A stretch of DNA of 62,067 nt, counting the filler, from Thermodesulfobacteriota bacterium (lineage in GTDB: Bacteria > DASVDK01): the NCBI GenBank assembly GCA_036381125.1. It is 5 parts of 5 records of this genome, joined end to end, with 100 filler letters (N's around TTAATTAATTAA, not from the genome) between each part and the next. Parts side by side here need not be neighbours in the genome. Positions count along the whole stretch, not along the records: positions 1 to 25,451 come from DASVDK010000053.1; 4 more parts are not named here. One strand, given 5' to 3'. The notes beneath the pieces are model-generated. The model saw only the letters and a list, made by a program, of their open reading frames with translations. It did no database searches and had not been told where the DNA came from. Below, in pieces: positions 1 to 62,067 of the stretch (position 1 is its first letter; every line of letters starts with the position of its first letter). A program made the translations under genes and the position numbers.

Positions 1-480
1 CGCCTCGACGTCCGCGGCCGCGAGCGCCGGCCCCCGGAGGAGGCTCGCAGAGCCCGGGCGGACGCGCCGGCAGAGGAGCCGGCCGCCCGGTCCCCGCACC
101 TCGCCGCCCGGCGCGCCGAACGGGTCGCCCGCCACGCCGACGTCGACGACGACCACGTCCGCGCCGACCGCCCGCGCCAGGGCGTTGACGGCCGCGCCGC
201 CCTTGATGAAGTTCCTGATCATCTCCCGCGTGACGACCTGCGGGTAGGCGCTGACCCCGTCGGCGGCCACGCCGTGGTCGGCGGCGAAGACGAAGACCGC
301 GGCAGGCGCGGCGACCGGCCGGTCGGTCCCCTGGAGGGCGGCGACGCGGGCGGCGAGGCCCTCGAGTCGCCCGAGGCTCCCCTTCGGCTTGGTGAGACGA
401 TCGAGCCGGGCGCGTGCCGGCGCCTCGGCGTCTGGCGGCAGCGGGCGCACCGCCCCGGCGGCCGCCCGCCAGCCCGGCAT
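1..480 (-). CDS. cobT: Nicotinate-nucleotide--dimethylbenzimidazole phosphoribosyltransferase (3' end outside window)
   Basis: Not in the ORF track. Manual translation gives MPGW...RLDRLTKPKGSLGRLE...VFVFAADHGVAADGVSAYPQVVTREMIRNFIKGGAAVNALA, the CobT signature. Start overlaps the upstream stop (TGATG). Confidence 0.93.
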   Translation of the reverse strand, partial: MPGWRAAAGAVRPLPPDAEAPARARLDRLTKPKGSLGRLEGLAARVAALQGTDRPVAAPAAVFVFAADHGVAADGVSAYPQVVTREMIRNFIKGGAAVNALARAVGADVVVVDVGVAGDPFGAPGGEVRGPGGRLLCRRVRPGSASLLRGPALAAADVEA

Positions 481-2720
481 CACGCGATCCACATCTCGCG
501 CTCGAAGTCCTCGGTCGGGACCGTCAGCTCGAGCGCCCCATGGGCAGGCCACTGCTCCACGGTGTCCGTGCCGCGCCGGACGGCGAGACGGAAGCGCAGC
601 TCCGCGCCCGGCTCCACGCCGAGGTCCCGGAACGGCACGGCCAGCTCGAGGATGTCCCTCGCCGCCACGGCCGGGACGGGGAGCGTGCGGCCGGACGCCC
701 GGCGCAGGACCGCCGTCGGACGCGCCGCCTGGTCGAGGTGCACGTCGACCTCCATGACCTCGGGCTGAGTGACGAGCAGGGCGAAGCCGACCGCCGCCTG
801 AGGCGCCGCCCCGTCGACGAGGCTCTGCAGGGAGACGGCGGGGTCCACGCGCAGGTAGAGCGACTCGAGGTCGAAGCCGTAGCGGAACTCGTGTACGACG
901 CCGGCCGCCTGGTGCATGGCGCCGCCGGCCTTGCCCGGCTCGAAGCGGCCCGAGCCGTACCACTCGTAGTAGTCGGTGACCGCGCCGTCGATCGTCGGCG
1001 TGACGAAGGCGCGCGGCCGTTCCTCCGGCGCGTGGACCCGGAATCGCCCCTTGATCGGGATCGCGAGGTCGCTCGGCGCCGGCCGGCCGATCAGCCGGTA
1101 GAGGCGCAGCAGGCGGTGCCGGAAGAGGGTGTCGAACGCCATCTCGTCCGCGGAGTGGTGCTCGTCACCGTACCACCAGGTCCAGTCGCTCCCCTCGGCG
1201 GCGTAGAGCGACTCCCAGGCCTCGGCGAGCGCGTCGGGGGTCGGCCGGGTCCCGCCGTCGCCCTCGGCCGCCGCGACGAGCGCCGCGCGCGCCGCGCAGA
1301 CGGCGTCCCACGCGGCGTTGTCCTCCTCGTGGCCGATCCAGACCCGGAAGTTGTGGTTGATCCAGGAGCCGGCGAACAGGTGCGGCAGCTCGGTCGAGGC
1401 CGGGTGCGCCGCGAGGTGCTCGCTCACGGTCACGGCGCGGAGCGTGCGCGACTCCGAGAGCCGCTCGTAGAGCCGCGCGAAGAAGGCGCGCCCGTCGTCC
1501 GGGTAATGCTCCCAGGCGTTCTCCCCGTCGAGGATGATGGAGACCAGCGCGTGGCCGTCGCGGTTGGCCTCCCCCAGCGCCGCGGCGATCCCCTCGAGGC
1601 GCGCGACCAGGTCGTCCGCGGCGGTCGCCGGCTCCCAGCGGCTGTAGACGAAGCCGAGGAGGTCGGAGAGGACGTGGTCGCGAAAGACGATCGACAGGTC
1701 GACGCCGCCCGCCCGCCTCAGCCGATACGGCTTGTAGAGCGCGGCCGACCGCGCGCGGGCCCCCTCCCCTGCCGGCGCGAAGTGGACCCCGAGCGACCGT
1801 GCCAGGACCTCCTCGTCCGATGCGAGCCAGCGGAAGCCGGCCCGCGCCGCGAGCGGCAGGATCGCCTCGCTCACCGAGCCTTCCGACGGCCAGAGGCCGA
1901 CGACGGGCCGCCCCATCCGCTCCCGCATGAAGGCGGCGGCCTTCTCGAGCTGCGCGGCGGCGTCCTCCGGGTGGGCGAAGCGGCGCATCGGCAACCGGAT
2001 GTCGGGCAGGGCCTCCCGCGCGGCGTTCGTGTCGCAGAGCAGCGGCAGGATCGGATGGTAGAAGGGCGTGGTCGACACCTCGATCCGCCCCTGGTCGAGG
2101 AGCCGGCGGTGGAGCGGCACGATGTCGGCGAGGATGGCGCGCATCCGCTCGCCGAGGCGGTGCTTGTCGGCCTCGGTGTAGTCGCGCCCCTTCGCCGCGA
2201 GCGCCGCGAGCTCGGGGTCGGCGTCGCGCGTGAAGGGGTCGATCCAGGCGAGGTGGAAGAGCACCTGGAGGTCGCGCAGCTCCTGCTCCGAGAAGGTGGG
2301 TGCGACCGCGGCGAGATCCGAGGCGTCGACGCCTCGCCCCCGCTTCTCGAACAGCTCCCGGTAGCGCGGCATCGGCCGGATCATCGTGTCCGGGTTGGCC
2401 TGGAAGAAGCGCCGCACGAGATCCACTCGCTCCTCGGCGGAGAGCTGCGCGGCGGGCCGCTCGAAGAGCCGCAGCTCCCGGTCGGGGAACTCCCCCCGCG
2501 CGGCGGCCTCGAGCTGGACCACGAGCGACGGCACGAGGTTGAAGGTCTGGTGCACGGCCGGGAACGGCTCGAGCATCGCCGCCATGTCGTGGTAGTCCTT
2601 GAGGCCGTGGAGGCGGGTCCACGGCAGCCGGGCCTCGCCGCGGTCCAGGTCGCGGTAGTCCGGCTGGTGCATGTGCCAGACGAACGCGACGGCCAGCGGC
2701 GGGACCGCCGCGCGGGTCAT
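480..2720 (-). CDS. Glycoside hydrolase family 57 protein (amylopullulanase/alpha-amylase-like) with C-terminal beta-sandwich domain
   Basis: WHMHQP, TTPFYHPILPLL, GLWPSEG (nucleophile Glu), ILDGENAWE (acid/base Asp) and AAEGSDWTWW are GH57 conserved regions. Confidence 0.93.
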   Translation of the reverse strand: MTRAAVPPLAVAFVWHMHQPDYRDLDRGEARLPWTRLHGLKDYHDMAAMLEPFPAVHQTFNLVPSLVVQLEAAARGEFPDRELRLFERPAAQLSAEERVDLVRRFFQANPDTMIRPMPRYRELFEKRGRGVDASDLAAVAPTFSEQELRDLQVLFHLAWIDPFTRDADPELAALAAKGRDYTEADKHRLGERMRAILADIVPLHRRLLDQGRIEVSTTPFYHPILPLLCDTNAAREALPDIRLPMRRFAHPEDAAAQLEKAAAFMRERMGRPVVGLWPSEGSVSEAILPLAARAGFRWLASDEEVLARSLGVHFAPAGEGARARSAALYKPYRLRRAGGVDLSIVFRDHVLSDLLGFVYSRWEPATAADDLVARLEGIAAALGEANRDGHALVSIILDGENAWEHYPDDGRAFFARLYERLSESRTLRAVTVSEHLAAHPASTELPHLFAGSWINHNFRVWIGHEEDNAAWDAVCAARAALVAAAEGDGGTRPTPDALAEAWESLYAAEGSDWTWWYGDEHHSADEMAFDTLFRHRLLRLYRLIGRPAPSDLAIPIKGRFRVHAPEERPRAFVTPTIDGAVTDYYEWYGSGRFEPGKAGGAMHQAAGVVHEFRYGFDLESLYLRVDPAVSLQSLVDGAAPQAAVGFALLVTQPEVMEVDVHLDQAARPTAVLRRASGRTLPVPAVAARDILELAVPFRDLGVEPGAELRFRLAVRRGTDTVEQWPAHGALELTVPTEDFEREMWIA

Positions 2721-3454
2721 CGTGCCGGCGGCGACGCGGCGGGGGCGGGAGCGCCGCCGAGGGCGGCGAGCCGCTCCCCGGCGAGCTGGACGGTGCGGCT
2801 GCCCGCGGCCGAGCCGTTGCCGCCGAGGGCGGCGGTCCCGTCGGCGTACGCCTTGCGGGCGGCCTCCTTCTGGCCGAGCGCCTCGTAGGCCCGGCCGAGG
2901 TCGAGGAGCGCGACCCCGCGCAGCGGCCCGTCCCCCTCGACGAGCGGCGTCCAGGCCTCGACCGCGCCGGCCGCGTTGCCCGCGGCGAGGCGCGCGTGGC
3001 CGAGCCCCAGCCGCGCGGCCGCCTCGGCGAGCTCGTTGGGGGCGACCGCCATGGCGGCCTGGTAGGCCGCCTCGGCCCCCCTGGCGTCGCCGGACCTGAG
3101 GAGCGCGTGGCCCACGTAGAGCGACGCCATCGCCCCCGCGTCGGTCCCGGAGAAGCGCGCCGCCGCCTCGCGCAGGGCGGGAAGCGCCGCCCGCGCCGAC
3201 TCGGGCGTCGGGCCGCCGGCCGCGGGGTCGCTCCCCTGGTACTGCGCGATCGCCGCGGCGACCGCGGCGGCGGCCCGGGCCTCCCGATCGGCGGCGCGGT
3301 CGCGCCACCAGGCGCCGCCCCCGACGAGCGCCGCGACGAGCACCACCACGCCGAGGGCAAGCGGCCAGCGCTCGGCCAGGGCCCGACCGACGTGCCGCAC
3401 CTCGCGCTGGAACGCGTCGGGCCTCCTGAGGGACTTGCGATCGATGCGGCTCAC
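2717..3454 (-). CDS. Membrane-anchored TPR protein (YfgM-like)
   Basis: N-terminal RKSLRRPDAFQ, one TM helix and TPR-like helices; GTG start overlaps the upstream TGA. Confidence 0.75.
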   Translation of the reverse strand: MSRIDRKSLRRPDAFQREVRHVGRALAERWPLALGVVVLVAALVGGGAWWRDRAADREARAAAAVAAAIAQYQGSDPAAGGPTPESARAALPALREAAARFSGTDAGAMASLYVGHALLRSGDARGAEAAYQAAMAVAPNELAEAAARLGLGHARLAAGNAAGAVEAWTPLVEGDGPLRGVALLDLGRAYEALGQKEAARKAYADGTAALGGNGSAAGSRTVQLAGERLAALGGAPAPAASPPAR

Positions 3455-3957
3455 GGGCGGCTGCCTCCGAGGTCCTCGAGGGTGAGGTTGTCGAGGATGT
3501 CGGCCCACTTGCGCGCCTCGGCGCTGCGGTCGGCCGGCTCGGCGCTCCGCTTGGCGACGTCGGCCCGTCGGCTCTTCTCGAGCACCCGGTCGTCCACGTA
3601 GATCGGCGCGTTCGTCCTGAGCGCGATGGCGATGGCGTCCGACGGGCGGCTGTCCACGACGTAGGACCGGCCGTGCGACTGCAGGTGGATCGTCGCGTAG
3701 AAGGTGTTCTCGCGCAGGTCGGTCACCTCGACCCGGTCGACCTGGACGTCGAGCTGCTCGAAGATGTTCTTGACGAGGTCGTGCGTCATGGGGCGCGCGA
3801 GCGTGATCTTCTCGAGCTCCGTGGCGATCGACGACGCCTCGAGGAGCCCGATCCAGATGGGGAGCGCGTTGCGGTCCTCGGCGTCCTTGAGGATGATGAT
3901 CGGGACGCTCGTGAAGGGGTCGATCGTCAGCCCCGAGACCTTCATGATCCGCAGCAT
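3451..3957 (-). CDS. Bifunctional nuclease family protein (DUF151)
   Basis: LPIWIGLLEA, RPMTHDL, DSRPSDAIAIALR motifs. Confidence 0.93.
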   Translation of the reverse strand: MLRIMKVSGLTIDPFTSVPIIILKDAEDRNALPIWIGLLEASSIATELEKITLARPMTHDLVKNIFEQLDVQVDRVEVTDLRENTFYATIHLQSHGRSYVVDSRPSDAIAIALRTNAPIYVDDRVLEKSRRADVAKRSAEPADRSAEARKWADILDNLTLEDLGGSRP

Positions 3958-3971
3958 CGTTTCCGCCTCCT

Positions 3972-5390
3972 TCAGGCGACGAACGCCTGGGTCGCGGGGC
4001 CCGCGCAGGCCGACACGCCGTCGCCGGTGCCGGCCGGCAGGCCGCGGAGCGAGTGCGGGAGCGCTTCGGTGATGTGCACCGGGACGAGCCGGCCCACGAG
4101 GGCGGGGTCGCCCGGGAAGTTTACGACGAGGTTCGTCCGGGTGCGTCCGGCGAGCCCGTCTCCCTTCCGGGCCCGGCCCTCGACGAGCACCTCGAGCGTC
4201 CGCCCCACCTGCCGCGCGCGGAACGCGTCGGCCAGCCGGCCCTGCAGCGCAAGGGCGCGCGCGAGGCGCGCCTCCTTGACCGGCTCCGGCACCTGGTCCG
4301 GCAGCCGGGCGGCCGCCGTCCGGGGCCGCGGCGAGTACTTGAAGACGAAGGCGTCGGCGAAGCCGACCTCCTCCATGAGGGCGAGCGTCGCCTCGAAGTC
4401 CGCCTCGGTCTCCCCGGGGAACCCGACGATCACGTCGGTGGTCAGGGCCAGCTCCGGGACGCGCGCCTTGAGGCGGCGCACGACGTCGAGGTAGCGGTCG
4501 AGCGTGTACTCGCGGCGCATCGCCTCGAGGACCCGCGCCGAGCCGGACTGCACCGGCAGGTGGAGGTGCTCGCAGAGCGTCCTGAGCCGCCCGTAGGCCT
4601 CGATGAGGCCGTCGGAGAGATCCACCGGGTGGGACGTGGTGAAGCGCACCCGCTCGAGCCCGTCGACGCGGTCGAGGCGCTCGAGGAGCCCGACGAAGGT
4701 CTCGCCGCACCCGCGCTTGCGGCCGTAGGAGTTCACGTTCTGGCCGAGGAGGGTGACCTCCTTGATGCCGCGCGCCGCGAGCCCCTCGACCTCCTGCACG
4801 ATGTCCCACGCCGGCCGGCTCCGCTCGCGACCCCGCACGTAGGGCACGATGCAGAAGCTGCAGAAGTGGTCGCAGCCCCGCATGATCGTGACGAAGGCCT
4901 TGACCCGACCCGTCCCCTCCCCGCTCCGGGGCACGAGGTGGTCGATGTAGGCCTGCGTGTCGGGCTCGGCCGGATAGGTGGGCCGGAAGCGCGTCGAGAC
5001 CGCCCGCTCGGCGCGGCCCTCCGCGGGGCGGACGCGGGCGAGGAGCGAGGGGAGCGCGTCGATGGCGTCGGTGCCGAGGACGAGGTCGAGGTGCGGCACG
5101 CGCGCGAGCAGCGCCGCCCCCTGCTGCTGCGCCACGCAGCCGCCGACGCCGACCACGACCGAGGGGTTCCGCCGCTTCAGCTCGCCGAAGGTGCCGAGGA
5201 TCGAGTAGACCTTCTGCTCGGAGCGGTCGCGCACCGTGCAGGTGTTGAGGAAGACGAGGTCGGCCTCCTCCTGGCGCTCGGTCGGGGTGTAGCCGAGGGC
5301 CACCAGCTTCGCGAGGATGCGCTCGGTGTCGTGCTCGTTCATCTGGCAGCCCATCGTCTGCACGAACACGCGCTTCTGGCCGTCCGGCAT
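3972..5390 (-). CDS. miaB: tRNA methylthiotransferase MiaB
   Basis: TMGCQMNEHD, NTCTVR, GCVAQQ, radical-SAM CDHFCSFC, LLGQNVNSY and a C-terminal TRAM domain. Confidence 0.96.
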   Translation of the reverse strand: MPDGQKRVFVQTMGCQMNEHDTERILAKLVALGYTPTERQEEADLVFLNTCTVRDRSEQKVYSILGTFGELKRRNPSVVVGVGGCVAQQQGAALLARVPHLDLVLGTDAIDALPSLLARVRPAEGRAERAVSTRFRPTYPAEPDTQAYIDHLVPRSGEGTGRVKAFVTIMRGCDHFCSFCIVPYVRGRERSRPAWDIVQEVEGLAARGIKEVTLLGQNVNSYGRKRGCGETFVGLLERLDRVDGLERVRFTTSHPVDLSDGLIEAYGRLRTLCEHLHLPVQSGSARVLEAMRREYTLDRYLDVVRRLKARVPELALTTDVIVGFPGETEADFEATLALMEEVGFADAFVFKYSPRPRTAAARLPDQVPEPVKEARLARALALQGRLADAFRARQVGRTLEVLVEGRARKGDGLAGRTRTNLVVNFPGDPALVGRLVPVHITEALPHSLRGLPAGTGDGVSACAGPATQAFVA

Positions 5391-5397
5391 GGGGGTG

Positions 5398-5426
5398 AGG
5401 GTAGGCAACGGCGCGCCGGAAGTCAA
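5398..5426 (-). promoter_or_regulatory. Sigma70-type promoter of miaB operon, probably leaderless
   Basis: Minus strand TTGACT-17 nt-TACCCT-7 nt-ATG with no Shine-Dalgarno. Confidence 0.6.
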
Positions 5427-5440
5427 GGAACGGCCGGGGG

Positions 5441-6451
5441 TTACTGGCCCATCCCCCAGTCGACGATCCGCTGGATCAGCACGTCGTAGGCCAGCCCCGC
5501 GGCGGCCGCCGCCTGGGCGAAGTCCTCGTCGGCGGCCAGGCTCGGGTTCGGGTTCGCCTCGATCACGACCACCTCGTGGTCGCGCGTGAGCCGCAGGTCG
5601 ATGCGGACGTAGCCCCGGGCCTGGAGCACCTGGGCGGTCCGCCGGCAGACGTCGGCGATCTGGCGCGCGACCCGCTCGGGCAGCTCTCCCGCCGGCCCGT
5701 TGCGGATGCCCCAGCGCTTCCGGTACTCCGCGTCCCACTTGGCCTTGTAGGTGGCGAAGGCCGGCGTCCCCTCGGGGACGTTGTCGAAGAAGAGCTCCCG
5801 CGGCGGGAAGACCGCGAGCCGCTTCAACCCGGCCACGCCCACGTAGAACTCGCGGCCGTCGACGAACTCCTCGATGAGGGCGTCCTCCTGCTGCCGCTCG
5901 TGGATGAAGCGGACCCGCTCGAGGCAGTCCTCCTCGTTCGACACCAGCGACTTCTGCGAGATCCCGGCCGAGCTCTCCTGCCCCACCGGCTTGACGAACG
6001 CCGGGTAGCCGAAGCGGCCGAGCGCCTTGAGGGGGTGGGCGCGATGGGAGACGACGAAGCGCGGCACGCGGATCTTGTGGTACGCGAGGATCTTCTTCGC
6101 GACCCCCTTGTTCTTGCAGAGCGCGAGCGCGCCCGAGGCGACGCCGGTATAGCGGACGCCGAGCATCTCGAGGAGCCCCGCGAAGGCCGGCTCGTGCGCC
6201 CGGTCGCCGTTCACCGCCTCGACCAGGTTGAACACGATGTCGGGCGCCTCCGCCCGTATCCGCTCGGCCACCTTGAGGACGTCGCGGTGCACGCCGGCGA
6301 TCACGACCGCGTGGCCGAGACGTTCGAGCGCCGAGACGACGTCGCGCGTCGTCTCCCAGTCCGGCTCCTCGAAGTGCTGGCGGTAGTCGTAGTCGGCCGC
6401 CGGCTCGAAGTTCGTGTCGATGGCGACGAGGACTTTCAGCTTGCGCTTCAT
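5441..6451 (-). CDS. D-Ala-D-Ala ligase-like ATP-grasp enzyme
   Basis: FVKPVGQESSAGIS, IEEFVDGREF, YVRIDLRL, IEANPNP; N-terminus differs from canonical Ddl. Confidence 0.85.
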   Translation of the reverse strand: MKRKLKVLVAIDTNFEPAADYDYRQHFEEPDWETTRDVVSALERLGHAVVIAGVHRDVLKVAERIRAEAPDIVFNLVEAVNGDRAHEPAFAGLLEMLGVRYTGVASGALALCKNKGVAKKILAYHKIRVPRFVVSHRAHPLKALGRFGYPAFVKPVGQESSAGISQKSLVSNEEDCLERVRFIHERQQEDALIEEFVDGREFYVGVAGLKRLAVFPPRELFFDNVPEGTPAFATYKAKWDAEYRKRWGIRNGPAGELPERVARQIADVCRRTAQVLQARGYVRIDLRLTRDHEVVVIEANPNPSLAADEDFAQAAAAAGLAYDVLIQRIVDWGMGQ

Positions 6452-6481
6452 CGGAGCGTGGGCGTCATGCGAGCACGGGCC

Positions 6482-7525
6482 TCATACGATCCTCTTGAAC
6501 TTACCGGTGAGGAGGTAGTTCGTCACGAGCGTGGACAGGAAGGCGGCCAGCTCGAAGCCGGTCTGGGCCTCGTCCTTGCCCACGTAGAGCTTGAGCGTCG
6601 TGCAGCGCGCGGCGAGCTTGGTGATGAGGTTGTCCACCGTGTACTTCCGCTCGCCGGTGAACCGCGCGACGGCGTCGATGATGGCACGCCGGCGCCGGCG
6701 CAGGAACTTCGACGCCGGCTCCGCGCCGGGCGTGAGGGGCGCCGGCGCGAAGATGCGCGTCAGGTCGGCGTCGTACACGTCGGGCGCGTCCTGGCCGTAG
6801 AGGCGGCGGCGGCGCTTGTAGTAGTGCTCGAGCGTCATCCGCAGCGTCGAGGCGCGGCTCGTGAGGGGGCCGCGGGCCACGCGCGGCGGCTTGCCGACGA
6901 CCTCCGTGCGCACGATCTCGTCCACGTACTCGAGCTTGGCCAGCGCCTTCCAGCCGGCGTACTTCCGCCGCCAGTCGATGTGCGGCGAGAGCCAGACGGC
7001 GAAGGTCTCCGCGAAGTCCTCGTCCGGGTGCGCCTGCGCGTAGAAGTTGTCGATGTGGCGCACGAAGCTGCGGCTGTAGGGTCGCGGGCGGTAGTTGTCG
7101 GGATCGTAGACCTCGGCCGAGCCGAAGAGGGCCGCCCGCCGCGGATCGGCCGCGAGCCGATAGGCGTGGTCGATGGCGTGCCCGGCCTCGTGCCTGAGCA
7201 GCGTCATGCAGCTCGCGGGGTCGCCGCCTTCGACCTCGAGCATCATCCGCGCCTCGAGCTGCGTGAGCCGCGGGTGGGCCAGGTAGAACGGGATGGCGAT
7301 GGCCGGCACGCCGTCGGGCGAGAACCACTCGTCGCCCAGGTAGACGATCGGGCGGAAGCCGATCCCCCTGGCCGCAAGCTCGGCGAAGAGGTCCGCCACG
7401 CGCCCCTCGAGGGGGCTCCCCTCGACGGCGAGCGGGAGCTGGCAGATGCGCAGCGCCAGCAGCTCCTCGTCCCGAAGCTGGTGCCAGTCGGCCGGCGCCG
7501 GCTGGCAGGGCGTGCCGCGCGTCAT
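6482..7525 (-). CDS. Putative zinc-binding metallopeptidase (zincin-like)
   Basis: HEAGH (HExxH) followed by YAQAHPDEDFAETFAVW. Confidence 0.85.
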   Translation of the reverse strand: MTRGTPCQPAPADWHQLRDEELLALRICQLPLAVEGSPLEGRVADLFAELAARGIGFRPIVYLGDEWFSPDGVPAIAIPFYLAHPRLTQLEARMMLEVEGGDPASCMTLLRHEAGHAIDHAYRLAADPRRAALFGSAEVYDPDNYRPRPYSRSFVRHIDNFYAQAHPDEDFAETFAVWLSPHIDWRRKYAGWKALAKLEYVDEIVRTEVVGKPPRVARGPLTSRASTLRMTLEHYYKRRRRLYGQDAPDVYDADLTRIFAPAPLTPGAEPASKFLRRRRRAIIDAVARFTGERKYTVDNLITKLAARCTTLKLYVGKDEAQTGFELAAFLSTLVTNYLLTGKFKRIV

Positions 7526-7604
7526 GGCCGCCTTCTATACACGCTGGAGCGACCCGCCGCAAGCGGCTCGTGCTAGCCTGGCGGCGCGACCTCGCGGCGG
7601 GCGG

Positions 7605-7796
7605 TCAGCCGGTGATCTGCTCCGCCGGGTCCGGCATGACCTCCCGCAGCGCCCGCTCGGCGTCCGAGGGGCCGGCCGGGGGCCGGGATACCGCCTCCCT
7701 GCGGCGGCGCGGCCGCCCCGCGAGCAGGCTCATCCCGACCAGCCCCAGGCCGAGGCAGACCAGGGCGATCGACGTTCTCGAGGAGACGATGGACAT
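7605..7796 (-). CDS. Small hypothetical membrane protein (63 aa)
   Basis: One hydrophobic helix followed by a basic patch (RPRRRR); G-rich putative RBS. Confidence 0.4.
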   Translation of the reverse strand: MSIVSSRTSIALVCLGLGLVGMSLLAGRPRRRREAVSRPPAGPSDAERALREVMPDPAEQITG

Positions 7797-7847
7797 GGCG
7801 TGCCCCCCATGCAACGCCTGCACCGGCCGGCCGCGGCGGAGCGACGC

Positions 7848-8552
7848 GTGAAGGCCGCGGCAGCCTACCTCGTGCACCTCTACACCGCGTCCGGCGCCGT
7901 CCTCGCCCTCTTTGCCCTCGACGCCGGCCTCCGTCAGCGGCCGCGCGCGGCTTTCCTCCTCCTCACCATTGCGGTCTTCGTCGACGCCTCGGACGGGACG
8001 CTCGCCAGGGCGGCGCGCGTCAAGGAGCGGGCGAGGCTCTTCGACGGCGCGCGCATGGACGACATCGTCGACTACCTGACGTTCGTCTTCGTCCCGATGG
8101 TCCTCGCGTACGCCTGGGGTCTCCTGCCGGCCGAGGGCGGCCTCCTGGTGACCGCCTGTCCCCTCCTCGCGTCGGCCATGGGCTTCGCCCGCGTCGACGC
8201 CAAGACGGCGGACCACTTCTTCACCGGGTTCCCGTCGTACTGGAACGTCGTCGTGCTCTACGCGTACCTCTGGGGATGGCCGCCATGGGTCAACGCCGCG
8301 CTGCTGCTCGTGCTGTCGGCCCTGGTGTTCGTCCCGGTCCGGTACGTCTACCCGAGCCGCATGCCGGTCCTCCGGCGGCTCACCAACGGGCTCGGCGTCC
8401 TCTGGGGCGTGGCGCTCCTGGAGCTGATCCGGCAGATCCCGGAGCCGAGCCGCTGGCTCCTCTGGGCCTCGGCCGCCTATCCGGCGTACTACGTGGCGCT
8501 CTCGCTCTACCTGACCGGCCGCTGGTCGTCCCGAGGCCAGCCGCCGGCCTGA
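7848..8552 (+). CDS. pcs: Phosphatidylcholine synthase-like CDP-alcohol phosphatidyltransferase
   Basis: VHLYTASG, DASDGTLAR..RVKE..FDGARMDDIVDYLTFVFVP, FTGFPSYWNVV. Alternative ATG start at 7809. Confidence 0.85.
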   Translation: MKAAAAYLVHLYTASGAVLALFALDAGLRQRPRAAFLLLTIAVFVDASDGTLARAARVKERARLFDGARMDDIVDYLTFVFVPMVLAYAWGLLPAEGGLLVTACPLLASAMGFARVDAKTADHFFTGFPSYWNVVVLYAYLWGWPPWVNAALLLVLSALVFVPVRYVYPSRMPVLRRLTNGLGVLWGVALLELIRQIPEPSRWLLWASAAYPAYYVALSLYLTGRWSSRGQPPA

Positions 8553-8637
8553 TCATCCGCGCTCCACGCGGGACGACGTCGGGGCCCGCCGTCGATCGGA
8601 CGGGGTGTGCGCGGGGGTCGACCGACCCCCGCGTCGG

Positions 8638-9897
8638 CTAGTGGTGCCCGCCCTGCCCCTTGAGGTCGAGGTAGTCCCGCTGGGAGACCATGGGGTAGCG
8701 GCTGGCGAACCAGAAGACGCTCAGCAGGAAGAGCCCGAGGAAGCCGAGCGTCACGCCGATCTCGGTGAGGCCGAAGACGAAGGGCGCGAACTGCACCTGG
8801 GCGGCCGCTCCCGCGGCCGCGGCGCTCGACGTGGCGGCGCTTGCCGCGTGCGCCGCGCCGGCCTCGCCGCCGGCGGCGTGCTTGAGGACCGACGGGTAGA
8901 CGCCGAAGAACCGCTCGAGCCACAGGCCCGTCAGCACCAGGACGGCGAAGATCGAGAGCGTCACCGGGTTCTTCTTCGTCGCGCGGGTGAGGAGCCCGCA
9001 GAACGGGATGAACCAGACGAGGAACGCGGTCGCGACCGTGACCGGCCGCCAGGGGCCGGTGACCCGCTCGTAGAGCCAGGAGGTCTCCTCCGGCAGGTTC
9101 CCGTACCAGATGACGAGGAGCTGGGCGAAGTTGATGTACGCCCAGAAGATGCTGAAGGCGAAGAGGAGCTTGCCGAGGTCGTGCCAGGTGGGCCACGAGA
9201 CGTGGGACCGCACGCCGAAGCGAACCCCGACGGCCGCCGTGAGGAGGATCGTCCAGGCGATCGCGTTGAGGAGCGGCCCCCAGAACACGATCACCGGGAA
9301 CATGGTGCTGTACCAGTGCGGGTCGAGGGACATGAGGAGGTCCCACGCGAGGATCGACATGCCGATCGCGTACGCGAGGCAGAAGACGACCGACAGGCGC
9401 GAGAGCCGGTCGCGGCGGCGCTCGAGGTCGGCGGCGCTCGGATGCGCCCCCGGCAGGTCGGGCGCGAGGACGGTGCGCATGTAGGCCCAGGAGAGGCCGA
9501 CCAGGACGACCGCGACGACGATGTCGCGCACCCGCATGAACGGTAGGTTCAGCCAGGCCGCCTTGAGCGGGATCGGGTGCTCGATCCACGGGTAGAGGTG
9601 ATGCACCCCGAAGGCGAGCAGGAGCACGAGCAGGACGAACCCGATCGGCTGGAAGGCGCTGAACGCCTCGTGCACCCGCAGCACCGGCCCGCCCCACCGC
9701 GCGCCGACGATCCGCTGCATGGCGGAGACGACGATCCCGCCGAGCGAGAGCCCGAAGAAGTAGACGAGGTTCACCAGGTAGGCCGACCAGGCTCGCTCGG
9801 GGTTCGCGCTCGCCGCGCCGGCGACGAAGACCACGACGCCCACGGCGACGAACGCGGCGAAGAGGTAGAGGGCCGGCTTCGGCAGACGGGCCGTCAT
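8638..9897 (-). CDS. actF: Alternative complex III subunit F (polytopic membrane)
   Basis: WDLLMSLDPHWYSTMF, HDLGKLLFAFSIFWAY..F.Q.LVIWYGNLPEE; last gene of the act operon. Confidence 0.9.
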   Translation of the reverse strand: MTARLPKPALYLFAAFVAVGVVVFVAGAASANPERAWSAYLVNLVYFFGLSLGGIVVSAMQRIVGARWGGPVLRVHEAFSAFQPIGFVLLVLLLAFGVHHLYPWIEHPIPLKAAWLNLPFMRVRDIVVAVVLVGLSWAYMRTVLAPDLPGAHPSAADLERRRDRLSRLSVVFCLAYAIGMSILAWDLLMSLDPHWYSTMFPVIVFWGPLLNAIAWTILLTAAVGVRFGVRSHVSWPTWHDLGKLLFAFSIFWAYINFAQLLVIWYGNLPEETSWLYERVTGPWRPVTVATAFLVWFIPFCGLLTRATKKNPVTLSIFAVLVLTGLWLERFFGVYPSVLKHAAGGEAGAAHAASAATSSAAAAGAAAQVQFAPFVFGLTEIGVTLGFLGLFLLSVFWFASRYPMVSQRDYLDLKGQGGHH

Positions 9898-10487
9898 GGC
9901 TTCGAGACCTCCGGCGCGACTTCGGCCTTCCGCGTCGGCGCGACAGGGTCGGCCTGCGCGGTCATGCCCTGCAGGCTCCGCACGTAGTTGACGACGTCCC
10001 ACCGCTGCTGCTCGGTCATGCGGTACCCGTAGGCGGGCATGAGCGTCGAGAGGCTCCCGAGCCGCACGGTGGCGTAGAGGTACCCGTCGGTCCGGCCCTT
10101 GATGGCCGGGCTGTCGAGCGGCGGCGGCGGCACGAACCGCGGCGAGACGGGGCCGTCCCCCTTGCCCGACACGCCGTGGCAGGGCACGCAGAACACGTCG
10201 TACACCGCCTTGCCCCGCTCGACCGACGCCTGCGTCATCGGGACCGGGTTCTTGAGCCGCTCGGAGGCGACCATGTGCGGCAGGGCCGGCGGGTCGGGGT
10301 TCACCGGCACGCTCCCGGCCGGCGCGTCGTACGCCACCTCCTGCGGGTGGACCGAGGGCTGCAGGTACATGTCGCTCGACCAGGGGACGTTGAAGGGGCT
10401 GCTCGAGCCGACCTTCTCCTGGCAGCCCGCGAGCATCAGGGCCGCGGCGAGGGCAGCCACGGAGACGACCACGGCGTCCCTAGGCAT
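9894..10487 (-). CDS. actE: ACIII monoheme cytochrome c lipoprotein
   Basis: Lipobox LAGC, DMYLQPS, single CVPCH, MPAYG. Confidence 0.88.
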   Translation of the reverse strand: MPRDAVVVSVAALAAALMLAGCQEKVGSSSPFNVPWSSDMYLQPSVHPQEVAYDAPAGSVPVNPDPPALPHMVASERLKNPVPMTQASVERGKAVYDVFCVPCHGVSGKGDGPVSPRFVPPPPLDSPAIKGRTDGYLYATVRLGSLSTLMPAYGYRMTEQQRWDVVNYVRSLQGMTAQADPVAPTRKAEVAPEVSKP

Positions 10488-10983
10488 GGCGGACCTCCGG
10501 AGCGCCGGCCTTCTCCAGGATCTCCCGCGCGGCGGCCGCCCGGTCGGGGCTGCAGCGAACGAAGACGCCCAGCCTGTCGTTCGAGAAGGCGGGGTCGTAG
10601 GTCGTCTCGAACGCGAGCCGTGGCAGGCGCGCCGTGATGAACAGGCCGAGCACCGTGGCGAGCGAGCCGAAGAGGACGGCCACCTCGAAGGCCAGCACGG
10701 TGTACGGGATCATGTGGACCAGCGGCTTGCCCCCGACGACGAGCGGGTAGGCGATGGAGGCGTACGACGCGAGGCCGTATCCGGTGAGCGCGCCGAGGAC
10801 GCCGCCCGCGATCGTGTAGAGCCGCACCGGGCTCTCCCTCGGCTCGAGCGCCTCCTCGAGCTCGTGGCGCGGGACCGGGCTGTAGACGGTCAGGTCGGTG
10901 AACCCGGCCTTGCGGAGCTGGCGGATCGCCGTGGTCGTCGCGTCGAGGTAGGGGAAGATCCCCAGGACGCCTTGCTGCGCCAT
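10480..10983 (-). CDS. actD: ACIII subunit D (DUF3341)
   Basis: MAQQGVLGIF..VYSPVP..YPLVVGGKP..FEVAVLF. Confidence 0.88.
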   Translation of the reverse strand: MAQQGVLGIFPYLDATTTAIRQLRKAGFTDLTVYSPVPRHELEEALEPRESPVRLYTIAGGVLGALTGYGLASYASIAYPLVVGGKPLVHMIPYTVLAFEVAVLFGSLATVLGLFITARLPRLAFETTYDPAFSNDRLGVFVRCSPDRAAAAREILEKAGAPEVRHA

Positions 10984-12383
10984 CAGTGCCCCCCTCCCGC
11001 GGCCGTCCGCTCCTTCATCGGCGGCGGCAGCACCTCCTTCACCTCGGTGAGCGACACCCAGGGAAGGAACTTGATGAAGAGCAGGAAGAACATCCCGAAC
11101 CAGGCGAAGCTGCCGACCAGGATGGCCAGCTCGGTCGGGCTGATGACGTACTGCGTCCGCGAGCCGAAGGCGAACGGGACGAAGTCGTGCCCGAGCGAGA
11201 GCACGATGATGACGTAGCGCTCGAACCACATGCCGATGTTGATGACGATCGAGATGAGGAAGAGGAACGGGATGTTCCGGCGCAGCGGCTTGAACCAGAG
11301 GGTGAGCTGGGGGATGAACACGTTGCAGGTCAGCATGGTCCAGGCGCCGACGGCGTAGTCGCCGGTGAGCCGGAACCAGAACTGCCCCCGCTCGAACGGG
11401 TTGCCGCTGTACCAGGCGGTGAAGAACTCGACCGCGTACGAGAAGGCGACGATCGTGCCGGTGAAGAGGCAGAGCTTGGCCAGCGCCTCGAGGTGGTCGA
11501 CCGTGATGATCTCCTCGACCCCGAAGATCCTCCGGGCCGGGATGACCAGCGTGAGCACCATGGCGCAGCCGGAGAAGATGGCGCCGGCGACGAAGTACGG
11601 CGCGAAGATCGTCGCGTGCCACCCCGGCACGATCCCCATCGCGAAGTCCCAGGAGACGACGCTGTGCACCGAGAGGACCAGCGGCGTCGCGAAGGCCGCG
11701 AGGAACATGTAGGCCCGGCTGTAGTGGTGCCACTCCCGGTTGCTCCCCCGCCAGCCGATGGCGAGGATGCCGTAGAGGCGCCGCCGCCAGCCGGTCGACG
11801 CGTCGCGCGCGGCCGCGATGTCCGGGATCAGGCCGATCACGAAGAAGATCGCCGACACGGTGAAGTAGGTCGAGACGGCGAACACGTCCCACACGAGCGG
11901 CGACTTGAAGTTCGGCCAGACGTGGCCCTGGCTCGGGTACGGCAGGAGCCAGTAGGCCACCCACGGCCGCCCGACGTGGATCAGCGGGAAGAGCCCGGCC
12001 GTCATGACGGCGAAGACGGTCATCGCCTCGGCGACCCGGTAGACCGACGTGCGCCACCGAGCGCGGAAGAGGTAGAGGATCGCCGAGATCAGCGTGCCCG
12101 AGTGGGCGATACCGACCCAGAAGACGAAGGTCGTGATGTAGGTCGCCCACATGACGGGCGGCGCGTAGCCGGCGACGCCGAGGCCGGTCATGAGCTGGTT
12201 CGCGAACGCGATGACGCCCACCGCGAGGATCGCGAGGTCGATCAGGAAGAGGATGTACCAGCCGCGGCCGGGCGCCTTGATAGCCTGGAGAACGGTCTCG
12301 TTGACCGCCCGGTAGGACAGCCGCGACATCGTCTCGAACGTGGTCGTCTTGGGGGGCGGCGTCCCGATGGTCGTCGTAGCCAT
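10983..12383 (-). CDS. actC: ACIII quinol-binding subunit C (NrfD/PsrC family)
   Basis: FVFWVGIAHSGTLISAIL, AEAMT, HVGRPW, SPLVWDVFAVSTY, PLVLSVHSVVSWDFA. Confidence 0.93.
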   Translation of the reverse strand: MATTTIGTPPPKTTTFETMSRLSYRAVNETVLQAIKAPGRGWYILFLIDLAILAVGVIAFANQLMTGLGVAGYAPPVMWATYITTFVFWVGIAHSGTLISAILYLFRARWRTSVYRVAEAMTVFAVMTAGLFPLIHVGRPWVAYWLLPYPSQGHVWPNFKSPLVWDVFAVSTYFTVSAIFFVIGLIPDIAAARDASTGWRRRLYGILAIGWRGSNREWHHYSRAYMFLAAFATPLVLSVHSVVSWDFAMGIVPGWHATIFAPYFVAGAIFSGCAMVLTLVIPARRIFGVEEIITVDHLEALAKLCLFTGTIVAFSYAVEFFTAWYSGNPFERGQFWFRLTGDYAVGAWTMLTCNVFIPQLTLWFKPLRRNIPFLFLISIVINIGMWFERYVIIVLSLGHDFVPFAFGSRTQYVISPTELAILVGSFAWFGMFFLLFIKFLPWVSLTEVKEVLPPPMKERTAAGGGH

Positions 12384-12404
12384 GTGGGTCCTCTACCCTC
12401 TCGC

Positions 12405-15503
<3,099 letters not shown>

Positions 15504-15621
15504 ATCCCCCGTCCGACCGATGTCCGTTCCGGCGCGGCGAAGCCGCGCCCCCACTCGACCGGGGCTCCACCCCGGACCCCGCCCACCGGTGATCGGACGA
15601 GGCCCCCCGGTGCTCGGGCTC

Positions 15622-16146
15622 TCAGTAGTGACACGTCAGGCAATCGACGCTCGCCTTCTTGTTCAGCTCGTTCTCCCCATTGTGGCAGTTGATGCACCAG
15701 TTCATGGACAGCGAGCTGTACTGGTAGACGACGTCCATCTGCTCGACCGGGCCGTGGCACGTCTGGCAGGTGAAGCCGGCCTTCACGTGGCGCTTGTGGT
15801 TGAACTTCACGTGCTCCGGCAGGAAGTGGACCCGCACCCACGGGATCGGCCGCTTCTCGTTCCAGTACTTCTGGAGCTTCTGCACCTCCGGCAACTGGGC
15901 GCCGGCGATCTTGTGGCACCCCATGCACACTTCCACGGGCGGCACGTCGATCCAGGACGACTGCTCGGCGGTGTAATGACAGTACTGGCACTGGATCTGG
16001 TACTGCCCGGCGTGGATCCGGTGGCTGTACGCGATGGGCTGCGTGGGCCCTTCGGGCGGGCCCCAGATGGCGCCGGTGAGGAAGACGGCGAGGACGATCA
16101 CCGGGATGGCGACGGCCAGACCCACGCCTACACGCTGTCGTGTCAT
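15622..16146 (-). CDS. actA: ACIII pentaheme cytochrome c
   Basis: N-terminal TM helix and five CxxCH motifs (CQYCH, CMGCH, CQTCH, CINCH, CLTCH). Confidence 0.93.
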   Translation of the reverse strand: MTRQRVGVGLAVAIPVIVLAVFLTGAIWGPPEGPTQPIAYSHRIHAGQYQIQCQYCHYTAEQSSWIDVPPVEVCMGCHKIAGAQLPEVQKLQKYWNEKRPIPWVRVHFLPEHVKFNHKRHVKAGFTCQTCHGPVEQMDVVYQYSSLSMNWCINCHNGENELNKKASVDCLTCHY

Positions 16147-16459
16147 CTCGATCCCTGAGAGTCCAGTTCCGGAGGAGTCGAACGTCTTCGGAGCGCCTCG
16201 TAAGGCCCCCGCGACGCACCGGAGGCACCGGGGTGCTCAGGGGCGGTCGCCGTGCGGGCCCCCTTAGCACGGGGTCCCGTTCGGCCGCCCGGCCCGGAGC
16301 TTGTGCAACAATACACGAAGTTTGGCGCCCATGCCACAGGTAAAACAACCGGCTACAGGGTCTCCGGTGCGGCACGCACGCCATCTACCGTCCGCGCCTC
16401 GGTTTTTTCGTCTCGGACCGGGTCGGCCGGCCTCGCGAGTCCGGTCCGCGGCACGCCGC

Positions 16460-17344
16460 TCACCGTCTCGGTCCCGCGTAGCCGGACATGTCGGCCAGCT
16501 CGGCGAGGCCGAGGACCCCCTCGATCCGCCGGCCGCCGACAACCCAGGTGGGATAGCGCCGGACGTTGGCCCGCGCGCAGGTCTCCGGCCGCGCCCCCTC
16601 TCCCCTCGGGTCGCACTCCACGTACGGCAGCAGCGTCGCGGCAGGCCCGAACCGGGCCTTTTGCTCGGTGCAGGCCGGTCACCAGTAGGCGCCGTACATG
16701 ACCGCCCCCTCGGCGGCGAGGTGGCGCGCGAGGCCCTCCTGGAACGCCGTGGCGGGACGGCCGATCTCCACGTCGAAGAGGAGCCACGCACCGACGATCA
16801 CGACGGCGCCGGTGACGGCCGCGGTCCTGACGAGGGCGGCCCGATCGGGCAGCGTCGGCCCGCGAGGCGCGGCCGCCGGCCGCCGCATCCAGACCGCGGC
16901 GAAGAGCGCGACGGTCAGGAGCCCCGAGAGGAGGCACCAGCCGCACAGCGCGCGGACGACGACGACCTCCAGCCAGGTGAGGTAGAGGGAGAACGCCAGC
17001 CCGGCCGCCGTCAGCACGAAGAGCCGCCGCCACCGCCGCACGTCGATCGGGCCCGCGGCGAGCCAGAGGACGGCGGCGTAGTAGCCGACGCCCCAGAGCG
17101 CCGTCGGCAGGCCGAGGAAGGTGCCGTAACGGCTCGCCTGGACGACGTCGCAGCCGCCGCCCGCCTCGCAGAAGGCGGGCGTGGCGCCGAGCAGCCGGGA
17201 GGCGGCCAGGTATCCCGACAGCACGAGTCCTGCCGCGGCGAGCGCCGCGACGAGGAGGTCGCGCCGCGCGGGAACGGCCGCACCGGCCGCGGGCTTCCCG
17301 GCGGCGCCCACTGTCTTCGGGGCTGTTCGACGACGTCTGCTCAT
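16460..17344 (-). CDS. VKOR-thioredoxin-like fusion, candidate selenoprotein (in-frame TGA at codon 222, 16679-16681; 294 aa with read-through)
   Basis: VKOR loop CEAGGGC, S..G..LG.P and CGWC; then MYGAYW[TGA]PACTEQKARFG..LPYVECDPRG..C..VRRYPTW..GV..L.ELA.MSGY, continuing in frame to a stop at 16460-16462. Confidence 0.88.
16641..16664 (-). promoter_or_regulatory. Putative bacterial SECIS hairpin
   Basis: mRNA sense GC-AAA-AGGCCCG-GUU-CGGGCCU-GC: perfect 7-bp stem, G-initiated loop 26 nt after the UGA. Confidence 0.65.
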
Positions 17345-17455
17345 GTGTCCGTTCTCGCGCTCGTCCCGGGTCCGCGCACTGTACAGCCCGCGCGGCCCGA
17401 CGGCAACCGCGACGTGCGTGATGTCGCGGCGCGCCGAACGCGCTATAAGGCGACC

Positions 17456-18790
<1,335 letters not shown>

Positions 18791-18808
18791 GGCGGCGAGC
18801 GGTCGGGG

Positions 18809-19216
18809 TCAGAACCGGCCGCCGGGGGCGGCCCTGGGCGGGCCGAGCGTGGCCCGGTGCACGCTGAGGTGCCGCCGGCGGCGAATCGGCGTCCCGTACG
18901 TGGACTTCCAGGACACCGCCATGACGGTGCCGGGCGGGTGCTTCGCCACCGCGCGCAGGAAGGCGAGCGCGCCGGCCTCGTCGAGCGGCGGCACGAGGCG
19001 CCCGGGGTCGACCGGGGCGCCGACATCGGCGACGAACCCGTAGCGGGCGCCTCGACCCGAGGCCAGGCCGCGGAAGAAGTGGGCGCCTGGCGGCAGGCGG
19101 AACGCGGCGATGGCCGCCTCGTCGGCCGGAACCAGCCACTCCCCGTCGTCGGCCCAGCAGTCGTGCTCGGGAAGGCGGCGCGCCACGAGCATTCGGGAGA
19201 ACGTCCGAGCAGTCAC
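18809..19216 (-). CDS. Hypothetical protein (135 aa)
   Basis: Protein-like composition; TACACT 6 nt upstream of the GTG; convergent with ino1. Confidence 0.5.
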   Translation of the reverse strand: MTARTFSRMLVARRLPEHDCWADDGEWLVPADEAAIAAFRLPPGAHFFRGLASGRGARYGFVADVGAPVDPGRLVPPLDEAGALAFLRAVAKHPPGTVMAVSWKSTYGTPIRRRRHLSVHRATLGPPRAAPGGRF

Positions 19217-19285
19217 GCGGGCAGTGTAGACGACCGCGCCCGCCCCTGCCGCAGGCGCGGCACGGCCGTTGCGCGTCGAGCCGCC

Positions 19286-19702
19286 ATGCCGCCTCTACGC
19301 GACCTCGCGGCCCTGGCTTTCCTCGCCCCGTCGGCGGCCGTCGCGGCGCCTGCCGAGCGCGCGCCGGCCGTCACCGGTCCGGTGTTCGACGCCTACCTCG
19401 ACGTCCGGATTGCCGTCCGGCAAGAGGCGCCCGGCCTCGACCGGCGCCTCACCGAGGTCGAGGACGTCGCTCCGCTCGGTGGGCAGCTCGCCCCCTTCCT
19501 CGCCCGGGAGAACCTGCCGCTCGAGCAGTTCGCCCGGGCCCACCGCCTGGTCGCACGCGACGCCGGCCTTGCCGGCCGCGTCGCCGCCATCCTCGACCGG
19601 CACGGCCCGACGGCCGGCGAGCAGCCCGAGGCGCCGCCGTCGGGCGGCGCGATCGTGCCCCCTAGCGGCGACTCCCGCCCGTCCGGGCGCGATCCACGGT
19701 GA
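19286..19702 (+). CDS. Hypothetical secreted helical protein
   Basis: Signal-peptide-like N-terminus (LAALAFLAPSAAVAA); 3' end overlaps the csp gene. Confidence 0.45.
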   Translation: MPPLRDLAALAFLAPSAAVAAPAERAPAVTGPVFDAYLDVRIAVRQEAPGLDRRLTEVEDVAPLGGQLAPFLARENLPLEQFARAHRLVARDAGLAGRVAAILDRHGPTAGEQPEAPPSGGAIVPPSGDSRPSGRDPR

Positions 19703-19892
19703 CGTTCTCGGCGCGCGGCCCCCGGGCGCCCTGCCGGAGGTCGAAGGACACTTCCTCCCCGGGGCGCAGCATCTCGAACGTCACGTCCGGCGCAAGCCCC
19801 TCGCGATGAAAGAACACCTCCTCGCCGTCCGGGGTGCGGATGAACCCGAAGCCCCGGTCGTAGAGGACCGACTTGACCTGTCCCGTAGCCAT
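19662..19892 (-). CDS. Cold-shock domain protein
   Basis: MATGQVK..RGFGFI (RNP1)..VFFH (RNP2)..GPRAENV. Confidence 0.92.
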   Translation of the reverse strand: MATGQVKSVLYDRGFGFIRTPDGEEVFFHREGLAPDVTFEMLRPGEEVSFDLRQGARGPRAENVTVDRARTGGSRR

Positions 19893-20082
19893 CGTGCGAT
19901 CGGCCTCCCCTCACGTGGGTCGGGGCCGGCACCTGCGCACGGCGCGGCGCCCGCCCACCCGAGTGTGACCGGATGCACGAACGATTCCACGCAACCGGCG
20001 GGGCTGTCGCGCGACCGCTTCGAGCGGTCGCCCCGAGGACGCCCCGCGGGTGGGCCCCGCTTTTGCATCGAAGCGCTCCACC

Positions 20083-20880
20083 ATGTCCATGCCGACCTTC
20101 CCGCGTGAACCGAGCCGGAGCGAGGAGCCGACTGCTCGCGAGCTGGCGGCATTCGACCTCTTCGCCGGCCTGCCCGTTTCCCGACTCGAAACCCTTGCCG
20201 CCGCCTCGACGCGGCGGCGCTTCTCGCGAGGCGAGTGCATCTTCGCCATCGGGATGCCCGCGACCGACCTCTACCTGATCGAGCGGGGGAAGATCCGCAT
20301 CTCGCTCGTGTCGTCCACGGGCCGGACGCTCACGATCGGAATCCTCTCCCCGGGCGAGCAGTTCGGCGAGCTGTTCCTCGACTCGAAGCGCCGCGAGGCG
20401 CAGGCCGAGGCGCTGACCGACGGACAGGCGATCCTCGTGCCGCGCGGACCGTTCGAGGTGCTCCTCGCCGCCGAGGCTCGGCTCGGGATGAACCTCGGGC
20501 GCGCCCTGTCGCGCAAGCACGAGGCGGCGCTGCGCCAGCTCGACCTCCTCTCCTTCTCGAGCGCGGCCGAGCGGATCGGCCGCCTTCTCGCCTCGCTGGC
20601 CCGCGAGCACGGCGTCGGCGAGGGGCCGGCCGTGGAGATCGACCTCGACCTCACCCATCAGGACATCGCCGCCATGCTCGGCGTCTCCCGCGAGAGCGTG
20701 ACGATCGTCCTCAACCGCCTCAAGTCCCGGGGCGCGGTCGCCTACAGGGGCGACCACCTGCTCGTCGATCGCGATCGCCTCCTGTCGGCGGTGCTGAGGC
20801 CCCGCAGCGCGGCGCGCAGCGCCGAGAGCGAGCGCGACGAGGAGGCGGCTCCCCATCCCGTCGGCGAGACGCGCGGCTGA
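20083..20880 (+). CDS. Crp/Fnr family transcriptional regulator
   Basis: cNMP-binding region (LYLIERGKIRI..GEQFGE) and HTH LTHQDIAAMLGVSRESVT. Confidence 0.92.
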   Translation: MSMPTFPREPSRSEEPTARELAAFDLFAGLPVSRLETLAAASTRRRFSRGECIFAIGMPATDLYLIERGKIRISLVSSTGRTLTIGILSPGEQFGELFLDSKRREAQAEALTDGQAILVPRGPFEVLLAAEARLGMNLGRALSRKHEAALRQLDLLSFSSAAERIGRLLASLAREHGVGEGPAVEIDLDLTHQDIAAMLGVSRESVTIVLNRLKSRGAVAYRGDHLLVDRDRLLSAVLRPRSAARSAESERDEEAAPHPVGETRG

Positions 20881-20971
20881 CGCGCGGCGGGTCCCGCGCG
20901 GCGACGGGGACCCGGCGGGCGGCGGCACGCGGCCGGCGGCCGACGGCTCGGAAGGTCGAGGAGCAGGCCTC

Positions 20972-21904
20972 TTGCCGGCCGCGCGGCGGGGCACGGGGAT
21001 CATCTACGCGGCCATGGGGGCGAACCTCGCCATCGCGGCGGCCAAGTTCGCCGCCTACGGCGCGAGCGGGTCGGCCGCCCTCCTCTCCGAAGGCTTCCAC
21101 TCCGTCGCCGACACGTTCAACCAGGTCTTCCTGCTCCTGGGCGTCTACCTGCAGCATCGCCCCCCCACCGAGGAGCACCCCTTCGGCTTCGGCCGCGAGC
21201 GGTTCTTCTGGTCCTTCTGCGCGGCGATCTTCATCTTCGTGGGCGGAGCCGTCGCCTCGCTCTACGAAGGGATCCAGCGCTGGGGGCACCAGCCGTCCGC
21301 GGTCGCGGAGAGCCACTTCTGGGCCTACCTCACCCTCGCGGCCGCCTTCCTCTTCGAGCTGGCGTCCTGGGCCGTGGCGGTCCGCGAGATCCGCCACGTC
21401 GCCCGCGAGGAGAGATGGGGCTTCCTCGAGACCGTGAAGCGGTCGAAGGACCCGACGATCAAGACGGTGCTCTACGAGGACTCCGTGGCCCTGACCGGCG
21501 TCGTCGTGGCGGCGGTGGGGATCTGGCTCTCCGAGCGGACGAGCGAGCCGCGGTTCGACGCCGCCGGCTCGATCGTCATCGGGGCGCTCCTGGCGATCAT
21601 GGCGTTCGTGCTGGCGGCGCAGACCCGCTCGCTGCTGCTCGGCGAGGCGGCCTCCGCCGAGGACCGGGCGCGCATCCGCCGGGCGATCGAGCGCACGCCG
21701 GGGATCGAGAGGGTCGTCGAGGTGCTGACGGTCCACATCGCGCCCGAGCAGGTCATCGTGTCCGGCCACGTCGTCATGGCGCCGAGCCTGTCCGGGCTGG
21801 ACGTCGCCCGGCGCATCGAGGCGGCGGAGACGGCGGTGCGGGCCGCCGTCCCCGAAGTGTCGAAGATCTTCCTCGAAGCGGAAGTGCCGGGCCGTCGAGA
21901 GTGA
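20972..21904 (+). CDS. Cation diffusion facilitator family transporter
   Basis: SEGFHSVADT.NQ, HPFGFGRERFFW, YEDSVA; GAGGAG upstream of the TTG start. Confidence 0.92.
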   Translation: MPAARRGTGIIYAAMGANLAIAAAKFAAYGASGSAALLSEGFHSVADTFNQVFLLLGVYLQHRPPTEEHPFGFGRERFFWSFCAAIFIFVGGAVASLYEGIQRWGHQPSAVAESHFWAYLTLAAAFLFELASWAVAVREIRHVAREERWGFLETVKRSKDPTIKTVLYEDSVALTGVVVAAVGIWLSERTSEPRFDAAGSIVIGALLAIMAFVLAAQTRSLLLGEAASAEDRARIRRAIERTPGIERVVEVLTVHIAPEQVIVSGHVVMAPSLSGLDVARRIEAAETAVRAAVPEVSKIFLEAEVPGRRE

Positions 21905-21977
21905 ACGCGCCTCCCGCCCGGCACGCGTGCCGTCCGGGCACCGCGCCGGTCGGGGGCCGCGGCCCGACAGCCCGACC

Positions 21978-22937
21978 CTACGGCGCCACGCAGGGGTTCT
22001 CGAGGACGCCGAGGCGGGAGATCTCGAGGCGGCAGACGTCGCCCGGCTTGAGGAAGACCGGCGGCTTGCGCGCGAAGCCGACCCCCCCGGGCGTGCCGGT
22101 GGGGATCAGGTCCCCGGGCTCGAGCGTGAGGGCCGTCGACACGTAGGCGATCGTCTGCCAGACGTTGAAGATGAGCTGGCGCGTGTTCGACCGCTGCATC
22201 GTCTGGCCGTTCAGCGTGAGCGTCACGTCGAGCACGTGCGGGTCGCCGACCTCGTCCGCCGTGACGAGCGCCGGCCCGCAGGGGGCGAACGTGTCGAAGT
22301 TCTTGCCCGAGGCCCACTGGCTCGTGTGGAACTGCCAGTCGCGGGCGGAGACGTCGTTGAGGATCGTGTAGCCGGCGACGTACTCGGCCGCCTTCGACTC
22401 GGGCACGTTGCGCGCTCGCTTGCCGATGACGACGCAGAGTTCGATCTCGTAATCCACCTGCTGCGAAACGGCCGGCAGGACGATGGGATCACCCGATCCG
22501 ACGAGCGTCGTCGCCCACTTGGGGAAGAGGATCGGCCGTTCGGGCGCCTTCATCCCGGTCTCGGCCGCATGGTCCTTGTAGTTCAGCCCGAGACAGACGA
22601 TCTTCCTCGGGTCGGGCACCGGGGGGCGCAGCCGCACCCCGGCCAGCGGGAAGAGGATGCCTGCCTGGGCGAGCGCCTCGCGCCCCCGGCCGCTGGCCGC
22701 CTCGCGCTCGGCCGCCGCGAGCGCCTCGCGGGCGCGCCCCATGGCCGCATCGCCCCCCTCGAGGAACGCTCGCATGGCGGGCGGCACGAGGACGTCCGCC
22801 AGCACATCGGCTCGCGGCTCCCCGCCTTCGTGGAGCATCAGGCGGTACATCCGGTTCAGGTCGACCACGTCGTCCCGGACGAGTCCGCCCAGGCGCGCCT
22901 CGGTACGCTGCCCCTCCGAGTAGGTGACGAGCTTCAT
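21978..22937 (-). CDS. Fumarylacetoacetate hydrolase family protein
   Basis: KIVCLGLNYKDHA, DYEIEL, NDVSARD, GKNFDTF, TGTPGGVG. Confidence 0.93.
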   Translation of the reverse strand: MKLVTYSEGQRTEARLGGLVRDDVVDLNRMYRLMLHEGGEPRADVLADVLVPPAMRAFLEGGDAAMGRAREALAAAEREAASGRGREALAQAGILFPLAGVRLRPPVPDPRKIVCLGLNYKDHAAETGMKAPERPILFPKWATTLVGSGDPIVLPAVSQQVDYEIELCVVIGKRARNVPESKAAEYVAGYTILNDVSARDWQFHTSQWASGKNFDTFAPCGPALVTADEVGDPHVLDVTLTLNGQTMQRSNTRQLIFNVWQTIAYVSTALTLEPGDLIPTGTPGGVGFARKPPVFLKPGDVCRLEISRLGVLENPCVAP

Positions 22938-23016
22938 CCGCATCTCCCTCAAAGAGTGGTGTGGCAAGACTGTAGCAGCCGCCGGCCGGCCCGTGGGCCC
23001 GCGTATAATCCCCGGG

Positions 23017-24041
<1,025 letters not shown>

Positions 24042-24045
<4 letters not shown>

Positions 24046-24977
24046 ACCTCCACCGGCTGCGCGTCTTCCGGGCCGTGGCCGAGCGGATGAGCTTCTCGGC
24101 CGCCGCCGAGCAGCTCTACCTCACGCAGCCGGCCGTGAGCCTCCAGGTGCGCGCGCTCGAGCGGAGCCTCGGGGTGCGGCTCTTCGATCGCACCGGCGGC
24201 CGGCTGGCGCTCACGCCGGCCGGCGAGGCGCTGCTCCGGTCGGCCGCGACCATCCTCAACGCGGAGGACGAGGCGCGCCGGGTCATCGACGAGCTCAGGG
24301 GGGCGTCGGCCGGCCGGCTCATCGTGGCGGCCAACACGACCGGTGGGATGTACCTCGTCCCGCGGCTCATCGCCGCCTTCCGCGCCGAGGCGCCCAGGGT
24401 GCAGATCGACCTCGACGTCGACGCGACCGATCGGATCTGCGAGCGGGTGGCACAGGGCATGGTGGACCTCGGCTTCGTCGGCGGGCCGCTCGAGGACCGC
24501 CGCCTCGCGGTCGAGCCGGTCGTCGACGACCGCCTGGTGCTCATCGCGTCGCCGGCGAACCCGCTGGCGCGGCGGGGGCGCCGGCGGCTCTCGCTCGACC
24601 GCCTCGCGGCCGAGCCGCTGATCGTGCCGGAGCCGGCCTCCCGCACGCGGCTCCTCGTCGAGCGGCGGCTGCGGGAGGCGGGCCTCCCCTTCCGGCCGGC
24701 GGCGCAGATGGTCGGGACCGAGGCGGTCAAGAAGGCGGTCGAGGCGAACCTCGGCGTCGCCTTCGTGTCGAGCTACGCCGTCGAGGGCGAGCTCGCCCTC
24801 GGCCGCCTCGTCCGCGTCGAGCTGGACGGCTTCGCGATCGTCCGCCCGATCGTCATGGTCCACCGCAGCGAGCGGTACTTCACGCCCGCGGCGCTCCGCT
24901 TCCGCGAGTTCGTGCGGGCGCGGGCGCAGGCGCTGGCCGGCACGCCGGGCCGCCGGCGGCCGCGGCGCCAGCCGTAG
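24042..24977 (+). CDS. LysR family regulator (CysL/CmpR-like)
   Basis: SFSAAAEQLYLTQPAVSLQVRALE HTH; TEAVKKAVEANLG. Confidence 0.92.
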
Positions 24978-25269
24978 ACGAGCCGCTCGGGGCGACCCCG
25001 GTCGTCATCTCGAGGCCGACTCGGTTCGAACCGGGTTGGGCGAGTAGACCGGACGGCAACGTCTCGAAGACGCGAAGAAAGGTCTTGACAGCGCCGCGAC
25101 GGCGAGTCCGTTCGGCCCGCGGCCGCACCGGAGATCGGCCCTCCGCGGCCCGGGAACGGCCGCCGGACGAGACTTCACACGCTGGAGGTCTGCGCAATCG
25201 GTCGGCGCCGGCCGCGCCCCTGCGGGGCCGTCCCGGGGCGCTCCGAAGTTGCCATGGTATGAACGAAGC

Positions 25270-25451
25270 ATGGCTCTCACGACCATGCTCCCCGCTCCTG
25301 CCCGGCTCTCGGATGCCGAGCTGCTCGCCGCGGTGCCCCGGCTCGCCGCGCGCGAGCGCGACGCGACCGTCGTGCTCGTCGCCCACCTCGCCGAACTCGA
25401 CGCCCGGCGCCTCTACCTGGCCGAGGGGTACCCGTCGCTCTTCGTCTACTG
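25270..25451 (+). CDS. N-terminus of DUF222/HNH endonuclease-type multicopy protein (truncated by contig end)
   Basis: LSDAELLA..LAARER..LVAHLAELDARRLYLAEGYPSLFVY matches the N-terminus typical of this family. Confidence 0.7.
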
Positions 25452-25551
25452 NNNNNNNNNNNNNNNNNNNNNNNNNNNNNNNNNNNNNNNNNNNNTTAAT
25501 TAATTAANNNNNNNNNNNNNNNNNNNNNNNNNNNNNNNNNNNNNNNNNNNN
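25452..25551. other. Artificial contig linker
   Basis: N44-TTAATTAATTAA-N44, which places stops in all frames. Confidence 0.99.
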
Positions 25552-25614
25552 GGCGAGCGTCGCCGGCAGGTTCGCCGCCTCGTCGAGCGCGGGGATCACG
25601 ACGGAGATCCGCAT
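25552..25614 (-). CDS. Family 2 glycosyltransferase, N-terminal fragment
   Basis: [21 protein letters not shown] is a GT2 N-terminal motif. Confidence 0.75.
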
Positions 25615-25660
25615 GCCGGGATTCTGGCACGCCCGGCCGGCGTGCGCTACGCTCCGGCGC

Positions 25661-26728
25661 ATGCCTTCCTCGGAGCGGCCCGCGCTGACGTACCGCGACG
25701 CCGGCGTCGACATCGACGCGGGCGACGAGCTCGTCGCCCGCATCGGCCCGCTCGCGCGGAGCACCTATCGTCCGGAGGTGCTGGGGGACCTCGGCGGCTT
25801 CGGCGCCCTCTTCCGGTTCGACGCCGCCCGCTACCGCGAGCCGATCCTCGTGTCGTCGACCGACGGCGTCGGCACCAAGCTCAAGGTGGCCTTCCTCCTC
25901 GACAAGCACGACACCGTCGGCATCGACCTCGTCGCCATGTGCGTGAACGACGTCGTCGTGCAGGGGGCCGAGCCGCTCTTCCTGCTCGACTACTTCGCCT
26001 GCGGGCGCCTCGACCCGGGGCGCGCCGCCGACGTCGTGGCCGGAATCGCCGCCGGCTGCCGCGAGGCGGGCTGCGCGCTGGTCGGCGGCGAGACCGCGGA
26101 GATGCCCGGCTTCTACCCGGACGGCGAGTACGACCTCGCCGGCTTCGCCGTCGGCGTGGTCGAGCGCGCGCGCCTGCTCCCCTCGCGCGACGTCCGGCCG
26201 GGCGACCGCCTCGTGGGCCTGCCGTCCTCGGGGCTCCACTCGAACGGCTTCTCCCTCGTCCGCCGGATCGTCTTCGATCGGCTGAAGCTCGGCGTCGGCG
26301 ACCGGGTGGAGGCGCTCGGCACGACGCTCGGCGAGGCGCTCCTCGTGCCGACGCGCATCTACGTGAAGCCGCTCCTCGCCTGCCTCGCGGCCGGCCTGCC
26401 GGTGCTGGCCGCCGCGCACATCACCGGCGGCGGCCTGGTCGAAAACGTCCCTCGCGTGCTGCCGCCCGGCACGCGTGCCGTGCTCGACCGCCGCGCCTGG
26501 ACGCGACCGGCCATCTTCGACTTCCTCGCCGAGGCCGGCCCGGTGCCCGAGGCCGACATGCTGCGCACGTTCAACTGCGGCCTCGGCCTGGTCCTCGTCG
26601 TCCGCGAGCCGGGTACCGCCGCGGTCGTCGCTGCCCTCGAAGCGGCCGGCGAGTCGCCGCGGATCGTGGGCCAGGTGGAGGCGGCACCGGAGGGACCGTC
26701 CGCCGAGCCCTCCGCCGTCGTCGTGTAG
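25661..26728 (+). CDS. purM: Phosphoribosylformylglycinamidine cyclo-ligase
   Basis: [49 protein letters not shown]. Confidence 0.97.
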
Positions 26729-26734
26729 CGAGCC

Positions 26735-27334
26735 TTGCGCATCGGGGTACTCGCCTCGGGTCGCGGCACCAACCTCCAGGCCATCCTCGACGCCTGCGCC
26801 GACGGACGGCTGCCGGCGACGGTCGCCCTCGTCGTCTCGGACCGCGAGGGGGCCAGGGCGCTCGCACGCGCGGCCGCCGCCGGCGTGGCGACGCGCGTCA
26901 TCCCGCCGGCGGGGTTCCCCGACCGCGCGGCGCACGATGCGGCCGTCGTCGAGGCGTTGCGGGCGGCGCACGCCGACACCGTGGTCCTCGCCGGCTACAT
27001 GCGCCTGGTGACGCCGATGCTCCTGCGCGCGTTCCCGAACCGGGTGGTGAACGTGCACCCGGCCCTGCTCCCCGCCTTCCCCGGCCTCCACGCGCAGCGT
27101 CAGGCGCTCGAGTACGGCGTGAAGGTCACCGGCTGCACCGTGCACTTCGTGGACGAGGGGGTCGACACCGGCCCGATCATCCTCCAGGCGCCGGTCCCGG
27201 TGGCCGACGACGACGACGAGGCTCGCCTCGCGGCCCGCATCCTCGTGGAGGAGCACCGCACGCTGGTGGAGGCGCTGCGCCTGCTCGCCGAGGGGCGGCT
27301 GGCGGTGGACGGGCGGCGGGTGCGGATCCGATGA
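26735..27334 (+). CDS. purN: Phosphoribosylglycinamide formyltransferase
   Basis: LASGRGTNLQA, LAGYMR, NVHPALLPAFPG, GCTVHFVDEGVDTGPII. Confidence 0.97.
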   Translation: MRIGVLASGRGTNLQAILDACADGRLPATVALVVSDREGARALARAAAAGVATRVIPPAGFPDRAAHDAAVVEALRAAHADTVVLAGYMRLVTPMLLRAFPNRVVNVHPALLPAFPGLHAQRQALEYGVKVTGCTVHFVDEGVDTGPIILQAPVPVADDDDEARLAARILVEEHRTLVEALRLLAEGRLAVDGRRVRIR

Positions 27335-28701
27335 GCGCCGACGTCGTCGTCCTGGTGCCGCCCGCCCCTGCGCCGAGCCTGGGGGCGTTCGCCGCGGCGG
27401 CGCTGTTCGCCGGACGGGGGCGTACGGTCACGCTGCTCGAGCCTGCCGGGACCCCGGACCCCGAGCGGCCGGAGGAGCCGTTCCTGCTCCCCGTCCCGGA
27501 CGACGGCCGGGCCGACGCCGCCGGGCGGCTCGTCTCGCTCCTCGCCACCGCGGCCCGCCTCGGCCCGCTCGACCGGCTCGTCGAGCGGCTGCCGGTGCCC
27601 TGCCAGGTGATCCTGCGCCGCCACCGCCTCGACGTCGCGGCCGACCCGGCAACCCTCGCGGCCGAGGTGGCGCGCGAGTGGCCGGAGGCCTCGTCGGGCT
27701 TCGCGGCGATCGAGCGGGAGATCGCACGGCTCGACGCCGCCCTGGCGACCGCGCCGCCGCGCCTGCTCGTCGGCTCCCCCACCCGTCTCGGCCGGGCGGG
27801 CGACGTCCTGGCCTTCCTCCACCGCCCCGGCCCCTGGGTTCGCGGCCGCAAGGCGCTGGCCGCGCCGGTGCCGTCCGTGGCGGACCCCGCGGCGGCGGCC
27901 GGACTCGCCGCGCTCGCGCTCGGCCTCGGCGGCACGGACGACGGGATCGGGCGCCTCGCGGGGCTGTGGCGCCCCTGGACGGCCGCCCGCCGCGGCGCGG
28001 TCCCGCGCGCCGCCGGCGGTCTCGCCGCCCATCTGCGGGCCCGGGCGGTCTCGGCCGGCGCGCGGAGCGAGCCGTACGACCCCGACGCGCTCGCCCTGAC
28101 GACCGCGCGCGAGGGCCTGGCCGTCCGCACCGCTCCGGGCGCGGGACTCGTCGCGCGTCTCCTCGTCTCGGCCTGGCCGGCCGCCGGCCTCGCACCGCGC
28201 GCCGAGGGTCGGCCCGCCGACCGGCTGACCCGCCTGGCGGCCGTGGCCACGCCTCGCCGCTGGGCCGCGCGCCTGATCCTCGCGGCGCCTCGCGCGGCGC
28301 TCCCCGTGGGCCTCGGTCGCCGCGCCGTCCTGACCGGCGACGACCCGGACGGGCCCGACCCCCTGCTCCTCGAGGTGGACCCTGTCGGCGGCGACGCCGT
28401 GCGCCTCGGGCTCACGGCGCTCGTCGACAATCCCGCCGCCCCGCCCGATCTCGCGGCGCGATTGCGGCGGCGCCTCGAGTGGCTGGTCCCGTTCCTTCCG
28501 GCCGAGACCGAGGGGCGCCTGATCCCGCCGGACGCACGCTGGCCGGTCCGGTTCGCCGCGCCGGGGACGCGGCCGGTGCGCCTGCCGCCGCTCGCGTGGC
28601 GGCACCTGGCGCTCGTCGGCCCGGACGTCGCCCCCGGTCTCGGGCCGGAGGGCGAGGTCCTGGCCGCCCTCGCCGTGGTCGGCGCGCTCGCGCCGAGCTA
28701 G
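27331..28701 (+). CDS. Hypothetical protein, remote phytoene-desaturase/FAD-oxidoreductase-like
   Basis: DVVVL..GAFAAAALFAGRGRTVTLLE is a Rossmann-like beta-alpha-beta; C-terminal LALVGPDVAPGLG.EG; coupled to purN via ATGA. Confidence 0.6.
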   Translation: MSADVVVLVPPAPAPSLGAFAAAALFAGRGRTVTLLEPAGTPDPERPEEPFLLPVPDDGRADAAGRLVSLLATAARLGPLDRLVERLPVPCQVILRRHRLDVAADPATLAAEVAREWPEASSGFAAIEREIARLDAALATAPPRLLVGSPTRLGRAGDVLAFLHRPGPWVRGRKALAAPVPSVADPAAAAGLAALALGLGGTDDGIGRLAGLWRPWTAARRGAVPRAAGGLAAHLRARAVSAGARSEPYDPDALALTTAREGLAVRTAPGAGLVARLLVSAWPAAGLAPRAEGRPADRLTRLAAVATPRRWAARLILAAPRAALPVGLGRRAVLTGDDPDGPDPLLLEVDPVGGDAVRLGLTALVDNPAAPPDLAARLRRRLEWLVPFLPAETEGRLIPPDARWPVRFAAPGTRPVRLPPLAWRHLALVGPDVAPGLGPEGEVLAALAVVGALAPS

Positions 28702-28719
28702 ACGGGGTCAGGTCCTTCG

Positions 28720-29247
28720 CTAGTCGTGGCGCCGGTGCGAGCCCTTCAGCTGCCCCCGGATCTCACCGGCGGGGAACGGCTCGGAGTGTACGTTCGCGTA
28801 CACCAGGCCGTCACGAATGGCCGCGAGGATCTCGTCCAGCTCCCCGGCCGCGATCCCCTGCGCAGGGACCGAGATGACGTCGTCGGCGGTGATGGTCCCC
28901 GTGACGGTGGCGGGCGCGGGCGGGCAGGCCTGGGTCCCGGCCGGGCCGTTGCCGAGGTTCGTGCAGAGGAAGATGACGATCGCGCCGTTCACGTCCTTCT
29001 GCCCGAGGTGCAGGTGCGCCTGCGTGACGTTCCCCTCGAGCCCCTCGTAGCTCAACTCGTACTCGATCTCCGAGCCGTCCGGCGAGATCCTCGCGCGAAA
29101 GCGGCCCTCGGCGCCGGTCGAGATGACCGGCACCTCCTGCTCCCCCTCGAGCCTCACGTTGATGGAGCGGCTGGACGCGGCGTCGGCCGACGGCACCGCG
29201 AGCAGGACGGGCGCGACGAACGCGGCGACGACGGCCGCGCGAACGCA
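28720..29247 (-). CDS. CHRD domain protein (5' truncated)
   Basis: LEGEQEVP, TQAHLH.G, GLVYANVHS..FP.GEIRGQL. Confidence 0.9.
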   Translation of the reverse strand, partial: CVRAAVVAAFVAPVLLAVPSADAASSRSINVRLEGEQEVPVISTGAEGRFRARISPDGSEIEYELSYEGLEGNVTQAHLHLGQKDVNGAIVIFLCTNLGNGPAGTQACPPAPATVTGTITADDVISVPAQGIAAGELDEILAAIRDGLVYANVHSEPFPAGEIRGQLKGSHRRHD

Positions 29248-29347
29248 NNNNNNNNNNNNNNNNNNNNNNNNNNNNNNNNNNNNNNNNNNNNTTAATTAAT
29301 TAANNNNNNNNNNNNNNNNNNNNNNNNNNNNNNNNNNNNNNNNNNNN
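29248..29347. other. Artificial contig linker
   Basis: N44-TTAATTAATTAA-N44. Confidence 0.99.
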
Positions 29348-30203
29348 CGGCCTGCGTGTCGGGCTCGATGGCGATCGTGAGGTCGAGGGCCACGGGGATC
29401 GGGGCGAAGACCACGACGTCGGCCGTCACCGGCCGGCGCGGCGCGAGGTAGTCGGCGACGGCCTGGACCTCGGCCGCGCTCGGGATGAGCCCGTCGGCGT
29501 CGTCGTCGCGGACGAAGGTGACCCCGACCGTGCCGGCGCCCATCCATTCGGGGAAGACCCAGACCCGCGTGACGCCCGCGACCTCGCGCGCCCAGGCGAC
29601 GTAGTCGGCCGCACTGCCGCCGTGGGGCGGCTCCTGGATCCGCGCGAGGAGCCGCTCGCGCAGCGACGCGTCGCTCTCCTCATCGGCGCCGCCGGTGAGG
29701 CCCCCCGCGGCGACGGGCGCGGTGCCCTGCACGCCGACGATCGGCGAGACAAAGGTGAGCACCACGCCGGCGTCCGCGTTCCCGGCGGCGCCGGGCTCGA
29801 CGGCCGTCACGGCCGCGGTCGCGGTGCCGGCCTGGATGATGACGTCGGCATCGACCGTGTACTCGACGCCGTCGCCGCGCTGCAGCCGCGTGCCCGCCGG
29901 CACGACGGCCCAGTCGGTGCCGGTGAGGGTGACGGCCCCGACCGCCGCGGCGGCCGGCGTCCGGGTGACGCCCCAGATCGTTGCCCACCGCTGGAGGTAC
30001 TCGGCCTCGGCCTGGTCGGGGAAGAGCTGCCGGGCCAGAAACGCGAGGTAGCCGTAGAGGCCGTGGACCGCGCCGGCGTGGACGCGGGCGAGGACCGCGA
30101 GGTTCGACCGGCGCAGGCGCGTGTCCGCGCCCGGCAGCCGGCTCGTGAGGTCCGCTTCGATCCGGGCGAGCAGCGTCTCAAGCGTCGGGCGCTGAAAGGC
30201 CAT
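29348..30203 (-). CDS. Baseplate J / Mu gp47-like protein (3' truncated)
   Basis: MAFQRPTL, GGADEESDASLRERLL, PPHGG..DY..WA.EV.GVTR.W. Confidence 0.92.
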
Positions 30204-30215
30204 AGCGTCGGCTCC

Positions 30216-31904
30216 TTACGCGGTCAGGGCCACGAGCTTCTCGTTCGGGAGACGGACCGGGTGGTACGTGACTCGGCGGACCTGGCCGCACAGCGCAAGG
30301 TTCCCGATCTGGCTCCCGATCCTGAGTCGGTCCAGCTTGGGAGCGGCATACGTAATCGCACCGGAAGTCTTCAGCTCCCCATTGAAGGCGGCCGAGAAGT
30401 CCGGCCCGCCGTAGGCGATGGCGAGACGATGCCGGCCAGTCGTCCACGCGCCCCCTCGAAGGCCCCCCTGGTTTGCGCCGTTCGCGATGATCTGCGCGAA
30501 TCCGGTGTGCGCAGAGTGCTGCCCAAGAATGACCGGGTTGCTCGATCCGGTGTCGATGACCTCCGCCAGCACGCGCGTCGTCGGCACGTCAACCGGTACG
30601 TTCCCTTCGGCGAAGAGGGTCCCCGCAGCGGCGTTGAAGAGGACCGCCGAATCAAGGTACGCGACGTCCGCCGCCCGCGTCACCCCCGCGTCGGCAGTCG
30701 GGATGTATGAAGTGGGGAAGGCGCCGACCTCGAGCTGCGCGCCCCAGGCGACGATGCTGCCAGTGACGCTCGCCGGCTCGGCGCCGCCGAGGACGCTCTG
30801 CGCCGCCGGATAGATTTCGCATTGGGCCACCGTCGCCACGCCGTCGTTGGCTCCGGCAATGTACACGCGCCAGTAAGCTCCGCAGTCCATGACCCCAAAG
30901 GCCGCCGGGACGCCAGCGCCGAACGTCACAACTTGGCCGGTCTGCGTGTTGAGCGCGAGCCGGTAGCGGTTCGCCCCCATGACGAGGTGGAAGGTCGGGA
31001 ATCGGGAGGTGACGGCGTCCTTCTTCACGAAGAGCGAGAAACAGCGCACGGCGGTGTCGGCGGGGATCGTCGCCGAGCGCGAAATCCCCTCCGGGGCGAC
31101 CAGAGCGGTATCGTCGTCGGTCAGCGTGTCGGCGGTCGTGGCGCCGTCCGGGGCGACGTCCGTATTGGGGGCGACGATGGCCGCGCCGGCGTTGCGGATG
31201 ACGGTCCAGGTCTCGAATGCCTCGCTGCGGATGAGGAGGTTCGTCCGCGCCTCCTCGATGAGGAGCCCGAGGGGCTCGCGGGTCACCGGGTCGTGGTCGA
31301 ACCGCGGCCCGCCGGCCGCGGCTGTCTTGAGCTTCCCGTCGGCGCCCCAGTACGTCCCGATCGAGGCCCGGCTGAACGTGATCCGCGGATCCAGCACGCC
31401 CTTGGTGAAGTCGAGATCCAGCGACGGGAAGGGCCCCAGCGGCACGACGACGGGAGCCGCCTCGGCCGCGGGCGTCGCCGGCAGCGCGAACGGCCCGAGC
31501 GGGCGGCCGTCGATGACGACCCGGAGCCCCAGCACGCCCGGGCGGACGACCTCGGCCTCGACCTCCACGGCCCGGGCGCGGCCCTCCTCGACGAGCCACG
31601 CGAGCGCCTCGCGCGCGTACTCGCGCGCCCGCTCGAGCACCTCGGGCGTCTGCTTCTCGCGACTCAGCAGCCAGAGCCGCGAGCCGATCCGGTCGCCGGC
31701 GACGACGGGCAGCGCGTCCCCCCACCAGCCGCGGCGGTCCGCCGTGCCGTCGGGGAGCGGGTCGTCCGGCTCGGCCCGCCGGTCGGTGAAGAGGGACAGG
31801 AGGACGGCCGTCTCGAGCCCGTCGTCCTGGGCGAGCGCGACGCCGGCGAGCGCGAGGTCGCCCCGGAGCCGGACCGGATCGAACCGGGTCGCGAGGTCGG
31901 TCAT
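30216..31904 (-). CDS. Mu gp46-like baseplate protein fused to a ~400-aa fibre/spike-like domain
   Basis: N-terminal GLETAVLLSLFTDRRA..RGWWGD..GSRLWLLSREK..YAREALAWL (gp46); C-terminal TFSRAS..GLLIEEARTNL..QLEVGAFPTSYIPT..TRAAD. Confidence 0.85.
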   Translation of the reverse strand: MTDLATRFDPVRLRGDLALAGVALAQDDGLETAVLLSLFTDRRAEPDDPLPDGTADRRGWWGDALPVVAGDRIGSRLWLLSREKQTPEVLERAREYAREALAWLVEEGRARAVEVEAEVVRPGVLGLRVVIDGRPLGPFALPATPAAEAAPVVVPLGPFPSLDLDFTKGVLDPRITFSRASIGTYWGADGKLKTAAAGGPRFDHDPVTREPLGLLIEEARTNLLIRSEAFETWTVIRNAGAAIVAPNTDVAPDGATTADTLTDDDTALVAPEGISRSATIPADTAVRCFSLFVKKDAVTSRFPTFHLVMGANRYRLALNTQTGQVVTFGAGVPAAFGVMDCGAYWRVYIAGANDGVATVAQCEIYPAAQSVLGGAEPASVTGSIVAWGAQLEVGAFPTSYIPTADAGVTRAADVAYLDSAVLFNAAAGTLFAEGNVPVDVPTTRVLAEVIDTGSSNPVILGQHSAHTGFAQIIANGANQGGLRGGAWTTGRHRLAIAYGGPDFSAAFNGELKTSGAITYAAPKLDRLRIGSQIGNLALCGQVRRVTYHPVRLPNEKLVALTA

Positions 31905-32509
31905 GGCACCGGGACCCCGGTCTGCCCGGCGCCGGTCTGGACGCCGCCGTGCTTGTGCGTGGCGAGGCCGATCCCGCCCGCCGTCACCGCCGCGGCCGAG
32001 AGGGCACCGGCGACCGCAGCCGTGCCGCCGACCGTGAGGTTGCCGCTCACCTCGACGAGCGGCGAGGTCAGGGCGACCTTGGTGTCCGCGACGACCTCGA
32101 CCTCGGGCGCCGTGACCTGCACCTTCGCGCCCGCCGTGACGGCGATGATCCGGCCGCGCCGGAGGTGGATCCGGTCACCCTCGTCGGTGTAGAGGCACAC
32201 CTCGCCGGCGGCGAGGCCGCGCGGGCGGTAGCGGCGATCGTCGACGGTGACGAGAAGCCCGTGACTTCGGGTGCCGCCGACGCAGACCAGGACGCCCTCG
32301 GCCTCCGAGTGCGGGTGGCTCGTGAGCCCGTAGACCTGGACCCGCGTGACACCGTCGAGGACCTCACCGGCCAGCGCCGTGACCTGCACGACCTGGAGCC
32401 CGCCCGAGTCGTCCACGACCCGGACGATCGCCCGGCTCACCATGAGGAGGATCCGGCGCCGCAGGGGGTCTGTGACGGCCCGGATCGCCCGGAGCCACTC
32501 GCGCCGCAT
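31901..32509 (-). CDS. Baseplate spike protein (Mu gp45/gpV-like)
   Basis: YGLTSHP, DDRRYRP.GL..GEV.LY, C-terminal THKHGGV (HxH tip). Confidence 0.9.
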   Translation of the reverse strand: MRREWLRAIRAVTDPLRRRILLMVSRAIVRVVDDSGGLQVVQVTALAGEVLDGVTRVQVYGLTSHPHSEAEGVLVCVGGTRSHGLLVTVDDRRYRPRGLAAGEVCLYTDEGDRIHLRRGRIIAVTAGAKVQVTAPEVEVVADTKVALTSPLVEVSGNLTVGGTAAVAGALSAAAVTAGGIGLATHKHGGVQTGAGQTGVPVP

Positions 32510-33549
32510 CAGACGAGGTCCTCGTCGGCCTCGGGCAGCGGGATGCGGTCGAAGGCCTCCCGCCGCGTGAGGGTGAGCGTGGTCGTGCTGCCCTGTTCGG
32601 AGAGGTGGTACGTGACGCTGGTGATCAGGAGGGGGCCGTCGACCTCAAGGGTCGTGCTCCGGACGTGGACGAGCGTGTTCGGCGTCCAGAGCGCGCCGGT
32701 GGCGTCCCGCCACCCCTGGACCGTGGCGGTCCCCTGGGTGCCGCGCCCGGCCCGCACGTTCGCCTCCCACTGGGCCCGCTCCCGGAAGCTCCCCGCGTCG
32801 CCCTGGTCCTCGGCGAGCACGATCAGGGGCCGATCGCGCTTCACGCCCGGATCCCGCGCCTCGCCCTGCGGCTCGGCCGCGGCCCCGCCCCCGACCGTGT
32901 CGTCGCCGGCGTGCTGGCCCTTCACGACGTAGCGGCTGTAGCGCTCGCGCTCGCTGTCCTCGAGTTCGGCGGCCAGGAGATTCTCGCCCTCCGCGAGCAC
33001 GGTCGAGACTCGCCGCGTCCCGGCCCGCGTGAGCACGAGCCCGCCCTGGCCGTCGCTGACCAGGAGGACCGCCCGGTGGCGGCAGAGCCGCTCGAGCGCC
33101 TCGAAGACGGTCTCGCCCGTGTGGAGCGCGACGTCCCGGAACGGCGCTCCGGTGTCAGTCGCCCGCCGCACGGGGATGCCGAACGGCCGGCAGAGGTCGG
33201 CCGCGATCTGCTCGAGCCGGCGGTTGCGCCACTGACCGGGCGTGTGGACGGCCGAGCAGTCGACCAGGTCGCCGGTCGCGTCGCGGCCCCGGATCGTCAC
33301 CGTCCGCCCGCGGGCATCGAACCCGCGGCGCGGCGCGTCGACCCAGCCGGTCAGGACCACGTCGTCGCCGATCGCGACCGTGCAGCGGTCGCCCCGGTGA
33401 ATCGCCCGGCGCACGGGCGCCTCGGGCCAGCGCTCCGTCACGGCGAGGGTGAACGTCCCGGCGATCGCCTCGAGCGAGCGCGTGACCTCGAGGCTCGTCC
33501 AGCCGCCGTAGCGCTGACCGTTGACCGTCAGCGTCACGCGGTCAGGCAT
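32509..33549 (-). CDS. Baseplate hub / tail protein (Mu gp44/gpP-like)
   Basis: LTVNGQRYGGW, GRD.TGDLVDCS, GETVFE.LER, VQGWR..G.LW.PN. Confidence 0.9.
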   Translation of the reverse strand: MPDRVTLTVNGQRYGGWTSLEVTRSLEAIAGTFTLAVTERWPEAPVRRAIHRGDRCTVAIGDDVVLTGWVDAPRRGFDARGRTVTIRGRDATGDLVDCSAVHTPGQWRNRRLEQIAADLCRPFGIPVRRATDTGAPFRDVALHTGETVFEALERLCRHRAVLLVSDGQGGLVLTRAGTRRVSTVLAEGENLLAAELEDSERERYSRYVVKGQHAGDDTVGGGAAAEPQGEARDPGVKRDRPLIVLAEDQGDAGSFRERAQWEANVRAGRGTQGTATVQGWRDATGALWTPNTLVHVRSTTLEVDGPLLITSVTYHLSEQGSTTTLTLTRREAFDRIPLPEADEDLV

Positions 33550-34777
33550 CGGTGAGGACCTCGAGGGCGCGGCCGCCGGGCACGAAGCCGGGGTGCCGGA
33601 TCCGGTTGCGCGCGACGAGTTCGTCGGCCCGCGTGGCGTCGCCGTAGAGTTGGTGCGCGAGCACGAGGGCCGGGAGGGTCACGACCGGCGTGACGGTCCG
33701 CAGCCGGGCGAGCGTGCCGCCCCGGGCCGTGAGGTCCTGCACGACGGCGATCCGGACTGCGTCGACCGCGGCCGCGGTCTCGTCGTCGCCGGCGTCGGCG
33801 AGGTCCACCACCACCTCGTCGAGCCAATCGGCGAGGTCGTCCCGCAGCCGGACCGCCTCGTCGTAGCTGGCCGGCCGGCTCGCGGCCGCGGCCGTGGCCG
33901 CCGTCGTGGCCCCGCTGCCCCGAACGAGCCGGCGCAGCCCCAGGTCGTTCGCGGCCTCGCGGATCCGGCCGAGCGTGGCCTGGACGATGAGGGCGAGGTC
34001 CTGGCCGTAGCGCCGCAGCGTCGTCAGGCCCGTGAGCGCGAGCCCCTCCTCGCTGGCGAGGGTCTGGATCTCGCGGATCCGCGCCTGAACGGCCTCGGCC
34101 AAGGCCTTCGGCTCCCGCACCAGCCCGGTCGCGTCCTCGCGCAGCTCGCGCAGGCCTGCGCGGAAGCGCGACCAGGTCGAGCCCGACCCGCCGGTCCGCG
34201 CGCCCGCCGTCTCGAGCGTCGTCGCCACCTCGTCGACCCGGGCGACCGCCGCGGCCTCCACGAAGGCCGGGGCCCCCGCCACCGAGAAGGTGCGGACGAA
34301 GCTCGCCTGCAGCGCCGCGTCCGCGGCCGCGGCCGCCGTCTCGACCGCCGCGCCGGTGTCGGTCTCGGCGACGGGGACGACGTTGGCGCCGGCCTCGAGG
34401 AAGACGAACGAGAACCGCGCGAGCCGGCCTTCCGTCGTGCGCTCGCCGACCCGGCAGCTCGTGAGGGTGACCGTGAGGGTCCCGAGGTAGGGGTGGACGA
34501 GCGTCCCGGGGCCGGGCGCCTCGATCGCCTGGATCAGGCGGTCACGATCGGCCATGTAGGTGTCGCCGATCACGTAGCCCTCGAGCCGGTACTCGCGCGC
34601 GCGGCGGCCAAGGTCCTCGATGTAGGGGATGTCGCGCTGCGGGTACTCGTGGCGCGCCTGCCGCCGCCCGACCTCGAGGTCGGCCGCATCGACGAAGAAC
34701 GGCGCGCCCCGCCAGGACGCGCCGACCAGGTCGCGATTCCCGAATCGGACCTTGCGGAGCTGGTCGCGCCAGGCCAT
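33542..34777 (-). CDS. Mu gpN/gp43-like DNA circulation protein
   Basis: ASWRGAPF, HEYPQRD..EDLGR, LVHPYLG, PALVLAHQLYGDA.R..E...RN.I.HPGFVP. Confidence 0.92.
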   Translation of the reverse strand: MAWRDQLRKVRFGNRDLVGASWRGAPFFVDAADLEVGRRQARHEYPQRDIPYIEDLGRRAREYRLEGYVIGDTYMADRDRLIQAIEAPGPGTLVHPYLGTLTVTLTSCRVGERTTEGRLARFSFVFLEAGANVVPVAETDTGAAVETAAAAADAALQASFVRTFSVAGAPAFVEAAAVARVDEVATTLETAGARTGGSGSTWSRFRAGLRELREDATGLVREPKALAEAVQARIREIQTLASEEGLALTGLTTLRRYGQDLALIVQATLGRIREAANDLGLRRLVRGSGATTAATAAAASRPASYDEAVRLRDDLADWLDEVVVDLADAGDDETAAAVDAVRIAVVQDLTARGGTLARLRTVTPVVTLPALVLAHQLYGDATRADELVARNRIRHPGFVPGGRALEVLTDA

Positions 34778-36654
34778 CAGGGCGCCACCATGACGAGCCC
34801 GGCGTCGACGTCGAGCGCGAAGTCGCGGCTCGAGGTCGACATCGACTCGACCCGGGGCCGCCCCTCGCTGTCGATCCGGATCCGCAGCTCCCCTTCGAGC
34901 CGCCGCGCCTGCTCGACCGCGGCGAGGGCCAGCCGCGATTCCTCGTGGCCGAAGGCCGCCAGCGCGCGGGTGATCGCTTCGCCGAGCTTGTCGCCGAGGC
35001 CCGTCGGCTCGAGCACGGCCCGGTCGAGGAGCCGCCCGATCCCCCAGCCCGCCGCCCCGGCCGCGAGCATCCCGCTGCCGAGCGTGGCGAGCCCGCTGGC
35101 GCCGCCGCCGGCGAGCGCCGAGACCGACGTCCCGCCGAGGCCGCTGAGGAGCGCGGGCACGCCGCGGAGCCACCCCAGGGCGCGCCCCGCCGGGCCCGCG
35201 AGCCGCCCGAGGAGCCCCCGACCGGCCGCCTCGGTGCCGAGGTCCAGCAGCCGGGTGCCCGAGCTGCCGCCGAGGAGGGATCCGGCGCCGCCGCCGAGGG
35301 TCGCGGGCCAGTTGACGACGAAGACCGGCGTCACGCCCGCGGCGGCCTCGAGGGCCTTGCCGGCCGCGACCCCGGTGGCCGTGCCGAAGAGCCGGCCGCC
35401 GAGGCGGCCGAGGAGGCCCCGGCCGGCCCGCAGGGCGAGGAGCGTCCCGACGCCCGCCGCGGCGCCGCCGGCGAGGAGCTGCCCGCCCGAGAGCCCGAGC
35501 CCGCCCGCCTCCCGCGAGTCGAGGAGGAACCGGATCCCCCGGCTGATCGCGTCGTTGATCGGGCGCGCGAAGCCGTCGGCCGCCTCGCGCAGGACGCCCT
35601 TGAGTCGGCCCACTTGGTCGACCGCGTTCTCGATCGCGCCGGGGAGGTCCTTCGCCACGGCCCCGGACGCGCGGCTCAGTTCCGTCGTGAAGCCGCCGAT
35701 GCGGTCCAGGAGGTCGCCCGAGAGCAGGGTCCGGAGCCCGCGCTGGGTGTCGAGGTCGGTCTGGCCGAAGGCGCGGCTCATGAACCGGGCGCGGTCGGCA
35801 TCCGTCCCGAGCTTCGCGAACTCGGCGCGGAGGTCGCGCAGGATCGCGAGCGGATCCCGCTGCTCGCCCGCCTCGGTGAAGAACTCGACCCCCGTCGCCC
35901 GCTGCGCCGCCCGCCGGTAGGTGGCGTTCGTGAAGAGGCGCAGCGTCGAGTCGGCGAGCGTCGCGAGCCGCTCGGGCTGCCGCTCGAGCATCGACAGGCC
36001 CTCAATAAATGCGAGGGTCTGGTCGAAGCCGAACCCGGCGGCCGCGGCGTTCACGCCCACGCGCGCGAAGATGCCGGACAGGTTCTCGAGCTCGGCGTTC
36101 CCGAGCCGGCCGGCGACCACCATCCGGTCGAGGAGCGACTGGGCGCGTTCGGCCTGCGTGAGGTCGAACTGAAACGCCGTCGCGGCGACCGTCAGCCCGC
36201 TCGCGAGCGTCTGGGCGTTCGCGCCGGCGACCGCCATCGTGCGGTTGATCGGGCCGATCACGGCGAGGGACTCCCGCCACGAGAGGCCCGACTGGATGAG
36301 GCTGTCGAAGCCCCCGCGGAGGTCCTCGAGCTCCTGGCCGGTCTCGCGGGCGAGGCGGAAGAGGGTGCCGCGCAGCCCCTCGATCTCGTCGCGCGTCGCG
36401 CCCGCGGTCTGGCCCGTCCGCAGCAGCGCCTTGTCGAGCCGGGCGGACTGGAGGAGCTGGGCCGTCGCCCCGACGCTCACGCCGAGGGCGGCGAGCCGGC
36501 CCTCGAGCGTGCCGGCCAGGCGGCGCAGCTCGCTGAACTCCCGCTTGACCGTCGTGCCGAACGTCGTGACGCCCGTCCGGGCCGACCGGAGGCCGCTGAG
36601 CAGGCGGCTCGGGTCCGCCAGGAGGCGGAGCGCGACCGAGAGCTCCCTAGCCAT
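34777..36654 (-). CDS. Tape measure protein (625 aa)
   Basis: Position in operon; Ala/Gly-rich helical sequence; GVTPVFVVNWP motif. Confidence 0.88.
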   Translation of the reverse strand: MARELSVALRLLADPSRLLSGLRSARTGVTTFGTTVKREFSELRRLAGTLEGRLAALGVSVGATAQLLQSARLDKALLRTGQTAGATRDEIEGLRGTLFRLARETGQELEDLRGGFDSLIQSGLSWRESLAVIGPINRTMAVAGANAQTLASGLTVAATAFQFDLTQAERAQSLLDRMVVAGRLGNAELENLSGIFARVGVNAAAAGFGFDQTLAFIEGLSMLERQPERLATLADSTLRLFTNATYRRAAQRATGVEFFTEAGEQRDPLAILRDLRAEFAKLGTDADRARFMSRAFGQTDLDTQRGLRTLLSGDLLDRIGGFTTELSRASGAVAKDLPGAIENAVDQVGRLKGVLREAADGFARPINDAISRGIRFLLDSREAGGLGLSGGQLLAGGAAAGVGTLLALRAGRGLLGRLGGRLFGTATGVAAGKALEAAAGVTPVFVVNWPATLGGGAGSLLGGSSGTRLLDLGTEAAGRGLLGRLAGPAGRALGWLRGVPALLSGLGGTSVSALAGGGASGLATLGSGMLAAGAAGWGIGRLLDRAVLEPTGLGDKLGEAITRALAAFGHEESRLALAAVEQARRLEGELRIRIDSEGRPRVESMSTSSRDFALDVDAGLVMVAP

Positions 36655-36681
36655 CGCGCGTCAAGGCCCCCACGAGCCGGG

Positions 36682-37086
36682 TCAGGTGGTGGACGAACTC
36701 GACGCGGGGGAGGGCACGGATGGACTCCCGGGACCAGCCGGTTTTGCAGGCGAGGAGGAGCTCGGCGTCGAGCCAGACTCGGAGCCGAGCGACTCGCCTT
36801 CCCCCAGGCGTTCGAGCTCCCGCTGCGCCTGGCGCAGCACGTCGAAGTCCGCGGGGTGCAGGGTGCCGAGCATCGCGAGCGTGAACGGGCCCTCGAACGT
36901 GCCGACGCGGACGAGCTGCCGACAGAGGAGCGCGGCGTGGAACGTCAGGAACCGCTCGGTGGGGACCTCCGTCTCCGCGTCGAAGTAGTCCTGGGTCGTC
37001 GCCTCGCGCAGCACGAACGCGCGATGCACCTCGCCGCCGATCTTGAGCCCCTTCGGGAGAGTGCCCGTCTTCGTGAGCGGCGGCAT
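36682..37086 (-). CDS. Tail assembly chaperone (Mu gp41-like); -1 frameshift product extends to 36647
   Basis: L.KGLKIGGE.H..FVLREAT..D motif; GGGGGAA slippery site at 36799-36805. Confidence 0.85.
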   Translation of the reverse strand: MPPLTKTGTLPKGLKIGGEVHRAFVLREATTQDYFDAETEVPTERFLTFHAALLCRQLVRVGTFEGPFTLAMLGTLHPADFDVLRQAQRELERLGEGESLGSESGSTPSSSSPAKPAGPGSPSVPSPASSSSTT

Positions 37087-37446
37087 TTAGCCGACCTCCT
37101 CGGCCGGCGGCCCCTCGAAGACCACCGGGATCTGGCCCCCCTGGCCGTCGGTGATCACCGGCGGATCGACCAGGAAAGCATTGCGGACCACGTAGCTCTG
37201 CCCGGTGTCCGCCTCGAACGTCACGGTGACGTCGCGCATCTTCTGCAGGTCGGCGAGCCGCATCCCGCCCTTGAGCGAGATCTCGCACTCGAGCCGCGCC
37301 TGCTTCGGCTGCTCGGCGAAGTCGACCGACGAGTTGCTGAGGATCGAACTGCGGGTGACGCCGCCGAGGTCGAGCTTGGCCCCCGGCTTCGTCTCGAGGA
37401 GCTGGCCGTCGGCCTTGATGGTCGCACGGCCGAGGACTCGTCCCAT
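37087..37446 (-). CDS. Tail tube protein (Mu gpM-like)
   Basis: G.ATIKADG..L..K.GAKLDLGG..R, VTFEADTG..Y; follows the sheath gene. Confidence 0.9.
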   Translation of the reverse strand: MGRVLGRATIKADGQLLETKPGAKLDLGGVTRSSILSNSSVDFAEQPKQARLECEISLKGGMRLADLQKMRDVTVTFEADTGQSYVVRNAFLVDPPVITDGQGGQIPVVFEGPPAEEVG

Positions 37447-37455
37447 GGAGACCTC

Positions 37456-38769
37456 CTAGCGCCGGAACTGGAGCAGGCCGGTGAACACCCGGAACTGGTT
37501 CACGCAGTTGGGCGGGATCAGCGCGTTGACCCGGTTCGGGTCGGTCGCGTCGATCTCGACGACGAGGTCGCGCTTGAACTGCTCGAGGTCCTCGACGAGC
37601 CCCGCCTCCTGCCAGAGCTGGAAGAGCGCGATCAGCTCGAGCCGCAGGACCGACGGGGTGACGATCGCCTGGCCGGGCCCGATGATCGCATCGTCGCCCG
37701 CGAGCTTGTGCCGCGGGAACTTCTGGGCGATCCGCGTCCGCACGCTGAACCGCAGGAACGCGAGCGTGAGGAGCGTGTTGACGTCGAGGTACGACGGATC
37801 GGGCAGCCCGAAGGCGTTCGTCTTGTACGTCGTGATCGCCCGCTCGATGCGCACCTGGCCGCCGGCGTCGACGGTGAACGTCGAGATCCCGTCGTGGAGG
37901 AGGAGGTCGCGCTCCTCCCGGGTGAAGCGGGCCGATTCGGCCGGCGGGAGGATCCCGACGAGCGGGAGCGTCTGGAACGGCCGCGCCGGGTCGATCTGCC
38001 CGTGGAAGGCGATGACGGCGCCGAAGGCCGCCGCCCACTCGTAGGGCGGTGTCGGGCTCCCGCTCGCGCCCATGATGCTGACGTGCGGGCTGTTGCGGCT
38101 GTCGCCCAGCGTGCCGAGCGCGGCGTGGGTGCCGGCCGCGGCCGCGTAGGCGTGCCCCTCGATCTGCTTGAGCGGCCCAAACCGCTCGGCCAGCTCGGTC
38201 TCGACGACCGTCAGGTTCGCCGCATCGGTGTAGGGCAGGATGATCGTGTGGTACTGCGCGTCGCCGATCGCGGTGAAGACGGCGGTCACGTCCGGGTTGC
38301 CGGTGCCGCCGGTCGGCTGGACGATCGTCACCGTGAGGCCGGCCGGCAGCGCCTCGCCCTGGAGGTAGTTGATGCGCAGGTCGAGGCTGTTGCCGGCCTC
38401 GCCCTTGTGCCGCGCGGTGACGTTGACCTTCGTCTGGTCGACGCCGTCGACCGCGGCGGTGACCGGCAGCTCGGTCTTCGCGGTCAGGGCCGCCGCGAGC
38501 GCCGTCGCGATCTGGGCGAGCGTCTGGCCCGCGGCGACGGCGACCTGGACCCGGATCCCCGCGACGTAGAGGGTCAGCGTGCCGGCCGCCGAGGCGACGC
38601 CGCCGACCGTGATCGAGCCCGTGGCCGCCGTGCCGGCGGGGTTGTCTTCGAGCGGGAACGCCCAGGTCTCGGTCGTGGCGTTGTTCGCCTTGAGCGCCCG
38701 GCACATGGCCGCGAGCATCGAGCCGCGGCCGAACTGCTGTTCGGCCTCGTCGCCGGAGAGGATCCGGAT
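37456..38769 (-). CDS. Tail sheath protein (Mu gpL-like), 5' truncated
   Basis: FGRGSMLAAM, DPARPFQTL, LLHDGIST, IERAITTY..N..G..D.SYLD, KFPRHKLA.D. Confidence 0.93.
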   Translation of the reverse strand: MRILSGDEAEQQFGRGSMLAAMCRALKANNATTETWAFPLEDNPAGTAATGSITVGGVASAAGTLTLYVAGIRVQVAVAAGQTLAQIATALAAALTAKTELPVTAAVDGVDQTKVNVTARHKGEAGNSLDLRINYLQGEALPAGLTVTIVQPTGGTGNPDVTAVFTAIGDAQYHTIILPYTDAANLTVVETELAERFGPLKQIEGHAYAAAAGTHAALGTLGDSRNSPHVSIMGASGSPTPPYEWAAAFGAVIAFHGQIDPARPFQTLPLVGILPPAESARFTREERDLLLHDGISTFTVDAGGQVRIERAITTYKTNAFGLPDPSYLDVNTLLTLAFLRFSVRTRIAQKFPRHKLAGDDAIIGPGQAIVTPSVLRLELIALFQLWQEAGLVEDLEQFKRDLVVEIDATDPNRVNALIPPNCVNQFRVFTGLLQFRR

Positions 38770-38770
38770 C

Positions 38771-38870
38771 NNNNNNNNNNNNNNNNNNNNNNNNNNNNNN
38801 NNNNNNNNNNNNNNTTAATTAATTAANNNNNNNNNNNNNNNNNNNNNNNNNNNNNNNNNNNNNNNNNNNN
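38771..38870. other. Artificial contig linker
   Basis: N44-TTAATTAATTAA-N44. Confidence 0.99.
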
Positions 38871-39260
38871 GCCTCCCGCCCCGGCCGGACGCACGGCGCG
38901 GCCCACCGCGAGGCCCGCGATGGCGGCGGCCGCCACGACGAAGAGCGCGAAGCCGCCGGCCCGCACCGGGTCGAAGCCGAGGCGCTCGCCGCGAAGCCCG
39001 CGCCAGGCCGCGACGGCGAGGGCGAGCGGCAGCGCGTAGGCGACGACGCCCACGGCCTGCAGCAGGGCGTCGGCCACGTAGGCGCCGACGGTGCCGCCCC
39101 AGTTCGCCACGCCCCGCGCGCCGACGGCGTTCAGCGCCGGATCGCCCGGCGCGTACGTGACGAGGCTCAGGGCGAGGTACACGGCGGCGGCGGCCGCCAG
39201 GACGCCCGCCCCCTCGCGGGCAAGGCCCTGCTGCGCTGCTTCCTTCCGGCGGGTCGGCAA
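38871..39260 (-). CDS. ftsK: DNA translocase FtsK, N-terminal 4TM domain (3' truncated)
   Basis: LSLVTY.P.DP..N..ANWGG.VGAYVAD.LLQ..G; lies downstream of rnj. Confidence 0.82.
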
Positions 39261-39349
39261 GCCTCGAGACTCCTGACGGGATCGGGCCTCGCCCCCATGG
39301 GGACCCGGAGCCCAAAGCGCCTGATTCTACGTGGGGATAGAGAAGGGCG

Positions 39350-39808
39350 TCAAGCGAACCCGCCGCCGGCCGGCTCCCCCTCGTCCCGGTCCTCGGGCAG
39401 CAGGTCCGGGTTCCAGACGACCTCCCAGAGGTGCCCGTCGGGGTCCTGGAAGTAGCCGGCGTAGCCGCCCCAGAAGGTGTCCCGGGCCGGCTTGACGATC
39501 GTCGCGCCGGCGCGGTGCGCCTGCGCCATGACGGCGTCGACCTCCGCCCGGCTCCTCACGTTGTGACCGATGCTGAACTCGGTCGGGCTCGGGTCGGACC
39601 TCGGCATCCCCGCATCGTGGGCGAGGTCGGCGCGCGAGAAGAGGGCCAGCTTGAGGCCGCCCGACAGGTCGAAGAAGGCGACCGCCCCGTGCTCGAACTC
39701 CTTCCCGACGATCCCCTGCGTCGGCAGGCCGAGGCCGTCGCGGTAGAAGGCGACCGAGCGCTCGAGGTCGTCCACGCCGAGGGTGAGGACGGTGATTCGC
39801 GGCTTCAC
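39350..39808 (-). CDS. VOC/glyoxalase family protein
   Basis: ITVLTLGVDDLERSVAFY, FWGGYAGYFQDPDGHLWEVVWNP. Confidence 0.92.
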   Translation of the reverse strand: MKPRITVLTLGVDDLERSVAFYRDGLGLPTQGIVGKEFEHGAVAFFDLSGGLKLALFSRADLAHDAGMPRSDPSPTEFSIGHNVRSRAEVDAVMAQAHRAGATIVKPARDTFWGGYAGYFQDPDGHLWEVVWNPDLLPEDRDEGEPAGGGFA

Positions 39809-39810
39809 GG

Positions 39811-41469
39811 CTAGAGCTCCATGACGACGGCGATCACGACGGGGCGCCGGTCGAGGGCGGCCCGGAAGTACCGCCGCAGGCCCTTGCGCACCTCGATCTC
39901 GAGCTCGCGGACGTCGGTGCGCACCTCGGGCGCCGAGGCGGCCACGGTCTGGCGGATGTCGGCCCGGGCCCCCTCCATCAGCGTGCCCGCCGCCATGACC
40001 TCGTCGCTCGCCACGCCCTGCGCGAGCACGGTGGGCCCGCTCACGATCTCGCCGGTCTGGCGGTTCACGCCCACCACCGCCACGACGATCCCGTCCTCGG
40101 CGAGGTGCCGGCGGTCGCGCAGGACGAGCCGCTCGACGTCGCCCACCCCCTTGCCGTCCACGAACACGCGGCCGGCCTCGACCCGCTCCGCGACCCGGCC
40201 GACGCCCCCCTCGAAGCTCACGACGTCCCCGTCGTGGACGAGGAAGGCGCGCTCGGGCGGCACGCCGGTGTCGATGGCGAGACGCCGGTGCTTGACGAGG
40301 TGCCGGCTCTCGCCGTGGACCGGGACGAAGTGCTTCGGCTTGACGAGGTTCAGCATGAGGCGCAGCTCCTCCTGCGCCGCGTGGCCGGAGACGTGGACCC
40401 CGGAGGCGCGCCCCTGGATCACGTCGGCGCCCTTGCGGAAGAGCTGGTTCGTGATGCTGCCGATGGCGCGCTCGTTGCCCGGGATGACCCGGGCCGAGAG
40501 GATGACCGTGTCGCCCCGCTCGATCTTGATCTGCTTGTGGTTGTCGAAGGCCATGAGCGCGAGCGCCGACATCGGCTCCCCCTGGCTGCCGGTGCAGAGG
40601 ACGACCTGCTCCTCGTGCGGGAGGGCCAGGAGGTCGTCGAGGTCGAGGAGGCAGCCGGGGGGCACCGTGAGGTAGCCGAGGTCGGAGGCGATCTTGACGT
40701 TCTGCACCATGCTGCGGCCGACGAGCGCCACGCGCCGCTCGAAGCGCGCCGCCACGTCGAGCACCTGCTGCACGCGGTGGATGTGCGAGGCGAAGGTCGC
40801 CAGGACGATCCGCCCCGGCGCCTGGCGGAAGATGCGCGCGAGGGCCGGGCCGACGGTCCTCTCGCTCTCGGTGACGCCGGGCCGCTCGACGTTGGTGGAG
40901 TCGGAGAGGAGGCAGAGGACCCCGCGCTCCCCGATGGCGGCGAGCGCGCCGTAGTCCGACGGCAGGCCGTCGACCGGCGTCTGGTCGAACTTGAAGTCGC
41001 CGGTGTGGAGGATCGTCCCCTCCGGCGTCTCGAGCACCAGGCCGGCGCCGTCGGCGATCGAGTGCGCGACGTGGAAGAAGCTGACGACGAAGGGGCCGAC
41101 GGCGACCCGCTCCCGCGGCGCGACCGGCCGCATGTCGGCCCGGACGCCGTGCTCCTCCATGCGGCCGGCCGACAGGGCGAGCGTGAGCCTCGTGCCGTAC
41201 ACCGGGACGCCCGGGAAGTCCTTGAGGAAGAAGGGGAGCGCGCCGACGTGGTCCTCGTGGCCGTGCGTGAGGAAGACCGCCTTCACGGCGGCGCGGCGCT
41301 TGCGCAGGTAGCTCCAGTCGGGCAGCACGAGGTCGATGCCGAGCATCGACTCGTCGGGGAAGAGGAGCCCGCAATCGATCAGGACGACGGTGTCGCCGTA
41401 CTCGACGGCGAGGCAGTTCATCCCCACCTCGCCGAGGCCCCCGAGCGGGATCAGCCGGAGCGCGGTCAC
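39811..41469 (-). CDS. rnj: Ribonuclease J
   Basis: PLGGLGEVGMN, THGHEDHVG, HTGDFK, TGSQGEP, HVSGHA, PVHGE. Confidence 0.96.
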   Translation of the reverse strand: MTALRLIPLGGLGEVGMNCLAVEYGDTVVLIDCGLLFPDESMLGIDLVLPDWSYLRKRRAAVKAVFLTHGHEDHVGALPFFLKDFPGVPVYGTRLTLALSAGRMEEHGVRADMRPVAPRERVAVGPFVVSFFHVAHSIADGAGLVLETPEGTILHTGDFKFDQTPVDGLPSDYGALAAIGERGVLCLLSDSTNVERPGVTESERTVGPALARIFRQAPGRIVLATFASHIHRVQQVLDVAARFERRVALVGRSMVQNVKIASDLGYLTVPPGCLLDLDDLLALPHEEQVVLCTGSQGEPMSALALMAFDNHKQIKIERGDTVILSARVIPGNERAIGSITNQLFRKGADVIQGRASGVHVSGHAAQEELRLMLNLVKPKHFVPVHGESRHLVKHRRLAIDTGVPPERAFLVHDGDVVSFEGGVGRVAERVEAGRVFVDGKGVGDVERLVLRDRRHLAEDGIVVAVVGVNRQTGEIVSGPTVLAQGVASDEVMAAGTLMEGARADIRQTVAASAPEVRTDVRELEIEVRKGLRRYFRAALDRRPVVIAVVMEL

Positions 41470-42206
41470 GGCGACGCGGCGGCGGTGGCCGGCGCGGCCG
41501 CCTGTGCGTCCTGACCGAGGAGCGCCGCGACCGCCTCGCGGGCCCGGACGACGAGGTCGGGCTGGGACAGGTCGGCCGAGGGGATCGGCCGGCCGACCAC
41601 GACCTCGATGCGGCCCGGCCTGACGCGCCAGCGCCCGGCCGGCAGGACCGCACGGCTCCCCCGCACGGCCACCGGCACGACCGGGGCGCGCGACGCCTGC
41701 GCCAGGGCGAAGGCCCCGCGCTTGAAGGGCCCGAGCCGCCCGTCGGCGCTGCGCGTCCCCTCGGGGAAGACGACGAGCGACGCGCCCTGCGCCAGCGCCT
41801 CGGCGGCGCGTGAGAGGCCGCGGCGCGAGCGCCGGGGGTCCTCGCGGTCGATCGGGACGTAACCGGCCGCCCGCATCGCCGGACCGAAGATGGGGATGCG
41901 GAACAGCTCCCGCTTGGCCACCCAGCGGAGCTGACCGGGAAGGGCCGACGCGATGGCGAAGATGTCCATGGTGCTCTGGTGGTTCGAGACGATCACGCTC
42001 CCGGGCGGCACGGCGGGGGCGGCGCCCGCGGCGGCGCTGAGGTCGGCGCGCGACCCGGCGAGCCAGAGGCCCGCTCGCCCCCACGCCCGGCTGTAGCGCT
42101 GGATCACGGTGCCTCGCCGGTCGACCAGGCGGGTCACGATGGCGAGCGTGCCGAGGACCGCGGTGACGACGGCGAGGCCGCCCCAGAAGAGCACCACACG
42201 CACCAT
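41466..42206 (-). CDS. plsC: 1-acyl-sn-glycerol-3-phosphate acyltransferase
   Basis: NHQSTMD (HxxxxD), [14 protein letters not shown]. Confidence 0.9.
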
Positions 42207-42218
42207 GGCAGACGGACG

Positions 42219-42298
42219 ACTGTATCTCCCCGCTCCCGCCAGCGTCAATCGCGCGCCGCAGGGGCGCATTGACCCCCGGGGGGCTCGCTTGATAGAAC
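42219..42298. promoter_or_regulatory. Divergent sigma70-like promoters (plsC-rnj and ssb)
   Basis: Minus strand TTGACG-18-TACAGT; plus strand TTGACC(42269)-18-TAGAAC(42293). Confidence 0.45.
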
Positions 42299-42375
42299 GG
42301 TGGTGCAACCGTCGCGCGGGGCTCCCAGCGGGCCCCGTTTCTCATGCAGGCAGTACTGTACGGAAGGGACGATCC

Positions 42376-42852
42376 ATGGCGAGCCTCAACAAGGTCATCC
42401 TCATCGGCAACCTCGGGCGCGACCCGGAGGTCCGATACACCAGCGGGGGACAGGCGGTCGCGAACTTCACCATCGCCACGAACGAGGCCTGGACCAACAA
42501 GCAGGGCCAGCGCGAGGAGCGGACGGAGTGGCACCGCATCGTCGCCTGGGGGGCGCTCGGGGAGCGCGCCGGTGAGTACCTCAGGAAGGGCAAGCAGGTC
42601 TACGTCGAGGGCCGGCTCCAGACCCGCAAGTGGACCGACCGCGAGGGCCAGGAGCGGTACACGACCGAGATCAACGCCCAGCAGCTCTTCCTCCTCGGCT
42701 CGCCGGGACGGGGTGAAGGCGACGCGCCCGACTACGAGCGGGCGGACGCCGAGGGGAGCCGCGGCGGGCGCGGCCGCGGGCGTCCCGCGCCGGCGCACCC
42801 GCAGCCCGACGCCGACGAGATGCCGGCCGGGGACGACGACATCCCCTTCTAA
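42376..42852 (+). CDS. ssb: Single-stranded DNA-binding protein
   Basis: [32 protein letters not shown]-terminal DDDIPF. Confidence 0.97.
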
Positions 42853-42880
42853 GGGACTCGCACTCTTGAGGAGAGGCACC

Positions 42881-43750
42881 ATGTCGAGACGTGTCACACG
42901 GACCGTCGCCGCGGGGCTCGGCGCCGTCGTCCTGCTCCTCGCAGGGGCGCTACCGGCCTTCGCGCAGGCCACGCTCGAGAAGATCAACCAGTCGGGCACC
43001 TTCGTGGTCGGCACCCGTACCGGGTCGCCCCCCTTCGGCTTCATCGACCGGAACCAGAACTGGGTCGGCTTCGGCGTCGATCTCGCGCGGCTCGTCCACG
43101 CGGCCATCGAGAAGCGGCTCGGCAAGACGATCAAGTTCGAGCTGAAGGAGACGACCCCGGCCACCCGCATCCCGCTCATCACGAGCGGCCAGGTCGACCT
43201 CATCGCCGAGACCATGACCATCACCCGCTCGCGCATGGAACAGGTGGACTTCGGCCCCGTCTACTTCGTCACCGGCGCGCAGTTCCTCGTCAAGAAGGGG
43301 AGCCCCATCACGGGCGTGAAGAGCGCCGCGGGCAAGCGCGTGGCCGTGCAGCAGGGCTCCACGAACGAGCGGATCCTCAGGGAGCAGTACCCCAACATCC
43401 AGCTCGTCGTCTTCCCCGATCAGCCGGCCGCCTTCGCCGCGCTGGTCCAGGGACGGGTCGACGCGTACGTGAACGACGGCGTCCAGCTCGCCGGCCTCAA
43501 GGCGAAGGCGCCGAACCCGGGCGACTGGGTGATCACGGGCGAGCCGATCTCCTACGAGCCGTACGGCCTGGCGATGCGCGAGAACGACTCGGACTTCCGG
43601 GACCTGGTGGCCTTCACCCTCATGGAGGCCATCGAGAACGGGGAGTACCGGAAGCTCTACGAGAAGTGGATGGGCGAGAAGGGCGACGTGCCCTACCCGC
43701 TCTCGGAGACCGCCGAAACCTTCCTGCGCATGCAGGTCATGCCGAGATAG
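42881..43750 (+). CDS. Polar amino acid ABC transporter substrate-binding protein (GltI-like)
   Basis: Signal peptide, SPPFGF, RIPLI..GQVDL, TITRSR, EPYGLAMR..D..F. Confidence 0.9.
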   Translation: MSRRVTRTVAAGLGAVVLLLAGALPAFAQATLEKINQSGTFVVGTRTGSPPFGFIDRNQNWVGFGVDLARLVHAAIEKRLGKTIKFELKETTPATRIPLITSGQVDLIAETMTITRSRMEQVDFGPVYFVTGAQFLVKKGSPITGVKSAAGKRVAVQQGSTNERILREQYPNIQLVVFPDQPAAFAALVQGRVDAYVNDGVQLAGLKAKAPNPGDWVITGEPISYEPYGLAMRENDSDFRDLVAFTLMEAIENGEYRKLYEKWMGEKGDVPYPLSETAETFLRMQVMPR

Positions 43751-43814
43751 GGCGCGGCCGGGCCGGGGCGCGCGGCCGCGCGCCCCGGCCGTGCCGCCGC
43801 AAGGCCGACCGCCC

Positions 43815-44543
43815 GTGTTCCGCTACGACTTCGACTGGAGCGTCCTCTGGCAGCCGCCCTACGGCGAGTGGCTGCTCCAGGGCATCCTCACCACGCTCGA
43901 GATCTCCGCGCTCGCCTGGGTGATCGCGCTCGTGCTCGGCTGCGTGGCCGGAGCCATGCGCACCGTTCCGTCCGCCGTCACCCGGACGATCGGCGCGGCC
44001 TACGTCGAGTTCTTCAAGAACGTCCCGCTCCTGGTCTGGATGTTCTTCTGGTACTTCGGCGCGCCGCAGTTCCTGCCGCTCGCGGTCCAGGACTGGCTCA
44101 ACCGGCACGGCGTCGCCTTCGTCGCCGCCGTCGTCGCCCTCGGCATCTACCACGGCGCGCGCTTCGCGGAGGTGATCCGCGCCGGCATCCAGTCGGTCCC
44201 CCAGGGGCAGTTCGAGGCGGCCCTCTCGACCGGCCTCGGCGTGGCCGAGGCCTATCGCCTGATCCTGATTCCGATCGCCCTCAGGCTCATCATCCCCCCC
44301 GGGACCAACGAGACGCTGAACCTCCTCAAGAACTCGTCGCTGGCGCTGACGATCAGCGTGGCGGAGATCACGTTCCAGACCCGACAGATCGAGGCGTACA
44401 CGGCCAGGGGCTTCGAGGCGATCACCGCCGGGACGCTCATCTACCTGGTCCTCTGCCTCGTCCTCGCCGGCGTCATGTCGCGCGTCGAGAAGGCCGTGGC
44501 CATCCCGGGGCTCATCGTGCGCGGCAGCGGTCCGGAGGGCTAG
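43815..44543 (+). CDS. Amino acid ABC transporter permease (GltJ-like)
   Basis: YVEFFKNVPLLV, AEVIRAGIQSVPQGQFEAA, LLKNSSL. Confidence 0.92.
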   Translation: MFRYDFDWSVLWQPPYGEWLLQGILTTLEISALAWVIALVLGCVAGAMRTVPSAVTRTIGAAYVEFFKNVPLLVWMFFWYFGAPQFLPLAVQDWLNRHGVAFVAAVVALGIYHGARFAEVIRAGIQSVPQGQFEAALSTGLGVAEAYRLILIPIALRLIIPPGTNETLNLLKNSSLALTISVAEITFQTRQIEAYTARGFEAITAGTLIYLVLCLVLAGVMSRVEKAVAIPGLIVRGSGPEG

Positions 44544-44548
44544 CCGGC

Positions 44549-45271
44549 ATGGCGCTCGACCTCTCCGTCATCTGGCGCAACCTGCCCTTCCTCATCGAGC
44601 AGGGCCTGCTCGGCATCGGCGCCTTCGGCGGGGGGACGCTGGCCCTCGCCGTGCCGACCATCGTGCTCGCCACGATCGTCGGGGTCTTCGTCGCGCTGGC
44701 GCGGCTCTCCCGCCTCGCGGTCTTCCGCGTGCCGGCGACCGCCTACGTGCAGCTCATCCGCGGCGTGCCGCTCGTCATGGTGGTCTTCTGGTTCTGGATC
44801 TTCATTCCGATCGCCGCCGGTGTTACCATCCCGACCTACTCGGTGGCGCTCGTCGCCTTCGTGACCTTCGAGGCGGCCTACATCGGGGAGATCATCCGGG
44901 CCGGCATCCAGTCGGTGCCGCGCGGCCAGGTCGAGGCGGCCCGCGCGACGGCGCTCGGCTACCGGGACACCATGCGGTTCGTCGTGCTGCCCCAGGCGTT
45001 CCGCAACATGCTGCCGTCGCTCGTGACCCAGTTCGTCATCCTCTTCAAGGACACGTCGCTCGCGTCGATCATCGGCTACATGGACCTCACCAAGGCAGCC
45101 CAGACGGTGAACAACCGGGAGTTCCGCCCGTTCGAGCTGTACCTCTTCATCGCGGTCGTCTACTTCGTCTTCGCCTACGGCCTCTCCCTCTCGGCCCGGA
45201 GGCTCGAGCGCCGGATGGCGGCGGGGCGGCGGACGCTGGCCACGGCCGCGTTCCGCTCGGCCGGCGCCTGA
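44549..45271 (+). CDS. Amino acid ABC transporter permease (GltK-like)
   Basis: IRGVPL, EIIRAGIQSVPRGQVEAA, LFKDTSLASII. Confidence 0.92.
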   Translation: MALDLSVIWRNLPFLIEQGLLGIGAFGGGTLALAVPTIVLATIVGVFVALARLSRLAVFRVPATAYVQLIRGVPLVMVVFWFWIFIPIAAGVTIPTYSVALVAFVTFEAAYIGEIIRAGIQSVPRGQVEAARATALGYRDTMRFVVLPQAFRNMLPSLVTQFVILFKDTSLASIIGYMDLTKAAQTVNNREFRPFELYLFIAVVYFVFAYGLSLSARRLERRMAAGRRTLATAAFRSAGA

Positions 45272-46260
45272 TGCCAGGTCCGGCACGAGGCGGCGGCGCG
45301 TCGAGGCGGGCGGCGCTCGCGTCGGCGGTCGTCCTGGCGGGGGTGCTGGCGAGCGCCCTGCCGGCCGCCGGGCTCACCTTCTTCGCCATCGCCACGGGGG
45401 GCACCGGCGGCACCTACTATCCGCTCGGCGGCATGCTGGCCCAGCTCCTCTCGAACCAGGTGAAGGACCTCGTGGCCACGGCGCAGGCGGGCAACGCGTC
45501 GGTGGCGAACATCCTGCTCGTCGGCCGGGGCGAGATCGAGAGCGCCTTCGCGCAGAACGACGTCGCCTACTGGGCCTACACCGGCACCGGCCTCGAGCCG
45601 TTCCGCGGCAGGCCGGTCGGGAACATCCGGCACGTCGCGAGCCTCTACCCCGAGCACGTCCAGCTGGTGGCCACGCGGGCCTCCGGCATCCGGTCGGTCC
45701 GCGACCTCGCCGGCCGGCGCGTGGTCCTCGGCGCGCGCGGCAGCGGGAACGTGGTCGAGGCCGAGGCGATCCTCGAGGCGTACGGGATGTCGCCGAGCGA
45801 CCTCGAGGCCGTCTACGCCGGACACTCCGAAGGGGTCTCGCGCATCGAGGACGGGCAGGCCGACGCCATGTTCGTCGTCGCGGGCTTCCCGACCGCCGCC
45901 CTCGTCGACCTCGCCGCCGGCACCGACGTCGTGATCGTCCCGCTCGACGACGACGCCGTCCGCCGGCTCGCGGCGCGGTCGAGGTTCTTCACGCCGGCCG
46001 TCGTGCCGGCCGGCACCTACCGGGGCCAGACGCAGGACGTGAGGACGGTGGCCGTCATGGCCACCTGGATCGTCGACGAGCGGGTCCCCGCCGACCTGGT
46101 CTACGAGATGACGAAGGCGCTCTGGGCGAAGCGGGACGTCCTCGAGGCCGTCCACCCCAAGGGGCGCGAGGTCCGGCTCGAGACGGCGCTTGCCGGCATG
46201 GCGATCCCGCCCCACCCCGGCGCCGAGCGGTACTACCGCGAACGGGGCCTGCTGCCGTGA
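45271..46260 (+). CDS. TAXI family TRAP transporter solute receptor
   Basis: IATGGTGGTYYPLGG, ASVAN, LYPE.VQLV, PHPGAERYY.E.G. Confidence 0.93.
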   Translation: MPGPARGGGASRRAALASAVVLAGVLASALPAAGLTFFAIATGGTGGTYYPLGGMLAQLLSNQVKDLVATAQAGNASVANILLVGRGEIESAFAQNDVAYWAYTGTGLEPFRGRPVGNIRHVASLYPEHVQLVATRASGIRSVRDLAGRRVVLGARGSGNVVEAEAILEAYGMSPSDLEAVYAGHSEGVSRIEDGQADAMFVVAGFPTAALVDLAAGTDVVIVPLDDDAVRRLAARSRFFTPAVVPAGTYRGQTQDVRTVAVMATWIVDERVPADLVYEMTKALWAKRDVLEAVHPKGREVRLETALAGMAIPPHPGAERYYRERGLLP

Positions 46261-46739
46261 GCCGGCTCGCCCTGCTGGCGGCCTGCCTGCTGCTCGGCGC
46301 CTGCACCCCCTCCCCCCCGATCGTGCTCGAGGTCGGCTCGCCGTCGGGCGACGTCGTCTACGCCCGCCGCGCGGTGGAGCCGGGCGACAGGGTGATCTAC
46401 CGGTTCGTCCACTCGGTGTCGCGGACGCCGGTCGAGGAGACCTGGGAGGTCGTGAACGGGCCCTCGGGCGCGGGGCTGCGGCTGCGCCGGATCGTCTACC
46501 AGGCCAGCGGCGCGGGGTTGCCGTCGAGCCCCGAGGCGCCCGGCGCCACCTTCGAGCGCACGGCCGACGGCTTCGTCGTCGACGGGCTCGACCGGGCCAT
46601 CGGCCTGCCGCTCGACCTGCGCGTCACGCCCGCCGCCGAGAACGCCATCACGGTCGGCGGCGAGACGATCGACCTCACCCGGCTGCGAGGCCCCTCCCCG
46701 GGCGCCCCGGTGTCACTCGTCCGGCTCACACTGGGCTAA
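46257..46739 (+). CDS. DUF1850 family protein (lipoprotein-like)
   Basis: FVHSVSRTPVEETW, YQASGAGLPS; typical neighbour of TAXI receptors. Confidence 0.82.
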   Translation: MSRLALLAACLLLGACTPSPPIVLEVGSPSGDVVYARRAVEPGDRVIYRFVHSVSRTPVEETWEVVNGPSGAGLRLRRIVYQASGAGLPSSPEAPGATFERTADGFVVDGLDRAIGLPLDLRVTPAAENAITVGGETIDLTRLRGPSPGAPVSLVRLTLG

Positions 46740-46762
46740 AGGGCCGCGACAGGGGCACGGCC

Positions 46763-47062
46763 CTACGGCACGGCGGGAACGACCGCGAAGTTGAGCACAT
46801 TCCCGCCGGCGACGAGCGGGGGGTTCAGCTTCGTCGCCGCCCCCGGCGCCGCCAGCTCCACCATGTACAGCTCGGCGGTGGTGTCGGTGTCCTGGTCGGC
46901 GCGGTAGACGACCCGCCGCGCCGGCTCCAGCGTCGCGCCGCCGCCGCCACCACCCCCGCCCCCGCCGCCGCAGGCCGCCAGCCCCGCCGCCACCAGCCCC
47001 AGCGCAGCGGCCGCCCAGGACCAGATTCGCCTTCCCGCGCCCGGCTCGATTCGCGGCTGCAT
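46763..47062 (-). CDS. Small lipoprotein with poly-Gly linker and one beta-propeller-like repeat
   Basis: GGGGAGAG RBS, lipobox LAAC, G11, then VVYRADQDTDTTAELYMVELAAPGAATKLNPPLVAGGNV..F. Confidence 0.65.
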   Translation of the reverse strand: MQPRIEPGAGRRIWSWAAAALGLVAAGLAACGGGGGGGGGGGATLEPARRVVYRADQDTDTTAELYMVELAAPGAATKLNPPLVAGGNVLNFAVVPAVP

Positions 47063-47380
47063 CTCTCCCCTCCCCCTCCGGCCCCCTCCCGGCCGATCCC
47101 GTGCTTCCACGACTCCCGGTTGCCGGCCATGGCACACGGCCCTGCCGGCCGCGCCCGGCCGGGCCCGCCATCGCCGCGCTCCTGATTGGCTCCATGCGGT
47201 GATGGCGGCCCGAGGCGCCCCGCCGCTCGGGCCGGAGGGCCTCGGTCGGTAGGGTCGAGCGCCCTATCGGTCGGTCGTCAACCGATACAGGCGATACAGG
47301 AACAGCAAGCATGCGATGAAAAGGGAGTCAAGGTAGAAGTTGGGCGCCGCGCGCACGCGGCGCGGGCGGCGATCCCCCGC

Positions 47381-47409
47381 TTGACTTGCTCGCCCGACTC
47401 CCGTAGGTT
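47381..47409 (+). promoter_or_regulatory. Sigma70-like promoter upstream of uvrA
   Basis: TTGACT-17 nt-TAGGTT. Confidence 0.55.
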
Positions 47410-47531
47410 CCCCCCGCTCGGGGCGCCAGGCTTCGCGGCCAGGAGGGCCGGCGCACCCGGCTGCATTGCGCGGCCCCGGGGCCCGAGCTACCCTGAGGGG
47501 CTTCCTTTTCGCGGAGTTACACCTACCCTAC

Positions 47532-50402
47532 ATGCTCGACGCCATCACGATCCGCGGGGCCCGCCAGCACAACCTCAAGGGCTTCGACCTCGCGATCCCC
47601 CACAGGCGGCTCGTGGTCGTGACCGGCGTGTCTGGCTCCGGGAAGTCCTCGCTCGCCTTCGACACGATCTACGCCGAGGGGCAGCGCCGCTACGTGGAGA
47701 GCCTCTCCACCTACGCGCGCCAGTTCCTCGACCGGATGGACAAGCCGGACGTCGAGTCGATCGACGGCATCGCGCCGGCCATCGCCATCGAGCAGAAGAA
47801 CCCGGTCAAGCACTCGCGCTCGACGGTCGGCACGGCGACCGAGATCGCCACCTACCTGCGACTCCTCTACGCCAAGATCGGGCGCATCGTCTGCCCCGAC
47901 TGCGACCGACCGGTCGCCGCCGACACGGTCCGGAGCGCCACCGACGCGCTCCTCGCCGAGGCGGCCGGCGCGCGCGTCCTCGTCGCCTTCGAGAAGCCGC
48001 GATTGAAGAAGGAGACCTGGGCGCAGTGGGCGGCGGCCCGCGTGGCGCAGGGCTACCTGCGCGTCGTCCTCGACGGCGAGCCGGTCGACCTCGGCGACGC
48101 GGGCGCCCTCGAGCGGATCGAGGCGGCGAGGACCCGCCTGGTCGTCGCCGACCGCCTGGTGGTCGGGCCAGAGGCGCAGGGACGCCTCGCCGAGGCGCTC
48201 GAGGCCGCGTTCCGCGAAGGCCTCGGCGCGGCCACCGCCGTCGTCCTCGGCGAGGGGCCCCCGCGGCTGCGCCGCTTCTCGACGCGCCACGGCTGCCCGG
48301 GGTGCGGGCGCACGTTCGAGGCGCCGACTCCGCTCCTCTTCTCCTTCAACTCCCCGCGCGGCGCCTGCCCCACGTGCAAGGGGTTCGGCTCGACCCTCGA
48401 CTACGACATGAACCGGATCGTCCCCGACCGGACCAAGAGCCTCAAGTTCGGGGCGATCGATCCCTGGACCAAGCCGTCCAACGACTGGTGGCAGAAGGAG
48501 CTGCCGGCCTTCTGCAAGCGCGCCGGCATCGACGCGTCGAAGCCGTTCACGGCGCTCACGGCCGAGGAGGTCGCGAAGCTCAGGGCGGGCGACCGGAAGT
48601 TCCCCGGGCTCGACGGGTTCTTCGCGTACCTCGAGCGGAAGAAGTACAAGATGCACGTCCGGGTCTTCATGTCCCGGTACAAGGCGGCCGTCACCTGCGC
48701 CGACTGCGGCGGCACGCGGCTTCGGCCCGAGGCGCGGCTCGCGAAGGTGGCCGGCCGGGACATCGCCGAGGTTTCCACCCTCACGGTGGCCGAGGCGCGG
48801 CAGTGGTTCGCGGCGCTCCCCCTGACCCCCTTCGAGGCCGAGGTGGCCCGCGACGTGCTGCGGCAGATCACGAGCCGGCTCGACTTCCTGGCGGAGGTCG
48901 GGCTCGACTACCTCACGCTCGACCGCCAGACGCGCACCCTCTCGGGCGGCGAGGCGCAGCGGATCAACCTCGCCAACCAGCTCGGCGCCGCCCTGACCGG
49001 GACGCTCTACGTCCTCGACGAGCCGTCGGTGGGGCTCCATCCCCGCGACACGCAGAAGCTCGTCGGCATCCTCCGCAAGCTCGCCGACGCCGGCAACAGC
49101 GTCCTGGTCGTCGAGCACGACCGGGAGGTGATCGAGGCGGCCGACCACGTCGTGGAGCTGGGCCCCCGGTCGGGCGAGGCGGGCGGCGAGGTCGTCTTCT
49201 CCGGGTCCGGCGCGGCCTTCCGCGGCGACCCGCACGCGCTCACGTCGAAGTACCTCAGAGGGGAGCTGTCGGTCCCGCTGCCGCGGCGCCGGCGCGACGT
49301 CGACGGGCCGCGGATCATCCTCTCCGGCGCCCGGGCGCACAACCTCAAGGGGATCACCGTCGAGGTGCCGCTCGGGACGCTCACCGCCGTCACCGGCGTG
49401 TCGGGCTCCGGCAAGAGCACCCTCGTCCACGACACCCTCTGGGCGGCGGTGGACCGCCTGGTGAACGGCGCGCGCGCCCACCGGGCCGCCGCCGAGGGGG
49501 AGGAGAACGGCGAGGCCGCGGCGCCGGCGACCGTCGGGGCGTTCGACCGGCTCTCCGGCGTCGAGCGGCTCCGGGGGGCGGTCATGGTCGACCAGAGCCC
49601 CATCGGCCGCACGCCGCGGAGCAACCCGGCCACCTACATCAAGGTGTGGGACGAGATCCGCAAGGTGTTCGCCGGCACCGCGGAGGCGCGCCGGCTCGGC
49701 CTCACGGCGGGGCACTTCTCCTTCAACGTCCCGGGCGGCCGCTGCCCCACGTGCGAGGGGGCCGGCTACCAGACCATCGAGATGCACTTCCTCGCCGACG
49801 TCTACGTCACCTGCGAGGGCTGCCGCGGCCGCCGCTTCGGCGAGACGGCGCTCGCCGCCCGCTACCGCGGCCGGAGCATCGCCGACGTCCTCGGCATGAC
49901 GGTCTCCGAGGCGGCGCGTCTCTTCGCCGACCAGGCGGCGATCGCCCGCAAGCTGCGGGTGCTGGTGGACGTGGGGCTCGGCTACCTGCGGCTCGGGCAG
50001 GCCGCCACGACCCTCTCGGGGGGCGAGGCGCAGCGCCTCAAGCTCGCCCGCGAGCTGGCGGCGGCCGAGTCGGGCGAGACCGACCGCGTGCTGTACGTCA
50101 TGGACGAGCCGACGACCGGCCTGCACCTCGACGACGTCGCCCGCCTCGTCGGCGTGATGCAGGCCCTCGTCGACCGCGGGCACACGGTGCTCGTCGTCGA
50201 GCACCACCCGGACGTCATCAAGGCGGCCGACTGGGTGATCGACCTCGGACCGGAGGGGGGCGACCGCGGCGGCGAGGTCGTCGCGGTCGGGTCGCCCGAG
50301 GAGATCGCGGCCAACCCGAGGTCCCACACCGGGCGCGCGCTGCGCCCCTACCTGACCGGCCCCGACGGCGGGGCCGCGTTGACCGGCCGGATGCGGGCGT
50401 GA
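47532..50402 (+). CDS. uvrA: Excinuclease ABC subunit A
   Basis: GARQHNLK, two GVSGSGKS Walker A motifs, [21 protein letters not shown], two LSGGEAQR. Confidence 0.96.
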
Positions 50403-50409
50403 GGTGGAC

Positions 50410-51375
50410 ATGAGCGAGCGGAACGGCAGGGAGGGGCAGGTCACGATCGACAGCAAGGCGACGATCGCGCGCCTCGTCGGCGCCGTCGAGCGGGTCATCG
50501 TCGGCAAGCCGGACGTGGTGCGGCTGGCGATCGTCACGCTGCTCGCCCGGGGGCACCTGCTGATCGAGGACGTCCCGGGGGTCGGCAAGACGACGCTCGC
50601 GCAGACGCTCGCCCGCGCCGTGGGGGGAAGCTTCTCGCGCATCCAGTTCACGAACGACCTCCTGCCGGCCGACATCCTCGGCGTGGCCGTCTACCAGCGC
50701 GACAGCGGCGCCTTCGTCTTCCGGCCCGGGCCGATCTTCGCGAACGTCGTGCTCGCGGACGAGATCAACCGCACGACGCCGAAGACCCAGTCGTGCCTCC
50801 TCGAGGCGATGAACGAGCGGCAGGTCTCCATCGACGGCGAGACGCGCCCCCTCCCGTCGCCCTTCTTCGTCGTGGCAACGCAGAACCCGCTCGAGCACCA
50901 GGGCACGTTCCCGCTGCCCGAGAGCCAGCTCGACCGGTTCCTCATGCGGATCCGCGTCGGCTACCCGTCGCCCAGGGACGAGCGGCGCATCCTCGCCGGC
51001 GATCGCCTCGCCGATCCCTCCGAGATCTCCCCGGTCGTCACGCCGGCGGAGCTCGCCGCGCTGCAGGACGCCGTCGAGACGGTCCTCGTCGAGGAGCCGG
51101 TCCGCGACTACCTCATGGCGATCGTCGGCGGGACGCGCCGCGGCGGCACGTTCGCGCTCGGCGCCTCCCCCCGCGCGGCGCTGGCCTTCCAGCGGGCGGC
51201 CCAGGCGGCCGCCCTCGTCGACGGCCGGCGGTACGTCGTGCCGGACGACCTGAAGACGCTGGCCGTGCCCGTCCTCGCCCACCGCGTGCAGCTCGCCGGG
51301 TCGCCCGGGGCCGGCCGAGCCGAGGCCGAGGGGGCCGTGGCCGAGCTGCTCGACCGGATCGTGGTGCCGGCCTGA
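50410..51375 (+). CDS. MoxR family AAA+ ATPase
   Basis: LIEDVPGVGKT, RIQFT.DLLPAD, LADEINR, ATQNP.E..GTFPLPESQLDRF. Confidence 0.95.
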   Translation: MSERNGREGQVTIDSKATIARLVGAVERVIVGKPDVVRLAIVTLLARGHLLIEDVPGVGKTTLAQTLARAVGGSFSRIQFTNDLLPADILGVAVYQRDSGAFVFRPGPIFANVVLADEINRTTPKTQSCLLEAMNERQVSIDGETRPLPSPFFVVATQNPLEHQGTFPLPESQLDRFLMRIRVGYPSPRDERRILAGDRLADPSEISPVVTPAELAALQDAVETVLVEEPVRDYLMAIVGGTRRGGTFALGASPRAALAFQRAAQAAALVDGRRYVVPDDLKTLAVPVLAHRVQLAGSPGAGRAEAEGAVAELLDRIVVPA

Positions 51376-51383
51376 CGGCGGCG

Positions 51384-52523
51384 ATGCGCCAGGTCGCGCG
51401 CCTCTGGCGGCGTGTCTTCAGGTTCGCCGTCCGGCTGGTCAAGCCGCCGCGGACGATCAGGTTCACGCGGGACGGCGTCAAGTTCGTCGTCGTCGCCCTC
51501 GCCATCGGCGTGGCCGCCATCAACACCGGCAACAACCTGCTCTACCTCGTCCTGGCCATGATGCTGTCGTTCATCATCCTCTCCGGCGTCCTGTCGGAGG
51601 TGACGATGCGGGGCGTCACGGTCTCGCGCGAGGTCCCGACCACGGCGGTGGCGGGCCAGCCGGTGGCGGTCCGCGTGGGGCTCACCAACGGCAAACGCTG
51701 GGCTCCCTCCTTCTCGCTCGCCGTCCACGACCTCCTCGCGCGCGGCGGCCGGCGCGCCGCGCGCGCCCCGGCGCCCGAGGGGCCGCCGCGCACGTACTTC
51801 CTCAGGGTCGCGCCCGGCGAGACGGTCTGGCGGCACTACACCTACACGTTCGCGCGCCGTGGGCGGACGCGCTTCGCCGGCTTCCGCCTGGCCACGCGCT
51901 ACCCGTTCGGGCTCTTCCTCAAGTCGGGCGTCGTCGGAGGCCCCGGCGAGGTGATCGTGCTGCCGCCCGTCGACCCCATCGCGGCGCCCCCGTCCGGCGA
52001 GTCGCAGACGGCCGGCGACCGGCCGGTCTCCCGGCGGGGCCACGGGTCGACCCCCTCGGGGCTCAGGGAGTACCGGCCGGGTGACGAGCCCCGCACGATC
52101 CACTGGCGGCGCTCGGCGGCGCTCGGCGACCTCGTCGTGCGCGAGTTCGACCGCGACGACCGCGACCGGGTGCTCGTGGCCCTGGCGACGGTGTTCCCCC
52201 CCGGCGCCCGGGGCCGGCCTCGCTTCGAGGAGCGCTTCGAGGCGGCCGTCCGCCGCGCCGCGTCGCTCGCGGCGCACTACCTCGAGCGGGGCTACGAGGT
52301 CGAGCTGCGCACCGGCGGCGGCGCGGTGCCGCTCGGCACCGGCGCCCGGCAGCGGCAGGCGATTCTCACGACGCTCGCGCTCGTCGAGCCGACGTTCGCC
52401 CGCACGGCGCCGCTCCCCCCGGCCGGGGCCGGCATGCTGCCGGTGCTCGTCACCCCCGACGCGTCGCTCCACGCGGCCGAGGAGCTGGCCGCGTACCGGC
52501 ACGTCGAGACCCCGAGCCTGTAG
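51384..52523 (+). CDS. DUF58 domain protein
   Basis: AAINTGNNLLYL, YPFGLF, LREYRPGD.PR.IHWRRSA, VREF. Confidence 0.92.
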   Translation: MRQVARLWRRVFRFAVRLVKPPRTIRFTRDGVKFVVVALAIGVAAINTGNNLLYLVLAMMLSFIILSGVLSEVTMRGVTVSREVPTTAVAGQPVAVRVGLTNGKRWAPSFSLAVHDLLARGGRRAARAPAPEGPPRTYFLRVAPGETVWRHYTYTFARRGRTRFAGFRLATRYPFGLFLKSGVVGGPGEVIVLPPVDPIAAPPSGESQTAGDRPVSRRGHGSTPSGLREYRPGDEPRTIHWRRSAALGDLVVREFDRDDRDRVLVALATVFPPGARGRPRFEERFEAAVRRAASLAAHYLERGYEVELRTGGGAVPLGTGARQRQAILTTLALVEPTFARTAPLPPAGAGMLPVLVTPDASLHAAEELAAYRHVETPSL

Positions 52524-52544
52524 GGACGGCGGGAGGCTCCGGTC

Positions 52545-54722
52545 GTGAACTTCGAGTTCGGCTTCCGCCTCGCCTCGTACGGCCTCGTCGGCCTGGGCTT
52601 CCTCGCGCTGGCCATCTCGAGCGAGACCTCCCTCGCGGTCGCCTCGGCCGGCTTCGTCGCGCTGCCGATCGCGTTCTGGGTGGTCGGGCGGCCGGGCGCG
52701 CCGGCCGCGTCGCGCCTCGCGGCGGTCCCGCCGCGCGTCTGGACCATCGTGACGCTCGTCGTGGCCGCGCTCGCCGCCGCCAACGTGGTGCTGCTCGGCG
52801 AGGAGCCGGTCGTCGCCATCGTCGAGCTCCTGGTCGCGGTCCAGCTCGTCAAGCTCCTCTCGATCCGGAGCAGCCGGGACTACTTCCAGCTCTACGCGGT
52901 CTCCTTCTTCCAGCTCCTCGCCTCGGCGACCCTCTCGGACTCGATCGGGTTCGCGGCGACGTTCCTCCTGTACATGCTCCTGGCCACCTGGACGCTCCTC
53001 GCGTTCCACCTCCGGGAGGAGATGACCGCCGAGCCGGCCGGCGACACCTGGGCGCTGCGGCGGCTCTTCACCGCCCGCTTCGCCGCCGCGACGACGCTCC
53101 TGGCCGTCGGCACGCTCGCGGTCACGCTCGCGATCTTCTTCGCGATCCCGCGCGTCGGGCGAGGGTTCCTCCAACGGGCGGCCGCCGACCCGGTGAAGCT
53201 CTCCGGGTTCGCCGACACGGTGCAGCTCGGCGAGGTGGGCGAGATCAAGACCGACGAGACGGTGGTCATGCGCGTGCGCGCGCCGGGCCCCGACGAGCTG
53301 AGCCAGCCGATCCGCTTCTGGCGGGGCAGCGCCTTCGACCGGTACGACGGCCGCGCCTGGAGCCGGTCGGTGGTCGACAAGCGGCAGGTCATCGCCGAGC
53401 CGGGCGGGCGGATCGTGCTCGACCGGGAGCCGCCGCGCGGTCAGCTCATCGAGCAGGCGGTGCTCCTCGAGCCGATCGACGCGCCGGTCCTCTTCACGGC
53501 CGGCCGCCCGCTCACCGTCCAGGCCGTCACCGTCGGCTGGCGCGGCCTGCCGTTCGTCTACCGGGACGGGATGGGGAGCCTCACGGCGCCCTGGAAGCCC
53601 TACGGCCGCATCGAGTACGTCGTCACGGCGGACCTCGCGAGCCCTCCGGTCGAGGCGCTCCGGCGCGCCGGCACCGACTATCCCGCCGGCCTCGCGCGCT
53701 ACCTCGACCTGCCGCCGCTCGACCCGCGCGTGGCCGAGCTGGCCGCCCGGATCACCGAGGGCGCCGCGACGCCGTTCGACCGCGCGCGGGCGATCGAGGC
53801 GCACCTGCGCACCGAGTACGAGTACTCGCTCGACGTGAGGCCGACGCCGGGCGTGCCGCCGCTCGAGGACTTCCTCTTCACGACGAGGCGGGGGCACTGC
53901 GAGTACTCGGCCACCGCCATGGCGATCCTCCTGCGCACGCTCGGCATCCCGTCGCGCATGGTGTCGGGCTTCCTGCGCGGCGAGTGGAACGAGTACGGCC
54001 GCTACTACCTGGTGCGCCAGGCGGAGGCGCACACCTGGGTGGAGGCCTTCTTCCCCGGTCACGGGTGGGTGGCCTTCGACCCGACCCCGCCGGCCGGCAC
54101 CGGCCTGACCGGCCGCGGGGCGCTGTCGGCGCTCGGCCGCTACCTGGACGCGGTACGGGCCCGCTGGAACCGCTACATCGTCGGCTACTCGCTCGCCGAT
54201 CAGCTCTCCGCGGCTCGCAGCGTGCGAGGCGGCACGCGCGCCCTCGCCGCGCGCGTCCGCCGGGCCTTCGGGGACGCCGCCGACCGCGTGGCGGCCGGCG
54301 CGCGCTGGATCCGGAACCTCGAGGTGCCGGCAGCGGTGGCGATCCCGTGCCTGGCGGTCCTCGTGCTCCTCGTCCTGCGCGGGCGCGCCCTGGTGCGCGG
54401 CACGGCCATGGGGGCCTACCTGGAGCGGCGGCGGCTCAACCGGGAGATCCTCAAGCTCTACGCCCGGGCCACGGCGGCGGCCGCCGAGCGCGGCGTGCCA
54501 CGGGGCCCCTCCCAGACCGCCCGGGAGCACGCCGGCCTCGCGCGGGCGCGCGGCCTCGCCGGCGCCGACGGGCTCGAGTCGCTGGCCCGCCTCTACGAAG
54601 CGGTCCGCTTCGGCCGACATCGCGCGAGCCGCGCGGACGTCGACCGGGCGCGGGCGGCCATCGAGGCGATCGGGGCTCCTCGGCGCGGCGCGAAGGTGGC
54701 GGCCGGAAGGGACGCGCGCTAG
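52545..54722 (+). CDS. TgpA-like transglutaminase (DUF3488 + TGase + DUF4129)
   Basis: N-terminal TM helices; catalytic triad GHCEY / AHTWVE / FDPTP. Confidence 0.93.
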   Translation: MNFEFGFRLASYGLVGLGFLALAISSETSLAVASAGFVALPIAFWVVGRPGAPAASRLAAVPPRVWTIVTLVVAALAAANVVLLGEEPVVAIVELLVAVQLVKLLSIRSSRDYFQLYAVSFFQLLASATLSDSIGFAATFLLYMLLATWTLLAFHLREEMTAEPAGDTWALRRLFTARFAAATTLLAVGTLAVTLAIFFAIPRVGRGFLQRAAADPVKLSGFADTVQLGEVGEIKTDETVVMRVRAPGPDELSQPIRFWRGSAFDRYDGRAWSRSVVDKRQVIAEPGGRIVLDREPPRGQLIEQAVLLEPIDAPVLFTAGRPLTVQAVTVGWRGLPFVYRDGMGSLTAPWKPYGRIEYVVTADLASPPVEALRRAGTDYPAGLARYLDLPPLDPRVAELAARITEGAATPFDRARAIEAHLRTEYEYSLDVRPTPGVPPLEDFLFTTRRGHCEYSATAMAILLRTLGIPSRMVSGFLRGEWNEYGRYYLVRQAEAHTWVEAFFPGHGWVAFDPTPPAGTGLTGRGALSALGRYLDAVRARWNRYIVGYSLADQLSAARSVRGGTRALAARVRRAFGDAADRVAAGARWIRNLEVPAAVAIPCLAVLVLLVLRGRALVRGTAMGAYLERRRLNREILKLYARATAAAAERGVPRGPSQTAREHAGLARARGLAGADGLESLARLYEAVRFGRHRASRADVDRARAAIEAIGAPRRGAKVAAGRDAR

Positions 54723-54732
54723 ACTCGCGGCC

Positions 54733-54984
54733 ATGAGCGATCAGAGCATCTTCGACCGCGCGGACGCCGAGTTCCGGAAAGCCGCGGACCGGATCACCGA
54801 GTCCCTGAAGGGGCTCTTCCCGCCCGCGGTCACCGAGCACCTCTCGAACTCGCAGCGCGAGTTCCTCCTCGCGCTCCGATCCTTTGCCGACGCCGCGCTC
54901 GCGCGCACGGAGGCGGGCATCCGCGAGGCGCGCGACCGGGTCAAGCCGAAGGCGGACGAGGCCGGGACCCCCCCGGCCGCGTAG
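54733..54984 (+). CDS. Small helical hypothetical protein (83 aa)
   Basis: Amphipathic sequence (HLSNSQREFLLALRSF.D); TAGACT 7 nt upstream of the ATG. Confidence 0.7.
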   Translation: MSDQSIFDRADAEFRKAADRITESLKGLFPPAVTEHLSNSQREFLLALRSFADAALARTEAGIREARDRVKPKADEAGTPPAA

Positions 54985-54987
54985 GCG

Positions 54988-56328
54988 GTGCTCGCCCGCA
55001 CGGGGCGTCTGCTCGTCCGGGCCGCGCGGCGCTTCCACGCCGACGACGCCTCCACGCGCGCGGCGGCACTCACGTTCCGCACGCTCCTCTCGATCGTTCC
55101 CTTCCTCGCCGTCTTCTTCGCCGTCCTGAGCGCCTTCGGGCCCTTCGCCCGCACCGAGGCGCGGCTCGAGGCCTTCCTCCTCGAGCACCTGCTGCCCGGC
55201 ACCGCCCGGGCGGCGATCGCGCACCTCACGCGGCTCACCGAGAAGACGGCGGCGGTCGGCGCCGTCGGCTTCGTCGCCCTCGTCGCGACCTCGCTCCTGC
55301 TCCTCGGCGCCATCGAGGACGCCTTCCGGCACATCCACCGGCTCCCCGAGGGCCGGTCGTTCCGCCAGCGGCTCCTGTCCTACTGGACCACGCTCACCGT
55401 GGCGCCGCTCCTCTTCGGCGTCTCGATCTACCTGTCCGGCGCCGCCACGCGGCTGTCGCCGCGCCTCGTCCCCGACGCCCTGCTCGACATCCTGCGCAGC
55501 GGCGAGATCCTGTGGGGCTACCTGGTCCCGCTCCTCGTGAGCACCGGCGCCTTCACGCTCGGCTACCTCGTGCTGCCGGCCGCGAGCGTGCGCCTCGCGC
55601 CGGCCCTGGCGGGCGGCGCGACGGCCGGCCTGCTCTGGGAGGCGGGCAAGGCGGCGTTCGACTGGTACGTCCGTCGCTTCGCGTCGTTCGAGCAGGTCTA
55701 CGGCGCACTGGCCCTCGTCCCGATCTTCCTCCTCTGGGTCCAGGTCACCTGGCTGATCGTGCTCTTCGGCGCCGAGGTGGCCTACTGCGCGCAGCACCCG
55801 GACCCCGGCCCCGAGACGGCGCCCGCGAGGCGCGACGGCCCGGCGCGGGGGCCGCTGGCCGCCCGCGTCCTCTGGTCGGTGGCCCGCGAGTTCACGGCCG
55901 GCCGGCCGCGGCCGACCGTCGCCGGCGTGGCGGCCGAGCTGTCGGTGGAGGCGGAGGCGGTCGAGCGTGCGGTCGGCGCCCTGGAGCGGGCCGGGCTCGT
56001 GGCGCGCGTCGCCGAGCCGGGCGACGCCGAGGGGGGCACGGGGCTCCTGCCCGCCAGGCCGCTCGATCAGGTGACGGTGGCCGACGCCCTCCGCGCGGGC
56101 GAGGCGGAGGGGGGCGGTCTCGCCGAGGGCGCCGAGGCCGAGGAGCCGCTGCTGGGGCTCCTCCGCGCCGCCGCCGGTGAGGTCGAGGAGCGGCTCGGGC
56201 GAGAGACCTACGCGAGCCTCGCCTCGCGGTGGCAGGCGCGACAGCGCGCGCACGAGGCGGCCGGCGCGATCGGGATGGCCGAGCCGGCCACCCTGCCCGA
56301 AGGGCTCGTGGAGGGCCGTGAGCCGTGA
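54988..56328 (+). CDS. YihY/BrkB family inner membrane protein with C-terminal winged helix
   Basis: AAALTF.TLLSIVP, YG.LAL.PIFLLW..V.WLIVLFGAE; C-terminal L..AGLV..PARP..VTVAD. Confidence 0.9.
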   Translation: MLARTGRLLVRAARRFHADDASTRAAALTFRTLLSIVPFLAVFFAVLSAFGPFARTEARLEAFLLEHLLPGTARAAIAHLTRLTEKTAAVGAVGFVALVATSLLLLGAIEDAFRHIHRLPEGRSFRQRLLSYWTTLTVAPLLFGVSIYLSGAATRLSPRLVPDALLDILRSGEILWGYLVPLLVSTGAFTLGYLVLPAASVRLAPALAGGATAGLLWEAGKAAFDWYVRRFASFEQVYGALALVPIFLLWVQVTWLIVLFGAEVAYCAQHPDPGPETAPARRDGPARGPLAARVLWSVAREFTAGRPRPTVAGVAAELSVEAEAVERAVGALERAGLVARVAEPGDAEGGTGLLPARPLDQVTVADALRAGEAEGGGLAEGAEAEEPLLGLLRAAAGEVEERLGRETYASLASRWQARQRAHEAAGAIGMAEPATLPEGLVEGREP

Positions 56329-57506
56329 TCGGCGAGGCCGCGGAGGGAGCGATCCGCATCGCGCTGCCGCCGCTCGTCGCCGTCCGCGAGGCGGCGCTCG
56401 GGCGGGGGCGCGCCGAGGCGGACCAGGCGGTGCGCGACGCGCTGGCCGAGACGGCGGCCGCCGTCCCCGCCTCGCCGGCCGTCTACGTGCTCCGCGACAG
56501 CGCCGGGACGCCGCTGACCGTGAGCCACACGGCCGACCTGCGGGCGCGCCTGCTCAAGGCGGACGCGCCGGTCGTGGCGGCCGCCGCCCTCGAGTACGCG
56601 CCTTGCGTCTCGGCCTTCGACGCGGCGCTCAGGCACCTCGGCTGGCTCCGAGCCCTCGAGCCGGACCGCTACGGCCCCTGGCTGCCGTATCCGACCCCCT
56701 ACTTCCTCCGCCTCGACCTCGGCGCGCGGTTCCCGCGGTTCGAGCCGACGGACGTCCCCGACTTCGCGCCGGGCGTCCGCCTCTTCGGGCCCTACCCGAC
56801 GCGCGCGGCCCTCGAGCAGGCCGAGACCGCCCTCTACGCGGCGCTGCCGCTGCGCCGCTGCACCTGGGACGTGCAGGGACACGACGTGGACGAGTCGTGC
56901 ATCTACCTCCAGATGCGCCGCTGCGCCGCGCCCTGCACGGGCGACGTCCCGCCCGACGCCTACCGGCGGCTCGTCGACGCCGGCGCGGACCTGCTCGAGG
57001 GCCGCCCGGAGCGGGCCGCAGCCGACCTGACGGCGCGCCGCGACGCCGCCGCCGGCACGCTGGCGTTCGAGGAGGCGGCCCGCCTGCAGGCCGCGCTCGA
57101 CCGCCTCGGCCGCGAGACGCCGCCGCCCGCGTTCGACCTCGCCCGCTGGACGGTGGCCGTGCTGTCCGGGGTCCGCAAGGGGGAGGGCGGGGCCAGAACG
57201 GTGGCGGTCGCCGGCTTCCGCGCCGGCCGCTTCGTGCACGAGGCGTCGATCGACCCGGCCGCCGAGGGCCTCGAGGCGCGGTGCGCCGCCCTCGCCGCCG
57301 CGATCGCCGCCGCGCCCGAGCCGCCGCCCGGCGCGGCGGGGACGGCAACCAGGGCCCGGGCCGAGGAGTCGGCCCTCCTGGTGGCCTGGCTCTCGCGCGC
57401 CCGGCCGCCGGCGGCGGTGGCCGTCGACCCGGCCGCGCCCGAAGCGGCCGGCGCCCCGCTCGCCGAGGCGATCCGGGCCCTTACGGCGCCGCGGCGGCGT
57501 CGCTGA
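56325..57506 (+). CDS. UvrC/Cho-like protein with degenerate GIY-YIG domain, Cys cluster and UVR domain
   Basis: PASPAVYVLRD..LTVSHTADLRARL; LRRC..CIYLQMRRCAAPC; AA..LAFEEAARL. Confidence 0.78.
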   Translation: MIGEAAEGAIRIALPPLVAVREAALGRGRAEADQAVRDALAETAAAVPASPAVYVLRDSAGTPLTVSHTADLRARLLKADAPVVAAAALEYAPCVSAFDAALRHLGWLRALEPDRYGPWLPYPTPYFLRLDLGARFPRFEPTDVPDFAPGVRLFGPYPTRAALEQAETALYAALPLRRCTWDVQGHDVDESCIYLQMRRCAAPCTGDVPPDAYRRLVDAGADLLEGRPERAAADLTARRDAAAGTLAFEEAARLQAALDRLGRETPPPAFDLARWTVAVLSGVRKGEGGARTVAVAGFRAGRFVHEASIDPAAEGLEARCAALAAAIAAAPEPPPGAAGTATRARAEESALLVAWLSRARPPAAVAVDPAAPEAAGAPLAEAIRALTAPRRRR

Positions 57507-57645
57507 CGCGACTTTCCCCTTGCCAACCCGGGTGCCGATTGGGTATTCCTCAAGCCTCTTCACGCGCCGAGGGCGAGGCCGGATTCCGGGGCCTTCGCCC
57601 CCGACCGGCATCGAGCAGCGCGACGCGGGAGGATCGGAGGATCCC

Positions 57646-58419
57646 ATGTCATCGGGTCGTCGCAGGGTCCTCATCGTCGACGACGACGAGAGCACCGTCG
57701 AGGTTCTGAAGCGGTTTCTCCTCACGAAGGGCTTCGAGACGGTCGAGGCGAAGGACGGGCAGAGCGCCATCGACCTGGCAAAGCGGATCCGCCCCGACCT
57801 GATCCTCCTGGACATCATGATGCCCGACCTGTCGGGCGACGTCGTCTGCAAGGCGCTCAAGGACGATCCGGAGACGGCGGCCGTTCCCGTGATCATGACG
57901 ACCGCCAAGCGCGAGCGCGAGGACCTCATCAACGGCCTCGACGTGGGCGCCGACGACTACGTGCGCAAGCCCTTCGACGTCTACGAGCTCCTCGCGCGCA
58001 TCAAGGCGCACCTCCGGGTGCGCGACCTCTACCGCAAGCTCGAGGCGAGCCACGTGGCCGCGCTCGTCGACTTCCTGCACACGCTGCCCAGGGGGGCCGG
58101 CGTGCCGGCCGTCCTCGAGGCGACGCTCGGCCGCCTCGGGCGGACCTTCGACGTGGCGCACGGGGCCGTCGTGCTCCTCGAGGGGGCGGACCGCGAGCGC
58201 GGCGTCGTCGTCGCCGCGAGCGCCGACGGTCGCCTCGTGCCCGGCGAGATCGAGCTGGCCGCGCTGCCGGAGGTGCTCCGGGCGGCCGAGAGCGGCGAGG
58301 TCGTGGTCGAGGACGCGGCCGAGGGACGGGCGGCGGTCGCGATCCCGGCCGTCCTCGGCGATCGCCCGGTGGCCGTCTTCCGGATCCGCACCTCCACCGA
58401 GCGGGGCCTCGGCCCCGCC
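57646..58419 (+). CDS. Response regulator receiver + GAF-like domain (3' truncated)
   Basis: VLIVDDD, LILLDIMMP, GADDYVRKPF; GGAGG RBS. Confidence 0.9.
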
Positions 58420-58519
58420 NNNNNNNNNNNNNNNNNNNNNNNNNNNNNNNNNNNNNNNNNNNNTTAATTAATTAANNNNNNNNNNNNNNNNNNNNNNNNN
58501 NNNNNNNNNNNNNNNNNNN
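58420..58519. other. Artificial contig linker
   Basis: N44-TTAATTAATTAA-N44. Confidence 0.99.
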
Positions 58520-58625
58520 CGCGAGCGGCAGCGCCAGCAGCTCGGCCTCGCTCACCCACGCGATCTCCTCGTGCTCGAGGCAGGCGGGCTCGCCCTCGAT
58601 CTCGACCGGCAGGAACTCGATCACG
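58520..58625 (+). repeat. 106-bp direct repeat, copy 1 (contig start)
   Basis: Identical to 61962-62067. Confidence 0.95.
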
Positions 58626-58855
58626 AAGTGGGAGCCGGGGTCCTCGATGGCCAGCTCGGCGGCGCCGACGGCGGTGACGGTCACCCCCAGCTCCTCGCGC
58701 AGCTCGCGGGCGGCGGCGTGGAACGCGCTCTCGCCGGGCTCGACCTTGCCGCCGGGGAACTCCCAGAGGCCGCCATGGCGCTTGTGCGCGGGACGACGGC
58801 AGAGGAGGAGGCGGTGGTCGCGGCGGATCACGGAGGCGACGACGCGGACGCGCAT
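58520..58855 (-). CDS. NUDIX hydrolase (MutT/NudG-like), 5' part
   Basis: GLWEFPGGKVEPGES...AARELREELG NUDIX box. Confidence 0.93.
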
Positions 58856-58981
58856 GCGGCGGCGGTGATCGGGGAACGACGGTCGGCGACGGTGGAAGGA
58901 TAACCGGGGGATCCGACACCGGCCAGGCGGGCGCGGCGGGGCCGCCGCGACCACGGCGCAGCGCCGGTCGCTATCGGGCGC

Positions 58982-59353
58982 TTACTTCCGGCCGCGGGCC
59001 GCCAGCCCGAGGTCCGCGGCCACCGCCGCGAGCCGGCGGTCGCGCGTCCAGAGCCGCACCGTACCGGCAAGCGCCGCCGAGGCGAGAAGGTGCACGTCGA
59101 TGTAGCCGATCCCACGTCCCATCAGCGCCCGCCGCTCGATGAACTCCAGCGCCTCCTCGTCCGTGGCGACCGGAACGCCGGGAAGCCGGGCGAGCAGCTC
59201 CAGCACCTCGCGACGATTTCGCAGCGTGCCACACGCCAGCTCGCCCAGCACGAACGGATGGATGCAGACCTCGACCGCCTCCAGCGCGGCCGCCAGCGCG
59301 GCATCACCCCGCCTCAGGTGATCCACCCAGACGGAGGTGTCGACGAGGATCAC
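58982..59353 (-). CDS. vapC: VapC PIN-domain toxin
   Basis: ILVDTSVWVDHL, VLGELACG, GIGYIDVHLLASA, LWTRD. Confidence 0.93.
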   Translation of the reverse strand: MILVDTSVWVDHLRRGDAALAAALEAVEVCIHPFVLGELACGTLRNRREVLELLARLPGVPVATDEEALEFIERRALMGRGIGYIDVHLLASAALAGTVRLWTRDRRLAAVAADLGLAARGRK

Positions 59354-59547
59354 TCGCCCGCAGCCCGCCGGCGCGGCGCCGGCTGGAGGTCTGGTTCCGT
59401 CCCCCCGAGGCGGGCGAGACGACGGGCGCTCTCCCGCTCGATCAGCGCGCGCAGCCCCTCGTGGACGAGCGCCGTCCGCTCCTTCATCCCGGTCAGCCGC
59501 TGCGCCTCGCGCAGCAGGTGGTCGTCGAGGTTGATCGTGGTTCGCAT
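59350..59547 (-). CDS. vapB: VapB antitoxin (ribbon-helix-helix)
   Basis: MRTTINLDD.LL.EA..LTG..ERTALV.EGL; GTGA overlap with vapC. Confidence 0.92.
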   Translation of the reverse strand: MRTTINLDDHLLREAQRLTGMKERTALVHEGLRALIERESARRLARLGGTEPDLQPAPRRRAAGE

Positions 59548-59698
59548 GCTGGCTCCATGCAGCGGGATATGCATGCAAGATACATCGATCAATGCCTGTC
59601 CGAAATGCCTCGAGCGGCCACGACAAGGCGAGATCCGGCCGACGAAGCGGGCGGGCCATGGGTGTCGCCGGCGCGCCGTCGAGCGGACTTGCGCGATC

Positions 59699-59732
59699 CA
59701 TAACCGACGTGTTATATAAAGGCGTGGTTATG
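59699..59732 (+). promoter_or_regulatory. Putative ArsR operator overlapping the promoter
   Basis: Inverted repeat CATAACC...GGTTATG around TATATAAA and ending on the ATG; TTGCGC upstream. Confidence 0.6.
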
Positions 59733-60077
59733 ATGACGCCGGATGCCGACCTCCTCGACGCGACGTTCTTCGCGCTCGCCGACCCGACCCGTCGGGCGAT
59801 CCTGGCGCGGCTCGCCACGGGCGAGGCGTCGGTGGCCGAGCTGGCCGAGCCGTTCGAGATCAGCCAGCCGGCCATCTCGAAGCACCTGAAGGTCCTCGAG
59901 CGCGCGGGCCTGGTCTCGGTGGACCGGGACGGTACCCGCCGGGTTCGCCGCCTCGAGACCGCGCCGCTGGACGCCGCGAGCGAGTGGATCGCCCGGTACC
60001 GGGACCTCTGGGAGTCGCAGTTCCGTCGCCTGGACACGGTGTTGGACGAGCTGAAGGCCGCGCGGCGATCCGATTGA
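59730..60077 (+). CDS. ArsR/SmtB family regulator
   Basis: F.ALADPTRRAILARL, ISQPAISKHLKVLERAGLV. Confidence 0.93.
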   Translation: MMTPDADLLDATFFALADPTRRAILARLATGEASVAELAEPFEISQPAISKHLKVLERAGLVSVDRDGTRRVRRLETAPLDAASEWIARYRDLWESQFRRLDTVLDELKAARRSD

Positions 60078-60112
60078 CCCCCACCCCGAAGCCCACGAGA
60101 GGAGAGACGCCC

Positions 60113-60628
60113 ATGGTGACCACCCTCCCCGACACCGCGCAGGTCTCCCTGCCCGGCGACACCCAGGTCAGCGTCAAACGGGCGTTCCGCGCGCCCCGCG
60201 AGCTGGTTTGGGAGGCCTACACGACCCCCGAGCTGGTTCGGCGCTGGCTCACCGGCTACCCCGGGTGGACGATGACGGTGTGCGAGATGGACGTGCGCGC
60301 GGGTGGGACGTTCCGCTGGCGCTGGCGCAACGACGCCGACGGGCAGGAGTTCGGCTTCTACGGCGAGTACCTCGAGGTCGACGCGCCCGCCCGCCTCCAC
60401 AACACCGAGGCCTTCGACCCCGGCGACGTCGGCGGGAGCATGGGCGCCGAGCCGGCCCTCATCACGGTGACGTTCGAGGAGCACGACGGGGCGACCGTGA
60501 TGACCACGCTCATCGAGTACGACTCCCGGGCCAGCCGCGACGAGGCGCTCGCCACCGGCATGACCGACGGCATGGAGTGGGGCTACAAGAACCTGGACCA
60601 GGTCCTGGCCGCGAGGCAGGAGGTCTGA
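60113..60628 (+). CDS. SRPBCC/AHSA1 domain protein
   Basis: R.F.APRELVWEAYT.PEL..RW, CEMDVR.GG.FRW; AGGAGA RBS. Confidence 0.92.
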   Translation: MVTTLPDTAQVSLPGDTQVSVKRAFRAPRELVWEAYTTPELVRRWLTGYPGWTMTVCEMDVRAGGTFRWRWRNDADGQEFGFYGEYLEVDAPARLHNTEAFDPGDVGGSMGAEPALITVTFEEHDGATVMTTLIEYDSRASRDEALATGMTDGMEWGYKNLDQVLAARQEV

Positions 60629-60637
60629 TCGCGGAAC

Positions 60638-60678
60638 GGGGACCCTGCCGGCCACCCGCGGCGTCCGGCAGGGTCCCC
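60638..60678. terminator. Hairpin between convergent genes
   Basis: 14-bp perfect stem GGGGACCCTGCCGG / CCGGCAGGGTCCCC; no U-tract. Confidence 0.55.
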
Positions 60679-60692
60679 TCGGCGCGCGTCGG

Positions 60693-61610
60693 TCACGGGC
60701 GGACGCGGATGACCGTCTTCCCCGGGCGTCGCTCGGTCGGGTTGAAGGCGGCGACGGCGTCGTCGAGGGGCGCGATGGTGCCGATGTTCGGCCGCAGGCG
60801 GCCGTCACGCACGCGCTGGACGATCTCGCCGAGTTGGGCGCGGTCGGCCTCGACGACGAAGTCGATCGCCCGGCCGTCGGCGGGACGTGCCTCGGGCGGG
60901 CCGACGATCGACACCAGCGTCCCTCCGGGGCGAATCAGGGCGGCGGAGCGCTTGCCGATGTCGCCGCCGATGACGTCGAAGACCAGATCGACGGCGCCGA
61001 CATCCTCCAGGGCGTCGTGCTCGAGGTCGACGAATTCCTGCGCGCCGAAGTCGAGCGCCCGCCTGCGGTCGGCGGCGCGGCCGGTGCCGATGACGTGGGC
61101 GCCGGCCGATCGTGCGAGCTGCGCCACCATCGACCCGACCGCACCGGCCGCGCCGTGGGCGATCACGCTCTGGCCCGGCTGAAGGCGGCCGTGCACGAAC
61201 AGGCCCTGCCACGCGGTCAGGCCGGAGATCGGCAGGCTCGCCGCCACGGTGAAGTCGACGTCGGCGGGGAGCGGCGCGAGGTTGCGGGCCTCGACGGCCG
61301 TGATCTCGGCCAGGGTGCCGTCGCGCGTCCAGTCCGTGAGGCCGAACACCCGCTGCCCCACCGACAGCCCCGTCGTGCCGTAGCCGAGAGCGGCGACGAC
61401 TCCGGCCAGCTCGTGCCCGGGGATCGACGGCGTCCGGTCGCGGCCGAGGCGATCGGTCCAGGTCGAGGGCCAACGCAGCTCGGTCCCGACGAATCCCGAC
61501 GCATGGACCCGGACGACGACGTCGTTGATCGCCGCCCGCGGCTCCGGCCGCTCCACCAGCGTCATCCCGGCCGTTCCCGCGGCCTGGTCCGTCACGACGA
61601 TCGCCTTCAT
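60693..61610 (-). CDS. NADP-dependent oxidoreductase (MDR/quinone reductase-like)
   Basis: IPGHELAGVV, GLTAWQGL, HGAAGAVG, DLVFDVIGG. Confidence 0.92.
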   Translation of the reverse strand: MKAIVVTDQAAGTAGMTLVERPEPRAAINDVVVRVHASGFVGTELRWPSTWTDRLGRDRTPSIPGHELAGVVAALGYGTTGLSVGQRVFGLTDWTRDGTLAEITAVEARNLAPLPADVDFTVAASLPISGLTAWQGLFVHGRLQPGQSVIAHGAAGAVGSMVAQLARSAGAHVIGTGRAADRRRALDFGAQEFVDLEHDALEDVGAVDLVFDVIGGDIGKRSAALIRPGGTLVSIVGPPEARPADGRAIDFVVEADRAQLGEIVQRVRDGRLRPNIGTIAPLDDAVAAFNPTERRPGKTVIRVRP

Positions 61611-61907
61611 GGGGATTGGCTCCTCGGTCATTCGTCCCGTTGGCGGGAGCCTCGCGGGGATGGAACGCCCGTTCGGCATCGAAGCCGGAGGTGACCGTTC
61701 AGCGGCTCGACGGGAGGCGGGGAGCGGGGGCGTTCAGCCGGTGCGCGACGATCGCGTTGGCCGGGGATTCGAGCGGATCCCGTCCCTGTTGCCGGCAGGC
61801 GGCAACGACCGTGAGCAGCGGCGAGTCCCCCGCATTCGCCGCGCCATGTCACCCGCGCCGGGCGCTCCGCCGCGGGCTGGACGGTTGCGGATGTCCGGTG
61901 GTCACGT

Positions 61908-62067
61908 TCACCGCGTCTCCGGCAGCCCCAGCCGGTGCAGCGCGTAACGCCGGTCGCTCGGCGCGAGCGGCAGCGCCAGCAGCTCGGCCTCGCTCACCCA
62001 CGCGATCTCCTCGTGCTCGAGGCAGGCGGGCTCGCCCTCGATCTCGACCGGCAGGAACTCGATCACG
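61908..62067 (-). CDS. NUDIX hydrolase, 3' part (completes 58520-58855)
   Basis: ..VIEFLPVEIEGEPACLEHEEIAWVSEAELLALPLAPSDRRYALHRLGLPETR*, stop at 61908-61910. Confidence 0.88.
   Translation of the reverse strand, partial: VIEFLPVEIEGEPACLEHEEIAWVSEAELLALPLAPSDRRYALHRLGLPETR
61962..62067 (+). repeat. 106-bp direct repeat, copy 2 (window end)
   Basis: Identical to 58520-58625. Confidence 0.95.

Follow-up and report, generated by a model that had tools for sequence, protein, structure and literature searches.

The VKOR-Trx fusion of Synechococcus (3KP9, 4NV2, 4NV5 and 4NV6; 3KP8 for the isolated Trx-like domain) joins a membrane VKOR core to a thioredoxin (Trx)-like domain. As laid out in the accessible part of PMC3800646, electrons pass from the substrate to Cys209-Cys212, on to Cys50/Cys56, then to Cys130-Cys133 and finally to quinone. 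The Arabidopsis enzyme LTO1/AtVKOR is a fusion of the same kind that also serves disulfide formation, according to the same source (PMC3800646, in part). Members of the VKOR family share four conserved cysteines, namely a loop pair and a membrane CxxC, together with a conserved Ser/Thr (PMC4555120, available sections). In Escherichia coli, the Trx-fold oxidant DsbA, with its CPHC motif, is reoxidized by the four-helix membrane protein DsbB, which passes the electrons to quinone (PMC4555120, same sections). Several soluble Trx-fold proteins with a UxxC motif are predicted selenoproteins, including DsbA-like form 1 (PF01323), a DsbG-like family (NF041057) and a thiol:disulfide interchange family (PF13098), as listed in Table 1 of PMC13188914 (available portion). 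These carry selenocysteine (Sec) in place of the first Cys of CxxC and have Cys homologues (PMC13188914, same portion).

Here we describe a VKOR-Trx gene with an in-frame TGA at the position of that first Cys. It lies in a window of 62,067 nt, which is the whole stretch of DNA analysed, from a Thermodesulfobacteriota bacterium. A single minus-strand frame (17344..16460) starts with an ATG at 17344 and ends with a terminal TGA at 16460-16462, and a further TGA interrupts it at 16679-16681 (codon 222). Up to the internal TGA the frame translates as ...AVMYGAYW, and past it as PACTEQKARFGPAATLLPYVECDPRGEGARPETCARANVRRYPTWVVGGRRIEGVLGLAELADMSGYAGPRR, which amounts to 72 intact codons. The read-through protein contains the cysteines C59/C65 (FCEAGGGC), C134/C137 (CGWC), C225, C244 and C256. 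With translation table 11 the region is listed as two ORFs, the first ending ...AVMYGAYW and the second a 53-residue GTG ORF beginning MECDPRGEG.... The original prediction, made from the DNA alone, was of a VKOR frame interrupted at codon 222 and continuing for 72 codons, with the VKOR cysteines and the second Cys pair of the Trx domain intact; on re-reading the frame every one of these details matches. It also anticipated that gene callers would cut the gene, and this is what protein collections contain, a 221-aa product (P0126) and a separate 53-residue tail ORF (P0124). Judged from the frame and its homologues, the internal TGA is almost certainly read as selenocysteine, within one gene and not two. 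The features of the gene are as follows.

16460..17344, minus strand: whole gene, a VKOR-Trx fusion of 294 residues including the predicted Sec222 (frame, Pfam VKOR, full-length alignment to 3kp9/4nv2/4nv5/4nv6, AF2 and Foldseek)
16889..17254, minus strand: VKOR domain, residues 31-152 (PF07884, 3e-24)
17168-17170 and 17150-17152, minus strand: loop cysteines C59 and C65, respectively (aligned with Cys50/Cys56; invariant in alignment A1)
16934-16945, minus strand: quinone-side CGWC motif, C134..C137 (aligned with Cys130/Cys133; invariant in alignment A1)
16766..16843, minus strand: residues 168-193, the fifth transmembrane helix, which joins the VKOR core and the Trx domain (AF2 helix H168-193; arrangement by homology to 3kp9)
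16475..16747, minus strand: thioredoxin-like domain, residues ~200-290, spanning the TGA (3kp8 match at residues 203-290, E=3.9e-24; Foldseek TMt 0.90)
16670..16681, minus strand: predicted U-P-A-C redox motif, with the TGA at 16679-16681 and C225 at 16670-16672 (aligned with Synechococcus VKOR Cys209-Pro-His-Cys212)
16643..16659, minus strand: putative bacterial SECIS hairpin A-GGCCCG-GUU-CGGGCC-U, within codons K229-P234 (fold and conservation)
16577..16615, minus strand: second Trx-domain Cys pair, C244 (16613-16615) and C256 (16577-16579) (nearly invariant in A1; aligned with two further cysteines of the Synechococcus domain)

Its sequence places the protein in the VKOR family, as a fusion of the VKOR-Trx type. 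The Pfam VKOR family (PF07884) matches residues 31-152 over profile positions 2-134 of 134, with 86.1 bits against a cut-off of 27.5, and in alignment A1 the cysteines C59, C65, C134 and C137 are invariant and S71 nearly so. A phmmer search with the read-through protein (P0001, with C for U) aligns residues 29-290 with Synechococcus VKOR-Trx (3kp9, 4nv2, 4nv5, 4nv6; E=3.5e-41), placing the TGA codon on Cys209, the first Cys of MYGAYWCPHC and of the Trx-like CxxC in these structures. An AlphaFold2 model built from 13 sequences (mean pLDDT 82.3) has five long helices and then a Trx fold, in which U222 lies at the N-terminal end of helix 223-231, and its best PDB matches in Foldseek are the Synechococcus VKOR entries (TMt 0.77-0.79, 35-36% identity; 0.90 for 3kp8). 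Two further proposals made at the outset, that the gene is a VKOR-Trx fusion and that its TGA replaces the first Cys of CxxC, are thus borne out, the first as a fusion of the Synechococcus type and the second by alignment with a solved structure. The layout is that of Synechococcus/LTO1-type fusions throughout, except that the motif is UxxC and not CxxC. Pfam finds VKOR alone on the whole protein, which places it outside the DsbA family (PF01323); the Trx tail by itself matches no Pfam family at E ≤ 0.01, and all NCBIfam models stay below their cut-offs, a VKOR model scoring best (51.8 bits against 120). The protein may work like a DsbA fused to its own oxidase, yet it lies outside the DsbA family.

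Compared with Synechococcus VKOR-Trx, the six redox positions all align, as does the extra Cys pair, but the window's gene has UGA (Sec) at position 209, Pro-Ala in place of Pro-His in the motif, and a SECIS-type hairpin in codons for KARFGP where Synechococcus has KELFGA. Arabidopsis LTO1/AtVKOR, which is likened here by its published description and not by alignment, differs in being eukaryotic, thylakoid and all-Cys. The predicted UxxC selenoproteins share the replacement of the first Cys by Sec, but they are soluble, single-domain proteins of other Pfam or NCBIfam families, whereas here the UxxC domain is fused to a quinone-linked reoxidase. The E. coli system differs in consisting of two separate proteins, in the fold of DsbB and in having no selenium, although the CPHC motif of DsbA is also read by the Cys forms of the VKOR-Trx family.

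Homologues were collected by scanning JGI metagenome contigs with the peptide patterns VMYGAYW and TP[AL]FCEAG, and the best 80 of 224 relatives were kept. In these best 80 of 224 loci the codon following ...YGAYW is TGA in 38, TGC in 29 and TGT in 13, a share of TGA that may overstate the frequency of Sec forms since the 80 were chosen by likeness to a Sec-form query. The TGA homologues among them are found at 34-58% identity. Adding the window and L002 (a TGA form taken from genome contigs of G002, Candidatus Rokuibacteriota) gives 82 records, with 40 TGA and 42 TGC/TGT codons at one column. The gene end is reached in 35 TGA records (the window, L002 and 33 metagenome loci); the tail is open in all of them, runs for 69-76 codons and carries PYVECD and YPTW. 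In the remaining five the frame is open to the end of the contig. Thus the in-frame UGA is paired with a conserved Cys, and both it and the coding sequence downstream are kept in diverged orthologues; the alternation of TGA with TGY ahead of conserved downstream coding, which was to be looked for if the original prediction held, is seen across the homologues.

Genomes give a similar picture. In a search of 251 species genomes of the phylum of G002 with P0001, 87 have a match at E ≤ 1e-20, and 46 near-full-length matches list one TGA; 15 of these 46 were checked: the TGA falls on this codon in 14, and G131 has TGC instead. (Tallies over the 251 genomes, for VKOR matches here and for SelA below, include two unpublished genomes, G036 and G078.) TAG stops listed for five genome matches were set aside: these genes are ordinary Cys forms, and the TAG precedes their start. 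A lineage 76% identical to the window's protein, represented by three protein records (P0003, P0122 and P0123; two from NCBI and one from Logan), also ends at W221; the gene of P0003 turned up in neither the genome nor the metagenome contigs searched. That the TGA and an open, conserved tail recur together in 38 of the 80 metagenome loci, and in 14 of the 15 genome loci checked, is more than chance would give. The Sec form of VKOR-Trx is widespread in soil bacteria and is cut short by annotation.

The tail shows no sign of weaker selection than the VKOR domain. Among 15 diverse Sec forms compared pairwise, the median dN/dS (NG86) is 0.33 for the tail beyond the hairpin codons and 0.35 for 190 codons upstream; these figures, from the 96 of 105 pairs that were valid (the rest being saturated), are approximate, given nearly saturated dS and strong codon bias. 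In a quick maximum-likelihood tree built from 32 Sec and 39 Cys rows (71 in all), at least four changes of state are required, two of them forced by well-supported branches, and Sec forms sit on several deep branches more than one substitution per site apart. The tree omits 11 of the 82 records, comprising nine contigs that end inside the tail and two loci (L077 and L092) with fewer than 150 upstream residues.

In the published model, bacterial SECIS elements have an apical loop of 3-9 nt on an upper stem of 4-16 bp, a G in the first two loop positions that is mostly followed by G or U, a UGA-to-loop distance of 16-37 nt and an MFE ≤ -7.5 kcal/mol (PMC13188914, available portion). Within the KARFGP codons, the candidate hairpin A-GGCCCG-GUU-CGGGCC-U (16659..16643) has a 6-7 bp stem, a 3-nt GUU loop that reads G then U, a UGA-to-loop spacing of 26 nt and a folding energy of -13.0 kcal/mol (20-mer), all within the published ranges (same portion). 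The hairpin occurs in 39 of 40 TGA records, with a mean of -11.8 kcal/mol, whereas the 42 TGY records average -3.5. L094 (36% identical) is the sole TGA form without it and has a different stem-loop closer to the UGA (AGCAGA-AGGA-UCUGUU).

The core of the hairpin has six pairs, and across 35 distinct TGA-form 48-mers 210 of 210 cells are paired; only five one-sided changes occur, each keeping a G-U pair, and there are no compensatory changes. Compensatory covariation is missing from these 48-mers because the helix hardly varies, and a shuffle control for covariation is uninformative for so nearly invariant a hairpin. Within the hairpin 1 of 175 third-position cells departs from the consensus, against 129 of 315 in the flanks of the same Sec sequences. 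The Gly codon of the hairpin is GGG in 35/35 Sec forms and in 4/29 Cys forms, and the Ala codon is GCC in 34/35 Sec forms and in 5/24 Cys forms. The synonymous sites of the hairpin are therefore frozen in TGA forms only: conservation there acts on the RNA and not on the protein, and the hairpin apparently imposes KARFGP at a place where the Cys forms have KALFGD. Folding energy of the wider region is unremarkable for GC-rich DNA (71-nt fold, z = -1.39, with 19 of 200 shuffles folding as well), and in the 75-nt fold of the window's sequence an alternative pairing competes with the hairpin. A scan of the window at Rfam gathering thresholds gave no matches, so that no curated RNA family covers the hairpin.

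Machinery for Sec insertion is encoded in related genomes. In G002, which has the TGA form, a single contig encodes SelA (512 bits), SelB and tRNA-Sec (69.7 bits, gathering score 47), and SelD is present with an in-frame TGA of its own. The genome nearest to the window, G001 (Thermodesulfobacteriota bacterium; 95.8% nt identity over 4985 nt of neighbouring genes and 91.6% over the VKOR region), encodes SelA, SelB, tRNA-Sec (71.7 bits) and a TGA-containing SelD, and is the sole representative of its order and phylum in the collection searched. From G001 we infer that the window's organism has the same machinery. In the 62-kb window, tblastn with the SelA, SelB and SelD of G001 gave no match and ARAGORN found no tRNA-Sec; a 92-nt 'tRNA-Ala(cgc)' called by ARAGORN at 23571-23662 was rejected as a false positive, being apparent coding DNA with no Rfam support. 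In the phylum of G002, 43 of the 46 TGA-flagged genomes have a strong SelA match, and the three without one are MAGs, which may reflect incompleteness; this co-occurrence does not discriminate, because SelA is over the cut-off in 222 of the 251 genomes. A global reassignment of TGA was ruled out, since TGA serves as the ordinary stop of four of the five genes in the window that have Pfam support, the VKOR-Trx gene itself included.

With high probability, then, the VKOR-Trx gene encodes a membrane enzyme with Sec222, its UGA decoded by SelB and tRNA-Sec by way of the downstream hairpin within the coding sequence. The alternative that survives best is that the UGA is decoded otherwise, either by a near-cognate tRNA (Trp/Cys) or as a selenium-dependent terminator yielding mostly a 221-residue VKOR core. 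The residue placed at the UGA is predicted from sequence, and UGA followed by C is a leaky termination context, which fits the TGACC found in every TGA form. Against this, Trp cannot do the work of a redox Cys; the only other codons at this position are TGC/TGT (42/42 non-TGA records); a SECIS-type hairpin, frozen at its synonymous sites, is found only with TGA; and the full Sec machinery is present in both G002 and G001. A 221-aa product ending at the TGA would, moreover, be without most of the Trx-like fold, whose start precedes the TGA. Decoding by a route other than Sec insertion is accordingly regarded as very improbable.

A second alternative is a fresh nonsense mutation (TGT to TGA) that has left the window with a new pseudogene or with a truncated VKOR devoid of its Trx domain. 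This gains some plausibility from the closest homologue, the VKOR locus of G001 (L001), which reads TGT at the codon, so that one base change would be enough; its product (P0125) is 91% identical to the window's protein (91.6% nt), and the two tails differ at 9 of 72 residues, slightly above the gene-wide 9%. The deeper relatives argue the other way. The next closest, the 76%-identical lineage, also stops at W221, several deep branches of the tree hold Sec forms, and the exact consensus hairpin is kept in the window. L001 itself bears marks of a Sec past: it retains the Sec-type motif CPAC, when 39 of 42 TGY records read CPHC and His is found at that position in 0 of 54 Sec-form records, and it has a hairpin relic, shifted but still coding RFGP, of -11.7 kcal/mol. 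A Cys in all close homologues together with a relaxed downstream region had been named as grounds for abandoning the Sec reading; Cys (TGT) is indeed present in the closest homologue, but the downstream region shows no relaxation and TGA is found in the deeper relatives. None of the grounds named at the outset was borne out in full. A fresh mutation is thus judged extremely improbable. Given the Sec forms on several deep branches and the 76% outgroup ending at W221, TGA is taken as the older state and L001 as the convert, the simplest history being a Sec ancestor and a recent Sec-to-Cys conversion in the line of G001.

An assembly or sequencing error at one base is vanishingly unlikely: coverage is low (word depth about 7) and contigs alone were examined, but a separately built 1620-nt Logan contig from run X1 (the probable source sample) has 0 differences over 16300-17500, P0126 (NCBI, 221 aa) and P0127 (Logan) match the window's product residue for residue and both end at W221, the same TGA occurs in 38 other metagenome contigs, and its conservation across homologues makes a single-base error irrelevant as an explanation. 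The X1 contig is an independent assembly but not an independent sample. Contig pieces from three runs of other studies (X2, X3 and X5) stop short of 16679-16681, and the 22 runs listed for the sequence include no RNA run.

The Sec222 enzyme would be a five-helix membrane VKOR fused to an outward-facing Trx-like domain, with Sec at the equivalent of Cys209, and its UGA would be decoded by SelB and tRNA-Sec under the guidance of the hairpin 26 nt downstream. By homology, it would oxidize cysteine pairs of exported proteins. The substrate would reduce a Sec222-Cys225 selenenylsulfide, from which electrons would then pass to the loop pair C59/C65, on to C134/C137 and into the membrane quinone. The direction of electron flow, the class of substrate and the kinetic gain from Sec are all inferences. 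In DsbA chemistry, the residue that opens the motif serves as the point of attack and also as the leaving group. A selenolate should perform both roles faster than a thiolate, and should need no neighbouring His to lower its pKa. This would account for the strict pairing of U with Pro-Ala and of C with Pro-His: Sec may speed thiol/selenol exchange, and the His-to-Ala change in the motif may be an accompanying adaptation.

The Sec form of VKOR-Trx is a new Sec variant of a known enzyme and apparently uncatalogued. The 2026 catalogue of prokaryotic selenoproteins makes no mention of VKOR or PF07884 in its available text (PMC13188914), nor is VKOR mentioned in the accessible portions of the deep-Sep paper (PMC12013277) and of a 2022 review (PMC9312934); the VKOR phylogeny paper, in its available sections, makes no mention of selenocysteine (PMC4555120). 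The original prediction knew of no characterized Sec-VKOR, and in keeping with this none was found among the matches listed in full-text literature searches, which covered the main text of openly available articles.

The balance tips slightly towards a broader picture when all of its parts are taken jointly, in which selenium-dependent oxidative folding operates in a large share of a soil phylum (Candidatus Rokuibacteriota) and in the sparsely sampled lineage of the window, about half of VKOR-Trx proteins have Sec at the substrate-contacting residue, the family is uncatalogued, the hairpin dictates KARFGP, and Sec and Cys have been swapped between genomes ~92-96% identical (the window and G001). 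If this is true, the window and G001 form a natural experiment on the benefit of Sec to a disulfide oxidase. The selenoproteome would gain a membrane, quinone-linked, disulfide-generating enzyme from a family not found in the available text of the 2026 catalogue, and an enzyme class whose genes annotation splits in two, as a VKOR of 221 residues and an orphan ORF of 53 (P0126 and P0124), would prove to be misdescribed in many soil genomes. Natural Sec/Cys pairs, which extend down to near-species level and are coupled with the His-to-Ala change in the xx dipeptide, can serve to test how leaving-group pKa and exchange kinetics set the power of an oxidase. For gene finding, the hairpin would be a clean case of an RNA signal constraining protein sequence.

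Alternative Complex III genes neighbour the VKOR-Trx gene in the window; a functional link between them was considered and rejected, as an ActB-like neighbour occurs in the flanks of only 1 of 81 other loci (L097).

The VKOR–Trx locus of the genome nearest to the window (L001), separated from it by a near-species distance, carries a Cys codon in place of the putative Sec-encoding TGA, keeps the redox motif as CPAC, and retains over L001:1054-1100 a shifted version of the putative SECIS-type hairpin of the family (GGGCC-GGUUCG-GGCCC, −11.7 kcal/mol). On this sequence pattern, L001 looks like a recent Sec-to-Cys convert. Two further homologous loci, L078 with CPAC and L122 (genome G131) with CSAC, may be converts as well. 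The nearest genome is labelled Thermodesulfobacteriota by NCBI and is the sole representative of both its order and its phylum in a collection of 199,900 species; the lineage to which the window belongs may thus be one with very few sampled members.

Among the TGA forms, L094 is very divergent (36% identical, on the longest branch of the tree). The family hairpin is absent from L094:913-987, which instead contains a different stem-loop nearer to the UGA (AGCAGA-AGGA-UCUGUU), which could be an alternative type of SECIS or reflect an independent origin.

The SelD genes of the nearest genome (L018, with the frame ...ACAG-stop-ASK...) and of G002, a genome with a TGA-form VKOR–Trx (L103), contain one in-frame TGA each. 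Judged from these reading frames, the lineage is predicted already to produce at least one selenoprotein besides VKOR–Trx. Within the window, ARAGORN called a 92-nt tRNA-Ala (cgc) on the plus strand at 23571-23662. The segment has no Rfam match and in our reading is coding DNA for the peptide NVSSPNTPGLRDLQ, which we take to be a dihydroorotate dehydrogenase-like motif; the call is in all likelihood spurious rather than a tRNA-Sec.

Directly 3′ of the VKOR gene and on the same strand, Pfam searches identified a gene set spanning window 9894-16146, and the divergent neighbor of the VKOR gene was assigned in the same way:

15622-16146, minus strand, cytochrome c7-type protein
12405-15554, minus strand, molybdopterin/4Fe-4S subunit
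10983-12383, minus strand, NrfD-type membrane subunit
9894-10487, minus strand, cytochrome c
17456-18790, plus strand, myo-inositol-1-phosphate synthase (PF07994, 312.7 bits; PF01658, 112.5 bits)

The four minus-strand genes look like an Alternative Complex III, a name that we chose from their combination of Pfam families. The window and L001 both have VKOR next to Alternative Complex III-like genes, but this arrangement occurs in only one of 81 other loci. A 313-nt spacer (16147-16459) separates the VKOR gene from the cytochrome c7 gene, and falls within an unbroken alignment of the window with L001 at 91.6% identity.
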